The notes: generated by a model from the letters alone, not told the origin. DNA of 64,000 nucleotides from an uncultured Dehalococcoides sp. (GCA_964628985.1 CAZVNJ010000001.1:21477-85476), one strand, 5' to 3'; positions 1 through 64,000 are shown, numbered from the stretch's first letter. Numbers and translations: made by a program.

Positions 1-1
1 C

Positions 2-496
2 CCCATCCTCTCGCTCTGCGACACGCCGGGCATCATGGTGGGGCCCGAGATCGAAAAGACAGCACTGGTGCGGCATGCGGCCCGAATGTTCGTGGTGGGC
101 TCCAACATCACTGTCCCACTCCTCTTCGTGGTGCTGCGCAAGGCCTACGGCCTCGGCGCGATTGCCATGGCGGCGGGCTCGTATCGGTCAGCCGCGCTCA
201 CGGTCTCGTGGCCGACCGGCGAATTCGGCGGCATGGGACTCGAGGGCATGGTGAAACTCGGCTTCCGCGCGGAACTGGAGTCGATCGCCGACCCGGCCGA
301 GCGGAAAGTGCGCTACCAGGAACTCGTGGACCGCGCGTACCAGCGCGGCAAGGCGGTGCAGCAGGCGGTCGGCTTCGGCGTGGACAACACGATCGACCCT
401 GCCGACACCCGGCGACTGCTCTCCCAGACGCTCTCCGGGATCAGCAAGCCGGCGCCACGCACCGGGAAGAAACGCCCGATCGTCGACGTCTGGTAG
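2..496 (+). CDS. acyl-CoA carboxylase carboxyltransferase (beta) subunit, C-terminal fragment; 5' end lies outside the window
   Basis: The frame is open from the window edge. It translates to ..LCDTPGIMVGPEIEK..SWPTGEFGGMGLEG.., typical of the C-terminal carboxyltransferase domain of propionyl/acetyl-CoA carboxylase beta subunits. Confidence 0.85.
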   Translation, partial: PILSLCDTPGIMVGPEIEKTALVRHAARMFVVGSNITVPLLFVVLRKAYGLGAIAMAAGSYRSAALTVSWPTGEFGGMGLEGMVKLGFRAELESIADPAERKVRYQELVDRAYQRGKAVQQAVGFGVDNTIDPADTRRLLSQTLSGISKPAPRTGKKRPIVDVW

Positions 497-521
497 CAGT
501 CGCGCCGGACGCGGCCCGTGC

Positions 522-1373
522 CTACGCGAGCGCCTCACCCAGGACGCGCCGGCCCTCGATCAGCCGTTCGAGCGCTTCAGGACGCCCGAGGTCCGGCGGT
601 GCCCCGAGCGTGATCTCAGTGACGCCGGCCGCCTGCAGGCGTCGCGCCTGCTCCACCCAGGCCGCCGCGCCGTCGTGCGTCAGGGTGACCCGACCCGTAA
701 GCCCGAAGGTCGCAGGGTCGCGGCCGGCTTCGAGGAGCATCTCGCGCAGCCGAGGCATCGCCGATGACGGGTCGCCCATCGGCAGCCAACCATCAGCCGA
801 ACGTGCGATGCGTCGCAGTTGTCGCTCCTCTGGACTGGCACCGATCCAGATCGGGATGCGCGGCGGCGTAATGCCGATGCCAATCGCGTCGAACTGATGC
901 CAGCGGCCCGAAAAAGTGACCGGGCCACCGGCCCAGAGCATCCTCAACACCTCGAGTTGTTCGTCGAAGCGGCGGCCGCGCGTGTGGAAGTCCTGGCCGA
1001 GGGCGGCGTACTCAACGGTATTCCAGGAGATCCCGACGCCGAGTTCAAACCGCCCGCCGCTGAGGAGGGCGAGCGCCGCCGCCTGCTTGGCCACGAGCGC
1101 GGTCGGGAACAGCGGCAGGATGAGGATGCTTGGGCGGAACTTCAGCCGCTGGGTGACTGCTGCGAGGTAGGAGTACACGACGAACGGCTCATAGAAGGAG
1201 CCGGAGTAGGTGGGCGTGGGGTTGGCCGGGAACCGTCCGGGCTCGGCGCTCAGCAGGTGTCCGCCCGACGTGAGGGTGTCGATGCCGGCGCCCTCGATGG
1301 CCTGCGCGAAGTCCCGCAGCATCACCGGGTCGTATGCGCCGCCGCTCAGCGGCAAGCCTGTCCCGAATCGCAT
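522..1373 (-). CDS. LLM-class (luciferase-like) F420-dependent oxidoreductase
   Basis: 283 aa. It has the luciferase-like TIM-barrel pattern (FEPFVVYSYLAAVTQRLKFRPSILILPLF, GRFELGVGISWN, FDEQLEVLRMLW) characteristic of the LLM family. Confidence 0.8.
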   Translation of the reverse strand: MRFGTGLPLSGGAYDPVMLRDFAQAIEGAGIDTLTSGGHLLSAEPGRFPANPTPTYSGSFYEPFVVYSYLAAVTQRLKFRPSILILPLFPTALVAKQAAALALLSGGRFELGVGISWNTVEYAALGQDFHTRGRRFDEQLEVLRMLWAGGPVTFSGRWHQFDAIGIGITPPRIPIWIGASPEERQLRRIARSADGWLPMGDPSSAMPRLREMLLEAGRDPATFGLTGRVTLTHDGAAAWVEQARRLQAAGVTEITLGAPPDLGRPEALERLIEGRRVLGEALA

Positions 1374-1430
1374 GTGTCGCCCTTCCTCGGGCCGTCCTGG
1401 CCGGGTGAAGCGTAGCCGAGGGCGGGTTCG

Positions 1431-1961
1431 CTATCGGAAGGGGATCCTGGCAGGCGGGGCGAACAGGCCCGGCCGGGTCTTCGGCCACGGCGTCACGCGA
1501 GGGGTTGGCGTCCCGATGGCGACTGCCGCCGGCCTGGGCGGAGCCACCGCGGGCTTCGCCGCGATGGTGGGAGCAGGCTTTGCTGCAGCAGCCGGTGCGG
1601 CCCCAAGCGCAATGCCCGCTCGGGGGTTCGGGGGCGCGCCGCCGCCCGACCACCGCGCCGTCACGGAGTGCTTCACCCCGTCCACCTCGAAGCCGATCGT
1701 CGAGCCATCGACGGGTTGGCATGGCGCGTCGGACGGGATGGAGATCTTCCAGTTGCCGGCGGCGCTCACCCGGGTGCGTCCGCACTCGACGCCCTCGATC
1801 GAGGCGACGACGACTTCGCCGGCGCGCAGGCCCATGCCATAGGCGGTGTAGGGCGGCATCTGGGCGCCCGCCGAGGCGAGCCCGGCGAGGGCGAGGGCCG
1901 TTCCAGCGACGAGCGCCAGCAGCCGGGGACGGCGGGAAGTACGACGGTGGTCGGTCATCCT
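1431..1961 (-). CDS. secreted hypothetical protein with Ala/Pro-rich C-terminus
   Basis: Start chosen at MTDHRRTSRRPRLLALVAGTALALAGLASAGA (basic n-region plus hydrophobic core plus AxA-like site). No recognisable catalytic motif. It competes only with a spurious upstream extension of the + strand ORF. Confidence 0.5.
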   Translation of the reverse strand, partial: RMTDHRRTSRRPRLLALVAGTALALAGLASAGAQMPPYTAYGMGLRAGEVVVASIEGVECGRTRVSAAGNWKISIPSDAPCQPVDGSTIGFEVDGVKHSVTARWSGGGAPPNPRAGIALGAAPAAAAKPAPTIAAKPAVAPPRPAAVAIGTPTPRVTPWPKTRPGLFAPPARIPFR

Positions 1962-2104
1962 GCCAGCCTGCGTCGCGCCTGAGGTGGGCGCGTCAGGGAG
2001 AACGCGCACGCGGGTCGTGGCGCTGCCCTGATCCTCGCTTTGGCGGTGCTCCGAGGCTGGTCGTACCATCGGCCCAGGCCACGCCGTGTGGTCAAGGAGG
2101 CTCT

Positions 2105-3655
2105 ATGTCCTGGCAGCCCGAGGTGGATGAACTGGAGCGCCGCCGCGCGCTGGCCGCGCAGATGGGTGGCCCGGAGGGCATCGCGCGGCAGCACGCCAAC
2201 GGAAAGTTGACGGTTCGGGAGCGCATCGATGCGCTGGTAGACCCTGGATCGTTCCGCCAGTTCATGGGCCTGATGGGCAGCGCGACGTATGAGGACGGCG
2301 TCCTCGCGAGCCTGACGCCACGCGCCGCAGTGGAGGGCTTCTGCACGCTGGACGGCCGCAAGGTCGTGGTGACCGGAGGGGACTTCACCGTCCGCGGCGG
2401 GTCGGGTGGCGGCTCCGGCGGGATGGGGATGGAGCCCTCGGCGAGCCGGCGCGCCCTCGAGTGGCGCGTTCCATACGTCCGGTTGCTGGACGCTGCAGGT
2501 GGAAGCGTGCGCACCTTCGACGAGATGGGGCGGACGTACCTGCCGGACGGCAACGTGGGCGCCGCCGTCGACGTGCAGCTGCTCCGCTCGTCCCCGGTGG
2601 TCTCCGCTGTCCTTGGTTCCGTGGCTGGCCTTCCCGCGGTCAATGCCTGCATGTCGCACTTCAACCTCATGGTGAAGGAGACGAGCCAGCTATTCCCGGG
2701 TGGCCCGCCCGTCGTGAAAGCAGCCCTCGGCTACGACGTGGACAAGGAGACGCTCGGTGGGTGGGAGATGCACACGCGGATCAGCGGGGTCATCGACAAC
2801 CTGGCGAACTCCGAGGCCGAGGCTTTCGCGATGATCCGGCGCTTCCTCTCCTACCTGCCGTCGAACGTCTGGGAGATGGCGCCGCGGGTGGAGCCACAGG
2901 ACCCGGTCGACCGGCGCGAGGAGTCGTTGCTCTCGATCATCCCCCGCGACCGACGCCGAGGGTATGACGGGCACCGCGTGGTGAACGCGGTCGTGGACCG
3001 CGACTCGTTCTTCGAGATCGCGCCTGCCTACGGGCGGGCCCGGATCACAGGCCTCGCGCGTCTGAACGGGTACCCCGTGGGCATCATGGCCAACAACCTC
3101 GCGTTTGGTGGAGCCACGGACGTCACCGCGGGGGACAAGGTCATCCGCCTGATCCAGTTGTGCGACACCTTCCACCTCCCGCTCATCTCGCTGGCGGACG
3201 AGCCTGGGTTCATGGTGGGCATCGAGTCGGAGAAGCGAGGGATTGAGCGGGCCGGGGCGCGTCTCGTCATCGCCACGTGCGAGAGCCGGATGCCGTGGGC
3301 GACTGTGGTGACCGGCCAGTTGTACGGGGTCGCCGGCCAGTGCCAGCACCGCCCCACCGGAATGTTCCGTCGCTATGCATGGCCCTCCGCGCGCTGGGGC
3401 TCGATGCACATCGAGGGTGGCGCCTCCGCGGCGTACCGGCGCGAGATTGAGTCGGCACCTGACCCAGAGGCGAAACGGGCCGAGATCGAGGCGCGTCTCA
3501 ACGCGATCGCCTCGCCGTTCCGGACCGCCGAGGCCACTGGCCAGGACATTATCGATCCCCGTGATACTCGGCCGCTGCTTTGCGAGTTTGTCGAGGAGGC
3601 ACAGCCGATCCTGCGGTCACAACTGGGACCGTCTCCGACGCCGTACCGACCGTAG
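2105..3655 (+). CDS. acyl-CoA carboxylase carboxyltransferase subunit (propionyl-CoA carboxylase beta-like)
   Basis: ATG at 2105 is preceded by AAGGAGG (2094-2100). Motifs: GKLTVRERIDAL, GGDFTVRGGS, LADEPGFMVG and the PCCB/AccD-type two-domain layout. The 1505-2104 part of the ORF is Arg/Pro-rich junk. Confidence 0.9.
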   Translation: MSWQPEVDELERRRALAAQMGGPEGIARQHANGKLTVRERIDALVDPGSFRQFMGLMGSATYEDGVLASLTPRAAVEGFCTLDGRKVVVTGGDFTVRGGSGGGSGGMGMEPSASRRALEWRVPYVRLLDAAGGSVRTFDEMGRTYLPDGNVGAAVDVQLLRSSPVVSAVLGSVAGLPAVNACMSHFNLMVKETSQLFPGGPPVVKAALGYDVDKETLGGWEMHTRISGVIDNLANSEAEAFAMIRRFLSYLPSNVWEMAPRVEPQDPVDRREESLLSIIPRDRRRGYDGHRVVNAVVDRDSFFEIAPAYGRARITGLARLNGYPVGIMANNLAFGGATDVTAGDKVIRLIQLCDTFHLPLISLADEPGFMVGIESEKRGIERAGARLVIATCESRMPWATVVTGQLYGVAGQCQHRPTGMFRRYAWPSARWGSMHIEGGASAAYRREIESAPDPEAKRAEIEARLNAIASPFRTAEATGQDIIDPRDTRPLLCEFVEEAQPILRSQLGPSPTPYRP

Positions 3656-3755
3656 GTCGGCGCCGGCGGCTGCACGATCGAAGATTTCTGTCGAACCTCA
3701 GCGCGTCGCCGTCGTACACTTCCTGAAGCGCGGGGGCGCTGCAGGGGGTCGCGAC

Positions 3756-4517
3756 GTGAAGATCGATGTCCGACGAGCGCGACACGTCGCGCGTGCGCGC
3801 GTCGCTGCGGTGGTAGCCCTCGGCGTGGTCTTCGCGGCCGTGGCCGCCTGCGGGGGAGAGCCGTCACCCGCGGCGACTCCCACTCCCGAGCCCAGCGCCA
3901 CCACAGCGCCCATCGTCGTGACCACCGAGACTCCGACGCCCGAGCCGACACCGGTGCCGACGGTCCGTGCCGCGACGCCAGCCCTCGCCGCTGCGACTGG
4001 CAAGCTGTACTTCCCTCCCCCGCCTCCGCGCCAGGGCGCGCCACCGGCGAACAATTCCGGCATCGCACGAATCTTTGCGCCGACGCTTGGGGTCGACCAC
4101 TACGTTGAGGTCGACAACATCATCAACAACGAGCTCGAGTCACCTCGCGACGGCTCCTACGCGGTTGGCTGGTACCACGACTTTGACAAGCCAGGAGCAG
4201 GCGGGAACTCCGTCTTCTCCGCGCACGAGACGTGGAATCACTTCCAGGGGCCGTTCTACCAGTTGGTGGACGCAAAGAACGGCGATGAGATCTCGGTGAT
4301 CATGTCCGATGGCAAGCAGTACCGGTACCGAGTGTTCTCGAACGTGCGATACACCGTGGACGAGATGCCAATGGCCGAGATCCTCTGGCCGACCAAGCGC
4401 CCGGCCGGCGAGGAGTGGCTCACGCTCTTCACATGCGGCGGCCGCATCGTCTATGACAGTAGCGGGTTCGGCGAGTACCTCGACCGCGATGTGGTGATCG
4501 CGAAGCGAATTCAGTAG
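3756..4517 (+). CDS. class F-like sortase (transpeptidase), probably lipoprotein- or membrane-anchored
   Basis: GTG start at 3756. Hydrophobic N-terminus ends in the lipobox-like VAAC, followed by a Pro/Thr linker. The catalytic triad context is FSAHET (His), LTLFTCGG (TLxTC Cys) and a C-terminal Arg. Confidence 0.8.
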   Translation: MKIDVRRARHVARARVAAVVALGVVFAAVAACGGEPSPAATPTPEPSATTAPIVVTTETPTPEPTPVPTVRAATPALAAATGKLYFPPPPPRQGAPPANNSGIARIFAPTLGVDHYVEVDNIINNELESPRDGSYAVGWYHDFDKPGAGGNSVFSAHETWNHFQGPFYQLVDAKNGDEISVIMSDGKQYRYRVFSNVRYTVDEMPMAEILWPTKRPAGEEWLTLFTCGGRIVYDSSGFGEYLDRDVVIAKRIQ

Positions 4518-4637
4518 ACGGCCCGCTGGCCGCCGCCTCCCTCACCGCAGGCTGATACGTCCTTGTCATGCACCGAACGCCCTCTGAGATGGGTTCGTTA
4601 CGGTGGTGACCTCATTGCAGCCGCTCCCGGAGTAGCC

Positions 4638-5915
4638 ATGACCATCGCGATCTACCGGCGTCGGATCGGCGTCGCCACCCTCGTTCTCCTCTTCGCCTCC
4701 GCCTGGTCGGTTCCGCCATTCGCGTCGACGGCCCGCGCGGGCGGCACGGTCGCTGAGGGAACTTCGTTCGACGGGCCGGGCCCGATCTTTTCGCCCCAGA
4801 CGCTCTCCTCCGCCGCCGAGTACCTCATCCAGGGCTTCGCGGGAGGGCAGTCGGTCCGCTGGAACACGACGATGCCCGTGCCGTTCTGCACGATCCAGGC
4901 CAACCGCCCGGCCTGGGCGAGCGAGGCGCAATTCACCGGGGCTGTCCAGGCCGCGGCGGACATGTGGAACAGCGTTGAGGCCGCCGTCGGCGTCCGTTAC
5001 ACCGGCGACTGCGCGACAACACAAGCAGTCACTGGCAACAGGGTGAACGAAATCGCCTGGGACGATGCACGGGACCTGGTTACCGGCGCTCAGGCAGCCG
5101 TGACACAGGGCACATGGCTCACCAACTTCGGCCGACGTGACTTCGTCGAGACGGACATCGTCATGGAGGGCCGCGTAGCCATCCCGGAGACTTGCCTGCG
5201 GACCGTGATTGCCCACGAGATTGGCCACGCCCTGGGGTTTGGACACTCAGATGTCCGAGGGGATCTCATGTCTCCCTCCTTCACCGTAGGCGACCTCTCC
5301 ACCTGCCGGCCTACCGCCACAGCGTCCGAAGCGGCCTGGTTGGCGGACCTCTACGGGGTAAATCGCCGTCCGGCACTGACGGTGCCTGCGGACCTCATCG
5401 CGCAGCCAGCGACTCCAGTAACGCTGCTGGCGGAGGTGGGTGACCCAGAGGGCGACCTGGTGACCGCGCACTGGAGGCAGGTCGGTGGGCCGCCGGTGGC
5501 GCTGGCGGGGAGTGGCGCGTCCGTCACCTTCATGACTCCGGCGTCGGGCACGGTGGTGCTTGAGGCATCCGCCACCGATCGGTTGTTGAAGCGGGTCATC
5601 GCCACCTCGCGAGTGGCGGTCTCCGCAACGGGTGTCCCGGCGGACGCCCCTGTGAGCGCGGCGGGGGCAGCCTCAGCGTTCCGCGATCCGCTGGCGCCGG
5701 TGGGAGTCACACTCGCCCGATGGGGTGGGGGCGCGGTCACAGACGCGCTGACGATGCCTGGTGTGCGTGTGCGGTCGATCTGGGCAATGCAGGGTGGGGT
5801 GCCGCTCGGCTACATCGCGGGGGCGCCAGACTTCGTGAACCAGTCCTTCCTCGCCCACTACCCAGGCGGCGCGATCCCGGACGGAACCTTCCTCGCCGTG
5901 GTGACGGGAGCCTAA
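4638..5915 (+). CDS. secreted zinc metalloprotease (metzincin/matrixin-like) with C-terminal Ig/PKD-like and unknown domains
   Basis: Signal peptide MTIAIYRRRIGVATLVLLFASAWSVPPFASTARA. Zinc motif HEIGHALGFGH (HExxHxxGxxH) is followed by the Met-turn LMSP. An alternative start lies at 4563. Confidence 0.8.
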   Translation: MTIAIYRRRIGVATLVLLFASAWSVPPFASTARAGGTVAEGTSFDGPGPIFSPQTLSSAAEYLIQGFAGGQSVRWNTTMPVPFCTIQANRPAWASEAQFTGAVQAAADMWNSVEAAVGVRYTGDCATTQAVTGNRVNEIAWDDARDLVTGAQAAVTQGTWLTNFGRRDFVETDIVMEGRVAIPETCLRTVIAHEIGHALGFGHSDVRGDLMSPSFTVGDLSTCRPTATASEAAWLADLYGVNRRPALTVPADLIAQPATPVTLLAEVGDPEGDLVTAHWRQVGGPPVALAGSGASVTFMTPASGTVVLEASATDRLLKRVIATSRVAVSATGVPADAPVSAAGAASAFRDPLAPVGVTLARWGGGAVTDALTMPGVRVRSIWAMQGGVPLGYIAGAPDFVNQSFLAHYPGGAIPDGTFLAVVTGA

Positions 5916-6334
5916 GACGGACCTGATGCGAGTCGGAAGAGCGGCAGTGAGACCTCTTCGGTTACGGCCACGAAGGCTACTTCGACGGGTTGCTCGATCT
6001 CGATGTCGTCCACTGGGACATCTAGCAGATTGGTTGTGAGGCGGGGTCCTTCCTCGAGCTCGACCACCACCGTCGCGTAAGGCGTGTGCCCTTCGAACGC
6101 CGGGTGGATCGCCTGTCGAGTGACGACGAACGAGTAAACGGTGCCCCGTCCGCTGACGAGCGCCCATTCTCGCTCGAAGGAACCGCACGAGCCGCACATC
6201 TGCCGGGGTGGATGCGCGAACGTCGCGCAGTCCAGGCAGCGCTGCAACCGCAGTTCGCCTTGCTGGAGATATTCCCAGAAGGGCGCGGAGTCCTCCGAGG
6301 GCACAGGAAGCGGGAAGCCCGGACGTGCGCTCAT
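5912..6334 (-). CDS. Zn-ribbon/OB-fold protein (DUF35 family), thiolase partner
   Basis: Start MSARPGFPLP at 6334 overlaps the upstream thiolase stop in ATGA. It has a CxxC..CxxC ribbon (RCLDCATF..MCGSCGS) followed by an OB-fold-like region. The 6335-6526 extension is spurious. Confidence 0.85.
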   Translation of the reverse strand: MSARPGFPLPVPSEDSAPFWEYLQQGELRLQRCLDCATFAHPPRQMCGSCGSFEREWALVSGRGTVYSFVVTRQAIHPAFEGHTPYATVVVELEEGPRLTTNLLDVPVDDIEIEQPVEVAFVAVTEEVSLPLFRLASGPS

Positions 6335-7461
6335 CGGTCGCGCTCCAGGATGAGCGCCCCGGTCCCGATCCCGGTGTCGCAGAAGGACAGGTGCGCGTCT
6401 GGTACCTGCGAGGTGGACTCGCCCCGCACCTGGCGCACGCATTCGATGAGCTGGTTCATCCCCTGTAGGTAGGCCTCGCTGAGGTGCCCTCCCGAGGTGT
6501 TCACCGGAAGCCTCCCTCCATCCCACCGGATGCCACCCGCCTCGACGAATGGCCCGCCCTCGCCGCGCTTGACGAAGCCGTAGTCCTCCAGCGCGAAGAT
6601 CACGTACGGCGCGAAATGGTCATAGATCTGGGCGACATCGATCTCGTCCGGCGAGATTCCGGCCTGTTCCCAGAGGCGGGGCGCAAGACTCACCGCGGCT
6701 GTGTCCACGAACGCGCGGTCGCCCGGGCCAGCCTGCGCCGCAGCCCGCACCAGGGCGGGTCGCTTCTTCAGGTCGCGGGCGCGCTCGGCGCTCACGAGGA
6801 CGAGGGCACCGCCCCCATCGGTCTCGAGGCAGCAGTCGTAGAGCCGGAACGGGTCAACGACGAACCGGGAGTTCTGGTGGTCTTCGATCGTCAGCGGCGT
6901 CTCGTAGAACGTCGCCCGTGGGTTCCGGTTGGCGTGTTCGCGTTCACTCACGGCGACCCAGCCAAACTGGCGGCTGGTCGTGCCGAACTCATGCATCCGG
7001 CGGCGGGCCACCATCGCCAGTTGGTGTTGCGGGGTAAGCAGGCCAAACGGCTCGGTGAAGGCGGCGGCGCCCTGCCCTCGCCGGCCGGTCACCTCCCCAC
7101 GCCCGTAGCGGCGTCCGGATCGGCCGTTCACCCCTCGGTAAATCACGATGCACTGCGCGAGCCCCGTGGCGATCGCTGCGGAGGCGTGGGCGACGAGCGC
7201 TGCGCCGACGTTCCCTGCCTGGTTGATCTCCCCGAACCACGCGAGGTCGCGCAGGCCAAGGTTCGAAGCGATCTCGGCCTCACTGCTCGTGTCCACGGAC
7301 CAGCGCATCAGGCCATCCACATCCTCGCGTTGAAGCCCGGCGTCCTCGAGGGCGTGCAGGATGGCCTCGAGCGCCAGACGGCTCTCGCTCCGCCCGGAGG
7401 CGCGGGAGTATTCGGTCTCGCCGACCCCGGCGATGGCGACGCGATTGCGGAGCGGTCCCAT
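6331..7461 (-). CDS. thiolase-fold protein (SCP-x / lipid-transfer-type thiolase)
   Basis: 376 aa. N-terminal VAIAGVGETEY and C-terminal NTSGGHLSEAY/GMNQL motifs are typical of DUF35-associated thiolases. Confidence 0.85.
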   Translation of the reverse strand: MGPLRNRVAIAGVGETEYSRASGRSESRLALEAILHALEDAGLQREDVDGLMRWSVDTSSEAEIASNLGLRDLAWFGEINQAGNVGAALVAHASAAIATGLAQCIVIYRGVNGRSGRRYGRGEVTGRRGQGAAAFTEPFGLLTPQHQLAMVARRRMHEFGTTSRQFGWVAVSEREHANRNPRATFYETPLTIEDHQNSRFVVDPFRLYDCCLETDGGGALVLVSAERARDLKKRPALVRAAAQAGPGDRAFVDTAAVSLAPRLWEQAGISPDEIDVAQIYDHFAPYVIFALEDYGFVKRGEGGPFVEAGGIRWDGGRLPVNTSGGHLSEAYLQGMNQLIECVRQVRGESTSQVPDAHLSFCDTGIGTGALILERDR

Positions 7462-7511
7462 GGGGCCGGATTGTATCGGACGGATACACTCGCGCCCCGA
7501 GAGGAGCCGTC

Positions 7512-8720
7512 ATGGCCATCGAGCAGCCCGGCCGGAGCGGTGCGCTCGCCGGCATCCGCGTCCTGGATTTCACGCGCTACCAGCAGGGCCCGTACGCGAC
7601 CGTGCTGCTCTCCGACATGGGGGCCGAGGTCGTGAAGGTGGAGGAGCCGGGTGGCGAGCCGGGCCGCGCGAACGGCCTCGGACCGGACGGCTTCTCGGCG
7701 TACTTCGAGGCCCACAACCGCGGCAAGCAGTCGGTGACGTTCGACCTTCGCATCCTCGAGGCGCGCGCCGCCGTCCGGCGACTCGTCCCCCAGTTCGATG
7801 TCGTGGTGGAGAACTTCCGGCCGGGGACGATGGAGCGCTGGGGGCTGGGCTACCAGGACCTGCGCGCCCTCCGTCCGGACATCATCCTGGCATCGGGCTC
7901 CTCATGGGGCAGGCAGGGTCCGTGGGCCGAGCGGCCGGGATTCGACCACGTCGCCCAGGCGCTTTCCGGGATCATGGTGGAGCAGGGAGGCGGCCCTGGG
8001 AAGGTTCCGCACGCGCTGATCGGCGGGTTCGCTGACCAGATCGGGGCCATGCTGCTCGCCTACGGCATCGCCTGCGCCATTGTGGCGCGCGAGCGTGAGG
8101 GCGTCGGCCAGCACGTCGATGTCTCGCTGATTGGGGCGATGACCGCCGTCCAGGCCATGCCGCTCACCCGCTTCCTTCGGACCGGCGAGCAGCGAGGGTT
8201 CGAGGAGCGCCGCGCGGCCACCTACACCCACTACGAGTGCGCAGACGGCCGTTACGTCGCGATCGCCGCGAACACGCAGGCGTTCTGGGAGAGGCTCTGC
8301 GAGGCGCTGGAGCGCCCGGAGTTGCGCGAGGACGATCGGTTTCGCGGGCCCTTCGAGCGGGACCGGAACAAGCATCTGCTCGTCGAGGTCTTCGAGGCCC
8401 AGTTCCGCACCCGCCCGGCCGCGTATTGGCTTGAGCGGATTGCCGCTGCGGATGTCCCCGCAGCGCCGGTGCTGGACTATGCCGGGCTGGCAGAGCACCC
8501 CCAGTACTGGGCCAACGGTTACCTCCAGGTCATCGAAACGCCGAACCTCGGCCCGATGCGCGTACCCGGGCCGGCGGTCCGAATGAGTGAGACGCCGTCG
8601 CGGGTGCAGGGGGGCGGCCCCGAACTCGGCCAGCACACGGAAGCCGTCCTGCTGGCAGGCGGGTTCACCTGGGCTGAGATTGAGGCACTTCGGGCGGCTG
8701 GGGCGATTCGGACCGTCTAG
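7512..8720 (+). CDS. family III CoA-transferase (CaiB/BaiF type)
   Basis: GAGGAG lies upstream of the ATG. The hallmark N-terminus is LAGIRVLDFTRYQQGPYATVLLSDMGAEVVKVE. Confidence 0.9.
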   Translation: MAIEQPGRSGALAGIRVLDFTRYQQGPYATVLLSDMGAEVVKVEEPGGEPGRANGLGPDGFSAYFEAHNRGKQSVTFDLRILEARAAVRRLVPQFDVVVENFRPGTMERWGLGYQDLRALRPDIILASGSSWGRQGPWAERPGFDHVAQALSGIMVEQGGGPGKVPHALIGGFADQIGAMLLAYGIACAIVAREREGVGQHVDVSLIGAMTAVQAMPLTRFLRTGEQRGFEERRAATYTHYECADGRYVAIAANTQAFWERLCEALERPELREDDRFRGPFERDRNKHLLVEVFEAQFRTRPAAYWLERIAAADVPAAPVLDYAGLAEHPQYWANGYLQVIETPNLGPMRVPGPAVRMSETPSRVQGGGPELGQHTEAVLLAGGFTWAEIEALRAAGAIRTV

Positions 8721-8768
8721 CGGATATAACGCAGTGATCCTTTGGCGGGCGTGCGATATCGTTCGCTT

Positions 8769-9800
8769 ATGACGCAACGCCCTCGCCCCGTCACCCTGAT
8801 GGACGTCGCCAACGAGGCAGGCGTGTCGGTCAGTACAGCCTCACGGGCGCTGACGGGCGCACGTCGGGTCCGCGGTGACCTGGAGCGTCGCGTCCGGGAC
8901 GCGGTCGAGAGTCTCGGCTACCGCCCGAACGAGGCGGCACGCGGCCTGCGCATGGCCCGGACCATGACTCTTGGTGTCCTGTTCCACCGGCTGAGTAGTC
9001 CCGTCTCACTCGACCTGATCGACGGCATGGGCGCGGCTGCGCACGAGGCCCGCTACTCGCTGGCGGTGACCAGCGCCCGGGGGGACCGAGCACTCTACGA
9101 GCCGCTGTTCCGGCACATGTACGGCCAGCGCGTGGACGGACTGATCCTCGTCTGGCCGCGGGGCGACCTGTCGACCCACTTGGCCCCGTTTGCGAGCGCC
9201 GGTGTGCCCGTGGTCGGCATCCGCTGGCAGTCTGGCGAGCAGGGCTTCACCGTCGTCTCGGCGGACACGTCGAGTGGCATCGCCGACGCCATGGCGGCGC
9301 TCGCCGAGATGGGGCACCGACTCATCACGGTGATCGCGCACGGGGTGCTCTGGACCCCCCCGACGTTGCGACGCCGCTACATGGACACCGCTGCCGATGC
9401 CGTAGGGATGCGCGTCCGCCGCCGGGACGTCCGCGAGAACGGGTACCCCCCCATCCCGATGCAGGACCTCATCGCCTCGGAACTCTCGTCCGAGGATCCT
9501 CCTACGGTCTTCCTGGTCGCCTATGACGAGGTCGGGAAGGTGATCAACGCCATCCGCTCTCTGGGGAAACGCGTCCCAGAGGATGTCTCGGTAGTCAGCT
9601 TCACGGACTCGCGGTTCGGTGCGCAGGCGCAGTCTGACCACCCGGCGGCGATCGACGTCGACTCCTTCGAACTCGGTCGGCAGATGGTTAGCGTGACCCT
9701 CGAGGCGATCATGAACGGATCACCGGAGCGGGACGTCCGGGTGCCGAACCTTGCACGCTGGGTCCCCGGGGCGACCGCTGGCCCGCCGCATCAGCCGTAG
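8769..9800 (+). CDS. LacI-family transcriptional regulator
   Basis: N-terminal HTH VTLMDVANEAGVSVSTASRALTG followed by a periplasmic-binding-protein-like effector domain. Confidence 0.85.
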   Translation: MTQRPRPVTLMDVANEAGVSVSTASRALTGARRVRGDLERRVRDAVESLGYRPNEAARGLRMARTMTLGVLFHRLSSPVSLDLIDGMGAAAHEARYSLAVTSARGDRALYEPLFRHMYGQRVDGLILVWPRGDLSTHLAPFASAGVPVVGIRWQSGEQGFTVVSADTSSGIADAMAALAEMGHRLITVIAHGVLWTPPTLRRRYMDTAADAVGMRVRRRDVRENGYPPIPMQDLIASELSSEDPPTVFLVAYDEVGKVINAIRSLGKRVPEDVSVVSFTDSRFGAQAQSDHPAAIDVDSFELGRQMVSVTLEAIMNGSPERDVRVPNLARWVPGATAGPPHQP

Positions 9801-9825
9801 CCCGACACCGCGTGCTCAGACCGAC

Positions 9826-9851
9826 AGGCCCCGCCCAGCGGGGCTTGTTCT
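9826..9851 (+). terminator. candidate intrinsic terminator after the LacI gene
   Basis: GCCCCGC-CCA-GCGGGGC stem-loop (9828-9844) followed by TTGTTCT. The T-tract is short. Confidence 0.4.
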
Positions 9852-9942
9852 ACTGGCGCGACCTCGTTCGGGGTATGCAAGGGTTGAGCACCCGCAGCGC
9901 ACGACACGGTACCCCGCCGAGGGGGTCGTTAAGGCCGAGCGC

Positions 9943-11727
9943 CTATGGGCGGCCTGCCTGTTCCTTGAACTGCAACTCGTGCAGGCGGGCATACACCCCT
10001 CCTCGAGCGAGCAGTTCCTCGTGCGTCCCATCCTCGGCCAGCTCGCCGTGATGTAGGACAAGGATGCGGTCGACGGCCCGAATGGTGTTCAGACGATGGG
10101 CAATGATTACGGCGGTCCGCCCGACCATCACCTCGGCCAGTCCTCGCTGGATCGTGGCCTCTGTCTCCGGGTCAATGCTGGCCGTCGCCTCGTCCATCAC
10201 CAGCACGATCTCGGGGTTGAACGCGGCCACCCGCGCGAGGGCGATCAACTGCTTCTGCCCGGTCGACAGGTTCGCTCCGCGCTCCGCGAGCATGGTCCCG
10301 TACTGCGCTGGGAGCGCCTCGATGAAGCGATCAGCCCCCACGGCCCGTGCGGCAGCCTGCACCTGCTCGAGAGAGATCGAGGTGTCTCGCAGCCGGATGT
10401 TCTCGGTCACGCTGTCCGTGTAGATCCATGGATCCTGGAGCATGATCCCCACGTGACGGCGGAGCCAGCGCTGGGGCAATGACCGGACTGAGACACCGTC
10501 CACGAGGATGTCACCGCGTTGGACGTCATAGAACCGTGAGAGTAGCGCCATCATGGTGGACTTTCCGGCGCCCGTGGACCCGACGATGGCCACCTTCTCG
10601 CCGGGTGCGATTGAGAAGTCGAGGCCACGCAGGACCCAGTGCTCGCCCTGGTAGGCAAACCAGACCTGGTCGAAGCGGATCGCCCCGCGCACCTCAGTGA
10701 GTGGTTGGGCGGCGGGATCGTCAACGATCTCTTCGGGCTGGTCCAGGATGCCGAAGATGCGCTCCGCGGAGGCCATCGCTCCCTGCAACATCGTGTACCG
10801 CTCGGCGAGTTCTCGGATCGGCCAGAAGAACCGCTGCATATAGGCGATGAATGCCACGAGCGTGCCAAGGGAGAGCGCATCGTCCGCCACACGCACGCCC
10901 CCATACCAGAGGATCGCGCCCGTGGTGAATGCTCCAAACAGCACGACCGTCGGTTCGAAGACCGCATACCAGAAGAGCACGCGCAGGTTAGCGTCCAGAG
11001 AGCCCCGGTTCCGCTGGTCGAAGTTCTCCTGATTCCGTCGCTGACGGTTGAACAACTGCACCACGGTGACGCCACTGATCATCTCGTTCAGATACGCGTT
11101 GATGCGTGCGATCCAGATGCGCTGGTCCCGGAAGGCGTCCCGCTGCGCAGCGGCGAAGACCTTGACGAGCCAGACGAGCGGGATCACAAACAGCGTCATG
11201 ATCGAGGCCAGCCGCCAGTCGAGCACGAACAGCACGACGATGATGGCGCTCACCATCAGCAGGTTCGTCAGGATCTGGACGAGCCCCTGCGAGATGACCG
11301 CCTCGATCTGCTGGACGTCACCCGTGAGCCGCACGACCAACCGCCCCACCGGGTTCCGGTCGAAGAAGGAGATGGACATCCGCTGCATGTGCCGAAAGAG
11401 GTCCATGCGCATGTCGACCACGACCCGCTGGCCAACCCAGGCCATCAGGTACGCCTGGCCGTATCGGATGACGAAGGAGGCGACCAGCGCCGCTACATAC
11501 CAGAAGGCGAGCGCCGGCAGCCGGTCAGTCCGCCCCTGGTCGATCTGCTGGTCGATCGCGTGCCGCACGATGAGGGTCGGTACCAATTCGAGGACCGCCA
11601 CCACCAGCATGAGCAACGCGGCGATCACCAGGGGCGTGACGTACGGACGGACGTAGTGGCCCAGGCGGCGCGCGAGCCGGCGGTCGTAGACCTTCCCGAT
11701 GGCGGACTCGTCGTCGTAGAAACTCAT
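9943..11727 (-). CDS. ABC exporter, fused permease/ATPase (MdlB/MsbA-like), subunit 2
   Basis: Six-TM N-domain. Walker A GSTGAGKST, signature LSTGQKQ, Walker B VLVMDEAT. The start overlaps the stop of the upstream partner (ATGA). Confidence 0.9.
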   Translation of the reverse strand: MSFYDDESAIGKVYDRRLARRLGHYVRPYVTPLVIAALLMLVVAVLELVPTLIVRHAIDQQIDQGRTDRLPALAFWYVAALVASFVIRYGQAYLMAWVGQRVVVDMRMDLFRHMQRMSISFFDRNPVGRLVVRLTGDVQQIEAVISQGLVQILTNLLMVSAIIVVLFVLDWRLASIMTLFVIPLVWLVKVFAAAQRDAFRDQRIWIARINAYLNEMISGVTVVQLFNRQRRNQENFDQRNRGSLDANLRVLFWYAVFEPTVVLFGAFTTGAILWYGGVRVADDALSLGTLVAFIAYMQRFFWPIRELAERYTMLQGAMASAERIFGILDQPEEIVDDPAAQPLTEVRGAIRFDQVWFAYQGEHWVLRGLDFSIAPGEKVAIVGSTGAGKSTMMALLSRFYDVQRGDILVDGVSVRSLPQRWLRRHVGIMLQDPWIYTDSVTENIRLRDTSISLEQVQAAARAVGADRFIEALPAQYGTMLAERGANLSTGQKQLIALARVAAFNPEIVLVMDEATASIDPETEATIQRGLAEVMVGRTAVIIAHRLNTIRAVDRILVLHHGELAEDGTHEELLARGGVYARLHELQFKEQAGRP

Positions 11728-13538
11728 GCGCCGCCTCCGAGGGCGATCTCGGCCTGCTGCTGCGCTCGGCGCTCTGCCTCCAATTGCTCGCGGTAGATCC
11801 GCGCGTACACGCCGCCCGCGGCGAGCAACTCCTCGTGCGACCCGCGCTCGACGATCGTCCCGCCCTCCAGCACAGCGAGCAGGTCGGCCGAGCGCAGCGT
11901 AGAGGTACGGTGGGCGATGAGGATGGTGGTACGCCCGCCCATCACCTCGCGCAGGCCTTCGAGGATCTGTTCCTCGGTCTGGGTGTCCACGTGTGACAGC
12001 GCGTCGTCGAGGACCAGCACGGGCGCCTGTTTCAAGAGCGCCCGTGCCAGCGCGGCCCGCTGCTTCTGGCCGCCCGAGAGGGTCACCCCGCGTTCACCGA
12101 TGGTCGTCTCGAGGCCGTCGGAGAGGTCCGTCAGGTCGTTTGAGAGGCGGGAGATCCGGGTGGCGAGGTCATACTCGGCGTCGTCCGCCTCCGGGCGCCC
12201 GTACGAGATGTTCTCGCGGATCGAGTCGGAAAACAGAAATGCCTCCTGCGGCACGAACGCGACGGACTCTCGTAAGAGCGCCAGCGGCCACTCGCGCACG
12301 TCGACACCGTCGAGGGTGACCCGGCCCGCGGTCGGGTCGGACAGCCGTACAAGAAGGCCGGCGAGCGTGGTCTTCCCCGCGCCCGTGCCACCCACGAGGG
12401 CGACCGTGGATCCAGCGGGCACACGCAGGTCCACGTGGTGTAGCACTTCACGCCCCTCGAACGAGACGTGGACGCCACTGAACTCCACTTCGCCACGCAC
12501 GGGCATCGGCGGAAGCACACCGCCCCCGTCCTGGATTGCGGGCTCGGTGCGCAGGACCTCGTTCACCCGGCGGATCGCGACGGTGCCCAGTTGGGCCATC
12601 GCCACTACCCATCCCACGGCCGTCAACTGGTTGGCGAGGACGGCGAGGATGAAGTTGAAGGCGACGAACTCACCCATCGACATACGGCCAGCGACGACAT
12701 CGTGGCCGCCCACCCAGAGCACCAGCAGCGTGCCCGCGCCGGTGAGCACGCCCATGATCGGAAAGAGTCCGGAGTGGTAGAGCGCCAGGCGCATCGACCG
12801 TCTGCGCATCTCCTCGTTGGCGCCAGCGAAGGAATGGATCTCGGCGTCCTCCTGCGCGTACGCCTTGATCGCACGGATGCCGGCGATGTTCTCCTGCGAC
12901 CGGTCGGTGAGGTGTGACAGTTGCTCCTGCACCTCGTTAAACCGGTGCTCGACGTTCGTCTCAAAGAAACTCATGAGGCCGATGACTACCGGTAGGTAGA
13001 TCAGCGCGATCAGCGTCAGGCGGATGTCGATGAACAGCATGAAGCCGATGCCGGCGATGCCGACGACCAGGATGCGGCTCATGTCCACGAGCGACGGTCC
13101 GAGGACGTCGCGGACAGCCTGCAGGTCGTTCGTCACCCGCGACATCAGGTCGCCGGTGCGCGCGTGCACGTAGTAGTTGTGGTCGAGCGACATCAGGTGT
13201 CGCGCGAGGTCGTCTCGGAGCCGGTACTCGATGATGCGCGACGTGCCTGAGACCACCATGCGTGAGTAGTAGCGCAGCGTGCCCTCGACGAGGGCGAGCA
13301 GGACGATCAACCCGGCGTAGCGTCCGAGCGAGTCCATCTCCACGCCGTCACGCAGGTCATCGACAGCGCGCTGGATCACGACCGGCGGGAGCAATGCAGC
13401 GAGTGTCGCCAGGATGAGCGCGACCATTCCGCCTGCGTACCGCCAGCGGTAGTGCAGGACGTACTGCAGGATGCGATTGGAGCCAGCGCGCCCGGGAGGC
13501 AGCGGCGTGCTGGCCTCGGGGGCGGAGGTCATGAGCAC
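11724..13538 (-). CDS. ABC exporter, fused permease/ATPase, subunit 1
   Basis: Walker A GGTGAGKTT, signature LSGGQKQR, Walker B VLVLDDALS. The start is GTG at 13538 or ATG at 13532. Confidence 0.9.
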   Translation of the reverse strand: MLMTSAPEASTPLPPGRAGSNRILQYVLHYRWRYAGGMVALILATLAALLPPVVIQRAVDDLRDGVEMDSLGRYAGLIVLLALVEGTLRYYSRMVVSGTSRIIEYRLRDDLARHLMSLDHNYYVHARTGDLMSRVTNDLQAVRDVLGPSLVDMSRILVVGIAGIGFMLFIDIRLTLIALIYLPVVIGLMSFFETNVEHRFNEVQEQLSHLTDRSQENIAGIRAIKAYAQEDAEIHSFAGANEEMRRRSMRLALYHSGLFPIMGVLTGAGTLLVLWVGGHDVVAGRMSMGEFVAFNFILAVLANQLTAVGWVVAMAQLGTVAIRRVNEVLRTEPAIQDGGGVLPPMPVRGEVEFSGVHVSFEGREVLHHVDLRVPAGSTVALVGGTGAGKTTLAGLLVRLSDPTAGRVTLDGVDVREWPLALLRESVAFVPQEAFLFSDSIRENISYGRPEADDAEYDLATRISRLSNDLTDLSDGLETTIGERGVTLSGGQKQRAALARALLKQAPVLVLDDALSHVDTQTEEQILEGLREVMGGRTTILIAHRTSTLRSADLLAVLEGGTIVERGSHEELLAAGGVYARIYREQLEAERRAQQQAEIALGGGA

Positions 13539-13559
13539 GTCGAAAACTCGCTGTCTGCG

Positions 13560-13571
13560 TCACGCGCGTGA
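13560..13571. promoter_or_regulatory. perfect 12-bp palindrome TCACGCGCGTGA in the leader of the ABC exporter operon (candidate operator)
   Basis: Read directly from the sequence, 22-34 bp upstream of the operon start codon. A TACAAT -10-like hexamer lies on the - strand at 13599-13594. Confidence 0.3.
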
Positions 13572-13640
13572 TGGTTGGAAAGAATTGCGCAGTATTGTAG
13601 CGAGAGTCCGCGCCGCTCAAGCCGCGAGATGACGCAAACA

Positions 13641-15221
13641 TCAGGCCTTTACACGGACATCGATGCGGTGCCAGCCAGTCGCCCCGTCCGGATCGGATCG
13701 CTGGCGCTTGCTGGTCTGTACCTCGCCACGGCCATCCGTCGCGCGAACCTCGATCTCGTAATCGCCGGGCGTGGCGTCCCACTCGACCACCCACTGCCGC
13801 CAGGCGTTCCCTGAAAGCGCCTCGCTCAGGCGGGCTGGCATCCAGGCGACGGCGTCAGGACTGGTGCCACGAAGGTAGGCGCGTGTCTCCACGTGGCTGA
13901 TCCCACGGTCTCCCGCCCAGGCTACACCGGCGATCGCCACGCGGCCGGGCTTCACCGTCCGTCCGTCGCGTGGCACATCGATGCGTGACTGGGTCTTGAT
14001 CGGACCGGTCTTCGACCATCCGCGCGGCACCCAGTACGCGTCGAAGGCATCCCAGGTCGTCAGTTCGATCTCGGAGAGCCACTTTGTCGCTGAGACGTAT
14101 CCATAGAGCCCCGGTACCACCAGGCGGGCGGGGAAGCCATGCGCGCCCGGCAGCGCCTCGCCGTTCATGGCGTAGGCGACCATCGCCGGGCGTCCGTCGA
14201 GAGCCACCTCCGTCGGGAAGCCCACGGTGAAGTCATCCACTGATCGCCCGACGATCTGGGTCGCACCAGGCTTCACGCCCGCCCGGTTCAGGAGATCTGC
14301 GAGGGGCACACCCAACCATCGTGCATTCCCGACGAGATCCCCACCTACTTCGTTGGAGACGCACGATAGAGTGATGATTTCCTCGCGCGACGGGAGAGCG
14401 AACAGTTCGTCAAACGTCAGCTCAAACGGCCGCTCCACCATGCCAGTGACCTTGAGACGCCAGGTCTTCAGGTCCACGCGAGGAGTGATCAGGCTGACAT
14501 CGATGCGATAGAAGTCCTTGTTCGGGGTGATGAGCGGCGCGAGCCCGTCGAGGTCGAGGCCGCCAGCCACTCCCTGGACACCGGGGCCGATGGCGAGCGC
14601 GGCGCGCTGCTCGTCGACATCGACCAGGGAACCGGCGATCTGCCGTCCCGCGACGAATGACGTCGCGGAGGCGCCCGCGGCGGCAGCGGCGAAGCCGATG
14701 AATGCGCGACGTCCGGGCACGCGCCGGGTCATCGGCTGGGCTGTTGCGCTCTCGCTCGGGGCACCGGGCTCCGGTGTGTCGAGCGTGCCGGCTAGCAACA
14801 GCAAACGCAGCGCCTGCCAGCCGAGCGTGACTCCGATGATCGGGCCGAACGCGGCGATCAGCGAGGCCTGTGTGGTTGCCGCCGGAGTGTCGATCACCGA
14901 CGCGATGGCCCCCACCACGCCGAGCGCACCCAGGGAGACCTGCCCCAGTGGAGGCCGCCGTCGCTGCAGGAGGCCGGCGGCTGCACCCACCGCGAGGCTC
15001 GCGGTGGTCACAAGGAGGATGAGGGCCGGTTTGTCGCGCGTGCCGAGCGCGTCGATCACAAGGTGAGTGAACCAAGCGGGAGCGTTGTCGATCAGCAAGT
15101 GGCCCACTGCGATCACCGGGGGGATCGTGTCCGTGAGCGCCGCTACCAGTTCGGCGACGCCCAGGGCGACCGCTACCGCCAGCACTCCGCTGAGGCCGTC
15201 TCGAAACGTGCGAACGCGCAT
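13641..15221 (-). CDS. membrane-anchored molybdopterin-dependent oxidoreductase (sulfite-oxidase family)
   Basis: Multi-TM N-terminal third, then ITLSCVSNEVGGDLVGNARWLGVPLADLL and the YGYVSATKWL Moco-binding pattern, plus a C-terminal Ig-like dimerisation domain. Confidence 0.85.
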   Translation of the reverse strand: MRVRTFRDGLSGVLAVAVALGVAELVAALTDTIPPVIAVGHLLIDNAPAWFTHLVIDALGTRDKPALILLVTTASLAVGAAAGLLQRRRPPLGQVSLGALGVVGAIASVIDTPAATTQASLIAAFGPIIGVTLGWQALRLLLLAGTLDTPEPGAPSESATAQPMTRRVPGRRAFIGFAAAAAGASATSFVAGRQIAGSLVDVDEQRAALAIGPGVQGVAGGLDLDGLAPLITPNKDFYRIDVSLITPRVDLKTWRLKVTGMVERPFELTFDELFALPSREEIITLSCVSNEVGGDLVGNARWLGVPLADLLNRAGVKPGATQIVGRSVDDFTVGFPTEVALDGRPAMVAYAMNGEALPGAHGFPARLVVPGLYGYVSATKWLSEIELTTWDAFDAYWVPRGWSKTGPIKTQSRIDVPRDGRTVKPGRVAIAGVAWAGDRGISHVETRAYLRGTSPDAVAWMPARLSEALSGNAWRQWVVEWDATPGDYEIEVRATDGRGEVQTSKRQRSDPDGATGWHRIDVRVKA

Positions 15222-15303
15222 GCTTCCTCCGGTGGGACGGAGCGGATCTCAACAGTAACAGGGGACGGACGTGGATGTGTCGTGAAAGGGATATGCTCGT
15301 CGT

Positions 15304-16140
15304 ATGCCGACTGAACGTGAATTCGCAGCCTCCGCCCTCGCACTGCTGCGTCGCCCGGCCGCCCCAGTCCTGGACCTCGTCTACCGCATCTACGAGCGTG
15401 AACTGGACCGCAGCATCCGCCGCGGGCCGGTCCCGCAGCACGTTGGCGTGATCCTGGACGGCAACCGGCGCTTTGCGAAGAAGGCCGGCCTCTCGGTCGT
15501 GACGGACGGCCATCGGCGGGGTGCCGACAAAGTCGAGGAACTCATCGGCTGGTGCGACGACCTCGAGATCCCGGCCGTCACCCTGTGGGCGCTTTCCACG
15601 GACAACTTCAAGCGAGGCCCGGATGAGCTGAAGGCGATCTTCGGGCTCATCGAGGAGAAGGTGGCGGCGTTCTCCGAGGACGCCTCGGGTACGCCTCGGA
15701 GGCGGCGCGTGCGCATGGTCGGCCGCCGGGAACTGCTCCCTCAGAGCACGCAGGAGGCGATCGCGCGGGCGGAGGAAGCCACAGCGAACTACGGCCCGTT
15801 CGAGTTGCTCGTCGCCATCGGCTATGGCGGGCGCGAGGAAATTACTGACGCCGTCCGGCGCATGCTGGCGGACCGCATCCGCAACGGCGAGTCATTAGAG
15901 GGCATCGCCAGCGGCATTGAGCCCGACGAGATCAGCCGCTACCTCTACGCTCCAGATATCCCCGACCCGGACCTCATCATCCGCACGTCCGGCGAGTTGC
16001 GGCTGTCCGGCTTCCTGCTCTGGCAGAGTGCGTACAGTGAGTACTACTTCTGCGACGTGTTCTGGCCGGAGTTTCGCCGCATCGATTTCCTGCGCGCTGT
16101 CCGCTCGTACGCAGACCGGGAGCGCCGCCGCGGCCGTTAG
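15304..16140 (+). CDS. uppS: isoprenyl (undecaprenyl/decaprenyl) diphosphate synthase, cis-prenyltransferase
   Basis: HVGVILDGNRRFAKK, AVTLWALSTDNFKR and IRTSGELRLSGFLLWQSAYSEYYF are hallmark UPPS motifs. Confidence 0.9.
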   Translation: MPTEREFAASALALLRRPAAPVLDLVYRIYERELDRSIRRGPVPQHVGVILDGNRRFAKKAGLSVVTDGHRRGADKVEELIGWCDDLEIPAVTLWALSTDNFKRGPDELKAIFGLIEEKVAAFSEDASGTPRRRRVRMVGRRELLPQSTQEAIARAEEATANYGPFELLVAIGYGGREEITDAVRRMLADRIRNGESLEGIASGIEPDEISRYLYAPDIPDPDLIIRTSGELRLSGFLLWQSAYSEYYFCDVFWPEFRRIDFLRAVRSYADRERRRGR

Positions 16141-16142
16141 AC

Positions 16143-17066
16143 CTAGCGCAAGGCGTCCGCGATCTTCCTCGCGTTCGCCAGCAGCATCCCCTCAATGGTC
16201 TCCGCACCAGAACCTGGGCTGCCGAGCGAGTCCCCGTAGAGGTCGTCCACGATCTTCACGTTCGTCTCGGCCGCGACGCTTCTTGCCACCTTCGGGTCAA
16301 CCGATGACTCCGCGAAGATGGCGCGGACGCCCTCCCGCCGGATCATCTGGACCAGCGCTGCAATGTCGCCCGCGGAGGGTTCGAGGCCCGTCGTCGTGCC
16401 CGGGATCACCGTACCCACCACCGTCAGGCCGTAACGCTCGGTGAAGTAGCCAAACGCGTCATGGTTCGTCACCATCTTCCGGTTGCTTGTTGGGATGGAG
16501 TCGATGATCGCCTTCACTTCGGCGTCCACGGCGCGCAACCGGTCCTGGTACCCCCGCCCGTTCGCCTCGAAGGTGGCGGCGTGTTCCGGTGCTGCCGTGG
16601 AGAGGGCCTTGACCACCACGTCGACCATCGCGACCACGTTCATCGGGTTGTGCCAGACATGCGGGTCATGCTGCTCCGCGGCATGACCGTCCTCGCCCGG
16701 CTGCTCTGGAGCCTCGCGGAGGGTGAGGCCGTCCGTCACCGTCACCGTCGTCCCGCGGTGGTTGGTGAGCGCGCGGTCGAGGAACTGATCCGGACCAAGG
16801 CCTAGCCGCAGGACGAGCTGCGCCCGCGAGATGAGGCGGGCATCTGCGGTTTTCAATTCGTACTCGTGGGGATCCACGCCTGCCTTGACCAGCACGTCCA
16901 GGCGCACCGCATCCCCTGCCACTGCTTGTGCGATGGCGCCCACGGGGGCGATCGTCGCGACGACTCGGACGCGTCCATCGTCACCGTCGTCAGAGCCACA
17001 CGCGGCGGCCAGGAGCGCTCCAGCCGCCACCAAGCTCACCAGGAGGATGCTGCGTGTTCTGGTCAT
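16143..17066 (-). CDS. metal (Zn/Mn)-binding lipoprotein of the ZnuA/TroA ABC substrate-binding family
   Basis: Start MTRTRSILLVSLVAAGALLAAAC (lipobox). DPHEY, the HDPHVWHNP metal ligand region with a short acidic/His loop, and NHDAFGYF. Confidence 0.85.
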   Translation of the reverse strand: MTRTRSILLVSLVAAGALLAAACGSDDGDDGRVRVVATIAPVGAIAQAVAGDAVRLDVLVKAGVDPHEYELKTADARLISRAQLVLRLGLGPDQFLDRALTNHRGTTVTVTDGLTLREAPEQPGEDGHAAEQHDPHVWHNPMNVVAMVDVVVKALSTAAPEHAATFEANGRGYQDRLRAVDAEVKAIIDSIPTSNRKMVTNHDAFGYFTERYGLTVVGTVIPGTTTGLEPSAGDIAALVQMIRREGVRAIFAESSVDPKVARSVAAETNVKIVDDLYGDSLGSPGSGAETIEGMLLANARKIADALR

Positions 17067-17079
17067 GGTGTCCTCTTCT

Positions 17080-17108
17080 GAGACATCGTATCGATGATAC
17101 ATAGTCTC
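17080..17108. promoter_or_regulatory. AT-rich imperfect palindrome GAGACATCGTATC-GAT-GATACATAGTCTC (candidate metalloregulator operator)
   Basis: 10 of 13 arm positions pair around a 3-bp centre; the core is GTATC-N3-GATAC. It lies 14 bp upstream of the metal-binding lipoprotein start, in the divergent region shared with the YibE/F gene. Confidence 0.4.
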
Positions 17109-17190
17109 ATGTGGGCAGGCAAGCGAGTGGCGCTGTACGGGCACGCGGCGGACCTGACCGCTAGGCTCGGGCAGGGCGAATCGAGGGAAC

Positions 17191-18318
17191 ATGCTGCCGG
17201 CGGCACGGAACACTGCCCTCGCTTACTTCGGACTGGCCGTCCTGCTGCTCGGCGTGACGGTGATCCTTCCCAGCCTCGGTGTCTGGGAGCACCGATCCCT
17301 TCCCGTGGTGCATGAGACGATCCGCGAGGCACGCATCCTCGAGGTCGTGCCCGGCGAATCGCTCCAAAGCCCCGCAGGTCCCATCCGCCAGGAGCAGGTC
17401 GTGATGGATGTGGCTGGCGAACGGGTCTCGGTAGATCGAGCCTTCCAGGATGGCGGGGGTGACGCATTCGTGTTGGCCCCCGGGGACACTGTCCTGCTGG
17501 GGCGCGTCGAGACGGACCGGGGGCCGGTCTATCAGATCAAGGATCGCTCGCGGCGGGTGCCCGTCTGGGCGCTCACCTTCGCCTTCGCCCTGTTGGTCGT
17601 CGCGGTGGGGGGATGGCGGGGCGCGCTCTCGCTCGTCGGGCTGGCGTCGAGCGTGGTCGTCATTGCGCGCTTCATCGTGCCGGCCATCATGGACGGCTGG
17701 GATCCACTCCTGGTCTGTATTGCCGGCGCGCTGGTGATCATGACGACTACGCTCACGCTCGGCCATGGTGTCGGGCGGAAGACGATGGTGGCGCTCGGTG
17801 CCACGATGGCGTGTCTGCTGCTGACGGGGCTGCTCGCAGAGTGGGCCGTGCAGTTCGTCCGCCTGACGGGGATCGCAGACGATGACGCGAGCACCCTCCA
17901 GGTCCTCGTGGGGCGCGGGGTGATCGACCCACGAGGCCTCTTGCTCGGCAGCATGATCCTCGGTGCGGTCGGGGTCCTCGACGACGTGACAACGACTCAG
18001 GCTTCCGCGGTGTCCGAACTGCGCGAGGCGAATGCCTCGCTCTCACCGACGGAACTGTTCCGACGCGGGATGAATGTGGGACGGGACCACATCGCTGCTA
18101 CCACCAACACGCTGCTGCTCGCGTACGCCGGGACTGCCCTTCCGTTGATCCTCATCCTCTCCGCGCAGCAACAGCCCACCGGAATCCTGATCTCGTTCGA
18201 TGCCCTTGCGACCGAGGTCGTGCGGACGATGGTGGGGAGCATCGGTATCGTCGCCGCGGTGCCGCTCACGACCGCACTCGCGGCCTATACCGACCGCTGG
18301 GGCAGACGAACGGCCTAG
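17191..18318 (+). CDS. YibE/F-family integral membrane protein
   Basis: N-terminal TM plus an extracytoplasmic domain, then a polytopic region with GAVGVLDDVTTTQASAV and the NTLLLAY pattern typical of YibE/F. Confidence 0.8.
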   Translation: MLPAARNTALAYFGLAVLLLGVTVILPSLGVWEHRSLPVVHETIREARILEVVPGESLQSPAGPIRQEQVVMDVAGERVSVDRAFQDGGGDAFVLAPGDTVLLGRVETDRGPVYQIKDRSRRVPVWALTFAFALLVVAVGGWRGALSLVGLASSVVVIARFIVPAIMDGWDPLLVCIAGALVIMTTTLTLGHGVGRKTMVALGATMACLLLTGLLAEWAVQFVRLTGIADDDASTLQVLVGRGVIDPRGLLLGSMILGAVGVLDDVTTTQASAVSELREANASLSPTELFRRGMNVGRDHIAATTNTLLLAYAGTALPLILILSAQQQPTGILISFDALATEVVRTMVGSIGIVAAVPLTTALAAYTDRWGRRTA

Positions 18319-18986
18319 CCGCCCGGGAGGTAGAGGGCCTCGGTGCCCGGGCGGACGATCTCGGCGGGAGAGGCGCCGCAGCCGAACCAGACGCCTGCGA
18401 TCTTGTCGCCGGCCATCACGATCCCGGCCCCGAGCGGACCGGTGCCCGCGCCCGTCGGTGTCCGGCTAAAGACCACGACATAATCAGCTTGAACCGGCGG
18501 CAGGTAGGGCCGGGGCGCCCGATAGACGCCGGTGAGGACGGGCCGCGCGAGCACCACCTGCTCCAACGTTGGCCGGACCGCCGAGGCCGGGCGCAACTCG
18601 CCTTCGCACGTCGCCACCGGGAAGACCTGCACGGGCGTCCCGTTTGGCTGGCCGGGCGGGCAGGCGGGTGGCGAGCCCGGCCCTTGCTGAGGGCCGCAGG
18701 GAAGGCTGACCAGCGACACACTGCGCTCGACAGCGGCCAGGTCGCCGGCCAGGACGAGGTTGATGACGGTGTTGACCGGGTCCGGGACACCCGGCCGGCG
18801 GGTTGCCGTGGGTGTGACGCTCGGTGTCGCGGTGGCGGGCATGTCCGATGCCGTTGCGGTCGCCGTGGGCGGCGGGCTGGCCGTGGCGTCCTGCTTGGAC
18901 TGGGCGTCGCCGTCATTCCGGCAGCCCATCGCAGTGACAGCGACGGCGCAGAGCGCGACATGGAGGAACGGCCGGGCGCGGGACAT
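18315..18986 (-). CDS. hypothetical lipoprotein
   Basis: MSRARPFLHVALCAVAVTAMGC lipobox followed by a Thr/Pro/Ala linker. No recognisable domain. Confidence 0.55.
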   Translation of the reverse strand: MSRARPFLHVALCAVAVTAMGCRNDGDAQSKQDATASPPPTATATASDMPATATPSVTPTATRRPGVPDPVNTVINLVLAGDLAAVERSVSLVSLPCGPQQGPGSPPACPPGQPNGTPVQVFPVATCEGELRPASAVRPTLEQVVLARPVLTGVYRAPRPYLPPVQADYVVVFSRTPTGAGTGPLGAGIVMAGDKIAGVWFGCGASPAEIVRPGTEALYLPGG

Positions 18987-19003
18987 TCGCACCTCCCAGT
19001 GCT

Positions 19004-19028
19004 CACGCACAGCGTGTCACTGTGCGCG
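19004..19028. promoter_or_regulatory. inverted repeat CACGCACAG-N7-CTGTGCGCG in a divergent intergenic region
   Basis: 8 of 9 arm positions are complementary. It lies between the lipoprotein and SDR genes. Confidence 0.25.
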
Positions 19029-19135
19029 GGCCTCGGGGGGCGCGGGTTGCTACATCGCCGTTACGATGCGGCCTCGCGCCGTCGAGATCCTGCGGCAGTG
19101 CAGGCGGACGCGAGCGGCCGAGGGGGAATCGACAC

Positions 19136-19936
19136 ATGGCGGGACGCGTCGAGGGGAAAGTGGCACTCGTGATGGGCGGCGGCCAGACGCCCGGCGACAC
19201 GATCGGCAATGGACGAGCCACCGCCCTCCTGCTCGGCCGGGAGGGCGCCCGGGTCCTGGTTGCCGATGTCGATGGTGACCGTGCCGCCGCGACCCGTGAC
19301 GAGATCCGCCGAGAAGGCGGGACGGCCGAGTCGGTGGCGGCCGACGTGCGTGAGGAGACAGACGTGCAGGCCGCGGTCGCCGCCTGTGTGCGGGCATTCG
19401 GCCGCCTCGACCTTCTGCACAACAACGTCGGCGGAGGGCTGTCGCTCGGTGACGAGACGGCCGTCAGGATGAGCGTCGAGGCGTGGGACCGTGTCTTCCA
19501 GGTGAACCTGCGGGGCATGTGGCTGGCCTGCAAGTGGGCGATCCCGGTGATGCAGGAGCAAGGCGGCGGGTCGATCGTCAACATCTCCTCGGCGGCTGCG
19601 CACCACAAGTACCCGCGGGTCGGCTACAAGACCACCAAAGTGGCCGTGATCGGGCTGACCGAGTACCTCGCCGCCGAGCATGCCGGTGACCTGATCCGGG
19701 TGAACACCATCCTACCCGGGCTCATGGAGACGCCCATGGCGATCGAGCCTCGGGTGGCGGAGGGTGTCGCCCGCGAGCAGGTGATCGCGGAGCGCAACCG
19801 GCACGTCCCGCTCGGGAAGAAGATGGGGTCTGCGTGGGACGTGGCGTACGCCGCGCTCTTCCTGCACTCGGACGAGGCGCGGTTCATCAGCGGCGTGGCC
19901 CTGCCGGTCGACGGCGCCATGCTCGTCTCAGGCTGA
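19136..19936 (+). CDS. SDR-family oxidoreductase
   Basis: GKVALVMGGG..GNG nucleotide-binding region, NNVG, and a catalytic S..YxxxK (YKTTK). Confidence 0.9.
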   Translation: MAGRVEGKVALVMGGGQTPGDTIGNGRATALLLGREGARVLVADVDGDRAAATRDEIRREGGTAESVAADVREETDVQAAVAACVRAFGRLDLLHNNVGGGLSLGDETAVRMSVEAWDRVFQVNLRGMWLACKWAIPVMQEQGGGSIVNISSAAAHHKYPRVGYKTTKVAVIGLTEYLAAEHAGDLIRVNTILPGLMETPMAIEPRVAEGVAREQVIAERNRHVPLGKKMGSAWDVAYAALFLHSDEARFISGVALPVDGAMLVSG

Positions 19937-19958
19937 GCGAGATTCGAGGAGGCAGACC

Positions 19959-20528
19959 ATGTCACGCCAGACGAAGTACACACCCGACCAACTCACTCCG
20001 GAACAGCGCGCCGAGTACGACGACTTCCTGAGGACAAGGAAAGCGCGCGCGGACGGGATGCTCGGCGGGCCTTTCGACCCGTGGCTGCTCAACGCCGAAC
20101 TCTCCAAGCGACTCCGCGGGCTCGGCGGCATGCTCTGGTCACGCACCTCGCTGGACCGTGGGCTTGTGGAACTGGCGATCTCCATTACCGGCAAGGTCTA
20201 TGAGGCGAACGTCGAGTGGAACGCGCACGCGCCCCGGGCGGTTGAGTACGGCATCCCCCAGGACGTGATGGACACGATCCTGCGAGGCGAGCGGCCGGTG
20301 CAGGCCACGCCCGAGCAATTGCTCATGTATGACGTCTGCATGTCCCTGCTCGTCACGCATCTGCTGCCACGTCCGCTTTACGACCGCGCCGTCGAGACCT
20401 GGGGCGAGCGCGGGGTCGTGGAGATCACGGCAGTCGTCGGCTTCTACGTCCTGACCTCGATGTCGCTCAACGCCTTCGAGGTCGAGGTGGCCGAGGGCCA
20501 GACCACGCCGTTTCCGCGGCAGGACTAG
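19959..20528 (+). CDS. carboxymuconolactone decarboxylase (AhpD-like) family protein
   Basis: GAGGAGG upstream. The pattern matches the CMD-family helical pattern (LVELAISITGKVYEANVEWNAH). Confidence 0.8.
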   Translation: MSRQTKYTPDQLTPEQRAEYDDFLRTRKARADGMLGGPFDPWLLNAELSKRLRGLGGMLWSRTSLDRGLVELAISITGKVYEANVEWNAHAPRAVEYGIPQDVMDTILRGERPVQATPEQLLMYDVCMSLLVTHLLPRPLYDRAVETWGERGVVEITAVVGFYVLTSMSLNAFEVEVAEGQTTPFPRQD

Positions 20529-21283
20529 CGGCAGGCGAGCGGCATGGCTACTGGCTGAGAGTCTCGCCGATCGCGCGCAGTCCGCGTCGCTGTTGCCCCG
20601 CGTCGTCGAAAGTTCGCGGGGGCGAGCCACGCCTCGAACGCCGCCTGAAGCGCGGGCCACTCGCGGTCGAGGACGGACAGATAGGTCGTGTCGCGGTTGC
20701 GGCCCTTCGTCACGCGGGCCTGCCGGAAGATCCCTTCGAACTGGAAGCCCAGCCGCTCAGCGGCTTCCCAGGACGGCGCGTTGAGGCTGTCGCACTTCCA
20801 TTCGTACCGGCGATACCCACCCTCAACGAACGCCCACCGCATCATGAGGTACATCGCCTCCGTCGATGCCGGAGTGCGCTGCAGCAGCGGTGAGTACGCC
20901 AGGTGGCCGACCTCGATCGATCCGGCCTCACGGTTGATCGCGAGGTATGAGGCGATGCCGACCGCCCTGTCAGTCCGGGCGTCGAGGATCGCGAAGAAGA
21001 GTGGGTCGTCTGTGGCTGCAGCGGCCTCGAGCCAGGCGCGATGAGTCCCGGGAGACTCGAACGGTCCGTACGGCAAATAGGTCCACATCCGGCCCTCGAT
21101 GTCGAGGGCACAGGCCGCCACGAGGTCGTCTGCATGCTGGTCAACGTTGAGCGGTTCCAGGCGGCAGAACCGTCCGGCCAGAGACTCTCGCGCCGGCGCG
21201 TGCGCTGGTCGCCAGTCCGGCAGGGCGTGCCCGATCGGCTGGCCGAGGTGGTTGTGCCGCGGGGCGGGAGGAGGGTCGTGCAT
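20525..21283 (-). CDS. GNAT-family N-acetyltransferase (RimJ/RimL-like)
   Basis: Acetyl-CoA binding-like core (RTPASTEAMYLMMRWAFVEGGYRRYEWKCDSLNAPSWEAAERLGFQFEG). Confidence 0.8.
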   Translation of the reverse strand: MHDPPPAPRHNHLGQPIGHALPDWRPAHAPARESLAGRFCRLEPLNVDQHADDLVAACALDIEGRMWTYLPYGPFESPGTHRAWLEAAAATDDPLFFAILDARTDRAVGIASYLAINREAGSIEVGHLAYSPLLQRTPASTEAMYLMMRWAFVEGGYRRYEWKCDSLNAPSWEAAERLGFQFEGIFRQARVTKGRNRDTTYLSVLDREWPALQAAFEAWLAPANFRRRGATATRTARDRRDSQPVAMPLACR

Positions 21284-21330
21284 GGGTCCCCACGAGGAAG
21301 GGCTGGCGGGTAGGTATCGTACGGAGGGCG

Positions 21331-21915
21331 CTACGTCGCGCGATAGCCGTCCAGGAGCGCGCGAAAGGCGGCTCGCGACGTGCGGTCAAGCGGCGCACCG
21401 TGGATCGCCAATTCCACACCGAGTCCCTGCATGAAGGCCACGATCGTTTGGACTGCGATTGCGATGTCCGTGTCGTCCCGGAACGCCCCACTGGCAATCG
21501 CCTGCTGTACGCAGCACTCGACGTCGGTGCGTAGGTCGTCAAGCCGTTGCTTGCTGTGGGCGCCGAGTTCGGCATCCCGCCCGGCGGCGGCGAGGTACTC
21601 GAGCCAGAACGCCCATCCCAGGGCGTCCGGTGTGCTCGGGGCCAGGCTCTCCTCGAAGAGAGCGCACAGCCGGTCAAGGCCCTCTGAGGCCCCCACGAGG
21701 TGCCTGACCCGTCGGCGCAGGTCATCGTCAGCGGCCTCGGACGTTGCCTTCAAGAGCGCGGAGCGCGTCTCGTAGTAGTGCGTGAGCATCCCTGTCGTCG
21801 CCCCCATGCGGCGGGCGATGTTGCGCATCGTGACCGCCGCGATGCCCTCCTCGGACACGCAGGCAGCCACCGCGCCAAGGATCTGCTGCCGCCGATCGGC
21901 GTGCCGGTCGCGCAT
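21331..21915 (-). CDS. TetR-family transcriptional regulator
   Basis: N-terminal HTH AVTMRNIARRMGATTGMLTHYY. Confidence 0.9.
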   Translation of the reverse strand: MRDRHADRRQQILGAVAACVSEEGIAAVTMRNIARRMGATTGMLTHYYETRSALLKATSEAADDDLRRRVRHLVGASEGLDRLCALFEESLAPSTPDALGWAFWLEYLAAAGRDAELGAHSKQRLDDLRTDVECCVQQAIASGAFRDDTDIAIAVQTIVAFMQGLGVELAIHGAPLDRTSRAAFRALLDGYRAT

Positions 21916-22102
21916 TTCGTTCCACCCTGGGATCGAGTGGCGCGCGGTCCCCCGACAGCGCGCTGAGAAACTAGGTATATCAGGCGAATCGTGCGCGCTG
22001 ACGGCCCCAACCTGACAATTCTGACGGTCGCAGTGCCGGAGGAGTGGCCCACACGGGCCGGTACAGTGCGCACGACGCCAGGAGCGGAAATGAGGTGGCC
22101 CG

Positions 22103-22978
22103 ATGAATGTTCGCTACCGCGCCGAAACCCTCGACGGGCTCCGCCCAGATTCGCGGGCGCTCCTCCGCGGGGCCATCGACGTGCATGTCCACGCCGCCCC
22201 TGACCCCTATGCGGAGCGGCGGATGGACGCTCGTGAGCTGGTGGAGGCGGCTCGGGAGGCCGGGCTGGCCGCACTCGTGCTCAAGAGCCACGAGTACCCG
22301 ACCCAGGCGCTGGCCTGGGCCCTCGATCAGCAGTTCGAAGGCATCAAGGTGCATGGTGCCATCGCGCTCGACCACGCGGTGGGCGGCCTGAACCCGGACG
22401 CCCTCGACGCAGCCCTGCGCATCGGGACGCGCGTCGTGTGGTGGCCCACCTTTGACTCCGCCTGGTCCCGTGAAACCTTCGGCCGCTGGCACGCAAAGGC
22501 CGAGGCAATCCGTGTCCTCGACGACGGCGGACGGCTCCTTCCCGTCTGCCACACGCTCCTGGATCTCATCGGCGAGCATGGGGCGACGCTCTGCAGCGGC
22601 CACCTGGACCCGCAAGAAACGCTCGCGCTCGTGATGGAGTCGCGGCGACGGGGCATTCGCTCGATCGTCTCGCACGCCACCTCGTTTCGGATTCCGCTGG
22701 AGGTACAGCACCGAGTCGCAGACGCGGGCGCCTTCATCGAGCAATGCTCGGTGAATTCGTTCCGCGAGGGCGGTGACGAGGCGTTCGCCGCGATCGCCGC
22801 GGACGTCCGTGCGGTGGGGCCCGAGCACGTTGTGCTTTCGACCGACCTCGGCCAGGCGCCCAACCCGGCGCCGCCCGTCGGCTTCGGTTCGTGGATCGAA
22901 CGGTTCCTCGACGCGGGCTTCAGCGCGGACGAGGTGCGACGGATGGTGCAGACCAACCCGGCGGCGGCCCTCGGCTAG
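22103..22978 (+). CDS. amidohydrolase-superfamily metal-dependent hydrolase (DUF6282-like)
   Basis: N-terminal IDVHVHAAP (HxH metal motif), later SGH and STDLG. TIM-barrel hydrolase pattern; the substrate is unknown. Confidence 0.7.
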   Translation: MNVRYRAETLDGLRPDSRALLRGAIDVHVHAAPDPYAERRMDARELVEAAREAGLAALVLKSHEYPTQALAWALDQQFEGIKVHGAIALDHAVGGLNPDALDAALRIGTRVVWWPTFDSAWSRETFGRWHAKAEAIRVLDDGGRLLPVCHTLLDLIGEHGATLCSGHLDPQETLALVMESRRRGIRSIVSHATSFRIPLEVQHRVADAGAFIEQCSVNSFREGGDEAFAAIAADVRAVGPEHVVLSTDLGQAPNPAPPVGFGSWIERFLDAGFSADEVRRMVQTNPAAALG

Positions 22979-22998
22979 CGTCTGCTATCGTCCCGCCC

Positions 22999-23973
22999 GT
23001 GAACATCCTCATCATCCCCGGCGTCACCATGCCGATGCATACCGTCGACGACGCGCTGCTCGCGCGCATCCACGAAGCCGCCGGGCCGGGCACGCGGATC
23101 ACCATCGCCGAGACCCCTGGCGAGGCCATCGAGGCGATGGAGGATGTCGAAGTCGTGCTGGGCGTCATCACGCCTGCAATGTTCGCCCGCGCTCGCCGCC
23201 TGCGCTGGGTGCACGCCATCACCTCCGGTGCGGACGCCTACCTGTTCCCGGAGATGGTTGCGAGCGATGTCCTGCTGTCTGGCGACAAAGGGATGGTCGG
23301 TCCACACCTCGCGGACCACACGTTTGCCCACCTGCTCGCGCTCAGCAGGCGCCTGGCTCGAGCCGTAGTGGACGGGCCGGCGTCATGGGACCACCGAGTC
23401 GCCTACCGCGCCGAGGAATTCGAGCTGGAAGGCTGCACGATGGGGATCGTCGGCTTCGGTGGCACCGGGCGTGCGATTGCGCGGCGCGCCGTGGGGTTCG
23501 GCATGCGCTGCATCGCCGTCGACTGCGACCCGGTCCCGCCGAGCCCAGAAGTGCCCGAGGTATGGGGCAGCGAGCGCCTCGATGAATTGTTTCGCACGGC
23601 GGATGTCGTCACTTCCGGCCTTCCCCTGACACCGGACACCCGAGGGCTGTTCGGCAAGCGCGCCTTTGAGTTGATGAAGCCCACGGCGATCCTGGTCAAC
23701 GTGACCCGAGGCGAGGTGGTGGACGCGGACGCCCTCGTCGCCGCGATCCACATGAAGCAAATCGCGGGTGCTGGCCTCGACGTTGCTCCCATCGAGCCCT
23801 TGCCTGCCGACCACCCACTCTGGACGGCGCCGAATGTGATCATGACGCCACATACCGCCGGGGCGAGCCAGTTCCGCATCCCGCGCAACCTCGACCGCTT
23901 CTGCCGCAACCTCGCGCACTACCGCGCCGGCGAACCTCTTGAAGGACTGATCGACAAGGCGCGAGGGTTCTAG
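22999..23973 (+). CDS. D-isomer-specific 2-hydroxyacid dehydrogenase family, NAD-binding
   Basis: GTG start (VNILIIPG). GIVGFGGTGRAIARRA Rossmann motif, the NVTRGEVVD pattern and catalytic PHTAG. Confidence 0.85.
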   Translation: MNILIIPGVTMPMHTVDDALLARIHEAAGPGTRITIAETPGEAIEAMEDVEVVLGVITPAMFARARRLRWVHAITSGADAYLFPEMVASDVLLSGDKGMVGPHLADHTFAHLLALSRRLARAVVDGPASWDHRVAYRAEEFELEGCTMGIVGFGGTGRAIARRAVGFGMRCIAVDCDPVPPSPEVPEVWGSERLDELFRTADVVTSGLPLTPDTRGLFGKRAFELMKPTAILVNVTRGEVVDADALVAAIHMKQIAGAGLDVAPIEPLPADHPLWTAPNVIMTPHTAGASQFRIPRNLDRFCRNLAHYRAGEPLEGLIDKARGF

Positions 23974-23995
23974 CGCCCGAGGCAGCAGGAGACCT

Positions 23996-25084
23996 ATGGC
24001 TAGCGAACCGACAGCGGAACAGATCGCGTCCGGTGAGTTCGTCCGAGTGGACGGGCGAGCCCTGCGCGAGCAACTCGAGCGCCTGTTCGTCTCACTGCGC
24101 GTCTCTCGAGAGCACGCAGAGATCGCCTCGGACATCCTGGTCGCGTCCGACCTCCGCGGAGTCGACACGCACGGGGTGGTGACTGGACTGCGCTACCTGG
24201 ACCAGATCGAGGCCGGCCTGATCGATCCCACGGTGGCGCCTCGGGTGGTGCGAGAGTCCGCGGGGTCAGCTGTGATTTCCAACGAGGGCGGCCTCGGCGT
24301 GGTCGGCGCGCACTTCGCCATGCGAACGGCAATCGAGAAGGCCTGTGCGACCGGCATCGGGCAGGCCGGAGTCGTCGAAGGACGTCACATTGGGATGGTG
24401 GGGTACTACCCGATGATGGCGGCGGCGGAGGACATGATCGGGATGGCCGTGACGAACGCGAACCGCAGCGTCCGCCCGGCACGCGGCGCTGACCCTCGAT
24501 TCGGCACCAACCCGATTGCCTTCGCTGCGCCGGCGGGTGAGGAGCGGCCCTTCGTCCTCGATATGGCTACGAGCACCGTCGCCTCCGGCAAGGTCCGTCG
24601 TGCGCACGCGCTCGGCCTCCCTATTCCCCGCGGGTGGGCCGTGGATGCGCACGGACAGCCGCTGGAGACGCCACCGGGAGCGCGCGACACCTCGTGGGCG
24701 CTCACCCCCATCGGAGAAAGCGCGGACGGCGAGGGCGTGAACTACAAGGGGTACGGGCTCGCGGTGATGGTGGACATCCTGGCCGGCGTCCTCGCCGGTG
24801 GAGGCTCGAGCGTAGACCTCGACTACGGCTCGAACATGGCATGGTTCATGGCCATCGACATCCGGCAGATGCGGCCGATCGACGAATTCAAGGCGGACAT
24901 GGACCGCCTGATCCGTTACTTCGCCGCCACTCGACCCTCCGACCCGTCTCGGCCAGTGATCCTGCCCGGCGATCCGGAAGCGGACGCCTTCGAGTTCCGC
25001 TCCAGGGCCGGCATCCCGCTGCACCGGGACACGCTGGCCACGTTGCGCACGCGGGCACAATCGCTGGGGACGCCGCTCGTCTAG
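23996..25084 (+). CDS. Ldh2-family (malate/L-lactate/sulfolactate dehydrogenase type 2) oxidoreductase
   Basis: AGGAG upstream. DLRGVDTHGV and the FGTNPIAFAAP..LDMATS pattern are typical of Ldh_2. Confidence 0.85.
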   Translation: MASEPTAEQIASGEFVRVDGRALREQLERLFVSLRVSREHAEIASDILVASDLRGVDTHGVVTGLRYLDQIEAGLIDPTVAPRVVRESAGSAVISNEGGLGVVGAHFAMRTAIEKACATGIGQAGVVEGRHIGMVGYYPMMAAAEDMIGMAVTNANRSVRPARGADPRFGTNPIAFAAPAGEERPFVLDMATSTVASGKVRRAHALGLPIPRGWAVDAHGQPLETPPGARDTSWALTPIGESADGEGVNYKGYGLAVMVDILAGVLAGGGSSVDLDYGSNMAWFMAIDIRQMRPIDEFKADMDRLIRYFAATRPSDPSRPVILPGDPEADAFEFRSRAGIPLHRDTLATLRTRAQSLGTPLV

Positions 25085-25163
25085 GCATGGGGCGCCGCGT
25101 TGCGGCGCACGCATGCCTCGGCCTATGGTGCGGCGGCTCTCGTGACGAAGCGAGGAGGTCACC

Positions 25164-26600
25164 GTGCCCCGACCCAAGATCTGCGCCAGCCTCGAAGAAG
25201 CCGTGGCAGACATCCCGGACGGGATCACCCTCATCATCCCCGGCTTCGGGGGCACGGGGATGCCCTGGAACCTGCTCACCGCCCTCTACCACCAGGGGGC
25301 GAAGGGGATCACCGCCGTCTCGAACGGCGTCGGCACTGCATCAGCAGACGGGAAGATGAAAGGCCTCGCTGACCTCGTGGAGGCCGGGCGCGTGAAGAAG
25401 GTGATCGCGTCGTTCACTGCGGCCACGCACCCATCGCGCGTCTCCAAGCCGGAGCAGATGGTGCGCGATGGAGTCCTGGAGGCCGAACTGGTGCCGCAGG
25501 GCACACTCGCGGAGCGCATCCGTGCGGGCGGCGCCGGCATCCCCGCCTTCTACACTCCGGCGGGCGTCGGCACGCTGCTGTCCGAGGGCAAAGAGCACCG
25601 CGAGTTCGACGGGGAGACGTATGTCCTCGAGGAGGCGATCTTCGCGGACTACGCGCTGATCCGCGCATGGAAGGCGGACACCGCCGGCAACCTCGTCTTC
25701 CGCCACGCGGGACGCAACTACAACCCGATCGCGGCGATGGCCGCGCAGCACGTCATCGTCGAGGTCGAGGAGCCGATCCTCGAGGCCGGCGAACTCGACC
25801 CGGATGAGATCCACTGCCCCGGCATTTACGTGGAGCGCCTCGTCTCCATCCTGCCGCATGGCGTAGTGCGGGTGCAGCGTGCCGAGGCGCCGCCCGCGCC
25901 ACCCCATGAGTCTCCGGGCGAGGGGAAGCGCAGACTGACGCGCCAGGAGATGGCGGCCGTGATCGGCCAGCGTATCCAGCCGGGCTGGATCGCCAACCTT
26001 GGCATCGGCATCCCCACCTTTGCCTCGAACTACGTCGACCCCGCAGATCACGTCACCTTCACGTCGGAGAACGGCGTCATCGGATACAGCCGCCTCGCCG
26101 GGCCGGGTGAGGGCGACCCGGACATCGTGAACGCCGGCGGGCAGCAGGTCACGATCGTGCCCGGCGCCTCCTTCGTGCACCACGCCGACTCGTTCGGCCT
26201 GGTGCGCAGCCGCCGCCTGGACGTCACCGTGCTGGGCGCATACGAGGCCGCGGCGGACGGCTCCTTCGCCAACTGGCGCCTGAGCAACGCCCCGTTCGAC
26301 AACCTCGGCGGAATCGGTGGCGCGATGGACCTCGTCGCGCGCGCGAAACAGATCTGGCTCGCGATGGAGCACACGACGAGGGACGGGAAGTCTCGGCTGC
26401 TTGAGCGCTGCTCCCTGCCCGTGACGTCTCCTCGCGGCGTCACCCTGATCGTCACCGACATCGCGGTCATCTCCGTCAAGGACGGGCGCTTCCTGCTGGA
26501 GGAACACGCCCCTGGGTATACGGCGGAGGAGATCGCCGCCCTGACCGAGGGCCCGCTGGACGTCAGCCCCAACTTCCGCGAGGTGTCCGTCAGGGTCTAG
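25164..26600 (+). CDS. 3-oxoacid CoA-transferase, fused A and B subunits
   Basis: The N half (GFGGTGMP, PQGTLAERIRAGGAGIPAFYTP) is subunit A. The C half carries the SENG catalytic-Glu motif (FTSENGVIG) of subunit B. Confidence 0.9.
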   Translation: MPRPKICASLEEAVADIPDGITLIIPGFGGTGMPWNLLTALYHQGAKGITAVSNGVGTASADGKMKGLADLVEAGRVKKVIASFTAATHPSRVSKPEQMVRDGVLEAELVPQGTLAERIRAGGAGIPAFYTPAGVGTLLSEGKEHREFDGETYVLEEAIFADYALIRAWKADTAGNLVFRHAGRNYNPIAAMAAQHVIVEVEEPILEAGELDPDEIHCPGIYVERLVSILPHGVVRVQRAEAPPAPPHESPGEGKRRLTRQEMAAVIGQRIQPGWIANLGIGIPTFASNYVDPADHVTFTSENGVIGYSRLAGPGEGDPDIVNAGGQQVTIVPGASFVHHADSFGLVRSRRLDVTVLGAYEAAADGSFANWRLSNAPFDNLGGIGGAMDLVARAKQIWLAMEHTTRDGKSRLLERCSLPVTSPRGVTLIVTDIAVISVKDGRFLLEEHAPGYTAEEIAALTEGPLDVSPNFREVSVRV

Positions 26601-27403
26601 GCCGGGGTCGTGGTCACGGCCGCTGGGGCGACGATCGGCGCAGCCCGCCCCTCGAGGAACGCGCCGATGCGCGAGGCACCTTCCGGGCTGCGGACGGACG
26701 CTCCGATGAGGCTCTCGATCGCGAGCCCGTCGTCGTGCGAGAGGTCGCCCACGCGTGGCAGGACGGCGCAGACAGCCCAGTTGGTGAGCGGTGCATTGGT
26801 CGCCATCTTGTGTGCGAGTTCCTTCGCCTTGGTCAGAGACTCGCCCGCAGGCACCACATACTGGCAGAGGTTGAACCGCTCGCCCTCGACGGCGGAGAGG
26901 ACGCGCCCGGTCAGCATCAGGTCGGCCATCCGGGCGTAGCCGAGGAGCCGCTGGATATTTACCGAGCCGCCGCCGCCCACAAAGATCCCGCGCTGGCCCT
27001 CCGGCAGGGCGAAGAACGTCGTCTCGTCCGCCACACGGACATGCGTCGCCGCGGCCAGCTCGAGCCCGCCGCCCACGCACGCGCCCTTGAGGGCCGACAC
27101 GAACGGGATCTCGCCGCGCGAGATCAAGTCGAAGGTCGTGTGCCACTTGCTGCGCGCGCGGCGGGACGGGGCGCTGTTGTCAGCGCGGCGCGCCTGCGCC
27201 TCCGCCAGGTCGAGGCCCGCGGAGAAGTGCTTTTCGCCGTGGCTGAAGATGACGGCAGCGCGCGCCTCCTCGGTGGCGCGCAGCACGCCCTCCTTCAGCG
27301 AGTCGAGCAGCGCACCGTTGATCGCGTTCCGCACGTCGTCGCGGTTCAGCCCGAGCAAAGCGACATCCCCGTCGAGTTCGTACGTGACCAAAGGCTCCGG
27401 CAT
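26597..27403 (-). CDS. enoyl-CoA hydratase/isomerase (crotonase) family
   Basis: NRDDVRNAIN, the FSAGLDL oxyanion region and ACVGGGLELA. Confidence 0.9.
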   Translation of the reverse strand: MPEPLVTYELDGDVALLGLNRDDVRNAINGALLDSLKEGVLRATEEARAAVIFSHGEKHFSAGLDLAEAQARRADNSAPSRRARSKWHTTFDLISRGEIPFVSALKGACVGGGLELAAATHVRVADETTFFALPEGQRGIFVGGGGSVNIQRLLGYARMADLMLTGRVLSAVEGERFNLCQYVVPAGESLTKAKELAHKMATNAPLTNWAVCAVLPRVGDLSHDDGLAIESLIGASVRSPEGASRIGAFLEGRAAPIVAPAAVTTTPA

Positions 27404-27535
27404 GGCACCTCCTGAGCGCCTCCATTTCGGCGCGCCGCGATTCGTACCCGGGATCGGTGCCGTCTGTCCACCCCTCGGGGAGTCGCGCTAGACTCGCGCG
27501 ACGGTGCGCCGGTCGTCTAGTCACAGGAGCGCGCG

Positions 27536-27970
27536 ATGTTCAGCCGGATCGACCACGTCGGCGTGGTAGCCCACTCCATCGAGGAGGCGAACGCTGTCCT
27601 CGGCGATGCGCTTGGCCTCGTCATCGACAAGCCACGGTCGAAGTGGCCGGAGGGCTCGTACTTCGCGCCGGAGCAGACCTACAACTTCTTCTTCAAGGTC
27701 GGCGAGGGCGAGACCCAGGTGGAGGTCCTCGTACCGGCGAAGGACGCCACCAGCGGGACGGCACGCTACCTCGAGAAGCGCGGCCCTGGCCTGCACCACA
27801 TCTGCTACGCGTGCACGGACGTCCACGTGGAGGCCGAGCGGCTTGTCGCGGCGGGACTGTCGGAGATCGCCCTGCCGAGGACGGCTGACGGCCGGCGGAC
27901 GGTCGCCTTCTTCCGGCCGCAGGGCAACGCCGGCATCCTGACCGAACTCGTCCCGCTGCGCGACCGCTAG
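27536..27970 (+). CDS. VOC-family protein, methylmalonyl-CoA epimerase-like
   Basis: AGGAG upstream. IDHVGVVAHSIEEA..GPGLHHICY..TELV pattern of glyoxalase/epimerase-fold proteins. Confidence 0.75.
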   Translation: MFSRIDHVGVVAHSIEEANAVLGDALGLVIDKPRSKWPEGSYFAPEQTYNFFFKVGEGETQVEVLVPAKDATSGTARYLEKRGPGLHHICYACTDVHVEAERLVAAGLSEIALPRTADGRRTVAFFRPQGNAGILTELVPLRDR

Positions 27971-29226
27971 GAGTCTCCGGGCACCGGCTCAGGCACGGTC
28001 GACCCGAGGTGCCGGTCGCGCAACTCGCGGCTCCAGATAGCTACCAGGCCAACGACGCCCGAGCACGCGACGGCGCCAATCACAAGCGCCAGCGCTGGGC
28101 TGAGCGCGGCTGCGAGGACCCCGCTCAGCGTGTACCCCAGAGGAGGCGCGCCCCCGGCGAGCATGCTTCGGAAGGACTCGACGCGGCCTCGGAGGGCGTC
28201 CGGTGAGATCGTGAGGATCACCGTGTTGCGCGGGATCATCTGCACGGAGTTGGTCGTCCCGAGCAGCGCCGCCGCCAGGAGCGCGAGCGTGAACCATGGG
28301 GAGATAGCCAGCACCACCAGGGCGACGCAGTACGCGAGGACCCCGAAGAGGGTGTACAGCCCCTTGTAGGCGAAATCGCCCAGGCCAAGGATGAGCCCGG
28401 CGCCCAGCAGGGCACCCACCCCCGGTGCCGCGCTCAGCAGGCCAAACCCAGTCACACCAACGCCGAGTGACTCTGCGAAGACCGGCAGCAGGGCTCGATA
28501 ACTCCCGAACAGCGTCGCGCCGACATCAAGGAGCAAGAGCGCGAGGATGACCGGCTTCGTGCGTACGAAATCGAGGCCCTCGACGAAGCTGCGCCACGCG
28601 CTTTCGAGGACACGCGGACGTTCCATCGAGACGCGGATGCCCGTGATCGACGCCATCGCCATCAGGTACAGGGCGCCGTTGATGAGGTAGACGGGCCCGA
28701 GGTCCAACTGGGCGATCGCGACGCCGGCCAGGGCGGGGCCCGCGATCTGCGCGAACTGGCCAATCGTGGCGTTCAGTGCGATGGCGTTGACGAGGCGCCT
28801 CGGCTCGATGAGCGCGGGGATGAGGGCTGTCCTCGCCGGCTGCGTCAGGGCGCTGAAGGCGCTGTTCAGGAACGTCACGACGTAGAGATGCCAGACCTGC
28901 ACCTGCCCGGTGAACGTGAGATAGGCCAGCGCGGCTACCAGTAGCGCGTTGCCGGCCTGGCCCGCCTGGATCAGTCTCACCCGGTCCAGTCGGTCGGCGG
29001 CCACTCCCCCCACCATCGAGAGGACCATGTGCGGCCCCGCTCGCGCGAGCCCCGTCAGGCCCAGCAGAAGGGCGCTGCCGGTCAGGACGTACACCTGCCA
29101 GAAGATCGCGGTCTGGATCAGTTGCACGCCCATCGAGGTCAGGAAGAGCGACGCGGCGAAGCGACGATAGTCGCGGTGCGCGAGCGCGCCGAGGGCGACG
29201 CGCAGGCCGGATGGCGTCTGAGGCAT
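27967..29226 (-). CDS. MFS transporter
   Basis: Twelve hydrophobic segments. Start chosen at MPQTPSGLRVALGALAHRDYRRF. The 3' end overlaps the convergent VOC gene by 4 nt. Confidence 0.85.
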   Translation of the reverse strand: MPQTPSGLRVALGALAHRDYRRFAASLFLTSMGVQLIQTAIFWQVYVLTGSALLLGLTGLARAGPHMVLSMVGGVAADRLDRVRLIQAGQAGNALLVAALAYLTFTGQVQVWHLYVVTFLNSAFSALTQPARTALIPALIEPRRLVNAIALNATIGQFAQIAGPALAGVAIAQLDLGPVYLINGALYLMAMASITGIRVSMERPRVLESAWRSFVEGLDFVRTKPVILALLLLDVGATLFGSYRALLPVFAESLGVGVTGFGLLSAAPGVGALLGAGLILGLGDFAYKGLYTLFGVLAYCVALVVLAISPWFTLALLAAALLGTTNSVQMIPRNTVILTISPDALRGRVESFRSMLAGGAPPLGYTLSGVLAAALSPALALVIGAVACSGVVGLVAIWSRELRDRHLGSTVPEPVPGDS

Positions 29227-29322
29227 GTCGCGCAGTCTACGCGCGGCCGTCGCACGCGCGAGTGGGCGCCGGACGCGATGAGGGCCCGCCAGAGCGGGCC
29301 CTCTCACGCGTTTCCGGGTCGG

Positions 29323-31602
29323 CTACTTCTTCTGCCGCTCTAGCTCTTCGAGGATCACGGCGGGTGTGGCCGGAAGGTCTCGAATGCGGATGCCAATCGC
29401 GTCGTAGATCGCGTTTGCCACAGCAGCCAGGGGGGGCACGATCGGTACCTCACCCACCCCACGCACACCGTACGGGTGGCCCGGGTTCGGCACCTCCACC
29501 AGGATGGTCTCGATGGGTGGCAGGTCGTTCGCCACGGGCATCCGGTAGTCGAGGTAACTCGCGTTCGCCATCGAACCGTCAGGCCGGTAGACGTAGCCCT
29601 CGTTCAGCGCCATGCCGATGCCCTGGGCGGCGCCGCCCTGGATCTGGCCCTCCACATACGAGGGGTGGATCGCCGTCCCGACATCCTGCACCGCGGTGTA
29701 GCGGAGGATCGTGACCTTGCCCGTGTCCGTGTCCACGTGGACGTCACAGATGTGGGTCGCCACGGCCGCGCCGGTACCGGAGGGCTTGACCGAGGCGTGT
29801 CCCTGGATTGCTCCGCCGCTGCCTGCGAGCTTCCGTGCGATCTCCTTGAAGGTCATCGTCTGGCCGCCCTCCTCACGAAGGACGCCGTTCTCATATGTGA
29901 CCTTGCTCGGTTCCACATCCCAGATCTTCGCCGCCCGCTCAATCAACTGCGCACGGATTTCGTAGGCGGCCTCGATCACCGCCCATCCGGTCGCGAACGT
30001 CGTCCGGCTGCCGCCCGTGTTGTTCGTGAAGCCGATGGAGTCCGTGTCGCCGACCGTGGACTTGATGCTTTCGTATGGGATGCCGAGCGTCTCGGCGAAC
30101 TGCATCGCGAGTGCGGCGCGCTGGCCGCCGATGTCCACGGACCCGGTGATCAGGCTCACCATCCCGTCCGAGTTGATCGTCGCGTATGCCGCGGATTCGT
30201 TGCCGCCGTTGCCCCAGAACCCGGTGGCCACCCCGCGGCCCACCTTGTCCCCGTGCAACTCAGAGCGGTAATGCGCGCTGTCGCGCGCCGCGCGCAGTAC
30301 CTGCTCCCCGCCGATCGAGCCGTGCGGGACGCCCTCGGTCCGGCGCGCTCCGGTCACGGCGACGTTCTTCAGGCGGATGTCTACCGGGTCCATCTTCAGC
30401 ATCTCGGCGAGTTCGTCAATCACCGACTCAACGGCGAACTCCGCCTGGGGTGCGCCGGGCGCGCGATAGGCCGCGACCTTCGGCTTGTTCACGACGACCT
30501 CGAACCCTTCGACGAGCGAGTTCTCGATGGTGTAGGGCGAGAGGGCGCTGCGCGCGGCGCCGGCGACGGGCGCCCCGGGGTATGCGCCGGCTTCGTAGGC
30601 CAGGTGCACTTCCGCAGAGACGAAGGTGCCGTCACGTTTCGCCCCCATCTTCACACGGACCTCGGTCGCAGAGGTTGGCCCGGTGGCCTCGAAAACCTCC
30701 GCACGGGACATCGTGATCTGGACGGGGCGGCCCGACTTCTTTGAGAGGATCGCGGCGAGCGGGTCGAGATAGACGGGAATCTTGCCGCCGAACCCGCCCC
30801 CGATCTCCATCGGCACCACCTTCACCTTGCTGACCGGCAAGCGGAGCATTGTCGAGACGTTGTCGCGGACACCAAACGCGCCCTGCGTGCTCGTCCAGAT
30901 GGTGAGCATGCCGTCCTTGTTCCAGAACGCCGTCGCGTTGTGCGGCTCGATGTAGCCCTGGTGGTAACTCGCGGTGCTGAACTCGCGCTCGATGACGACA
31001 TCAGAGTCCGCGAAGCCCTGCTCGATGTCGCCCCGGCGGATCTCCAACTGGCGCGCCACGTTCGTCTGGCGCCCGTTGTACGGCTCGAACAGACCCTTGA
31101 TCTCGGCCGAGACCGCCGGGTCATGCAGAAGGGGAGAGTCCGGGGAGAGCGCCTGCTCGATGCTCATCACCGGCTTGAGGACCTCGTACTCCACGTCGAT
31201 GAGGCTCAGGAGGTCCTCCGAGAGGTGGGGGTCGGAGGTGGCAATCGCCGCGATCGCGTGCCCTTTGAACAGGGCTTTGCCGTCAGCGAGGATCGATTCG
31301 CGAGTCCAGCGCTCGGGGATCGGGCCGCGGATCGTCTGGATTGGGTTGTTGCCCAGTGCCGGGAAGTCAGCCGTGGTCACCACCGCGAAGACCCGCGGAT
31401 CCGCGAGGGCGCGCGAGACATCGAGGCGCTTGATCACCGCATGCGCGTGCGGGCTCCGTAAGACCCGGCCGTAGAGCATCCCCGGTAGCCTGATGTCCGC
31501 GCCGTACTCCGCCCGGCCCGTCACCTTGTCCACACCGTCCGGACGGATGGGCCGCGTACCGACCACCTGGTAGGGCGTCGACGGCTTCTCGGTTGTGGTC
31601 AT
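29323..31602 (-). CDS. xanthine dehydrogenase/aldehyde oxidase/CODH-family molybdopterin-binding large subunit
   Basis: 759 aa. N-terminal RPDGVDKVTGRAEYGADI, then the GGGFGGK Moco motif and the conserved C-terminal GVGEVPIVPP. Confidence 0.9.
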   Translation of the reverse strand: MTTTEKPSTPYQVVGTRPIRPDGVDKVTGRAEYGADIRLPGMLYGRVLRSPHAHAVIKRLDVSRALADPRVFAVVTTADFPALGNNPIQTIRGPIPERWTRESILADGKALFKGHAIAAIATSDPHLSEDLLSLIDVEYEVLKPVMSIEQALSPDSPLLHDPAVSAEIKGLFEPYNGRQTNVARQLEIRRGDIEQGFADSDVVIEREFSTASYHQGYIEPHNATAFWNKDGMLTIWTSTQGAFGVRDNVSTMLRLPVSKVKVVPMEIGGGFGGKIPVYLDPLAAILSKKSGRPVQITMSRAEVFEATGPTSATEVRVKMGAKRDGTFVSAEVHLAYEAGAYPGAPVAGAARSALSPYTIENSLVEGFEVVVNKPKVAAYRAPGAPQAEFAVESVIDELAEMLKMDPVDIRLKNVAVTGARRTEGVPHGSIGGEQVLRAARDSAHYRSELHGDKVGRGVATGFWGNGGNESAAYATINSDGMVSLITGSVDIGGQRAALAMQFAETLGIPYESIKSTVGDTDSIGFTNNTGGSRTTFATGWAVIEAAYEIRAQLIERAAKIWDVEPSKVTYENGVLREEGGQTMTFKEIARKLAGSGGAIQGHASVKPSGTGAAVATHICDVHVDTDTGKVTILRYTAVQDVGTAIHPSYVEGQIQGGAAQGIGMALNEGYVYRPDGSMANASYLDYRMPVANDLPPIETILVEVPNPGHPYGVRGVGEVPIVPPLAAVANAIYDAIGIRIRDLPATPAVILEELERQKK

Positions 31603-31697
31603 GGGGGCCTCCTACTGCCTCAACACGGCAGCCGATATCTTACTTGATGCCCCTCCGGGCCAAATCGGCGCTGGGATCGCGGTCGAGCGGCGGGACG

Positions 31698-32657
31698 ATG
31701 CCTCAACTCACGATGCGGGCGCTGCTCAGCGAGTCGCCGGTGCGCCTGGCCCCTATGGCCTCCTTCACCAACGCTCCGTTCCGCGCTGTCGCGCGTGCGT
31801 GCGGCAGCGGTCTTACCACCAATGAGGAGATTGATGCCGAGGCGCTCCTCGCCGGGAGCCCCTGGGCCGTCGCGTCCGCACGCTCTCATGAGGGCGAGAT
31901 CGTGGCCATGCAACTCCTCGGCAACGGGCCGGACGTGCTGGTGCCGGCGGCACGGCGCCTCGTCGACGAAGGCGCAGCGATCATCGACATCAACATGGGC
32001 TGCCCCGTCCCGAAGATCGTCAATCGAGGCAAGGGCGCAGCGTTGATGCGGGACGTCACGGCCGCCGGTCACCTCCTGGCGGCCCTCCGACGGGCGATCG
32101 ACGTGCCGCTCACCATCAAAATCCGAGGAGGCTGGGACGAGTCCCGACCCAACGCGGTCGAATTGGCCCGAGTCGCAGAGGAGGCGGGGGTGGACGGCAT
32201 CACCGTGCACCCGCGGACGCGAGCGCAGCGCTTTGCCGGCCTCGCGCAGTGGGACGTCATCCGTACCGTCGTCGAAGCGGTCCACGTTCCAGTCACTGGC
32301 AATGGCGACGTGACCTCGTTGGCCGAGGCACGCCAGATGATGGCGGCCACAGGCTGCGTCGCCGTGATGGTGGGTCGGGCTGCCCTCGGCCGCCCGTGGC
32401 TCTTTGACCCCGGCTACGAGGCGCTCGACCAGGACGGTCGCGCCGCGTATGAGTCTGCCGTCATCGATCGCCACCTCGACCTGATCGAGGAGACGATGCC
32501 GCCTGCCATGGCGCTGCTCCAGTCCAAGAAGCACCTCGCGCACTACGGCGCCGGCCGGGAAAACGCGCGGATACTGCGTGCGGAACTGTTCGCCCAGCCC
32601 TCGCTCCCCGCCCTGCGGGCGACCTACGCCCGTCAGCGGGAATCAGCGGTGGGATAG
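31698..32657 (+). CDS. dus: tRNA-dihydrouridine synthase
   Basis: LAPMASFTNAPFR, DINMGCP, and the HPRTRAQRFAG FMN/TIM-barrel pattern. Confidence 0.85.
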   Translation: MPQLTMRALLSESPVRLAPMASFTNAPFRAVARACGSGLTTNEEIDAEALLAGSPWAVASARSHEGEIVAMQLLGNGPDVLVPAARRLVDEGAAIIDINMGCPVPKIVNRGKGAALMRDVTAAGHLLAALRRAIDVPLTIKIRGGWDESRPNAVELARVAEEAGVDGITVHPRTRAQRFAGLAQWDVIRTVVEAVHVPVTGNGDVTSLAEARQMMAATGCVAVMVGRAALGRPWLFDPGYEALDQDGRAAYESAVIDRHLDLIEETMPPAMALLQSKKHLAHYGAGRENARILRAELFAQPSLPALRATYARQRESAVG

Positions 32658-32811
32658 CGCGGTCTCCGCTCCGCACTCCGTGCCTTTGGGCCGGTTTCCC
32701 GTTCTGGCCTTATATTTCATACTCCGACGGTTTCGGCGGTCGCCGCACCCCGTCCGGGCAGAGGGACTGGACACGGCGCCTGCGTGCGCCGCGAGGCGGG
32801 GATGCGTCTTG

Positions 32812-33732
32812 GTGAACGATCAGCAGCAGGCTGGTGGCGGGGACGAGCACCCGGCGATGTCCCCCGGCGGCATCGCCCCGCGGTCTGCTCCCGTCCGCTT
32901 TGACGCCTCCGAGGAAGAAAGCCAGCGCATCCAGGCCCTGGCGGGCTCCAGCAGCGGCTCTGTCCGCCTCGCCCGGCTCCTCATGCGTCAGCCTCGCCTG
33001 ATCCTTCATGCCGCGAAGGTCGCCCTCAGCGGTGCCAGTGCCGGCCTGCGCGCGGACCATACGCTTTCCTGGCTGATCCACGTCGACACTGTTCGGCAGG
33101 TGATCCCGGATGGCGGCATGGGTGCGACGTGGGGCGGCCTCGACACGTTCATGGGCCTCGTCGCGAAGCACGTCCCCCCGACCGCCCACGCCCTCGAACT
33201 CGGGTGTGGCGGTGGCCGCGTGACTCGTCACATCCGCCCGCTCGTCGGCACGCTCGTCGCCAACGACATCTCGGAGCGCATCCTCGCCGAAGCGCGCGCG
33301 GCCACGGTCGACCTGCCGCGCATCGAGTTCCGTGTCACGACCGGCCTTGGCGACGACCTCCGCGCCGAGGAGTTCGACGCCGTGATCGGACATGAGCTCC
33401 TCATGCAGTTCGACTTCGACGAGTTGCTGCGCTACTGCTCGAACGTGTTCCGATCGCTGAAGCCGGGCGGGCTGTTCATTGCCTCCGTCTACACCTTCGA
33501 CGAGCCAGGCGAGATGGCACGGCACATGGAGATGATCCGCGACCACGGCGCCGGCGTGCGCTCGCCGTTCCGGGTGCACCGCATGCCGCGCCAGACCTAT
33601 GAGGACATCTTCGAGGCGTGCGGCTTCGAGGTTGTCGAGGTCGAGCGCAGCCGTCCCGAGGAGTACAAGGCGCAGAAGACACCGCACACGAACTTCGTGC
33701 TGCGCCGCCCCGTCGGTCGGCCCTCGAACTGA
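32812..33732 (+). CDS. class I SAM-dependent methyltransferase
   Basis: Motif I ALELGCGGGRVT and post-I/II FDAVIGHE, LKPGGLF. The start is uncertain (GTG 32812 or ATG 32857). Confidence 0.7.
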   Translation: MNDQQQAGGGDEHPAMSPGGIAPRSAPVRFDASEEESQRIQALAGSSSGSVRLARLLMRQPRLILHAAKVALSGASAGLRADHTLSWLIHVDTVRQVIPDGGMGATWGGLDTFMGLVAKHVPPTAHALELGCGGGRVTRHIRPLVGTLVANDISERILAEARAATVDLPRIEFRVTTGLGDDLRAEEFDAVIGHELLMQFDFDELLRYCSNVFRSLKPGGLFIASVYTFDEPGEMARHMEMIRDHGAGVRSPFRVHRMPRQTYEDIFEACGFEVVEVERSRPEEYKAQKTPHTNFVLRRPVGRPSN

Positions 33733-33741
33733 CCGTCCCGC

Positions 33742-34794
33742 TTATCGTCCCGCCCGCGACAGATGTGAACGCACCACCGGGAAGACGTCGCGGGCCATCC
33801 GCTCCATGAAGTCACGGCCGGGTGCGGTGCCTGGCATGGGTGGGTTCGGCACCGGCTGAGTCACCACGATCTCGAAGGTGATGCCGAGGGAGAGGGCGCC
33901 CGCGATCTGCTCGGCCACCTCCGCTGCCGTCCCTCGGACTGAGAAGGCGTCGGCGGCCGCCGTCGGGAGGAAGCCCACGAGGTTTCCAGACTCCACGAGG
34001 TCGGTGTGATGGTGGAAGTCCGGGAAGACCCGTGCCTGTAGGTCGTGGATGCTCGGGCCGTCCCACGTGAGGCCTGCCGTCTCGAACAACAGTGGCGAGT
34101 ACTCGTAGTATCCGGCTGCCATCGACTTGCCGATGGCGAGCGCCTTCACCGGGTCATCCTCGAGCGCCGTGTGCAGGACGAGGCCGAGCCGGACGCTCGC
34201 CGGATCACGGCCGGCTTCGCTCGCGCCCTGGCGGACCGCCTCCGCCGCACTCCAGAGGACGTCCGGATGCCGCCCGGCGCGGATGAAGACGCCGTCTGCC
34301 ACGCGGCCGGCGGCGCGAAGCGTCCTGGGGCCCGCGGCGGCGACCCACACGGGGACCGGCCGGGGATGCGGTAGGCGGGCCGGGCGGGTAGCGCCGACCT
34401 CCACGCCTTCGTCATGCAGCAGGGCCCGGATCGTGCGCGTCGCCGCCTCGATCGTGGCCACGCGCGCCGGCTTGAGGCCGGCCAGGCGGACCGCCGTGTC
34501 GCCGATCCCCAGGCCGAGGATGGCCCGTCCCTCCGACACCTGGTCGACGGTGGCGATGGAGGACGCCGTGACGGTCGGATGACGGGTCACCGGGTTCGCC
34601 AGCAGCGGGCCGACACGGATACGCGTGGTCGCCTTACCGGCGAACGCCAGCAGGACGTACGTGTCGTGCCGGCGCAACTGCGAGTCCGGGACGAACGCGT
34701 ACTCCCAGCCCAGTGCCTCGGCCCGAGCGACGTCGGCGGCGAACTGGTCCGGTGAGCGGAAGTCGAAGCGGTTGAGTCCGAAAGCGACGGCCAT
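33742..34794 (-). CDS. LLM-class F420-dependent oxidoreductase
   Basis: MAVAFGLNRF.. luciferase-like pattern (ILGLGIGDTAV, PVWVAAAGPRTL). An alternative ATG lies at 34812. The ORF portion 34813-35940 is antisense to cobB and rejected. Confidence 0.8.
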   Translation of the reverse strand: MAVAFGLNRFDFRSPDQFAADVARAEALGWEYAFVPDSQLRRHDTYVLLAFAGKATTRIRVGPLLANPVTRHPTVTASSIATVDQVSEGRAILGLGIGDTAVRLAGLKPARVATIEAATRTIRALLHDEGVEVGATRPARLPHPRPVPVWVAAAGPRTLRAAGRVADGVFIRAGRHPDVLWSAAEAVRQGASEAGRDPASVRLGLVLHTALEDDPVKALAIGKSMAAGYYEYSPLLFETAGLTWDGPSIHDLQARVFPDFHHHTDLVESGNLVGFLPTAAADAFSVRGTAAEVAEQIAGALSLGITFEIVVTQPVPNPPMPGTAPGRDFMERMARDVFPVVRSHLSRAGR

Positions 34795-34884
34795 GGGCGC
34801 ATCGTGGCCCATCAGCCAGCGCAGCACAAACCCCGGAGTCGGCGCCAGGTGTCGGCCGGCACGCGAGGCTCGTAAGGTGCCCGC

Positions 34885-36267
34885 ATGGACGGTGTGATTC
34901 TGGCCGGCACGTCGAGCGGTGTGGGGAAGACCACGCTCGTCACCGGCTTGATCGGCGCCCTCCGCCAGCGCGGGCTCCGAGTCGCCCCGTTCAAGGTGGG
35001 GCCCGACTACATCGACCCGACGTACCACGCGAAGGTCGCAGGCCGGCCGTGTCACAACCTTGACTCGTGGATGCTCTCGCATGAGGCGCTTCAAGATGTC
35101 TTCACCCGCGCGACCGCGGACGCCGACATCGCCATCGTCGAGGGCGTCATGGGCCTGTTCGACGGCAGGACCGGGGGAGGGGACGCCGGGAGCACCGCGG
35201 AAGTTGCGAAGTTGCTGGGCCTGCCGGTCGTGCTGGTCGTGGACATCGCGAAGATGGCCCGCAGCGCGGGTGCCGTCGTTCTCGGCTACCAGCGGTTCGA
35301 TCCGGCGTTGCGGTTTGCGGGCGTGATCCTGAATAACGCCGGCAGCGCCACGCACGCTTCGATCTGCCGCGAGGCCATCGAGGCGGCCACGGGGCTGCCC
35401 GTCCTCGGAGCCCTGCTGCGCGACGAGGCGCTTCGCGCGCCGGAGCGCCACCTTGGACTCGTGCCCACCGCGGAGGGCCGGGTCGCCGAGGCGTACTTCG
35501 AGGCCGCTGTGCGCAACGTCGCTTCGCAGGTCGACCTCAGCGCGCTGCTCGCACGGGCGACGGTCGAGGGCGCCTTGCGCTCGTCGGCAGCCCCGGACGG
35601 CCTGTGGCCGGAGCGAACGCTGGGCACCCGGGCCCGCATCGCCGTCGCCCGCGACGAGGCATTCAGTTTTCACTACCCGGAGAATCTCGCGCTCCTCGAG
35701 GCGTGGGGCGCGGAGATGGTCCCGTTTAGCCCGCTGCACGACCGCGGGCTCCCCGCGCAGACGCAAGGCGTCATGCTGGGGGGTGGCTTCCCGGAGTTGT
35801 ACGCCGCCGGGTTGGCCTCCAACGCATCGATGCTCGGGTCGCTGCGTGGTGCCGCGGCAGCAGGCGTCCCCGTCTACGCCGAGTGTGGCGGCCTGATGTA
35901 CCTCGGAGAGTCGCTCACCGACGCCGAGGGGGCGGCGCACCGGCTCGCCGGGGTGATCCCGCTGCGATCCTCGATGTCACGCGCGCGTCTCACCCTCGGC
36001 TATCGCACGGCGACGGCCCTGGCAGACGGCCCGCACGTGACGCGAGGACAGGTAGTCCGCGGCCATGAGTTCCACTGGTCCGTCCTCGAAGGGGCGGCCG
36101 AGACGGACGCAGCAGCCTATGACCTCGCAGAGGGAGGCCGTACGGAGGGGTATGCGCGCGGCAACGTGTGGGCGTCCTACGTGCACCTGCACTTCGCCTC
36201 GGACGTGCGCCTGGCGCCACGGCTGGTGGCAACCTGCGCGCAGCGCGGGCTTGCGCTCGAGCGCTAG
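34885..36267 (+). CDS. cobB: cobyrinate a,c-diamide synthase
   Basis: N-terminal P-loop GTSSGVGKTT, GPDYIDP, and C-terminal glutamine amidotransferase ECGGLMYL. Confidence 0.9.
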   Translation: MDGVILAGTSSGVGKTTLVTGLIGALRQRGLRVAPFKVGPDYIDPTYHAKVAGRPCHNLDSWMLSHEALQDVFTRATADADIAIVEGVMGLFDGRTGGGDAGSTAEVAKLLGLPVVLVVDIAKMARSAGAVVLGYQRFDPALRFAGVILNNAGSATHASICREAIEAATGLPVLGALLRDEALRAPERHLGLVPTAEGRVAEAYFEAAVRNVASQVDLSALLARATVEGALRSSAAPDGLWPERTLGTRARIAVARDEAFSFHYPENLALLEAWGAEMVPFSPLHDRGLPAQTQGVMLGGGFPELYAAGLASNASMLGSLRGAAAAGVPVYAECGGLMYLGESLTDAEGAAHRLAGVIPLRSSMSRARLTLGYRTATALADGPHVTRGQVVRGHEFHWSVLEGAAETDAAAYDLAEGGRTEGYARGNVWASYVHLHFASDVRLAPRLVATCAQRGLALER

Positions 36268-36881
36268 CGGTCCAGGACCTCGCGCGAACCGTCCCGGGCC
36301 GGGTCGTTGGCGGGCAGTGTGTCCGCGACCCATGAGCCGGTCTTCCAGCGCGGGACCGGGGTCTCACACGCCTCCTGGGGCACGAACCGCGACTGTTCGA
36401 CGAACGTCATCTGGTGGATGTAGCGCGGGCAGTTACCGAAGATCTCGCGCGCCCGCACGCGGACGACGAACTGGGCCTCGGGGTACTCGCTGAGCAGTGA
36501 GTCTTCGAGGTCGATCGACGCGACGCCGTTCACCCGCATCCGCCAGCGCTGCTCGAAGTCGATGAACAGCATCCCGACCTCGTGCGTCTGCTGGACGTTT
36601 CCCATGGAGAGATACATGCCATTGCCGTCGTAGTTCGGGAAGGCGAGCGTGTGCTCGTCCACGATGCGGACGAAGCCGGGGGCTCCGCCCTTGTAGGAGC
36701 AGTTGGCGTGCCCGTCCGCGTCCACGGTGGCGAGGAAGAACATCGGCATGCGCTCGATGAACTCGCGGTCCCGCTCGGTGAACGTCTCGTGCACGATCGC
36801 TTCTTCGAGGCGGTCCGCGAGCCGTCGAGTGTCGAAGGCGTCTTGCAAGTGCCGGTTGCCGTCGTGGTAGAGGTCAGCCAT
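36264..36881 (-). CDS. pyridoxamine 5'-phosphate oxidase-like FMN-binding split-barrel protein
   Basis: FFLATVDADGHANCSYKGG..FPNYDGNGMYLSMGN pattern of the PNPOx-like family. Confidence 0.8.
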   Translation of the reverse strand: MADLYHDGNRHLQDAFDTRRLADRLEEAIVHETFTERDREFIERMPMFFLATVDADGHANCSYKGGAPGFVRIVDEHTLAFPNYDGNGMYLSMGNVQQTHEVGMLFIDFEQRWRMRVNGVASIDLEDSLLSEYPEAQFVVRVRAREIFGNCPRYIHQMTFVEQSRFVPQEACETPVPRWKTGSWVADTLPANDPARDGSREVLDR

Positions 36882-36901
36882 TGGGACACCTCGAATCCCG
36901 G

Positions 36902-37750
36902 CTAGGTGCCGGTGAACTCAGCCTGGCGCTTTTCGAGGAAGGCGCGGACGCCCTCCCGGTGATCATTGGTCAGACGGGTGAGTGCCTGCCCTCGGGAGGC
37001 GAGCGGCAGGTGCTCCCAGAGGTCCGTCTGGTAGCCCTGGTGGATCAACTGCTTCACGATTCCCATGGCGTACACGGGGCCTCGCGCGAGCATCGCCGCC
37101 TTCTCGAGCGTGAAGTCCATCAACTGGTCGTCCGGCGTCACCCAGTTCGCGAGTCCGATGCGGTATGCCTCCTGGCCGTCCACCGGCTGGCCGGAATACT
37201 GCATCCAGAGCGCATTCGACATGCCGACGAGTTTCGGCAACTGCCACGCGCTCCCGTCGGCGGGCACGAGGCCGGTGCGGATGAACGCCTCGTTGAACCG
37301 GGCGCTCTCCGCGGCCACCCGGAAGTCGCAGGAGAGCGCGATTCCACAGCCGAGGCCGTAGGCGTGGCCGTTGACGGCGGCGAAGGACGGCTTCTCGAGG
37401 TTGTGCAGTGACCGCACGATCTGCGGCCCGCGCGCGCCTCGCTCCGCCTCTCGTGCCGTGTAGATCGGGTCGAGGTCCTCCCATGGCTGCTTCGGCGGTG
37501 CTTCGTCGGCAGCCGCGTCGGCTGCGTCGATACGCCGGGCGAACCCGCGGACGTTCGCGCCAGACGAGAAGGCCCGGCCTGCTCCCGTGATGACGAGGCA
37601 GCGGGCAGTTGGGTCTGTCCGGAACCGCTCGACCTCCTCGGTGAGTGCCGGGAGAAGTTCGTCGCCGAGCGAGTTCAGGACTTCCGGGTCGTTCATCGTG
37701 AGGAGGCGGACGCCCTTCACGGGATTGTCGACGAGCACTTTGTCGGTCAT
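36902..37750 (-). CDS. enoyl-CoA hydratase/isomerase family
   Basis: GGAGGA upstream of the ATG at 37750. ITGAGRAFSSGANV and AVNGHAYGLGCGIAL. Confidence 0.85.
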   Translation of the reverse strand: MTDKVLVDNPVKGVRLLTMNDPEVLNSLGDELLPALTEEVERFRTDPTARCLVITGAGRAFSSGANVRGFARRIDAADAAADEAPPKQPWEDLDPIYTAREAERGARGPQIVRSLHNLEKPSFAAVNGHAYGLGCGIALSCDFRVAAESARFNEAFIRTGLVPADGSAWQLPKLVGMSNALWMQYSGQPVDGQEAYRIGLANWVTPDDQLMDFTLEKAAMLARGPVYAMGIVKQLIHQGYQTDLWEHLPLASRGQALTRLTNDHREGVRAFLEKRQAEFTGT

Positions 37751-37848
37751 CGGGAACTCCTCCACAGGACGCCGAGCGGCGCCGCCGTGGCATGATATGA
37801 GGCGGGCCGCCCCCTTGCTCGAACGCCCGCCCCTCCCCCAGCCGTCAC

Positions 37849-39063
37849 TTACCAGCCGGCCTCGAGGAGCGCCAACGAGTCCTGGACCTGCTGCTCTTCC
37901 GAGCGTGCCCCCGCGTTGGCGTTGAAGTTCTTCACGGTCTCGCGCGCAATCGCCGGCAGGTCCTCGCGCGGAATGCCGAGCTGGCGTACCTGTGTCGGCA
38001 CACCCACCTTCGCGTAGAGCCGCTCGACGGCGTCAGCGACCGCGAGGGTCGCCTCGCGCGCCGGCATGCCCTCCCGCCAAACATCGAGCGCCTCCGCCAC
38101 CTGGCGGGCGGAGGTGGCGTCCGGGCTTGGGTGAAGTCGGAGTGCGGTGGCGGCGACCACCGAGGTCGATTCGCCCTGGCCGACGTGCGGGTAGCGGACG
38201 TGAAGCGCGGTGGAGACCGCGTAGTTGCCGGAGAACGGCACCGGCGACCGACCTCGGCGTCCATCGTCCTCGGCGCGATTCTGCAAGAAGGCAGCGGCGC
38301 ATAGGTCGATGCGCAGGTCCGGGTTGTCGAGTTCATCCATGAGACGGGGATACGCAGCGCGCGCGAGGCGGAAGGCGTGGGCGCTGTCACCTTCCACCAG
38401 GGGATTGGCGCCTGTCTCTGCCCGACCCGCGAGCGTGCTCGCGAAGACCGTGGTCGCCGTGGAGCGAATGAGGTCGGGCGGGGCGCTGAGGAGCGCAGCG
38501 GTGTCCCAGAAGATCGCCTGCGGGCGGGTCTTCGGGTCGAAGTACTCCATGCGGTGGTCGAGTTCCGGGTTCTTCAGTCCCGTACCCGCGCGGTTCATCG
38601 CGCTGGTGGGGGTCGTCGGGATGTTGATGATCGGCGGCTTCGGGGCAAGCAGCCGAGGGCTGTATGCGGGCTTGCCTGCCGGGTACTGGGTCATGATCTC
38701 AAAGGGGCTGGCGGACTCTGCCATGAAGATGGCGACCGCACGGGTCGCGACGATCACGCTGCCGCCGCCTACGGCGATCAGGAGGTCAGCACCGGCAGCG
38801 GTCGCCGCTTCCTTCGCAGCGACGACGGAGGCGTACGTCGAGTCTTTCTCGATCCGGTCGAAGACGCCGGCATAGCGGCTGCCGAGCGCTTCGACGATGC
38901 GGCCCACGACCGTGGTGCGCCCCGTCACCGAGGGCGAGCAGACGACGAACGCCCGGCGCGCGCCGGCTCGCTCGACCTCGCTGGCGAGGGACTGCTCGAT
39001 GCTCTCGACACCGCTATAGAGCCGGCAGGCGTACGTGACGGCCCGGAACCCTTCGCGTGCCAT
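37849..39063 (-). CDS. iron-containing alcohol dehydrogenase family oxidoreductase
   Basis: LLIAVGGGSVIVATRA glycine-rich NAD(P) motif and an overall Fe-ADH / maleylacetate-reductase-like layout. Confidence 0.75.
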   Translation of the reverse strand: MAREGFRAVTYACRLYSGVESIEQSLASEVERAGARRAFVVCSPSVTGRTTVVGRIVEALGSRYAGVFDRIEKDSTYASVVAAKEAATAAGADLLIAVGGGSVIVATRAVAIFMAESASPFEIMTQYPAGKPAYSPRLLAPKPPIINIPTTPTSAMNRAGTGLKNPELDHRMEYFDPKTRPQAIFWDTAALLSAPPDLIRSTATTVFASTLAGRAETGANPLVEGDSAHAFRLARAAYPRLMDELDNPDLRIDLCAAAFLQNRAEDDGRRGRSPVPFSGNYAVSTALHVRYPHVGQGESTSVVAATALRLHPSPDATSARQVAEALDVWREGMPAREATLAVADAVERLYAKVGVPTQVRQLGIPREDLPAIARETVKNFNANAGARSEEQQVQDSLALLEAGW

Positions 39064-39096
39064 GCTGCCCTCCCTCGCCAGCGCGACGGGAGGAGC

Positions 39097-39876
39097 CTAC
39101 GCCTTCCGGTATTTCCGGATCGCCAGAGGCGCGATCACCAGGCAGAGCCCGACGGCCCAGGCGAGCGTCTTCCAGACATCTGCCGAGGCGTCCGCTCCCA
39201 GCACCAGCCCGCGGACGGCGTCCACCGCGATCGAGAAGGGGTTGGCCTGCGCAATCGGCTGAAGCCAGGACGGCATGGACTCGATCGGGACGAAGGCCGA
39301 ACTCACGAAGGTGAGCGGGAACATCCAGACGAACCCGGCCGTATTGGCGGCTTCGACGGACTTCACCGAGACCCCGATCATCGCGGCGATCCAGGAGAAC
39401 GGGATCACGAACACGACTGCGAGCAGCAGCCCGCCGATGCTCTCCGTAAAGGAGCCATGGAATCTGAACCCGACCGCGAACCCGATGACAACGATCACGA
39501 GCGTCACAAACAGGTTGTTCGCGGTGTCAGACATGATCCGCCCAGCGAGTACGGCCGGCCGCGCCATTGGCAGCGAGCGATAACGGTCGAACGCGCCCTT
39601 CGAGATGTCTTCGGCGAGGCCCACCGCGGTCGCAGACGTCCCAAACAGCACCGTCTGCACGAGGATGCCGGGGAGCAGGAAGTCGATGTAGTTCCCGGTC
39701 GGGACCTGGATGGCGCCACCGAATACGTAGTTGAAGAGCAGCACAAACATCACCGGCTGGAGCGTGGAGAAGAACACCCAGTCCGGCAGGCGCTGATAGC
39801 GGTAGAGGTTTCGCCGCATCATCAGCAGCGAGTCATGGACCGCCCAGCGGACGCTCCCGAGGAAGGAGTCGTTCAT
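39097..39876 (-). CDS. ABC-2 type transporter permease (DrrB-like)
   Basis: Six hydrophobic segments. The start overlaps the ATPase stop (ATGA). Confidence 0.85.
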   Translation of the reverse strand: MNDSFLGSVRWAVHDSLLMMRRNLYRYQRLPDWVFFSTLQPVMFVLLFNYVFGGAIQVPTGNYIDFLLPGILVQTVLFGTSATAVGLAEDISKGAFDRYRSLPMARPAVLAGRIMSDTANNLFVTLVIVVIGFAVGFRFHGSFTESIGGLLLAVVFVIPFSWIAAMIGVSVKSVEAANTAGFVWMFPLTFVSSAFVPIESMPSWLQPIAQANPFSIAVDAVRGLVLGADASADVWKTLAWAVGLCLVIAPLAIRKYRKA

Positions 39877-40877
39877 CGTGTGCTCTGCTTTCCAGTAACG
39901 GCCGGCTCGACGGCGGACTCTTCAGCCCCGTGCCCGGTCAGTGCGAGGAAGACGTCATCGAGACTTGGCTGTCTCAGCGCCAGATCCGCGATCGGAATGC
40001 CGGCAGAGTCCAGCCCGCGGACCACCTCAGCCATCACCGCGGCACCGCGGTCTGTCGAGATCGAGACCTCGCTTGTCGAGAGGTCAACGTGCGGCGCCGC
40101 CCCGTAAGCGGCCAGCACCTCGCGAGTGCGGTCCAAGTCAGCGTCTGCCATCACCTTCACGGTGAGCACACGTCCCCCGACGCGTTGTTTGAGTTCGTCG
40201 GCGGTGCCGTCCGCGATCATCCGCCCGTGGTCGATCACCACGATGCGGTCAGCGAGGCGGTCCGCCTCTTCGAGATACTGCGTCGTCAGCAGCACCGTCG
40301 TCCCGCCGCTCGCCAGGCCCTCGATCTCCCCCCAGAGTTCAAGGCGGCTACGAGGGTCGAGGCCGGTGGTCGGCTCGTCTAGGAAGAGCACCTGCGGGCG
40401 CCCGATGAGGCTGGCGGCCAGGTCCAGGCGGCGCCTCATGCCGCCGGAGTAGGTCTTCGCAATGCGGTTGGCGGCGTCTTCGAGCGAGAACCGGGAGATC
40501 AGGTCCTTCGCCCGCTGGCGTGCCTCCTCCTTCGGGAGGTGGTACAGGCGCCCGACCAGTTCGAGGTTTTCGAGGCCGGTCAGAATGTCGTCGACCGCGG
40601 CGGATTGGCCCGCGAGGCCGATCACGCTGCGCAATTCTCCGGCCTGGGTAGCGGCGTCGAACCCGGCCACGCGCACCCTGCCCGACGTGGGGGCAAGAAG
40701 CGTGGTGAGGATCCTCACCAGAGTGGTCTTCCCCGCGCCGTTTGGCCCCAGCAGGGCCAGGACGGTTCCGCGCTCGACTTCGAGGTCGATGCCGCGCAGG
40801 GCTTCGACCGTCCCGTAATGCTTCGTGACGCCATCCACCTGGACGGCGAGCGCATGGTCAGAAAGGGGCATGGGCAC
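39873..40877 (-). CDS. ABC transporter ATP-binding protein (DrrA/daunorubicin-resistance type)
   Basis: Walker A GPNGAGKTT, signature YSGGMRRRL, Walker B LFLDEPTTGLD. The start is GTG at 40877 or ATG at 40871. Confidence 0.9.
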   Translation of the reverse strand: MPMPLSDHALAVQVDGVTKHYGTVEALRGIDLEVERGTVLALLGPNGAGKTTLVRILTTLLAPTSGRVRVAGFDAATQAGELRSVIGLAGQSAAVDDILTGLENLELVGRLYHLPKEEARQRAKDLISRFSLEDAANRIAKTYSGGMRRRLDLAASLIGRPQVLFLDEPTTGLDPRSRLELWGEIEGLASGGTTVLLTTQYLEEADRLADRIVVIDHGRMIADGTADELKQRVGGRVLTVKVMADADLDRTREVLAAYGAAPHVDLSTSEVSISTDRGAAVMAEVVRGLDSAGIPIADLALRQPSLDDVFLALTGHGAEESAVEPAVTGKQSTR

Positions 40878-41035
40878 CTTCTTGAATCGCCTCGGGGGGC
40901 TCAGGGACGGGGGGATGGCAATTGCCAGCCCGGCGAGGCACGAATTCAGCGCGCCTCAGCACGAAGAGGATAAGGCACAATCGCCCAGATTCTCCCCCAG
41001 TGATGGCACAGGTTCTGAATCTGAGACAGAGGCTC

Positions 41036-41521
41036 TCAGTCGGGTTGGGACGGCCGCACGAGGAGGATCGGCGTGTCCTCCAGGTGCCGCAGCACGTGGT
41101 CCGCGACGGAGCCGAGCACCGTCCGCGAAAGCCCGGAGCGCCCGTGGGTGGCCATGAGGACAACATCGGCTCCGAGGCGCTTGGCCTCCGCGACGATCGC
41201 TTCCCCGGGAAGGCCCTGCAGGATGGCCGTCTTCACGGTCGCGATCCCCGACTCCCTCACCCGCAGAAGGGCGGCTTCGAGTTCGGCCTCGGCAGACATC
41301 CGCTCGCTCGCAATGATGTCGTCCACCACTCGGAGGCCCACGCTGGGGCTGATGCCGAACTCGAAGCCCGCATTCGTCGTCTTGCTCAGGAGGTGCGAGG
41401 CATCATCGATCACCTCGACGATGGTGACGGAGCCAGCGCCGTCGACCACCTGGGGGGCGAATCGGAGGACCGCGCGGGAGAGTTCCGAGCCGTCGAGCGT
41501 GATCAGGGCGTTTTGGAACAT
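41036..41521 (-). CDS. universal stress protein (UspA family)
   Basis: MFQNALITLDGSELS.. and C-terminal ATHGRSGLSRTVLGSVADHVL (ATP-binding G-x2-G-x9-G(S/T)). Confidence 0.85.
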   Translation of the reverse strand: MFQNALITLDGSELSRAVLRFAPQVVDGAGSVTIVEVIDDASHLLSKTTNAGFEFGISPSVGLRVVDDIIASERMSAEAELEAALLRVRESGIATVKTAILQGLPGEAIVAEAKRLGADVVLMATHGRSGLSRTVLGSVADHVLRHLEDTPILLVRPSQPD

Positions 41522-41760
41522 CTGACCCCCTGGGAGCGTGCACATCCGGTGCGACCCCATGGTGAGGCGTCCAGGGCGTGCCCTCTACGGCTTCACGTCA
41601 CCCAGCAGGGGTGACCTTCGTCCCCGGGGCCGATTTTGGGGGCCGGGATGCCCGAACGTCCCCGGCAATGGGTGACTCCGGACAGGCCAACTCAGGGGTG
41701 GGGCTCTGCCATACTGCGGGCACGGCCTCGGTCGCTCTCGGCGATCTGGCGTAGTGCAGG

Positions 41761-42450
41761 ATGACTTACATGGCTTCCGAATCGCAGACATCCGCCGGGA
41801 CACCCATCCGCGTGATGCTGGTGGACGACCACGAAGTGGTCCGGCGCGGCCTCCAGGCGATCCTCGACCGGAACCCTGAGCTACACGTCGTAGGGGAGGC
41901 CAGTTCAGTCGCCGCAGCGGTTCGGGAGTCAGCCCGGGTCCAGCCAGATGTCGTGGTGATGGACCTGCGCCTCCCGGACGGGTCTGGTGTCACCGCTTGC
42001 CGGGAAATCCGTGACGCCCACCCAGACATCAAGGTGCTGATCCTGACGTCGCATGCCGACCAAGACGCACTGTTCTCGGCCGTGCTCGCCGGTGCAGCGG
42101 GGTATGTGCTGAAGGACTTAGATACGGCCGCCATCCAGAAGGCAATCGTGACTGTCGGGCGCGGGGGCTCACTCCTCGACCCGCACATGACCACGCGCCT
42201 CCTCGACCGGATGCGCCACGGGACGGCGCAACACCCAGCGGACGACCAGTTCGCGACGTTGACGCCCCAGGAGGACCGGATCCTTGACATGATCGGTGAG
42301 GGGATGACCAACCGACAGATTGCGGACCGTCTCTCCCTGAGCGAGAAAACCGTGAAGAACTACGTGTCCGAGCTGTACGCCAAGCTCCACGTTGATCGGC
42401 GGACCCAGGCGGCGACCCTGGCCACCGAGCGACGGCTGCGCAAGGGTTAG
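41761..42450 (+). CDS. LuxR/NarL-family two-component response regulator
   Basis: Receiver (MLVDDHEVV.., phospho-acceptor in VVVMDLRLPDGSG) plus a LuxR HTH (NRQIADRLSLSEKTVKNYVSELYAKL). Confidence 0.9.
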   Translation: MTYMASESQTSAGTPIRVMLVDDHEVVRRGLQAILDRNPELHVVGEASSVAAAVRESARVQPDVVVMDLRLPDGSGVTACREIRDAHPDIKVLILTSHADQDALFSAVLAGAAGYVLKDLDTAAIQKAIVTVGRGGSLLDPHMTTRLLDRMRHGTAQHPADDQFATLTPQEDRILDMIGEGMTNRQIADRLSLSEKTVKNYVSELYAKLHVDRRTQAATLATERRLRKG

Positions 42451-42482
42451 CAGATTCATTGCCTCCCCGCCGCGCCCATTCC

Positions 42483-42515
42483 TAGACTACCCGCAGACTC
42501 GTAGACTGCCCGCAG
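42483..42515. repeat. direct repeat TAGACT(A/G)CCCGCAG x2 with 19-bp period between the response-regulator and kinase genes
   Basis: Copies at 42483-42496 and 42502-42515 differ at one position. The second copy runs into the palindromic CCCGCAGCGGG. Confidence 0.6.
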
Positions 42516-42569
42516 CGGGATCCCTCCCGCCCCCGAGCCGGCGTCAACCCGGCCCACGAGGCCGGTGCC

Positions 42570-44012
42570 ATGACGAACGTCCTGTTGCTCGACGATGAGG
42601 CCTTCCGCGCGATCGTGGACCGCGCACCGGACGGAATTGTCCTGGTCGACAACACGGGACGGATCGTCTTCATCAACCGGCAGATCACTGAGCTCTTCGG
42701 CTACGAGCCGAGTGACCTGCGTGGCCAGCGGGTTGAACTACTGATGCCCGAGGATCGCCGAGCGGTGCACGTGATCAACCGCGAGATCTACCAGGAGCAC
42801 CCGGAGACGCGGCCCATGGGGACCGGCCTGGACTTGGTGGGCCGCCGCAGAGACGGCTCGACGTTCCCAGTGGAGATCAGCCTCAGCGTCCTGGCCGGGC
42901 GCGCCGGCGACCTCAGCGTCGCGGTGGTGCGAGATGTCTCTCGCCAGAAGCGGGCGGAGGAAGCGCTCCGGCGCAGTGAGGAACGGCACCGTCTGCTCGC
43001 GGAGCAGGCCCAGGACATCATCTTCCGCTATCGCCTCCGGCCCAGTGCAGCGTTCGAGTACATCAGCGCCGCGATGACACGCCTCCTGGGCTACCGCCCT
43101 GAGGAGTTCTATGTCGACGACGATCTGATCTTCCAGATCACTCATCCGGAGGATCGGACCACGTTGGAGGAGGCGCTCGGCCTAGAGGGCCCGCGAAGCT
43201 TTGCCCTGCGCTTTGTCCACCGGGATGGGCAGGTCCGCTGGTTCGAGCAGAGCATCTCACTCGCGACCGACTCGAGCGGCGTCGTCGTCGCCCTCGAGGG
43301 GATCGCGCGCGACGTGACGGACCGGCGCGGCGCTGACGCTGAGCGTCAGCGCCTGATGGCGGAGGTCGAGCGGCAACTCGACCGAGAGCGCATCGCCGGC
43401 GATCTCCATGACGAGACGATCCAGTCGATCTATGCCGTGGGCCTCGGACTCCACGCAGCACTCGCTGACGCCTCGGTCACGAAAGAGGCCGCGATTGAAC
43501 GCACGATCGAGGGCTTGAACTCAGTGATCATCGAGTTGCGGACGTACATGCAGGGGCTTAGCGGCCAGACAGCGGGTGCCACGCCGGAGTCGCTCGCGCT
43601 GCGCGTTGAGGGGTTGATCCGCGACTCGGGCACCACCCGATGGGACGCAAATGTGGCGCCTGACCTCGGGCTGGAGCCTGCTATCGAGCGCCACGTCTAC
43701 TTGCTGGTGAAGGAACTCATTTCAAACGTTCAGCGACACGCCTCGGCGGCGAACGCCTCGGTCTCCGTGAGGCGGGAGCCAGGTTCTCCGGTGGATCGCC
43801 TGCTAATCCAGGTGACGGACGACGGAGTAGGGTTTGAGCGGGCTTCGATTCCAGTGCACAGCTTCGGCTACCGCTCCATCGAGCAGCGAGTCATGACGCT
43901 CGGGGGTGCGCTCGCGATCGACTCGGCTCCAGGACGTGGGACGAAGGTCCGGTTGTCGTTCCCCGTCTCCACGCCGCCACCGGACGGTTCGGTGAGGGCG
44001 GGCCAGGGCTGA
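42570..44012 (+). CDS. PAS-PAS sensor histidine kinase (HisKA_3/NarX-type)
   Basis: Two PAS-like modules (GIVLVDNTGRIVFINRQ..; IIFRYRLRP..), H-box AGDLHDETIQ, N-box ELISNVQRHA and DDGVGF. Confidence 0.9.
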   Translation: MTNVLLLDDEAFRAIVDRAPDGIVLVDNTGRIVFINRQITELFGYEPSDLRGQRVELLMPEDRRAVHVINREIYQEHPETRPMGTGLDLVGRRRDGSTFPVEISLSVLAGRAGDLSVAVVRDVSRQKRAEEALRRSEERHRLLAEQAQDIIFRYRLRPSAAFEYISAAMTRLLGYRPEEFYVDDDLIFQITHPEDRTTLEEALGLEGPRSFALRFVHRDGQVRWFEQSISLATDSSGVVVALEGIARDVTDRRGADAERQRLMAEVERQLDRERIAGDLHDETIQSIYAVGLGLHAALADASVTKEAAIERTIEGLNSVIIELRTYMQGLSGQTAGATPESLALRVEGLIRDSGTTRWDANVAPDLGLEPAIERHVYLLVKELISNVQRHASAANASVSVRREPGSPVDRLLIQVTDDGVGFERASIPVHSFGYRSIEQRVMTLGGALAIDSAPGRGTKVRLSFPVSTPPPDGSVRAGQG

Positions 44013-44015
44013 CGC

Positions 44016-45314
44016 GTGCCAGGCATCGGCTCCGAGGAGGTCGCGCTTGAGCGCACCCTGGGCCTGTGGCAACTCACCGTGTCAGGCGTCGGCATCGTCA
44101 TTGGTGCCGGAATCTACGTCCTCATTGGGAGCGCCACAGCGGAGGCCGGGAGCCTTGTATGGGCCTCCTTCGTCCTGGCTGCCGTCCTCGGAGGCCTCAC
44201 CGGGCTGAGTTACGTCGAACTCGCCGGGCTGTTCCCGTCCGCGGGGGCGGAGTACGAGTTTGCACGTCGCGCCTTCAATGAGTTCTGGGGCTTCCTCGCG
44301 GGCTGGCTCATGATCGCGGGCAATGTCGTCGCAGCCGGCGCGGTCGCGCTGGGGTTTGCGGAGTACCTGCGACATTTCATCGAAGTGGACACTCGAGTGG
44401 CCGCGCTGGCGCTTCTGCTGGTGCTCACCGGCATCATTGCGAGCGGCGTGCGGCGCTCCATCTGGCTGACGACCGCGCTGGTCGTCCTGCAGGTCGGTGG
44501 GCTCCTGCTCGTGATCGCCGTCGGTGCACCGCATGTCGGCGATCGGTCGCTCACCGAGGGCAGCATGACCGGGGTGCTCTCGGCGGCGGCACTTGTGTTC
44601 TTTGCGTTCATCGGCTTCGACGAGGTCGTAACGCTCTCCGATGAGACCAGGGACCCGAGCCGCGTCGTACCTCGGGCGCTTCTGCTCGCCCTCGGGCTTT
44701 CAACACTTCTCTACGTGGCCGTGGGAGTCGTCTCGGTCAGCACGATTGATTGGCGCGTACTGGCGGCGTCGGACCGTCCTCTGGCCGTCGTGCTGGGGCA
44801 CGAAGGAAACACCCGCTCGGCGGACGTGGTCGCGTGGATCGCACTGGCGTCGACCACGAACACGACGCTCCTGGTGCTGACCGCGGCCTCGCGGCTGATG
44901 TTTGACATGGCGCGCAAGGGCGCGTTCCCGCCCGTGCTCGGACTGGTGAGCCGCCGGGCACGTGCGCCCTACGCCGCCGCGCTGGTGGCGTTCGTCGTGG
45001 CCTCGGGCTTCGCGCTTCTCGGCAGCATCGACCTCGTCGCCGCGGTGACCGACTTCACGGTGTACGCCGTCTTCGTCGCGGTGAACCTCGCCGTGCTGCG
45101 ACTTCGGCACACGATGCCCGACGTGCTCCGACCGATGCGTGCCGGGCCGTCGCTGGGGCGGTGGCCGGTCGCCTCGGTGCTTGGGCTGCTGGCCACGCTG
45201 GCGATGCTCGCGTTCCTGGAGGTCGCCGCGTGGGGGATCGGACTGGCGCTGATCGTGCTCGCGCTCATGGCGTGGATGGTGCGTGGGTACCGCACCGGCA
45301 CCGCGGGCGCCTAG
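44016..45314 (+). CDS. APC-superfamily amino acid/polyamine permease
   Basis: About 12 TM segments. N-terminal pattern LGLWQLTVSGVGIVIGAGIYVLIG. GTG start lies 4 nt after the kinase stop. Confidence 0.85.
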   Translation: MPGIGSEEVALERTLGLWQLTVSGVGIVIGAGIYVLIGSATAEAGSLVWASFVLAAVLGGLTGLSYVELAGLFPSAGAEYEFARRAFNEFWGFLAGWLMIAGNVVAAGAVALGFAEYLRHFIEVDTRVAALALLLVLTGIIASGVRRSIWLTTALVVLQVGGLLLVIAVGAPHVGDRSLTEGSMTGVLSAAALVFFAFIGFDEVVTLSDETRDPSRVVPRALLLALGLSTLLYVAVGVVSVSTIDWRVLAASDRPLAVVLGHEGNTRSADVVAWIALASTTNTTLLVLTAASRLMFDMARKGAFPPVLGLVSRRARAPYAAALVAFVVASGFALLGSIDLVAAVTDFTVYAVFVAVNLAVLRLRHTMPDVLRPMRAGPSLGRWPVASVLGLLATLAMLAFLEVAAWGIGLALIVLALMAWMVRGYRTGTAGA

Positions 45315-46243
45315 AAGGGGAGTTCCACGCCGAGCCCGGCGGCGCGCGCCTTGCTCAGGACGTACGCGCTGGCTGCCGCATCCTCGATGCCGATCCCCTG
45401 GCTCTCGAACAGTGTGATGGCGTCCGCGGAGGGCCGTCCGGCCACCTCGCCGCTGACCACCTGGTGCAGTTCACGCGCCTGTCGCCAGCGGAAGGCGCCC
45501 CGCTCGACGGCCCAGATCAGTTCACCGCATTCGATCTGGGCCTGTTCGAGGTTGTCCACGACGACGAGCGCCGCGCGCTGGATGGTCGTGTCGTCGACTT
45601 CGCGCTTCATCCATGAGTTGGAGCCCGCGGCTACCACGCACTGGCCGGGTTCGAGGAGGGAGCCGTCGAAGACAGGCTCACGCGCGCTGGTGATCGCGAC
45701 CACGATGTCAGAACCGCGGACGCAGTCGTCCGGCGCGGCCACCGGGACGACATCGACGCCGAGTGAGCGGGACATCTCCGCGGCGAACGCCTCGCGCTTC
45801 TCGGCACTGCGGCTGTGCACCTTCACGGTCTTGACCGGCCTGACGGCACAGATCGCCTCGATCTGGGTGACGGCCTGGCGGCCCGTGCCGATCATCCCCA
45901 CGACGGAAGCGTCTGGCCGTGCCATGTGCTTCACCGCGACACCGCTGGCCGCGCCTGTCCGGATCCACGCGAGCGTGCCCGGCTCGATCACCGCATCGAG
46001 TTTGCCTGTCTCGGTGTTGTATAGGAGGGTGGCCGTGGAGTGACGGACGGCGTGCGCGTGCGACTCCAGGACGGTGCCGCCCATGATCGTCGCGCCGGCC
46101 TTCTCGAAGCGAAACCGCTGGCGTGGGAGGTTCTGGACCGTGCCCCGCGCTTCCTGGCGGAATAACTTCTCCAGCACGTTGACGCATTCGTCCATCGGCA
46201 AGAGCGATCGGACATCGTGGTTGGAGAGATAGAGGGCGGCCAT
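45311..46243 (-). CDS. ornithine cyclodeaminase / mu-crystallin family protein
   Basis: The VGMIGTGRQA Rossmann motif and family-typical termini. Confidence 0.85.
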   Translation of the reverse strand: MAALYLSNHDVRSLLPMDECVNVLEKLFRQEARGTVQNLPRQRFRFEKAGATIMGGTVLESHAHAVRHSTATLLYNTETGKLDAVIEPGTLAWIRTGAASGVAVKHMARPDASVVGMIGTGRQAVTQIEAICAVRPVKTVKVHSRSAEKREAFAAEMSRSLGVDVVPVAAPDDCVRGSDIVVAITSAREPVFDGSLLEPGQCVVAAGSNSWMKREVDDTTIQRAALVVVDNLEQAQIECGELIWAVERGAFRWRQARELHQVVSGEVAGRPSADAITLFESQGIGIEDAAASAYVLSKARAAGLGVELPF

Positions 46244-46318
46244 GAGAGTCCTGCCGTTCGGCGCCGGGTTCGCTGCATGATAGCGACGAGGCCCCGGGCG
46301 CCTGACCTCAGGGACTGC

Positions 46319-47464
46319 CTAGCGCGCGGCGAGGATCAGGCGGTCAGCCGGGTCGTGGCTCTCGGCGGCGATCCGTCGCAGTTCGGGAAGCACGGACTCG
46401 AATGCGTCCAGGACGGCTGGGTCAAACTGGCTGCCGCGCCCACCTCTCAAGAGATTCAATACCTCTGACTCCGGGAAAGCAGGCTTGTAGGCGCGCGCCT
46501 CAGCCAGGGCGTCGTAGACGTCCGCCACGGCGGTGATCCGCGCTTCGATCGGGATTTCGTCGCCCCGCAGGCCGAGCGGGTAGCCGGTGCCATCCCAGCG
46601 TTCATGGTGGGCGAGGGCGATGCGTTGCGCCATCTGCAGCATCGGGCTGTCCACCGAATCCTCAAGCGTGGCCTCTGACTGCCATCGGTCGAACCCGCCG
46701 GAGCAGTGCGCCTGCGAGGAGAGGATCTGCGCGCCGATCTCGCAGTGCCGCTTCATGACAGCGAACTCCTCCACGGTCAACTTGCCGGGCTTCGTGAGGA
46801 TCGCGTCCGGGATGCCGATCTTGCCCACGTCATGCAGCGGAGCGGCGAGCAGCAGCGTCCGTGACGTCTGCTCGTCCAGCCCCACAGCCGAGGCGATGAG
46901 AGCTGCATAGCGTCCGACCCGGACCACGTGGTCCCCTGTATCGCCGTCCCGGTGATGCGAGGCACGGGCCAGCGCGAGGACGAGGTCATGGTGCGACCGC
47001 TCGAGGGCCTGGGTCCGCTGCGCCACCATCTCCTCCAACAATTGGTTGTGCTGCAGCAGTCGCTCCTGGTGTGCCCGGAGGCGAAGCGCGTTTCGGATGC
47101 TGGCCATGAGCTCGTCGCGTTCTACGGGCTTGCGGAGCAGGTCCGTCGCGCCGAGCTCGAGGGCGCGCGACCGGAGGTCGCGGTCCCCAGCGCCCGTGAC
47201 CATGATCACCGGGACCTGATGCGCGCTGGCCGCTGCCGCTTCCAGTACTCGGAACCCGCCACCGCCAGGCATCTGGACGTCCGAGACCACCAGGTGGATT
47301 TCGCCGGACTTGATCTGCGCGACCGCCTCGTTCACCTCGGTCGTGAAGCGGAGGTCCCAGGTGGTGGTGCGCGCGAGCGTGCGCCGCATCGCAGTGAGGA
47401 TCAGCGGGTCGTCGTCGACGAACAGGATCGTGGCCGTGAGATCAGCATCCAGTGGAAACAGCAT
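46319..47464 (-). CDS. response-regulator receiver fused to an HD-GYP domain (RpfG-type c-di-GMP phosphodiesterase)
   Basis: Receiver ILFVDDDPLIL..VVSDVQMPGGGG. HD-GYP motifs HDVGKIGIPD and HHERWDGTGYP are intact. Confidence 0.9.
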   Translation of the reverse strand: MLFPLDADLTATILFVDDDPLILTAMRRTLARTTTWDLRFTTEVNEAVAQIKSGEIHLVVSDVQMPGGGGFRVLEAAAASAHQVPVIMVTGAGDRDLRSRALELGATDLLRKPVERDELMASIRNALRLRAHQERLLQHNQLLEEMVAQRTQALERSHHDLVLALARASHHRDGDTGDHVVRVGRYAALIASAVGLDEQTSRTLLLAAPLHDVGKIGIPDAILTKPGKLTVEEFAVMKRHCEIGAQILSSQAHCSGGFDRWQSEATLEDSVDSPMLQMAQRIALAHHERWDGTGYPLGLRGDEIPIEARITAVADVYDALAEARAYKPAFPESEVLNLLRGGRGSQFDPAVLDAFESVLPELRRIAAESHDPADRLILAAR

Positions 47465-47586
47465 CGTCGTACCTCTCGCCGCGGCTGGGGGGGCGGCGTT
47501 CAACCCGATGGACTCTCTGCCCTGCACCGATCCTGCTTAACCTCCGCACACTCACTTGTGTCCTGTGCGTGCGTACTGTCCCGCGC

Positions 47587-47844
47587 CTAGCGGTGATCGC
47601 GGTCGAGCCTGGCCGCGTAGCGCAGCCGGCGTCCCTCGGATGTAGCGGTGAGGAGCTGCGCCTTGCACAGATCGCGGACGATGCGCCGCACGCCCGCCGT
47701 GGCGAGCCCGAGCCCGGACGCGATCTCATGGAGGGTGGTCCCCGGGTGTTCGGCGACGAAGAGGAGCGCCAGGCCGTGCCTGGTCACAAGGCTCCAGCGG
47801 CGGGCGGCCGGGCGGTCCGTCGAGCCTGTTGGATGTTGAGGCAT
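47587..47844 (-). CDS. small winged-helix (MarR/ArsR-like) DNA-binding protein
   Basis: 85 aa. LALLFVAEHPGTTLHEIASGLGLATAGVRRIVRDLCKAQLL resembles a wHTH recognition unit. The rest of the 229-aa ORF (47845-48276) is rejected. Confidence 0.55.
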   Translation of the reverse strand: MPQHPTGSTDRPAARRWSLVTRHGLALLFVAEHPGTTLHEIASGLGLATAGVRRIVRDLCKAQLLTATSEGRRLRYAARLDRDHR

Positions 47845-48117
47845 CGAATCCTTCTTCCTCTCCCGCCTGGGCACAGGATGGCTGACTCGGTGTCCCCGCT
47901 GCCCCCTGCGGAAGGACGAGATCGAGTAGTGCATTCGGACTGTTTGCACCCCCCTGCTCAGCGTCCTGATCCGGTGACACGGGTGACGAAGGTCCCCGGT
48001 CTCGGGGGCGTTTGCATGGGCCAGATCAGGGCGTACGCCCCTCGGCTGCAGCGTGGCGTGTCCGTAGCGTGATGCGTGTGAAGGCTTGGCCCGTGGGCCA
48101 CCCGGAAGGGGTAAGAA

Positions 48118-48495
48118 GTGACCAGGAAGCGCATCTGGACCGTGATGGGACTGAGCCTGCTGGTGGCTGCGCTGGCCGGTGCCGGGTTCAGCCTGACTGC
48201 CTCGAACACAGTGCCCGAGAGCAAGGGCGGCGAAGGCGCCGGCGTGATCTCCGGCTACAACGTCGCGTCCGTGCACTACACCTTGAACGCGTCGGACCCG
48301 AGCAAAGTGGACAGTGTCTCGTTCTCACTGGACTCCGCCCCGGTCGCCGGGTCCACCATCAAGGCCCGGATCGATTCCTCTGGGACCACCTGGTACACGT
48401 GCACGAACGTCGGCGTGAACGTGACCTGCAACACGACGTCGCCCCAGGCGACGGCGACGTCCGCCAACGAGCTGCGCGTAGTCATCGCTCAGTGA
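48118..48495 (+). CDS. small exported protein P1 with a SipW-substrate-like N-terminus (candidate fibre/matrix subunit)
   Basis: GTG start with GGAAGGGG upstream. MTRKR plus the hydrophobic core IWTVMGLSLLVAALAGAGF, then LTASNTVPESK. The mature part is Ser/Thr/Val/Asn-rich, suggesting a beta-rich fold. The stop lies 4 nt before the peptidase gene. Confidence 0.7.
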   Translation: MTRKRIWTVMGLSLLVAALAGAGFSLTASNTVPESKGGEGAGVISGYNVASVHYTLNASDPSKVDSVSFSLDSAPVAGSTIKARIDSSGTTWYTCTNVGVNVTCNTTSPQATATSANELRVVIAQ

Positions 48496-48499
48496 AGGG

Positions 48500-50224
48500 A
48501 TGGACCGTGACAGGAGCACGTTGATGCGCATCGCGCCCATCGTCCTCACCACGGCGCTCTTCGGACTCGCGTTCGCGTCATGGATGTTTCTTGGCCCCTC
48601 GAATGTCCGAGGGCCGGTCGCCTACCTGGTCACCAGCGGGAACAGCATGGAGCCGTACTTGCACCGCGGCGACCTGGCCGTGGTGCGTGCGGGTAAGAAC
48701 GGCTCCGTAGGCGACGTACTGGCGTATCGCAACAGCCAGACGGGCCAACGAGTCCTCCATCGCGTCATTGCGAAGGAGCGGGACCGCTTCGTCCTCCAGG
48801 GGGACAACAACTCCTGGGTGGACACCTTCCAGCCGACGAGTGAGGACCTCGTCGGGCGGCTCTGGTTCCGGATTCCGAAGGCCGGGATGGTCGTCGAATG
48901 GATGCGCGCGCCGCTGCACGCGGCCCTGCTCATGGGGGGAGGAGTGGCGATGAGCCTGTCGCTGGGGCTGCCTCCGACGCGCCGAAAATGGCGCGGCCTC
49001 CGCCTTCGCAATCGTGTGAGGGGCCACCGAGGTCTGCTGCTCGCCGCTTCCGGCACCGCCGGCCAGAACGCGCTCGGGATCGGCCTCGGCGTGGTCGTGC
49101 TGGCGCTCGCCGCCAGCGTCGTGCTCTGGACGCTGCCCACCACACACGTCTCAACGGCGCACCTCGAGTACGAACACCGCGGCGTGTTCGGCTACTACGC
49201 GGAGACCGTGCTTCCAGTTGCGTCCGCGGCTCCTCTCCCGGACCCGCGGACTCGCACGGCGGTCCCCGGAGAACCCCCCGCCCTGGACCTGATCATGCTT
49301 GCGGCCGACCCGACCGTGGCAGCGCTGCTCGATGTCCCAGTGAGCACCGGCGAGCCCATCCTGGTCAACGTCAACCCGAAGGTGAACTTCCTGTTCGACT
49401 ACACCCTCGGCGTGTCCGAGCCGGCGCAGGTGAGCGGGTTCGTGCGCCTGGATGCCGTGGTGTCCGACATCACCGGGTGGAAGCGCGTGTTCCCGTTCGC
49501 TCCTGAGCAGACGTTCACGGGGACACGTGTCCAAATCGCGGTCCGGGATGCCGATCTGACGCCGATCATGGCGGCATTCCCGATTTACCAGGCGATCACC
49601 GGTCACGCGCCTCGCTACTACACCGCCTCCATCGTCGCGGTCGTGACGCTGGAGGCGACGGTCGACGGCCAGGCGATCCAGGAGACCTTCCGCCCGGCGG
49701 TCACGTTCCGCGTCGCGCCGCCCAACGAAATCTACGTGGAGACCGACGAGACGTGGCACCTCGAGGCCCACGGCATCACTCCCACGGACCCGGCCGGCGC
49801 GGACGCCTCGAACCCGTTCGAGACTGTCCGGACGAACTCCGTTGCCTACCCGGAGCAGGTGCCGAACACGGTCCCGATCTTCGGATTCGACATCACGGTC
49901 ACGTCGCTCCGCGCGCTCGTCGCGATGGTCGGCTCGCTGGGCCTTGTCGCCGCGGGCGGCCTCTTCCTGCTCCAGCGGGCCGGTGACCGGCTCGGCGAAT
50001 CGTTCGCAATCGAGGCGCGGTACGGCGCCCGGATGGTCACGTTGGATGCCGGGCACCGAGGCGATGAGGACAAGCCGATGACCTATGTGGCGCGGCTCCA
50101 GGATCTGGTGCGGATCGCGGATCACACCGGCGCCCCCATCCTGCGCTCCGTAGGCGCTGGCGGCGAGACCTACTGCGTGCGTGACGGCGAGCATCGCTAC
50201 GCGTATGGCCCTGTGGAGGCTTGA
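48500..50224 (+). CDS. SipW/archaeal-ER-type signal peptidase I (S26B) fused to a ~430-aa multi-TM C-terminal module of unknown function
   Basis: TM1, then SGNSMEP (Ser), VLHRVI (His) and QGDNNSWVD boxes. Three further hydrophobic segments (res ~137-157, ~190-212, ~470-491) bracket a ~255-aa presumably external domain and an ~80-aa tail. Confidence 0.85.
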   Translation: MDRDRSTLMRIAPIVLTTALFGLAFASWMFLGPSNVRGPVAYLVTSGNSMEPYLHRGDLAVVRAGKNGSVGDVLAYRNSQTGQRVLHRVIAKERDRFVLQGDNNSWVDTFQPTSEDLVGRLWFRIPKAGMVVEWMRAPLHAALLMGGGVAMSLSLGLPPTRRKWRGLRLRNRVRGHRGLLLAASGTAGQNALGIGLGVVVLALAASVVLWTLPTTHVSTAHLEYEHRGVFGYYAETVLPVASAAPLPDPRTRTAVPGEPPALDLIMLAADPTVAALLDVPVSTGEPILVNVNPKVNFLFDYTLGVSEPAQVSGFVRLDAVVSDITGWKRVFPFAPEQTFTGTRVQIAVRDADLTPIMAAFPIYQAITGHAPRYYTASIVAVVTLEATVDGQAIQETFRPAVTFRVAPPNEIYVETDETWHLEAHGITPTDPAGADASNPFETVRTNSVAYPEQVPNTVPIFGFDITVTSLRALVAMVGSLGLVAAGGLFLLQRAGDRLGESFAIEARYGARMVTLDAGHRGDEDKPMTYVARLQDLVRIADHTGAPILRSVGAGGETYCVRDGEHRYAYGPVEA

Positions 50225-50640
50225 TGCGCGCGAGGGTGGCCCGGGCGCCTCAGCGGCGTGTCCGGCGTCTGCTGGTCGCGATCGCAGTGGTCTCGGTGGT
50301 GGTGGGGGCGATGTCGGTGACGACCGCGTCGAACTCGATCCCCCCGACGCGACTTGGCCAGCAGTCCCAGGCCACGGGGGTGACCGAATTGAGGCCCGCC
50401 GCGTGCGCTTCGCTGGCCCTTACCTCTCTGGTGGTCGGGACCGGCAACTTCAGCGGCACGAGCGCGAATGACCTCATCCTCGCGTCGCGAGGTGCGCGTC
50501 GCATCCGAGGCGGAGCCGGCAATGACTGCATCCTCGGGGGTGCGGACGCGACGGAACTGGACGGCCAGAGCGGCACCGATGTCTGTATCGGGCCCACCGC
50601 TGCGACGTTCAGAGGATGCGAGACCACGATCATGCAGTAG
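50224..50640 (+). CDS. small exported/anchored protein P3 with an RTX-like beta-roll repeat
   Basis: ATG overlaps the peptidase stop (TGATG). Arg-rich n-region, hydrophobic LLVAIAVVSVVVGAM, then TTASNSIPPTR. Three 18-aa repeats include GGAGNDCILGG. Confidence 0.65.
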   Translation: MRARVARAPQRRVRRLLVAIAVVSVVVGAMSVTTASNSIPPTRLGQQSQATGVTELRPAACASLALTSLVVGTGNFSGTSANDLILASRGARRIRGGAGNDCILGGADATELDGQSGTDVCIGPTAATFRGCETTIMQ

Positions 50641-51300
50641 TCAGGAGTCGCGGAAGCCCTCGGCCCGTGCGCGGGCGACGGCCTCGAGCCTTGTCCGAGC
50701 GCCGAGTTTGTCGAGGATCGACTGCACGTGGCCTCGGACGGTGTTGTAACTGATGACGAGGCTCTCCGCGATGGCGATGTTGTCCAGGCCCTTCATCATG
50801 AGGGCGAGGACCTCCTGCTCCCGGGCGGTGAGAGTCGCGAGTGCCTGGCTCTTCTCAGACTGAGACTGCTGCCGGCCCAACCGGACCAGGCGCTGCAACG
50901 TCCCCGGGGGGACGAGCATTTCACCTGCGGCGGCGCGCCGGACCTGCTGCGCGATCTGGTCGCTGCCCTCGGTCTTCAGGATGTATCCACTGGCCCCGGC
51001 CTCGAGCGCCGCGAGCATGGCGAGCTCGCTCATGTCTCCGCTGATCATCACGACGGCCGTCTCGGGCAGCGCGGCGCGGATTTCGGCGGTGGCGGCCGCC
51101 CCGGAAATGTCCGCGAGATGAAAGTCCATCAGGACCACGTCCGGACGCAGCGCGAGCGTGGCCTCGATGCCCTCGCGGGCGCCCGCGGCGATGCCAGCAA
51201 CCTCGATGTCAGGGTGGCGGCGCAGCGCGAGTGCGATGCCTTCGGCGACCATCCGATGGTCGTCGACGATGAGCACCCTGATGACCGACACCGAGGTCAC
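50641..51300 (-). CDS. LuxR/NarL-family response regulator
   Basis: Receiver VLIVDDHRMV..VVLMDFHLADISG. HTH NIAIAESLVISYNTVRGHVQSILDKLG. GTG start. Confidence 0.9.
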   Translation of the reverse strand: MTSVSVIRVLIVDDHRMVAEGIALALRRHPDIEVAGIAAGAREGIEATLALRPDVVLMDFHLADISGAAATAEIRAALPETAVVMISGDMSELAMLAALEAGASGYILKTEGSDQIAQQVRRAAAGEMLVPPGTLQRLVRLGRQQSQSEKSQALATLTAREQEVLALMMKGLDNIAIAESLVISYNTVRGHVQSILDKLGARTRLEAVARARAEGFRDS

Positions 51301-51306
51301 GCGAGC

Positions 51307-51328
51307 CGCCCGTCAGGCGCCCGTCAGA
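51307..51328. promoter_or_regulatory. tandem CGCCCGTCAG x2 (11-bp period) adjacent to the response-regulator start
   Basis: Copies at 51307-51316 and 51318-51327. The CGTCAG core is the reverse complement of the CTGACG core of the downstream 19-bp repeats. Confidence 0.4.
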
Positions 51329-51382
51329 GATTTCCGAGTCTGCCGGGAGATGAAGCGTATACCCTCGCCACGCCGAGGCACC

Positions 51383-52663
51383 ATGATGGGCCTGACGAAT
51401 CGCAGAGGGCCTGACGAATCGCAGAGGGCACGACGAAGCAGTGAGGTCCGGGTGGAGTTCACATCGGACATCCTGTCCGCCTTACTGGATGCCGTACCAG
51501 ATGCCCTGGTCGGGATCGCGGAGGACGGCGAGATCGTCCTCGTGAACGCCTCGGCGGAGCGGCTGTTCGGCTACACGCGCGACGAGATGCTCGGGGCGTC
51601 CATCGATGTCCTCGTCCCCGAGGGCATCAGTCCCCTCTACTCGGCTCAACCGCTGGACGTTGACGGGGGTACTCGCGCAGGGCGGTTGGGTATCGGAGAG
51701 GTGTTCTCCGGACGGCGCAAGGACGGCAGCGAGTTTCAAGCGGAGATCGAGACCTCGCCCGTCGAAACCCCTGCCGGCCGGGTCACCCTCGCGGCAGTGC
51801 GCGATATCTCCGGGCGCGCCGGCACACAGCACGGACCGGGTGGGCCCGTAGGACAGGCCGAGTCCCAGCGGCATGACAGCCTCGGGGAGGTGGTCGGCGG
51901 CCTCGCCCACGACCTCAACAACATGCTGAGCGTGATCCTCAACTACGCGGGCGTCGTGGTCCATCTTCTCGGCCAGCCTGACCTCACTCCAGAAGACATC
52001 GCCGGGGCCCGCCGCGACCTAGGGCAGGTGACGCTCGCGGCTGAGCAGGCCGCGGTGCTCACACACCAACTGCTCGCGTTCGCGCGCCACGCCCCACGGC
52101 CGCCCGTGGCCCTCTCCCTCAATGAGACGGTCCAACGCCTCGAGCCGTTGCTTCGGCGGGCGTTGGGCGGGGACTCGCACCTCGAGGTCTCGCTCGCCTC
52201 GGAGCTGCCGCTCATCGAGGCAGATCCCGGACGGGTCGACCGCATCCTGGTGGAGCTCGTGCTGTATGTCCGCGACGGGTTGGCGCGCGGCCGCACGCTT
52301 CTGATCGAGACCGATGTGATCGAGGCGGACCCAGCCGGGGTCACGGGGCAGGCTCTGCTCCGTGACCGCACGCACGTCCGGCTTCGCGTGGGGGACAGGG
52401 GGGGCGGCGCGCCCGCTACAGGGTTGGAGGCGCCCAACATGCTGGCAGATGAGCGGCAGGCCACGGGGCGCGGCTCCGGCCTCGCCACGACCTACGACAT
52501 CGTGACGGCTGCCGGGGGCGTGGTGCGCCCGGACCCTCTCGAGGGTGCGGGGACGACGGTCACGATCCTGTTCCCGGCCGCACAAGAGGGTCCGCTGCCC
52601 ATGGAGGATCCGCACCCACCCCGTGGCACCGGCGACGCTGGGGGCGGCGGTACGACGGCCTAA
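51383..52663 (+). CDS. PAS sensor histidine kinase with a degenerate ATP-binding (N/F-box) region
   Basis: PAS (ALVGIAEDGEIVLVNASAERLFGY), H-box GGLAHDLNNML. The catalytic domain reads ELVLYVRDG where LxxNARDA is expected. The start is ambiguous: ATG 51383 or GTG 51452 (GAGG upstream), which would place the tandem repeat in the leader. Confidence 0.75.
   Translation: MMGLTNRRGPDESQRARRSSEVRVEFTSDILSALLDAVPDALVGIAEDGEIVLVNASAERLFGYTRDEMLGASIDVLVPEGISPLYSAQPLDVDGGTRAGRLGIGEVFSGRRKDGSEFQAEIETSPVETPAGRVTLAAVRDISGRAGTQHGPGGPVGQAESQRHDSLGEVVGGLAHDLNNMLSVILNYAGVVVHLLGQPDLTPEDIAGARRDLGQVTLAAEQAAVLTHQLLAFARHAPRPPVALSLNETVQRLEPLLRRALGGDSHLEVSLASELPLIEADPGRVDRILVELVLYVRDGLARGRTLLIETDVIEADPAGVTGQALLRDRTHVRLRVGDRGGGAPATGLEAPNMLADERQATGRGSGLATTYDIVTAAGGVVRPDPLEGAGTTVTILFPAAQEGPLPMEDPHPPRGTGDAGGGGTTA
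51388..51444. repeat. 19-bp tandem repeat GGGCCTGACGAATCGCAGA x2 plus a degenerate third copy
   Basis: 51388-51406 and 51407-51425 are identical. 51426-51444 (GGGCACGACGAAGCAGTGA) is diverged. The period is not a multiple of 3. Confidence 0.8.
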
Positions 52664-53015
52664 CTCACGAGGCCCCCACACAGCATCGGGGAGGCACTCG
52701 CCTCAAGTCACCGAGGCACACAGCGACACAGCAGGCACGCTGGATCTCTCGCGCAGATTCAGCGCGCTCACGTCGCGTCAGTCAGGCCGGGGAATGCAGC
52801 ATCCTCGTGTATGAGGCCATACCGAAGTGACGATTTCGGAATATTTGCATCTGACCTTTGCCGGAGCGTCATATCCTCGTGAGGTAGAGGTGGGACGTCG
52901 TTTGGTGCCCTCGTCACACGACGCCGAGGGCAGGGCTTACTTAGCACGGCAGCCGTCGGGCTGACGGTGACCGGGCCCGTCCCATCCTCCGCTTCCTCAA
53001 CCGAGCACGGAGGAC

Positions 53016-55376
53016 GTGGTGGGGCGTTTGAGCTGGCCCGGGCACTGGACCCTCGCCACGCGCGTTGTCATCGCTTCGGCTGCGTTGCTTGCCGCCCTCC
53101 TGGCCATTGTCGTCGCCACCGAGGACCGGGCGAACGACGAGCGCCGGCGGGCGGAGGTCGACCACTCTTACGAGACCGCTCAGGCAGTGGCGGGCATCGT
53201 AGACGGCTTCGCGAGCGACCTCGAGACCACCATGCTGGCGGCGGCGCTGCTGCTGGGCGACCGCCCGGAGGCGCTGACACAGGCAACGGCTGGCGATCAC
53301 CTCAAGCGACTGACCGAGCAATACGGGCTGCTGCGCGCCATATTCGTGGCGGACCTCGACGGGCGCGTGATCGCCAGCGACTCCGGCGCGGGGCACGGTA
53401 CCGACCTGTCTGCACGCCCATACATGCAGTCTCTGCGCGCGGGGGCGAAGGAGGTCTGGGGCCCGGGTGTCGCGGGTATTGACTCCGGAGAAGTCACGGC
53501 CACCTACGGACGCGTGATCACGGACGGGGCAGGGACGGTCCGCGGCTACCTGGTGGCGGCCTTCTATCCGCCCCGCCTTGCCGAGCGGATCGAGCCACGG
53601 ATCTCCGCGGACGCGGACGTGGTACTGATCGACGGTCTCGGGTTCGTCCTCTACAGCACTGCCCATCCCAACCTGACGCCTGAAGCCCGTGACCTCTCCG
53701 GGCTGCCCGCCGTGCAGGCCGCGCTTTACGGTGCACCCACGCGGCTGGACGGAGTGACCGGCCTGCTGGGGTCGGACGAGCGTTTCGGCGCGATCGTCCC
53801 GATCCGAAACCCCGGCTGGGCCGTGGCGTTCAGCCGGCCGGTCGCCCCACTCGAGTCGATGCTCCGGCAACGCTTGCTCGTGCAGGCGGGCCAGGTGACA
53901 GCGAGCGTGCTCGTTGTGGGGATACTCATGACGGTCTCGACCCGACGCATTGCTCGCCCGCTCGCTCGCCTCGCCCGCGTCGCTGAGAACGTGGCAAGGG
54001 GTGAGCGAGAGTCACCGCCAGTCATCGAGGGCGGCCCGGAGGTCCGGACGCTCTCCGCGGCGATGCAGGCGATGAGTGCGTCCGTGGCGCAGCGCGAAGA
54101 CGCCATCCGTCTCGAGTCCGAGCGCCGGCGAAAGCTGGCCGAGGCGTCGCGAGCCTTCACCGAGGCCGTCGTCGACCTCGACGCGGAGACGGAGACCATC
54201 GCTCAGTCCGTCGCGGAGGCCCTTGCGGACGGATGCGCGGTGATGCTGCTGTCGGAGGACGGGGCACGGCTGCACGTGGCCGCCGTATACCACCCGGACA
54301 CGCGACGACAGCAGCTCGCGCGGGCGGCCCTCCAGGCTCGGCCGCTGGTCGTGGACGGATCGCGCCTGGAACCACTCGTCCGTTCGGCGGAGACGCTCTT
54401 CCTTGCCGACGCCACTCCGCTGCTCCAGTCGGCCTACCCGGAGCGGGCTGGTCTCGTCGAGCAGCTCGGGTTGAACAGCCTGGCCTGCGTCCCGCTGCGG
54501 GCACACGGCCGGGTCATCGGCCTCCTTGGCGTGTGGCGAGACGCTGGTGAGGCGCTGCTGCCCGACGATGTAGTCCTCTTGCAGGAGATTGGCGATCGGG
54601 CGGCGCTGGCGATCGAGAACGCCCGGCTCTTCATGGCCGTGGGAGCCCATGCAGTCGAGGTGGAGCGGGCCATGCTCGCGCAGGACGACCTGCTTTCGCT
54701 CATCTCTCACGACCTCCGCAACCCGATGACTACCATCAAGGCCGCCGCTCAGCTCGTTTACCGTCGTGTCGATGCTGGGAACGCCAGGCGCGAAGACATC
54801 CTGCCCGTGATCTCGATGATCGACGCTGCCGTCGCGAAGGTCACTCGGGAGATCGATGCGATCCTGGACCTTTCGCTCGCGCGGGCCGGCCGCATGCTGG
54901 GCCTGCAGGTGGGCCAGGTGGACCTCGTGCCGCTCGTGGAGCATGTCGCGACGATGCACGGCGAAGGGGTACCGAACGAGATTGTGGTGGAATCCGAGGA
55001 ACCCCACCTACACGGACAGTGGGACTCGTCCCGACTGGAGCGCGTGTTCGACAACCTGATCGGCAACGCGGTGAAGTACAGCCCCGGTGGGGATCCCGTC
55101 ACGGTCCGGGTCACTCGGGAGATGGTCGGCGACGCCCCGTGGGCCACGGTCATGGTCCAGGACCGGGGGATCGGGATCCCCGCCAGCGAGATCGACCGCG
55201 TGTTCGACCGCTTCTATCGAGGCAGCCAGGTCGTCGGGCGGATGCCGGGCACGGGGCTGGGGCTCAGCGGGGTGAAGTTGATTGTCGAAGCCCACGGTGG
55301 CCAGGTCCACGTCGAAAGCGCCGAGGGCGTCGGGAGCACGTTCACCGTCCGCCTGCCATGCCTTCCTCCTGAGTGA
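53016..55376 (+). CDS. large sensor histidine kinase (extracytoplasmic sensor region - HAMP - GAF-like region - HisKA - HATPase_c)
   Basis: GGAGGA upstream of GTG. TM, a ~270-aa external region, TM, the HAMP-like [13 protein letters not shown], and a GAF-like segment. H-box SHDLRNP, N-box [12 protein letters not shown]-boxes [14 protein letters not shown]. Confidence 0.9.
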
Positions 55377-56067
55377 CGCCAGCCTGGGGGCTCCCGTCGA
55401 ATGCGCCCGGCCGCTCCTCCGCGAGCAACGCCACGAGGTCGAGTTGCGAAGAGGCCCTGGTGTCCGCCCTCAGCACGCCCCGCATCAGCGCCAGCGCCTG
55501 CTCGTTCTCCTCGGGCGTATTGGACGCAACGCAGTCGGACGGGACGACAAGACTGAAGCCGCGCATGTGCGCATCGGCTGCGGTGAAGAGCACGCAGATG
55601 TTCCCCGCGACCCCCGCCAGGATCACGGTGCGTACTCCGAGGTAGCGCAGGAGCACGTCGAGCGTCGTGGAGAAGAAGCCGGAATGCCTGGGCTTCAGCA
55701 CGAAGTAGTCGCTCGGGTGGGGCTTCAGCCGCTCAGCGATCGGCCTGCCCCTGACATCCTCGAGGCAGTGCGCGATCAGACGGCGGAAGTCTGAGCGCCA
55801 CTTGCCGTAGTTGTCATTGACATAAACAACGGGGATACCCGCCGCACGCGAGCGGTGGGCGAGGTGTTCGATGCGTACTGCGGCGGCTTCAAAGTGGGGG
55901 AGGAGCAGGTCGCCCCCGGTCCACTCGAGGTCGTTGATCACGTCGAGCAAGAGCAGGGCGACCGATGAGGGCGCAGTCGCGTCTTCCTGCGGAACATCCT
56001 CGACCAGGCCGTCGGGGGACTGGGGACCCCCGAAGCGGCCCGGCTGGTTGGTGCGATCCGGTGCCAT
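55342..56067 (-). CDS. isochorismatase-family cysteine hydrolase
   Basis: ALLLLDVINDL.., the VVYVNDNYG pattern and catalytic-Cys context GVAGNICV. The 3' end overlaps the convergent kinase gene by 35 nt. Confidence 0.85.
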   Translation of the reverse strand: MAPDRTNQPGRFGGPQSPDGLVEDVPQEDATAPSSVALLLLDVINDLEWTGGDLLLPHFEAAAVRIEHLAHRSRAAGIPVVYVNDNYGKWRSDFRRLIAHCLEDVRGRPIAERLKPHPSDYFVLKPRHSGFFSTTLDVLLRYLGVRTVILAGVAGNICVLFTAADAHMRGFSLVVPSDCVASNTPEENEQALALMRGVLRADTRASSQLDLVALLAEERPGAFDGSPQAGVTQEEGMAGGR

Positions 56068-56073
56068 CAGCGG

Positions 56074-56667
56074 CTAGAGCAACTCCTCTCGCGCGCCCTT
56101 GGCACGCGCAGCGCCGATAGCGGTCTTGACCTTCTTCTCCTCCTCAGGAGGGGGGAGTACGGCGGGAAGCCCCAAAGCCTCGATCCAGAGTTCACGGGCC
56201 CAGCCCATCGTGTGGTACAGGTGCTCGTCCTCTTCCTCTTCCACCTCGTCGTAGGCCTCACGCAGCGCGTCGCGGAGCGTGCCCTTCGCGTTCTCTGAGA
56301 GGTGGCCGATTAGTTCCCAGTTCTGATGGTCCTTGGTCTCTGCCTCGACCACTGACTCGGCGGCGACCAACTGCGCCGCCGGCTGTCCTGCCGACTCGAG
56401 TGCCATCTGCATCGCCGCGACCAGGCCCTTCGCCTTCGAGCGGACGACCTCACGGCCGGGCGTTTCAACCGCCGGGTCGAGGTCGACTTTCTCGAAGAGC
56501 GAGAGGAGGACGCGCTCGTGGTTTTCGGTCTCCTCGAGGTACTTCTGCCACTCGTCGCGCAACTCATCGTTGGCTACGCACTGGATGGCTGCCTTGTAGA
56601 CCGCCTGTCCGCCGATCTCGGTCTCGAGGGCCTGGTACAGCAACTCGCGCATCTGCTCTTCGTTCAC
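56074..56667 (-). CDS. ferritin-like/rubrerythrin-like di-iron domain protein
   Basis: Two E..ExxH-like elements (EETENHE; EEEDEHLYH) in a predicted four-helix layout. The family assignment is approximate. Confidence 0.6.
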   Translation of the reverse strand: MNEEQMRELLYQALETEIGGQAVYKAAIQCVANDELRDEWQKYLEETENHERVLLSLFEKVDLDPAVETPGREVVRSKAKGLVAAMQMALESAGQPAAQLVAAESVVEAETKDHQNWELIGHLSENAKGTLRDALREAYDEVEEEEDEHLYHTMGWARELWIEALGLPAVLPPPEEEKKVKTAIGAARAKGAREELL

Positions 56668-56884
56668 GGATTCCTGCCTCTGACAGACGCTGGCTGACCG
56701 CCCGTGACGACACTACGAGTCGTGATGAGTTGCGGGCGCAAACGAAACGAGAGGCGCTATTGCTGACTCGTAACAGGAAGTCGCGGCGGTCAAGGTTCAC
56801 ACCTGACACACCTTCGCCACGCTCGCCTGGGCGCATTGGCGCCTCCTCCCGAAGGCGGGTCGAAGATGGCCGAGGAGGTATCAC

Positions 56885-57865
56885 ATGGTGGCACTCGGAT
56901 ACGCCCTGCTCGGTGAGGAACACGACGCGCGGACGCTGGTGCGGAATGCCGCGCGCGCAGAGGAGGCGGGCTTCTCCTTCGCGCTGATCTCTGACCACTT
57001 CCACCCGTGGACGGATGCCCAGGGGCATAGCCCGTTCGTCTGGACGACCCTCGGTGCCATCGCCCAGGTCACGGACCGGATGGTGGTGGGCACTGGCGTG
57101 ACCTGCCCAACGATCCGCGTGCATCCTGCGATCGTGGCACAGGCCGCGGCGACGACGGCCACGCTGCTGCCCGGTCGGTTCTTCCTCGGTGTCGGGACCG
57201 GGGAGAACCTGAACGAGCACGTGCTCGGGGACCACTGGCCGGCGGCGCCTGAACGGCGGGCGATGCTGGAAGAGGCCATCCACGTCATCCGGTCACTCTG
57301 GAAGGGGCGCGAGTGGAGTTTCCGCGGGGCCTACTACACCGTGGAACATGCAAGGCTCTACACCCTTCCCGAGACGCCCCCACCGATCCTGATGGCGGCA
57401 TCCGGCCCGCGGTCGGCAGCGCTCGCCGGTCGGGCCTGCGATGGACTGGTCGCCACCTCGCCAGATGCCGATCTGGTCCGTGCCTGGAAGGAAGCGGGTG
57501 GGCACGGGCCGGTCATCGGGATGCTCCACCTGGCGTACGCCGCGACTCGTGACGAGGGGCGAGCGACACTCATGACGCACTGGCCGCATGCACCACTGCC
57601 CGGGCACCTCAACGCCGACCTCCGCCGGCCGGCGGAGTTCGAGGGCGCCTCAACCCACATCCGACCCGACGCCTATGACGACCGCACGCCCCAGGGCCCG
57701 GACCCGCGTCCCGTCATCGAAGGTATCGAGGAGTACGAGCGTGCCGGGTTCGACCATGTGGTGCTGCATCAGATCGGCCCCGAGCAGGACGCGTTCGTCC
57801 GCTTCTTCGAGCGGGAGATTTCTCCCGGAGTCCGGGCGGACGCGGTGACGCTCGGTCGTCGATGA
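56885..57865 (+). CDS. LLM-class F420-dependent oxidoreductase (G6PD-related subgroup)
   Basis: GAGGAGG upstream. ISDHFHPW, GVGTGENLNEH and the HVIRSLWKG pattern. Confidence 0.85.
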   Translation: MVALGYALLGEEHDARTLVRNAARAEEAGFSFALISDHFHPWTDAQGHSPFVWTTLGAIAQVTDRMVVGTGVTCPTIRVHPAIVAQAAATTATLLPGRFFLGVGTGENLNEHVLGDHWPAAPERRAMLEEAIHVIRSLWKGREWSFRGAYYTVEHARLYTLPETPPPILMAASGPRSAALAGRACDGLVATSPDADLVRAWKEAGGHGPVIGMLHLAYAATRDEGRATLMTHWPHAPLPGHLNADLRRPAEFEGASTHIRPDAYDDRTPQGPDPRPVIEGIEEYERAGFDHVVLHQIGPEQDAFVRFFEREISPGVRADAVTLGRR

Positions 57866-57879
57866 GCCTCGGTTGGCGG

Positions 57880-59223
57880 CTAGGACGATTCCCGAGCCTG
57901 CTCCAGCGCCCGCTGCTGGAGGATGAGCTCGGGGGTGTCCTCCAGCACGCCGGCCTCCCGAAGCTGCGCGATTTCCTCGGGCGTCTTCCCGAGGATCTCC
58001 CTGAGGACGTAATCCGTGTGCTCGCCCAGCGCGGGGGCGGCCGCGTAGATGGCCGCCGGCGTCCGGCTGTAATTCCAGGCCTCGCCAGCCAGGATGTGAG
58101 GGCCGACCGAGGAGTGCTGCACCTCCGGCCAGAACCCGCGCGCCTGCAGGTGCGGATCGTGCACGACCCGCCGGTTGTCAGCGCAGACACCGGCCGCGAC
58201 GCCGTGCGACTGGAGGATCGTCATCGTCTCGTCGGCGGTGCGCGTTGCTGTCCACGCGCCGATTGCGGCATCGATGGTGTCGTGGTGAAGCACGCGTGAC
58301 TCGTACGTCGGGTACTGGGCTCGCAGCGCCTCGTGGCCGATGGCCGTGCAGAGCCCTCGCCACTCAGCGTCCGAGCCAACGGCGAGGGCAACCCATGCGT
58401 CTTCACCGCTGCAGCGGTAGACGCCGGAGGGAGCCATGTAGTCGTCTCGGTTGCCGATCCAGGTCGGGTCCTGACCGGTCATCTGGTAGGCGAGGACAGA
58501 TTCTGCTGTCCAGGTGATCGTGGCCTCTCGTTGTGACAGGTCGACGTACTGTCCGCGGCCGGTCTTCCGGCGATGCATGAGCGCGGTCATGATGTAACCG
58601 GCCGTGTGCATCCCAGCGATCGGGTCGCCATAGTTGATGCCTGTCTTCATCGGAGTGTCGTCACCCCGATATCCCGTCCGGGCCACGATGCCCCCGAGTT
58701 GCTCGATGGCCACGCCGTATCCGACGTACTTCGCCTCCGGACCACCGTTGCCAGAAGGCGGCATCGAGACGAAGACGATGTCCTCGTTCACACTCCGCAG
58801 CACGTCGTACCCGAAGCCCATGCGCTCGAAGACGCCGCCACCGAAGTTCTCGACGACGATATCCGCTATGGCGGCCAGTTCCATGAACACTGCACGCCCC
58901 TCCGGCATGAGAATGTTCATGCAGACCCCGAGCTTGTTCCGGTTGTACTTGTTGAAGTACCCGTTCCGGTTCCACGGATCCTCGCCGGGGTCATTCCCCG
59001 CGTACAGGCTCAGGGGCGACGAGGACGGCGGCGGGATCGCCGGGCCGCGGATCGAGTCGAGTTGCCGGTTCGCCTCGATCTTGATGATCGTGGCCCCGAG
59101 GTCACCCAGGAGCTTGGTGCAATAGGGCCCGGCCCACACCATCGAACAGTCGAGGACGACGACTCCGGTGAGCGGGCCTTGCTGGCCGGGCCGGAGAGGG
59201 ACAGAGCGCTGTCCGTCCGTCAT
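57880..59223 (-). CDS. family III CoA-transferase (CaiB/BaiF type)
   Basis: LTGVVVLDCSMVWAGPYCTKLLGDLGATIIKIE. The start overlaps the upstream paralog's stop by 4 nt. Confidence 0.9.
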   Translation of the reverse strand: MTDGQRSVPLRPGQQGPLTGVVVLDCSMVWAGPYCTKLLGDLGATIIKIEANRQLDSIRGPAIPPPSSSPLSLYAGNDPGEDPWNRNGYFNKYNRNKLGVCMNILMPEGRAVFMELAAIADIVVENFGGGVFERMGFGYDVLRSVNEDIVFVSMPPSGNGGPEAKYVGYGVAIEQLGGIVARTGYRGDDTPMKTGINYGDPIAGMHTAGYIMTALMHRRKTGRGQYVDLSQREATITWTAESVLAYQMTGQDPTWIGNRDDYMAPSGVYRCSGEDAWVALAVGSDAEWRGLCTAIGHEALRAQYPTYESRVLHHDTIDAAIGAWTATRTADETMTILQSHGVAAGVCADNRRVVHDPHLQARGFWPEVQHSSVGPHILAGEAWNYSRTPAAIYAAAPALGEHTDYVLREILGKTPEEIAQLREAGVLEDTPELILQQRALEQARESS

Positions 59224-60449
59224 CGTCTGCCGCCTTCCGCGCCGCCTGCAGCCACAGGCGCACCGCCGAATGCGCCGGCGGCGGAGAGCCGCGAGAGCGA
59301 CGCCGCATCATGTCCCAGCGAGGTCACCACCTCATGCGTGTGCTCGCCAAGCAGCGGCGCGCGTTTCGACTCCCACAGCCCGTCCGAGAAGTGCGCGGCG
59401 ACCGACGGGTACTGCAGCGTCCCGGCAATGGGATGCTCTACCTCGTGGAAGAATCCGCGGTACTGCAGTTGTTCATTCTTGAATAGGTCAGCAGGTGTCG
59501 CGACGTATCCGAAGGGCAGACCGAGCGCCTGCGCCTTCTGGTAGATCTCTTCCTTGTTGTGCGTGATCAACCACGGCAACATCAAGGCGTCGATCTCGTC
59601 GCGCAGTTCGCTTTGGGAGCCCGCCTGCTGGTATCGCGCATCCGCGAGGATCGGTTCCTCCATCAGGGTGGCGATGTTCGCCCAGCGTCGGAGTGGCCCG
59701 GACACTACTCCGACGAAGCCGTCCGCGCAGGGGTAGATGCCCCATGCTGCACGAGCGCCGTTGCCGCTGCGCGGATAGACCTGGCCCGCGTAGATGTACG
59801 CCATGTCCGTCATCTCCAGCAGCGAGGTCGCATGCTCGAAGACGGAGACGTCGACGTGCTGGCCCAGGCCGGACGCGGCGCGCTCCCAGAGGCCGGCCAG
59901 CGTCGCGATGTAGGCGTTCTGTCCGGCACCGTACTGCCCGAGGTATCCACCGTTCTTCAGCGGTTCTCGGTCCGGTTCGCCCGTGATGTACATCAGCCCG
60001 CTGAGAGCGTACGTCGTGATCTCCCAGGCATGGTGCTGGGCATACGGGCCTGTCTGCCCGAACGGAGTGACCGAGACGTAGAGCAGGCCCGGGAACTCGT
60101 CGCGTAGTTGCTCGTAGCCCAGGCCCAGTTCCGCGAGGGCGCCGGGGCGGAAGCTCTCGATCAGGACGTCGGCGCTTCCCAGCAGTTCACGCAAGACGGC
60201 GCGGCCGTCCTCGGTGTGGATGTCGAGGGTGACCGAACGCTTGCCCTGGTTCAGGTAGAGGTGGAATGCACCGGTGTCAGGGTCGGGCACGCCCCCGGCA
60301 AAGGGGCCCCATCGACGGATGGGGTCGCCGTCGGGTGGCTCGACCTTGATCACGTCTGCGCCGAACCCGGCCAGGATCCGGCCGCAATAGGGCCCCGCGA
60401 TGTACTGCGACAGATCGACCACGCGCGTCCCGACGAGCGGTCCGTCCAT
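59220..60449 (-). CDS. family III CoA-transferase (CaiB/BaiF type)
   Basis: Start chosen at MDGPLVGTRVVDLSQYIAGPYCGRILAGFGADVIKVE. The 60450-60677 extension lacks family similarity. Confidence 0.9.
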   Translation of the reverse strand: MDGPLVGTRVVDLSQYIAGPYCGRILAGFGADVIKVEPPDGDPIRRWGPFAGGVPDPDTGAFHLYLNQGKRSVTLDIHTEDGRAVLRELLGSADVLIESFRPGALAELGLGYEQLRDEFPGLLYVSVTPFGQTGPYAQHHAWEITTYALSGLMYITGEPDREPLKNGGYLGQYGAGQNAYIATLAGLWERAASGLGQHVDVSVFEHATSLLEMTDMAYIYAGQVYPRSGNGARAAWGIYPCADGFVGVVSGPLRRWANIATLMEEPILADARYQQAGSQSELRDEIDALMLPWLITHNKEEIYQKAQALGLPFGYVATPADLFKNEQLQYRGFFHEVEHPIAGTLQYPSVAAHFSDGLWESKRAPLLGEHTHEVVTSLGHDAASLSRLSAAGAFGGAPVAAGGAEGGRR

Positions 60450-60677
60450 TGCGCGAGCCTTCCTCAACTGCGGTCCCGTGTGGAAGGGGTTGGCCCGGCC
60501 GATCCGGACCTTGGCCCGACTGTAGTCCACGTCCGGCGGCTGGAGTAGCGGCCCAGGGTCATCTGGCTCACAGCAAACGTTGGCTCCCTTTTCGAGCCTT
60601 CTGTTAGGCCGCCCTTCGGGCTGAGAGATGTCTTCGATGGGCACGTAGGTAGACCCACCCGCAGGAGGTGCATGCAT

Positions 60678-60986
60678 ATGCCGAGGTCATGGAGTGCCAA
60701 GGACGAGCGCCAGTACGAGCACGTGAAGGAGAGCGAGAAGGAGCGCGGCCGTTCCACGGACAAGGCGAAGGAGATCGCCGCCCGGACGGTGAACAAGCAG
60801 CGCCGGGAGGAGGGCCGTACGCCCAACAGGCGCACCCAGGGCACCGGGAACCCCCGTACCTCGCTGGACGCCAGGAGTGAGGACGAGCTGCACAACCGAG
60901 CCTCCGAACTGGCGATCGCCGGCCACGACCGAATGAGCCGCGACGAGTTGGTGACCGCGATCCGGCGGCGCAACGGCACGCGCTGA
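60678..60986 (+). CDS. small highly charged protein with a C-terminal Rho_N/SAP-like helix-extended-helix motif
   Basis: AGGAGG lies 9 nt upstream of the ATG at 60678. The C-terminus ELHNRASELAIAGHDRMSRDELVTAIRR resembles the Rho N-terminal domain motif. Confidence 0.6.
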   Translation: MPRSWSAKDERQYEHVKESEKERGRSTDKAKEIAARTVNKQRREEGRTPNRRTQGTGNPRTSLDARSEDELHNRASELAIAGHDRMSRDELVTAIRRRNGTR

Positions 60987-61132
60987 CCTATGCCGTCCTG
61001 CAATGTTTTCGTGACTGCGGCCACCGCGCCGCATGCGCGGAATGAGATGCGCCCACTTTTAACGTTTCCCCACGGATTCGGCGCCCCCTCGTGTGGCGCT
61101 CCCGCGTTGCCCGTGCGGCAAAGGAGCCCGAC

Positions 61133-62248
61133 ATGATGCTCGTGACGACCGCGGGACGCGGGTCGATGGACTATTACGCCGCGGAACTCGCCGCCCATCT
61201 CCCGGAGATCCCGATCCTCGCGACAGACGAGTCACGGCGAATCGAGAGCCAGTTCAATGCGCCCCTCTGGAGCAAGGACACGCTGCGCGGGCTTCGCAAT
61301 GACGTTGACTTCGTCCGTCGCCTGCGGGCGATTGACGAGCCACTTCACTTCCCGAACCACCACCTCGCGCGGTACGGGCTGTTCCTGGATGTCCCGTACG
61401 TGGTGACAGTGCACGACCTCATCCGCTACTTCGACATGCATCGACATCAACCGCTGATCCACCGCCCGAACTGGCGCGATCGGGCACTGCTCACGCTCGA
61501 CTACGCCGGCATCCGCCAGGCTGACGCGATCATCGCAGTCTCGAACACCACGAAGACCGACATCGTCGAGTACCTCGGTATCCCGGAAGATCGCGTGCAC
61601 GTGGTCTACGAGGGGGTGGACCACAAGCGGTTCCACCCCACCGAGTCGCGGCCGTACGACTTTCCGTACATCTTGTTCGTCGGTTCGGAGCACCCTCGGA
61701 AGAACCTTGCCGGACTGATCGCCGCGTTCGCCGTGCTGAAGGCTTCAGGCCGTCACCCGGATCTGCGGCTCGTGAAGGTGGGCGCTGCCGGAGGCACGGA
61801 GGCAGACTTCCGGGCCTCGACCGAACGACTGATCGCGCAGCATGGAGTCGCGGATGACGTGGTGCTCGCGGGGCGAGTCCCGGATGGAGAACTGGCGTCC
61901 TACTACTCCGGCGCCGAATGCACGGTGCTCCCTTCGCTGTACGAAGGCTTCGGGTTCCCGGCCATCGAGGCGATGGCATGTGGCTCGCCCGTGGTTGTCT
62001 CCAGCGCTGGATCGCTTCCGGAGGTGGTGGGAGACGCAGGAGTTGTCGTGTCACCTCGGGTCCCGGAGCAGCTGGCGGCGGCTCTCCATTCGTTGCTTTC
62101 TGAGCCGGCGCGCCAGGCTGAACTTCGTGCGCGCGGTCTGAGGCGAGCCGCTCGGTTCACCTGGGAGCGGGCCGCCGCCGGTACGCGTCGTGTCTACGCC
62201 GAGGTCGAGGGCCTGGCGCCGGTCCCGGCTGCCGCAGTTGCCGCGTAG
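61133..62248 (+). CDS. GT4-family (GT-B fold) glycosyltransferase
   Basis: AAGGAG upstream. C-terminal PSLYEGFGFPAIEAMACGSPVVVS motif. Confidence 0.85.
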   Translation: MMLVTTAGRGSMDYYAAELAAHLPEIPILATDESRRIESQFNAPLWSKDTLRGLRNDVDFVRRLRAIDEPLHFPNHHLARYGLFLDVPYVVTVHDLIRYFDMHRHQPLIHRPNWRDRALLTLDYAGIRQADAIIAVSNTTKTDIVEYLGIPEDRVHVVYEGVDHKRFHPTESRPYDFPYILFVGSEHPRKNLAGLIAAFAVLKASGRHPDLRLVKVGAAGGTEADFRASTERLIAQHGVADDVVLAGRVPDGELASYYSGAECTVLPSLYEGFGFPAIEAMACGSPVVVSSAGSLPEVVGDAGVVVSPRVPEQLAAALHSLLSEPARQAELRARGLRRAARFTWERAAAGTRRVYAEVEGLAPVPAAAVAA

Positions 62249-62318
62249 CGGACCGATCGATTCGCGTCACTCGATCATGGTCTGAGAGAGACTCAGGCGT
62301 CAGCCCAGGACTCGGCAT

Positions 62319-63839
62319 CTAGGAGTCTGAGAGAGCGTCGAGGCGCACACTCTCCAGGTTTGGGATCGCTGGGCCTCGCAGCACCTGGCCGTCGCAGTCG
62401 AATGACGAGCCGTGGCAGGAGCAATCCCAGGTCGCCATGGCACGGTTCCACCCGAGCAGACAGCCCATGTGAGTGCACTCAGCGCTCACCGCATGCAGCG
62501 ATCCCTGGGCGTCCCGCGACACGGCGACCGGTTTGCCATCGACCTCGAAGACCTCGCCGTCACCTGGCTGGAGCACCGCAAGGTTGAGGGGTGCGCGCGA
62601 TCCGAATCGCCCCGCCAACCAGGCTTTCGCAGTCGGCATGTTCCCACGCACGAGATCGTCCAGCGCGCGGACCGGGACTGTCCGAGTTGAGTCGAATGTC
62701 GGGGCCCATTCGTGCTGGCGCCCGTCGATGGCCGTCGCAAGGATCTGCCCCGCGACAATGCTGTTGGTGATCCCCCACCCGCTGAACCCCGTCGCCACGT
62801 ACAGGTGCTCGTCCCCTGATGTCAGGCGACCGACATAGGGGATGCCATCGACCGACTCGAAGTCCTCGTTCCACCATCGATAGCGGACGTCACCGATGGG
62901 GAAGTGTTCTTGCACAAAGGCCTCAAGGCTCCTGAAGCCCTCGTCGGTGTCTTCCAGGCCCGGCCGGAACCGCGGCCCGAGTGCGATCAGCCAGGCCTGC
63001 CCGTCGCTGTCACGATGCCAGCGCAGTGAATGTGTCGGGTCGTCCACGGAGATGAACATGCCGCCCGGGAGGTCGCTGTCAAACGGCGCGGCAATGGCAA
63101 GATGTGCGATCGGGAGGGCCTTTGCGAAGTACTGGCCGCGGTCGAGGATTGGGAGATTGGTCGCGAGCACAGCGTCGCGTGCCGTGACCGTCCCATGCTG
63201 GGTCTTCACCCGCACATCCGGCCCATCGGTGCCGATGTCGATCACCCGCGTGTGTTCGTAGATCTCGACACCGCCGGCCGCGAGGCGGCGTGCCTCCGCC
63301 AGGGCGTAAGCGTAGGGGTCGAACTGGGCCTGCTCTTCGAAGACGACGGCGCCGACTGCGGAGACGGGCAGCGGGACTCCGGTCGTGAAACGGGCTGGGA
63401 GGCCAAACCCGGCCGCGGCTTCAGCCTCCTGCTGTAACTCCTCGACTCGCGATTCGTCGGCGGTGTAGGTGTACGCAGGCTGACGGCTGAACGAGCAGTC
63501 GATCTCGAACTCGCGGATGCGCTGCGCCAGCCACTCGAGCGCGGAGGCGTTTGCGTGCGCATAGGTCCGCGCGGTGTCCGACCCGAAGGTGGTGGTGAGA
63601 CGCCGGTAGATCAGGCTGTGCTGCGCCGTGATCTTGGCCGACGAACCGCCCGTCGTCTGGCGTCCGACTGCACGAGCTTCGAGGAGCGCGACTCGGCGAC
63701 CCTGCGCCTGGAGCATCGAGGCCGTCGTGAGGCCCGCGATTCCACCACCGACCACCGCTACATCGACCTGACGGTCGCCGTCCAAAGCGGGGAACTCGGG
63801 ACGCTCACGCGCCGTCCACAGGGTGGTCCCGTCCTTCAT
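62319..63839 (-). CDS. FAD-dependent oxidoreductase fused to a C-terminal Rieske [2Fe-2S] domain
   Basis: DVAVVGGGIAGL dinucleotide motif. Rieske ligands CTHMGC..CSCHGS sit near the C-terminus. Confidence 0.85.
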   Translation of the reverse strand: MKDGTTLWTARERPEFPALDGDRQVDVAVVGGGIAGLTTASMLQAQGRRVALLEARAVGRQTTGGSSAKITAQHSLIYRRLTTTFGSDTARTYAHANASALEWLAQRIREFEIDCSFSRQPAYTYTADESRVEELQQEAEAAAGFGLPARFTTGVPLPVSAVGAVVFEEQAQFDPYAYALAEARRLAAGGVEIYEHTRVIDIGTDGPDVRVKTQHGTVTARDAVLATNLPILDRGQYFAKALPIAHLAIAAPFDSDLPGGMFISVDDPTHSLRWHRDSDGQAWLIALGPRFRPGLEDTDEGFRSLEAFVQEHFPIGDVRYRWWNEDFESVDGIPYVGRLTSGDEHLYVATGFSGWGITNSIVAGQILATAIDGRQHEWAPTFDSTRTVPVRALDDLVRGNMPTAKAWLAGRFGSRAPLNLAVLQPGDGEVFEVDGKPVAVSRDAQGSLHAVSAECTHMGCLLGWNRAMATWDCSCHGSSFDCDGQVLRGPAIPNLESVRLDALSDS

Positions 63840-64000
63840 CGCGCACCTCGCAACCTCCAACATGGAGCCGGGGGGGCGAACGTAAGCCGCTTGGTCGTGC
63901 GGAGACGCAAATCAGATCCGGGAGGTGTCGCGAAATGGTGTCGGGGAGGGCCGCTCGGCTAGCGGTCCGCGGCCAGCATCGGGTGGTGACGGGGAGCGCG

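Follow-up and report, generated by a model that had tools for sequence, protein, structure and literature searches.

A SEC11/SipW-type signal peptidase fused to DUF5305 and two exported proteins with a shared leader form a conserved three-gene unit, a candidate fibre system, in Chloroflexota and Actinomycetota

The locus described here raises the question of what a membrane signal peptidase does when its gene is packed between those of two small exported proteins that carry nearly the same heptad, and whether the three proteins make up a dedicated secretion or fibre module, as a preliminary description of the sequence had proposed. The locus lies in a window of 64,000 nucleotides (the whole stretch of DNA analysed) from an uncultured Dehalococcoides sp., and its genes, here termed P1, P2 and P3, are listed with their features in Table 1. 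ORF calls and a reading of the sequence bear them out as real genes, with the TGATG stop/start overlap of P2 and P3 where it had been placed, made up of the P2 TGA (50222-50224) and the P3 ATG (50224-50226). Together with the neighbouring GGAGG, this overlap indicates that translation of P3 is coupled to that of P2. The 4-nt gap described between P1 and P2 holds if P2 starts at 48500; it becomes 28 nt if P2 starts at an alternative ATG at 48524, which has an AGGAG (48512-48516) 7 nt upstream and corresponds to the deposited 566-aa call. The deposited call for P1 is 116 aa long and starts at M10, but the GTG at 48118 is the preferred start, because GGAAGGGG lies 6 nt upstream of it and the homologues have basic n-regions. 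Simple scans of positions 47400-51000 found neither promoters nor terminators, such scans being uninformative at 68% GC.

Table 1. Genes, domains, motifs and neighbouring features of the locus, in window coordinates (a slash marks the predicted cleavage point).
Feature	Position	Strand	Description
Response regulator with HD-GYP-type (HD_5) domain	46319-47527	-	Pfam matches
MarR-type winged-helix regulator	47587-47979	-	PF12802, 27.1 bits (cutoff 27); start uncertain; divergent from P1
Shine-Dalgarno-like GGAAGGGG	48104-48111	+	Read from sequence, 6 nt before P1 GTG
P1	48118-48495	+	125 aa; GTG start; ORF call
P1 signal peptide (predicted)	48118-48204	+	aa 1-29; n-region MTRKR, then hydrophobic core; AF2 helix 3-22
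Heptad TASNTVP in P1	48196-48216	+	aa 27-33; predicted T-A-S/N30
P1 mature N-terminal arm	48205-48261	+	aa 30-48; NTVPxSKxGxGxG..GY; disordered in monomer model
P1 core	48262-48489	+	aa 49-124; 7-strand beta-sandwich; AF2 pLDDT about 90
P2	48500-50224	+	574 aa; membrane signal peptidase I (SEC11/SipW type) fused to DUF5305 module
P2 catalytic domain	48605-48934	+	aa 36-145
P2 catalytic Ser49	48644-48646	+	Aligns to SEC11A/C SMEP
P2 catalytic His87	48758-48760	+	Aligns to SEC11A/C HRV
P2 catalytic Asp102	48803-48805	+	In GDNN, aligned to SEC11A/C
P2 catalytic Asp108	48821-48823	+	Invariant in 32 homologues
P2 extracytoplasmic beta-rich domain	49136-49897	+	aa 213-466; AF2; between TM3 and TM4
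P2 cytoplasmic alpha/beta tail	50033-50215	+	aa 512-572; DUF5305 C-terminal part; AF2 and PF17231
GGAGG and TGATG stop/start overlap (P2/P3)	50215-50219, 50222-50226	+	Read from sequence
P3	50224-50640	+	138 aa; exported, predicted calcium-binding RTX beta-roll protein
Heptad TASNSIP in P3	50323-50343	+	aa 34-40; predicted T-A-S/N37
P3 RTX nonapeptide repeats	50455-50547	+	aa 78-108; Pfam HemolysinCabind stretch

Profile searches and structural comparison place the central protein among the Ser-His (ER/archaeal/SipW) signal peptidases, and not in the LepB class, in agreement with the initial assignment. P2 scores 54.8 bits against TIGR02228 (cutoff 51.85; aa 36-145), its best sequence matches in the PDB are SEC11A/C, and its top Foldseek match is human SEC11A (7p2p_A; E 1.4e-5, probability 1.00, TM (target) 0.56). 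The boxes SGNSMEP (aa 46-52), VLHRVI (aa 85-90) and GDNN (aa 101-104) are all present, with Ser49, His87, Asp102 and Asp108 invariant in 32 homologues, and the predicted active site of this SEC11/SipW-type peptidase is intact. P2 reaches 28.9 bits with the equivalog model of Bacillus SipW (NF046067), whose cutoff is 190, and is best described as SipW-like in type, not as a SipW orthologue.

Among the profiles that the preliminary description had suggested for searching, DUF5305 (PF17231) matches P2 above cutoff (31.9 bits, cutoff 29) over aa 472-569, equivalent to profile positions 118-217, and in relatives of P2 the profile covers positions 1-217, across a region that takes in the beta-rich domain. 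The fusion of the peptidase to this TafG-like module is an observation beyond those of that description. DUF5305 has been portrayed in the AbpX preprint as an extracellular beta-sandwich with two membrane helices plus an alpha/beta fold in the cytoplasm, and the AF2 model of P2 (mean pLDDT 82) matches this architecture: a membrane helix, the peptidase, two further helices (the second of them TM3, aa 186-211), the beta-domain, a fourth helix starting at aa 467 and the alpha/beta tail. The catalytic domain is predicted by the model to lie outside the membrane. Foldseek matches of the ectodomain were generic Ig-like sandwiches only, with none of the accessory subunits of the eukaryotic signal peptidase complex (SPC) among them.

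What P1 and P3 share is confined to their leaders. Each begins with a basic n-region that is followed by a hydrophobic core, as had been noted, and the TASN(T/S)(V/I)P heptads sit exactly as described, at codons 27-33 of P1 and 34-40 of P3; no other ORF of 50 aa or more in the six frames of the 64-kb window contains the pattern [AT]A[AST]N[TS][VI][PA]. An hhalign comparison of the two families (97.2% probability, E 4e-11) is restricted to 42 columns of leader plus motif. In both leaders conservation is highest in the motif, which almost every P3 homologue has after its hydrophobic core; at one locus (L076), the same leader is found on a third, unrelated body. In motif-bearing P1 matches from 80 loci retrieved through P2, position -3 is A or T and position -1 is A, S, T or G, and the -3/-1 rule points to cleavage of P1 and P3 at T-A-S/N. 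Processing of both proteins by P2 is well supported, and P2 may be exclusive to these two substrates.

As judged from its sequence, P1 is an exported protein of an uncharacterised family. All 133 homologues are labelled 'hypothetical', and the family profile reaches 1664 clusters (50% identity), none of them annotated, at E<=1e-3, of which 840 pass E<=1e-10. P1 has no Pfam or NCBIfam match above cutoff, nor does a curated family cover the whole protein. The initial impression that P1 and P3 are unlike TasA or camelysin was upheld: P1 and 24 homologues match neither TasA/camelysin (PF12389) nor DUF1102 nor any other TasA-superfamily Pfam model at E<=1, P3 has no TasA/camelysin or DUF1102 match either, and P1, P3 and 24 P1 homologues do not match TIGR04088, TIGR04089 or TIGR04090 at E<=10, with the qualification that HMMER speed filters can hide very weak matches to short models. 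Below cutoff, SpaA_2 matches nine of the 24 members (best E 2e-4); together with other matches of this kind, to DUF6318, DUF5108 and Big_7, this is no more than a hint of an Ig-like fold for the family. The modelled core, of 77 aa, is a seven-strand sandwich and not the jelly roll of the TasA superfamily. Foldseek searches of the PDB with the P1 model returned generic Ig V domains (best E 0.3, nothing below), with TasA, AbpA, TafE and thread absent from the 50 best matches listed, and the P1 profile met only a chance fibronectin match among PDB sequences (E 7.5). The notion of P1 as a reduced TasA, AbpX or TafE was dropped, neither search having produced a relevant match.

Conservation within mature P1 is prominent in its N-terminal arm, where an alignment of 24 sequences shows no variation at N30, T31, V32, K36, G38 and G40 and almost none at P33; in a larger one of 111 sequences, G38 and G40 are invariant and N30-P33 at least 90% conserved. 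Despite this conservation, aa 25-43 have a pLDDT below 50 in the AF2 monomer model. Cys95 and Cys104, which the model places in a hairpin, are invariant in both alignments. An isopeptide cross-link through K36 was also considered and set aside, the equivalent position in P3 being mostly Arg or Ser.

The third protein had been taken for a beta-roll, and it does pass PF00353 (24.1 bits, cutoff 23; aa 78-108). Most of its 84 homologues are flagged by the same model, and four cysteines are invariant in the family. P3 is thus best regarded as a calcium-binding RTX beta-roll protein, the repeats being the only part of it with a curated family match. Models of type I RTX toxins and serralysins score far below cutoff, and P3 departs from the type I-secreted RTX class in having an N-terminal signal peptide and no transporter gene beside the operon. 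Tat export was set aside as well: the n-region QRRVRRLL is faintly Tat-like, but the homologues lack paired arginines.

The association of the three genes extends well beyond the window. Of 80 species-representative loci reached through P2 alone, 75 could be evaluated for P1, which is directly upstream of P2 in 74 of them; P3 is found downstream of P2 in 68 of 78, with two additional in-frame fusions, and P3 is absent from about 10% of these loci. A 4-nt overlap of P2 and P3 is present in 43 of 68 related loci, and the P1 gene is sometimes duplicated. Eight independent loci reached through P1 or P3 homologues (L002, a duplicate of L001, was left out) all hold the same gene set, seven of them in the order P1-P2-P3; at locus L005, P3 lies between P1 and P2. 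Almost every comparison locus stems from a metagenome-assembled genome, with ORFs called by our own script. The 80 loci were retrieved by an alignment-based scan; a contig scan with exact peptides of the window's P2 gave no match. The linkage expected in the preliminary description is therefore found, with motif-bearing P1 and P3 homologues tightly tied to a P2-type peptidase across two phyla, and the three-gene unit is, on these comparisons, real and widespread in Chloroflexota and Actinomycetota.

Some relatives of P2 end in an EAL or HD-GYP (HD_5) domain attached at the cytoplasmic tail, which suggests that the unit is tied to c-di-GMP. Fusions to HD_5 occur at loci L008 and L014, the EAL domain of a subset of relatives has degenerate catalytic motifs, and the P2 of the window itself lacks an EAL domain. 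About 600 bp upstream of the module, the window also encodes the HD-GYP response regulator; the adjacency of the MarR-type gene to the module is not kept in other loci.

We propose, with somewhat better than even confidence, that P1, P2 and P3 constitute one export-and-assembly unit in which P2 cleaves before the Asn of the shared junction, P1 is the major subunit and P3 the TapA-like starter of a surface fibre. The Sec-type signal peptides of P1 and P3 would end in the junction F-[AT]-A-[AST]/N-T-V-P-x-[ST]-[KR], and P2, a four-helix membrane protein with its catalytic domain and DUF5305 beta-sandwich outside and a small tail inside, would cut both precursors immediately ahead of the invariant Asn. 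At about 96 aa, mature P1 would be an Ig-like sandwich braced by a disulfide, with an N-terminal arm of ~17 residues that is conserved and flexible. It is presumably the abundant building block, since its gene heads the operon with a separate ribosome-binding site and is duplicated at some loci. In mature P3, this arm would be attached to an unrelated body, a calcium-binding RTX beta-roll, and low amounts of the protein are likely, since translation of its gene is coupled to the end of P2; P3 could donate the arm to the first P1 and occupy one end of a P1 polymer held by insertion of each arm as a strand into its neighbour, resulting in a surface or biofilm fibre whose output would be tied to c-di-GMP signalling. 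Several observations count against a fibre. The P1 core model already has seven strands, so that it may lack an open groove for a donor strand, the arm contains a proline and a Gly-rich stretch with only about seven residues that look strand-like, the operon encodes no anchor (sortase/LPXTG or SLH), P1 matches no fibre subunit, and about one locus in ten is without P3. More tentatively, and with clearly less confidence, the three genes could be viewed as the minimal machinery of an unrecognised class of bacterial surface fibre, common in Chloroflexota and Actinomycetota, built from a P1 subunit of 96 aa, Ig-like and unrelated to TasA, through the N-T-V-P arm, started or capped by RTX P3, and released by P2. 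If so, the tail of P2 would sense c-di-GMP, directly through the fused EAL or HD-GYP domain in some lineages, and precursor cleavage would be the regulated step of an inside-out switch.

The linkage and the shared leader would be explained equally well by dedicated processing without polymerisation, with P2 as a private peptidase and the conserved junction as its recognition and cleavage determinant only; mature P1 and P3 would then be soluble or wall-associated monomers, such as an Ig-like adhesin or coat protein and its calcium-binding partner. The seven-strand sandwich of P1 looks complete and has no match among known fibre subunits, as such monomers would suggest, and the recurrence of the leader on an unrelated body at L076 fits a portable sorting signal. 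However, conservation runs past the cleavage site (N-T-V-P-x-S-K-x-G-x-G), beyond the normal needs of a signal peptidase, and both the major/minor gene arrangement and the duplication of P1 fit a structural polymer. Moreover, the characterised dedicated SEC11/SipW-type peptidases of the TasA, AbpX and Tafi literature, with or without DUF5305, serve fibre subunits, with one exception, a RiPP. Processing alone is in our view a possible but less probable account of the module.

Other roles for P2 carry far less weight. In Streptococcus pyogenes, the signal-peptidase homologue SipA/LepA is required for pilus polymerisation, and the presence of SipA (4n31) in the Foldseek list of P2, with probability 1.00, might suggest that P2 is mainly a non-catalytic assembly chaperone. 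Yet the Ser, the His and both Asp are invariant in 32 homologues and a signal-peptidase model (TIGR02228) is passed, so that catalytic loss is unlikely, and the operon has no sortase or LPXTG pilin; we consider such a role very improbable. It is slightly less probable again that P2 is a general housekeeping signal peptidase with incidental neighbours: TIGR02228 does model general archaeal signal peptidases too, but P1 and P3 keep their places beside P2 (74/75 and 68/78 loci) in two phyla, and translational coupling and a leader common only to the neighbours set this gene apart. Finally, SipW homologues have recently been shown to cleave the leaders of linear polyphosphorylated peptides, and SipW-type peptidases can thus serve RiPP clusters. 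A leader peptidase of a RiPP-like pathway is nonetheless the least probable identity of P2 among those considered, as no RRE, kinase or cyclase gene lies in or beside the operon, P1 and P3 are proteins of 125-138 aa with classical signal peptides and folded domains, and the catalytic domain is predicted to be outside the membrane.

The connection of dedicated SEC11/SipW-type peptidases and DUF5305 with donor-strand biofilm fibres has been made only recently, mainly in archaea and Bacillota. With the export-and-assembly unit proposed here, this principle would also hold in Chloroflexota and Actinomycetota, for two cargo families not described before. With only three genes, the module offers a very small system for the study of substrate choice by the peptidase and of the role of DUF5305, and it can be used to ask whether c-di-GMP acts at signal-peptide cleavage. 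Many of its carriers are environmental and wastewater bacteria that are filamentous or form biofilms, and their surface structures are, to our knowledge, largely unknown.

Among known systems, the eukaryotic SPC holds in SEC11A/C the closest solved structure to the catalytic domain of P2, with the same Ser-His-Asp arrangement and the same SMEP, HRV and GDNN boxes, whereas P2 is a single chain, found in bacteria, and its beta-domain gave no match to an SPC accessory subunit. A different parallel is offered by LapD-LapG-LapA, in which a c-di-GMP receptor controls a periplasmic protease acting on an RTX adhesin. A subset of P2 relatives may be analogous in joining a degenerate cytoplasmic EAL domain through the membrane to an extracytoplasmic protease with an RTX neighbour, but protease class, topology and substrates are all different, and the EAL domain is missing from the window's P2.

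The tapA-sipW-tasA operon of Bacillus subtilis likewise comprises three genes, and its Ser-His signal peptidase lies between the exported pair on which it acts. TapA, whose N-terminus is unstructured, lends this segment to TasA and is restricted to the start of the filament, and the N-terminal donor segment of TasA is flexible in the monomer, as the arm of P1 is in its model; the proposed pairing of P1 and P3 would similarly combine an abundant subunit with a scarce partner that has an unstructured N-terminus. Both operons have an overlap of stop and start codons between the peptidase gene and a neighbour, tapA and sipW in one case and P2 and P3 in the other. In contrast to SipW, P2 carries a 430-aa DUF5305 extension; P1, with 96 aa in its mature form, matches the TasA jelly roll neither in sequence nor in fold; TapA is an Ig domain and P3 an RTX beta-roll; and the leader junction of P1 and P3, A-[AS]/N-T-V-P, differs from the TasA-type junction and does not match TIGR04088.

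Work published in 2025-2026 assigns DUF5305 an accessory role beside dedicated signal peptidases at TasA-like loci and Tafi pilus loci, genes for a dedicated SPase I and DUF5305 being located in the TasA, AbpX and Tafi donor-strand fibre loci, and it already mentions, in passing, a peptidase-DUF5305 fusion for Anaerolinea, Tepidiforma and Actinoplanes, which it sets in fibre loci of this donor-strand type. The archaeal Tafi (tafA-G) and AbpX loci resemble the module in setting a TIGR02228-type peptidase (TafD) and DUF5305 (TafG) beside small secreted subunits, with minor or tip proteins and signalling genes nearby. The module differs from them in that P1 and P3 are not DUF1102-, TafE- or AbpX-like, in that peptidase and DUF5305 form the single polypeptide P2, and in its reduction to three genes in hosts that belong to the Chloroflexota and Actinomycetota.

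The three plus-strand genes stand as the preliminary description had them, with coordinates re-read from the sequence (see table), and this includes the TGATG (50222-50226) in which the P2 stop and the P3 start have one base in common. The 4-nt gap claimed between P1 and P2 holds if P2 begins at its ORF start; it may instead be 28 nt, because the better-placed Shine-Dalgarno-like element, AGGAG (48512-48516), lies within P2 and belongs to an in-frame ATG at 48524, which is also the deposited start (Met9, 566 aa, window 48500-48523 left out). Shine-Dalgarno-like elements can likewise be read 6 nt ahead of the P1 GTG (GGAAGGGG) and 4 nt ahead of the P3 ATG (GGAGG). The deposited P1 begins at Met10 (116 aa) and thereby drops the basic n-region (window 48118-48144) that is present in all homologues, so that GTG 48118 is the preferred predicted start.

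Features of the three-gene unit and of P2 relatives with signalling tails
Feature	Position or consensus	Strand	Basis
P1 (125 aa, GTG start)	48118-48495	+	ORF
P2 (574 aa)	48500-50224	+	ORF
P3 (138 aa)	50224-50640	+	ORF
P1 signal helix	aa 3-22		AF2 model
P1 low-confidence stretch	aa 25-43		AF2 model
P1 7-strand beta-sandwich, confident	aa 49-124		AF2 model, pLDDT about 90
P2 TM1	aa 4-31		AF2 model
P2 peptidase domain	aa 40-125		AF2 model
P2 TM2	aa 138-156		AF2 model
P2 disordered basic loop	between TM2 and TM3		AF2 model
P2 TM3	aa 186-211		AF2 model
P2 beta-rich outside domain	aa 215-466		AF2 model
P2 TM4	from aa 467		AF2 model
P2 alpha/beta cytoplasmic tail	aa 512-572		AF2 model
P1 consensus junction	F-[AT]-A-[AST]-N-T-V-P-x-[ST]-K		column counts, 80 loci
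P3 consensus junction	[AT]-A-[ATGS]-N-[TS]-[VI]-P-x-[ST]-R		column counts, 80 loci
EAL-tailed P2 relatives	L027:3932-6367, L033:3740-6463, L068:3959-6337, L072:3959-6403, L085:3989-6349, L088:1410-3887, L007:6728-7984
HD_5-tailed P2 relatives	L008:5793-8000, L014:4019-6148

That P2 is a predicted active signal peptidase dedicated to P1 and P3 is well supported. With 54.8 bits it passes TIGR02228, the curated model for signal peptidase I of archaeal type (cutoff 51.85), and passes neither the Bacillus SipW equivalog (28.9 vs a cutoff of 190) nor the bacterial LepB-type model (25 vs 47). Human SEC11C and SEC11A are its top PDB sequence matches, with the boxes aligned one by one, and a Foldseek search with the AF2 model of P2 (mean pLDDT 82) ranks SEC11A first (prob 1.00). 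The SGNSMEP, VLHRVI and GDNN boxes reported earlier are indeed present, and Ser49, His87, Asp102 and Asp108 are invariant across 32 P2 homologues. The C-terminal three quarters of the protein pass Pfam DUF5305, and the modelled architecture agrees with the one published for this family.

Linkage of the three genes extends well beyond the window. The loci reached through P1 homologues (L001-L006, with L002 a duplicate of L001) and through P3 homologues (L007-L009) without exception carry P2, P3 and P1, the last sometimes twice; the gene order is P1-P2-P3 except in L005, which has P1-P3-P2. Cultured genera among the carriers include Litorilinea, Nitrolancea, Anaerolinea, Tepidiforma and Conexibacter. 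A scan with the P2 alignment, using one genome per species, yielded 519 relatives, from which 80 loci were kept and their ORFs scanned with P1 and P3 profiles. These loci belong mainly to the Chloroflexota (Anaerolineales, Chloroflexia, Dehalococcoidia, Thermomicrobiales) and the Actinomycetota (Gaiellaceae, Rubrobacteraceae, Conexibacteraceae, Baekduia). Of the 75 evaluable loci, 74 have P1 immediately ahead of P2 and in the same orientation, and the remaining one has it downstream; P3 follows P2 in 68 of 78 loci, 43 of these 68 with a 4-nt overlap, and two more have P3 in frame with P2. In these two Gaiellaceae loci (L038:3989-5980, L060:3935-5908), P3 retains its own leader and motif with no intervening stop; the fusion could be genuine and self-processing, or P3 could be initiated internally. 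Tandem duplication of P1 was also observed, in 7 of the 80 P2-retrieved loci (L011, L014, L036, L041, L044, L082, L084) and in three loci reached from P1 (L001, L003, L004).

The heptads TASNTVP of P1 (48196-48216) and TASNSIP of P3 (50323-50343) are located as claimed, and the pattern [AT]A[AST]N[TS][VI][PA] is confined to these two proteins in a six-frame search of the 64-kb window. Profile-profile comparison of the two families gives a 97.2% probability (E 4e-11), limited to the 42 columns of signal peptide and motif; beyond this leader, the bodies are unrelated. The -3/-1 rule places the predicted cleavage site of both leaders directly before Asn. In one locus (L076:5521-6060) the product of the third gene is no RTX protein but is 179 aa long and rich in S/T/P, and its leader junction (FTAAINIPSTNAG) is the shared one; the leader, found thus on a third kind of body, acts as a portable module. 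The n-region of P3 in the window (50224-50331) is unusually Arg-rich, with seven Arg including QRRVRRLL, and faintly Tat-like; paired arginines are absent from the n-region of most P3 homologues.

Pfam and NCBIfam searches of P1 and its homologues returned no curated family, and Foldseek gave no significant PDB neighbour for the P1 model. Sub-threshold Pfam matches to SpaA_2, a prealbumin-like pilin domain, occur in 9 of 24 P1 homologues (alignment A1; best E 2e-4). The P1 profile recovers 1664 clusters (50% identity) at E<=1e-3 and 840 at E<=1e-10, the best 150 being mostly small (80 to 221 aa). In the low-confidence stretch of the P1 model, built with 111 homologues, N30, T31, V32, K36, G38 and G40 are invariant across 24 homologues; among all 111, G38 and G40 still show no variation, and conservation of N30-P33 is 90% or higher. 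Cys95 and Cys104, located in a hairpin, are also invariant. P3 passes the RTX repeat model, and four cysteines are invariant in its family.

Given the analogy with known fibres and an N-terminal arm that is conserved yet disordered, mature P1 would polymerise through this arm. In B. subtilis, the unstructured N-terminus of TapA is donated to TasA, the only possible place for TapA is the filament start, and TapA is far rarer than TasA. The P3 body carries the same arm but would be unable to receive one, and P3 would therefore start or cap the polymer in a TapA-like manner. We lean slightly towards this full model, in which dedicated processing is followed by a P1 polymer with P3 as starter or cap. 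Against it, the TasA likeness of P1 is not demonstrable, the modelled P1 sandwich may be complete already, and P3 is missing from about 10% of loci. The alternative that P2 cleaves P1 and P3 without any ensuing polymerisation has to be set against the conserved arm, and we regard it as possible but rather unlikely.

Nine P2 relatives from the Chloroflexota bear a cytoplasmic C-terminal EAL or HD_5 (HD-GYP-type) domain. None of the seven EAL copies has an intact DDFGTGYSS motif, and ExxE reads ExxR in four of them, with EALxR, KxD and QG mostly kept; they may sense c-di-GMP and not hydrolyse it. P2 in the window has no such tail, but an HD-GYP response regulator is encoded some 600 bp upstream of the operon. 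A possible coupling to c-di-GMP is thereby suggested, for the output of matrix or even for cleavage itself. The operon sits within a dense block of signalling genes (window 42570-47527 and 50641-55376), including a putative PAS-containing ORF (42570-44012), the HD-GYP response regulator, regulators of the MarR and LuxR types (the latter a response regulator), a PAS protein bearing a kinase ATPase domain, and a histidine kinase of Cache-HAMP-GAF architecture. Elsewhere, TadE-like genes (L007:384-731 and 2787-3182) and large CLIPPER/DUF7933 proteins (L007:13596-16459, also with SdrD_B and sortase domains, and L003:14764-16375) occur near the module, and other surface-structure genes therefore cluster around it.

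Peptidase type, linkage and shared leader support the preliminary interpretation of a dedicated-peptidase secretion or fibre module. SipW-like enzymes also serve as RiPP leader peptidases, and no RRE or modifying enzyme was found at the operon. P1-like or P3-like proteins are not described in the TasA/TapA, Tafi or AbpX fibre papers, or in other literature found, and the same literature yielded no description of the two cargo families, of their shared leader, of the three-gene architecture or of the EAL/HD-GYP-tailed variants. The four texts found to mention DUF5305 all deal with archaeal or TasA-superfamily donor-strand fibres. In Tafi pili, the DUF5305 protein TafG is the proposed helper of the dedicated peptidase TafD, the loss of which blocks pilin processing, and in B. 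subtilis the sipW start overlaps the tapA stop. The peptidase-DUF5305 fusion itself has already been mentioned in passing, in the AbpX preprint, as DUF5305 "sometimes fused to SPase I", with Anaerolinea thermophila as the example, and the pairing of a dedicated SEC11/SipW-type peptidase with DUF5305 for co-encoded surface proteins is a known concept.
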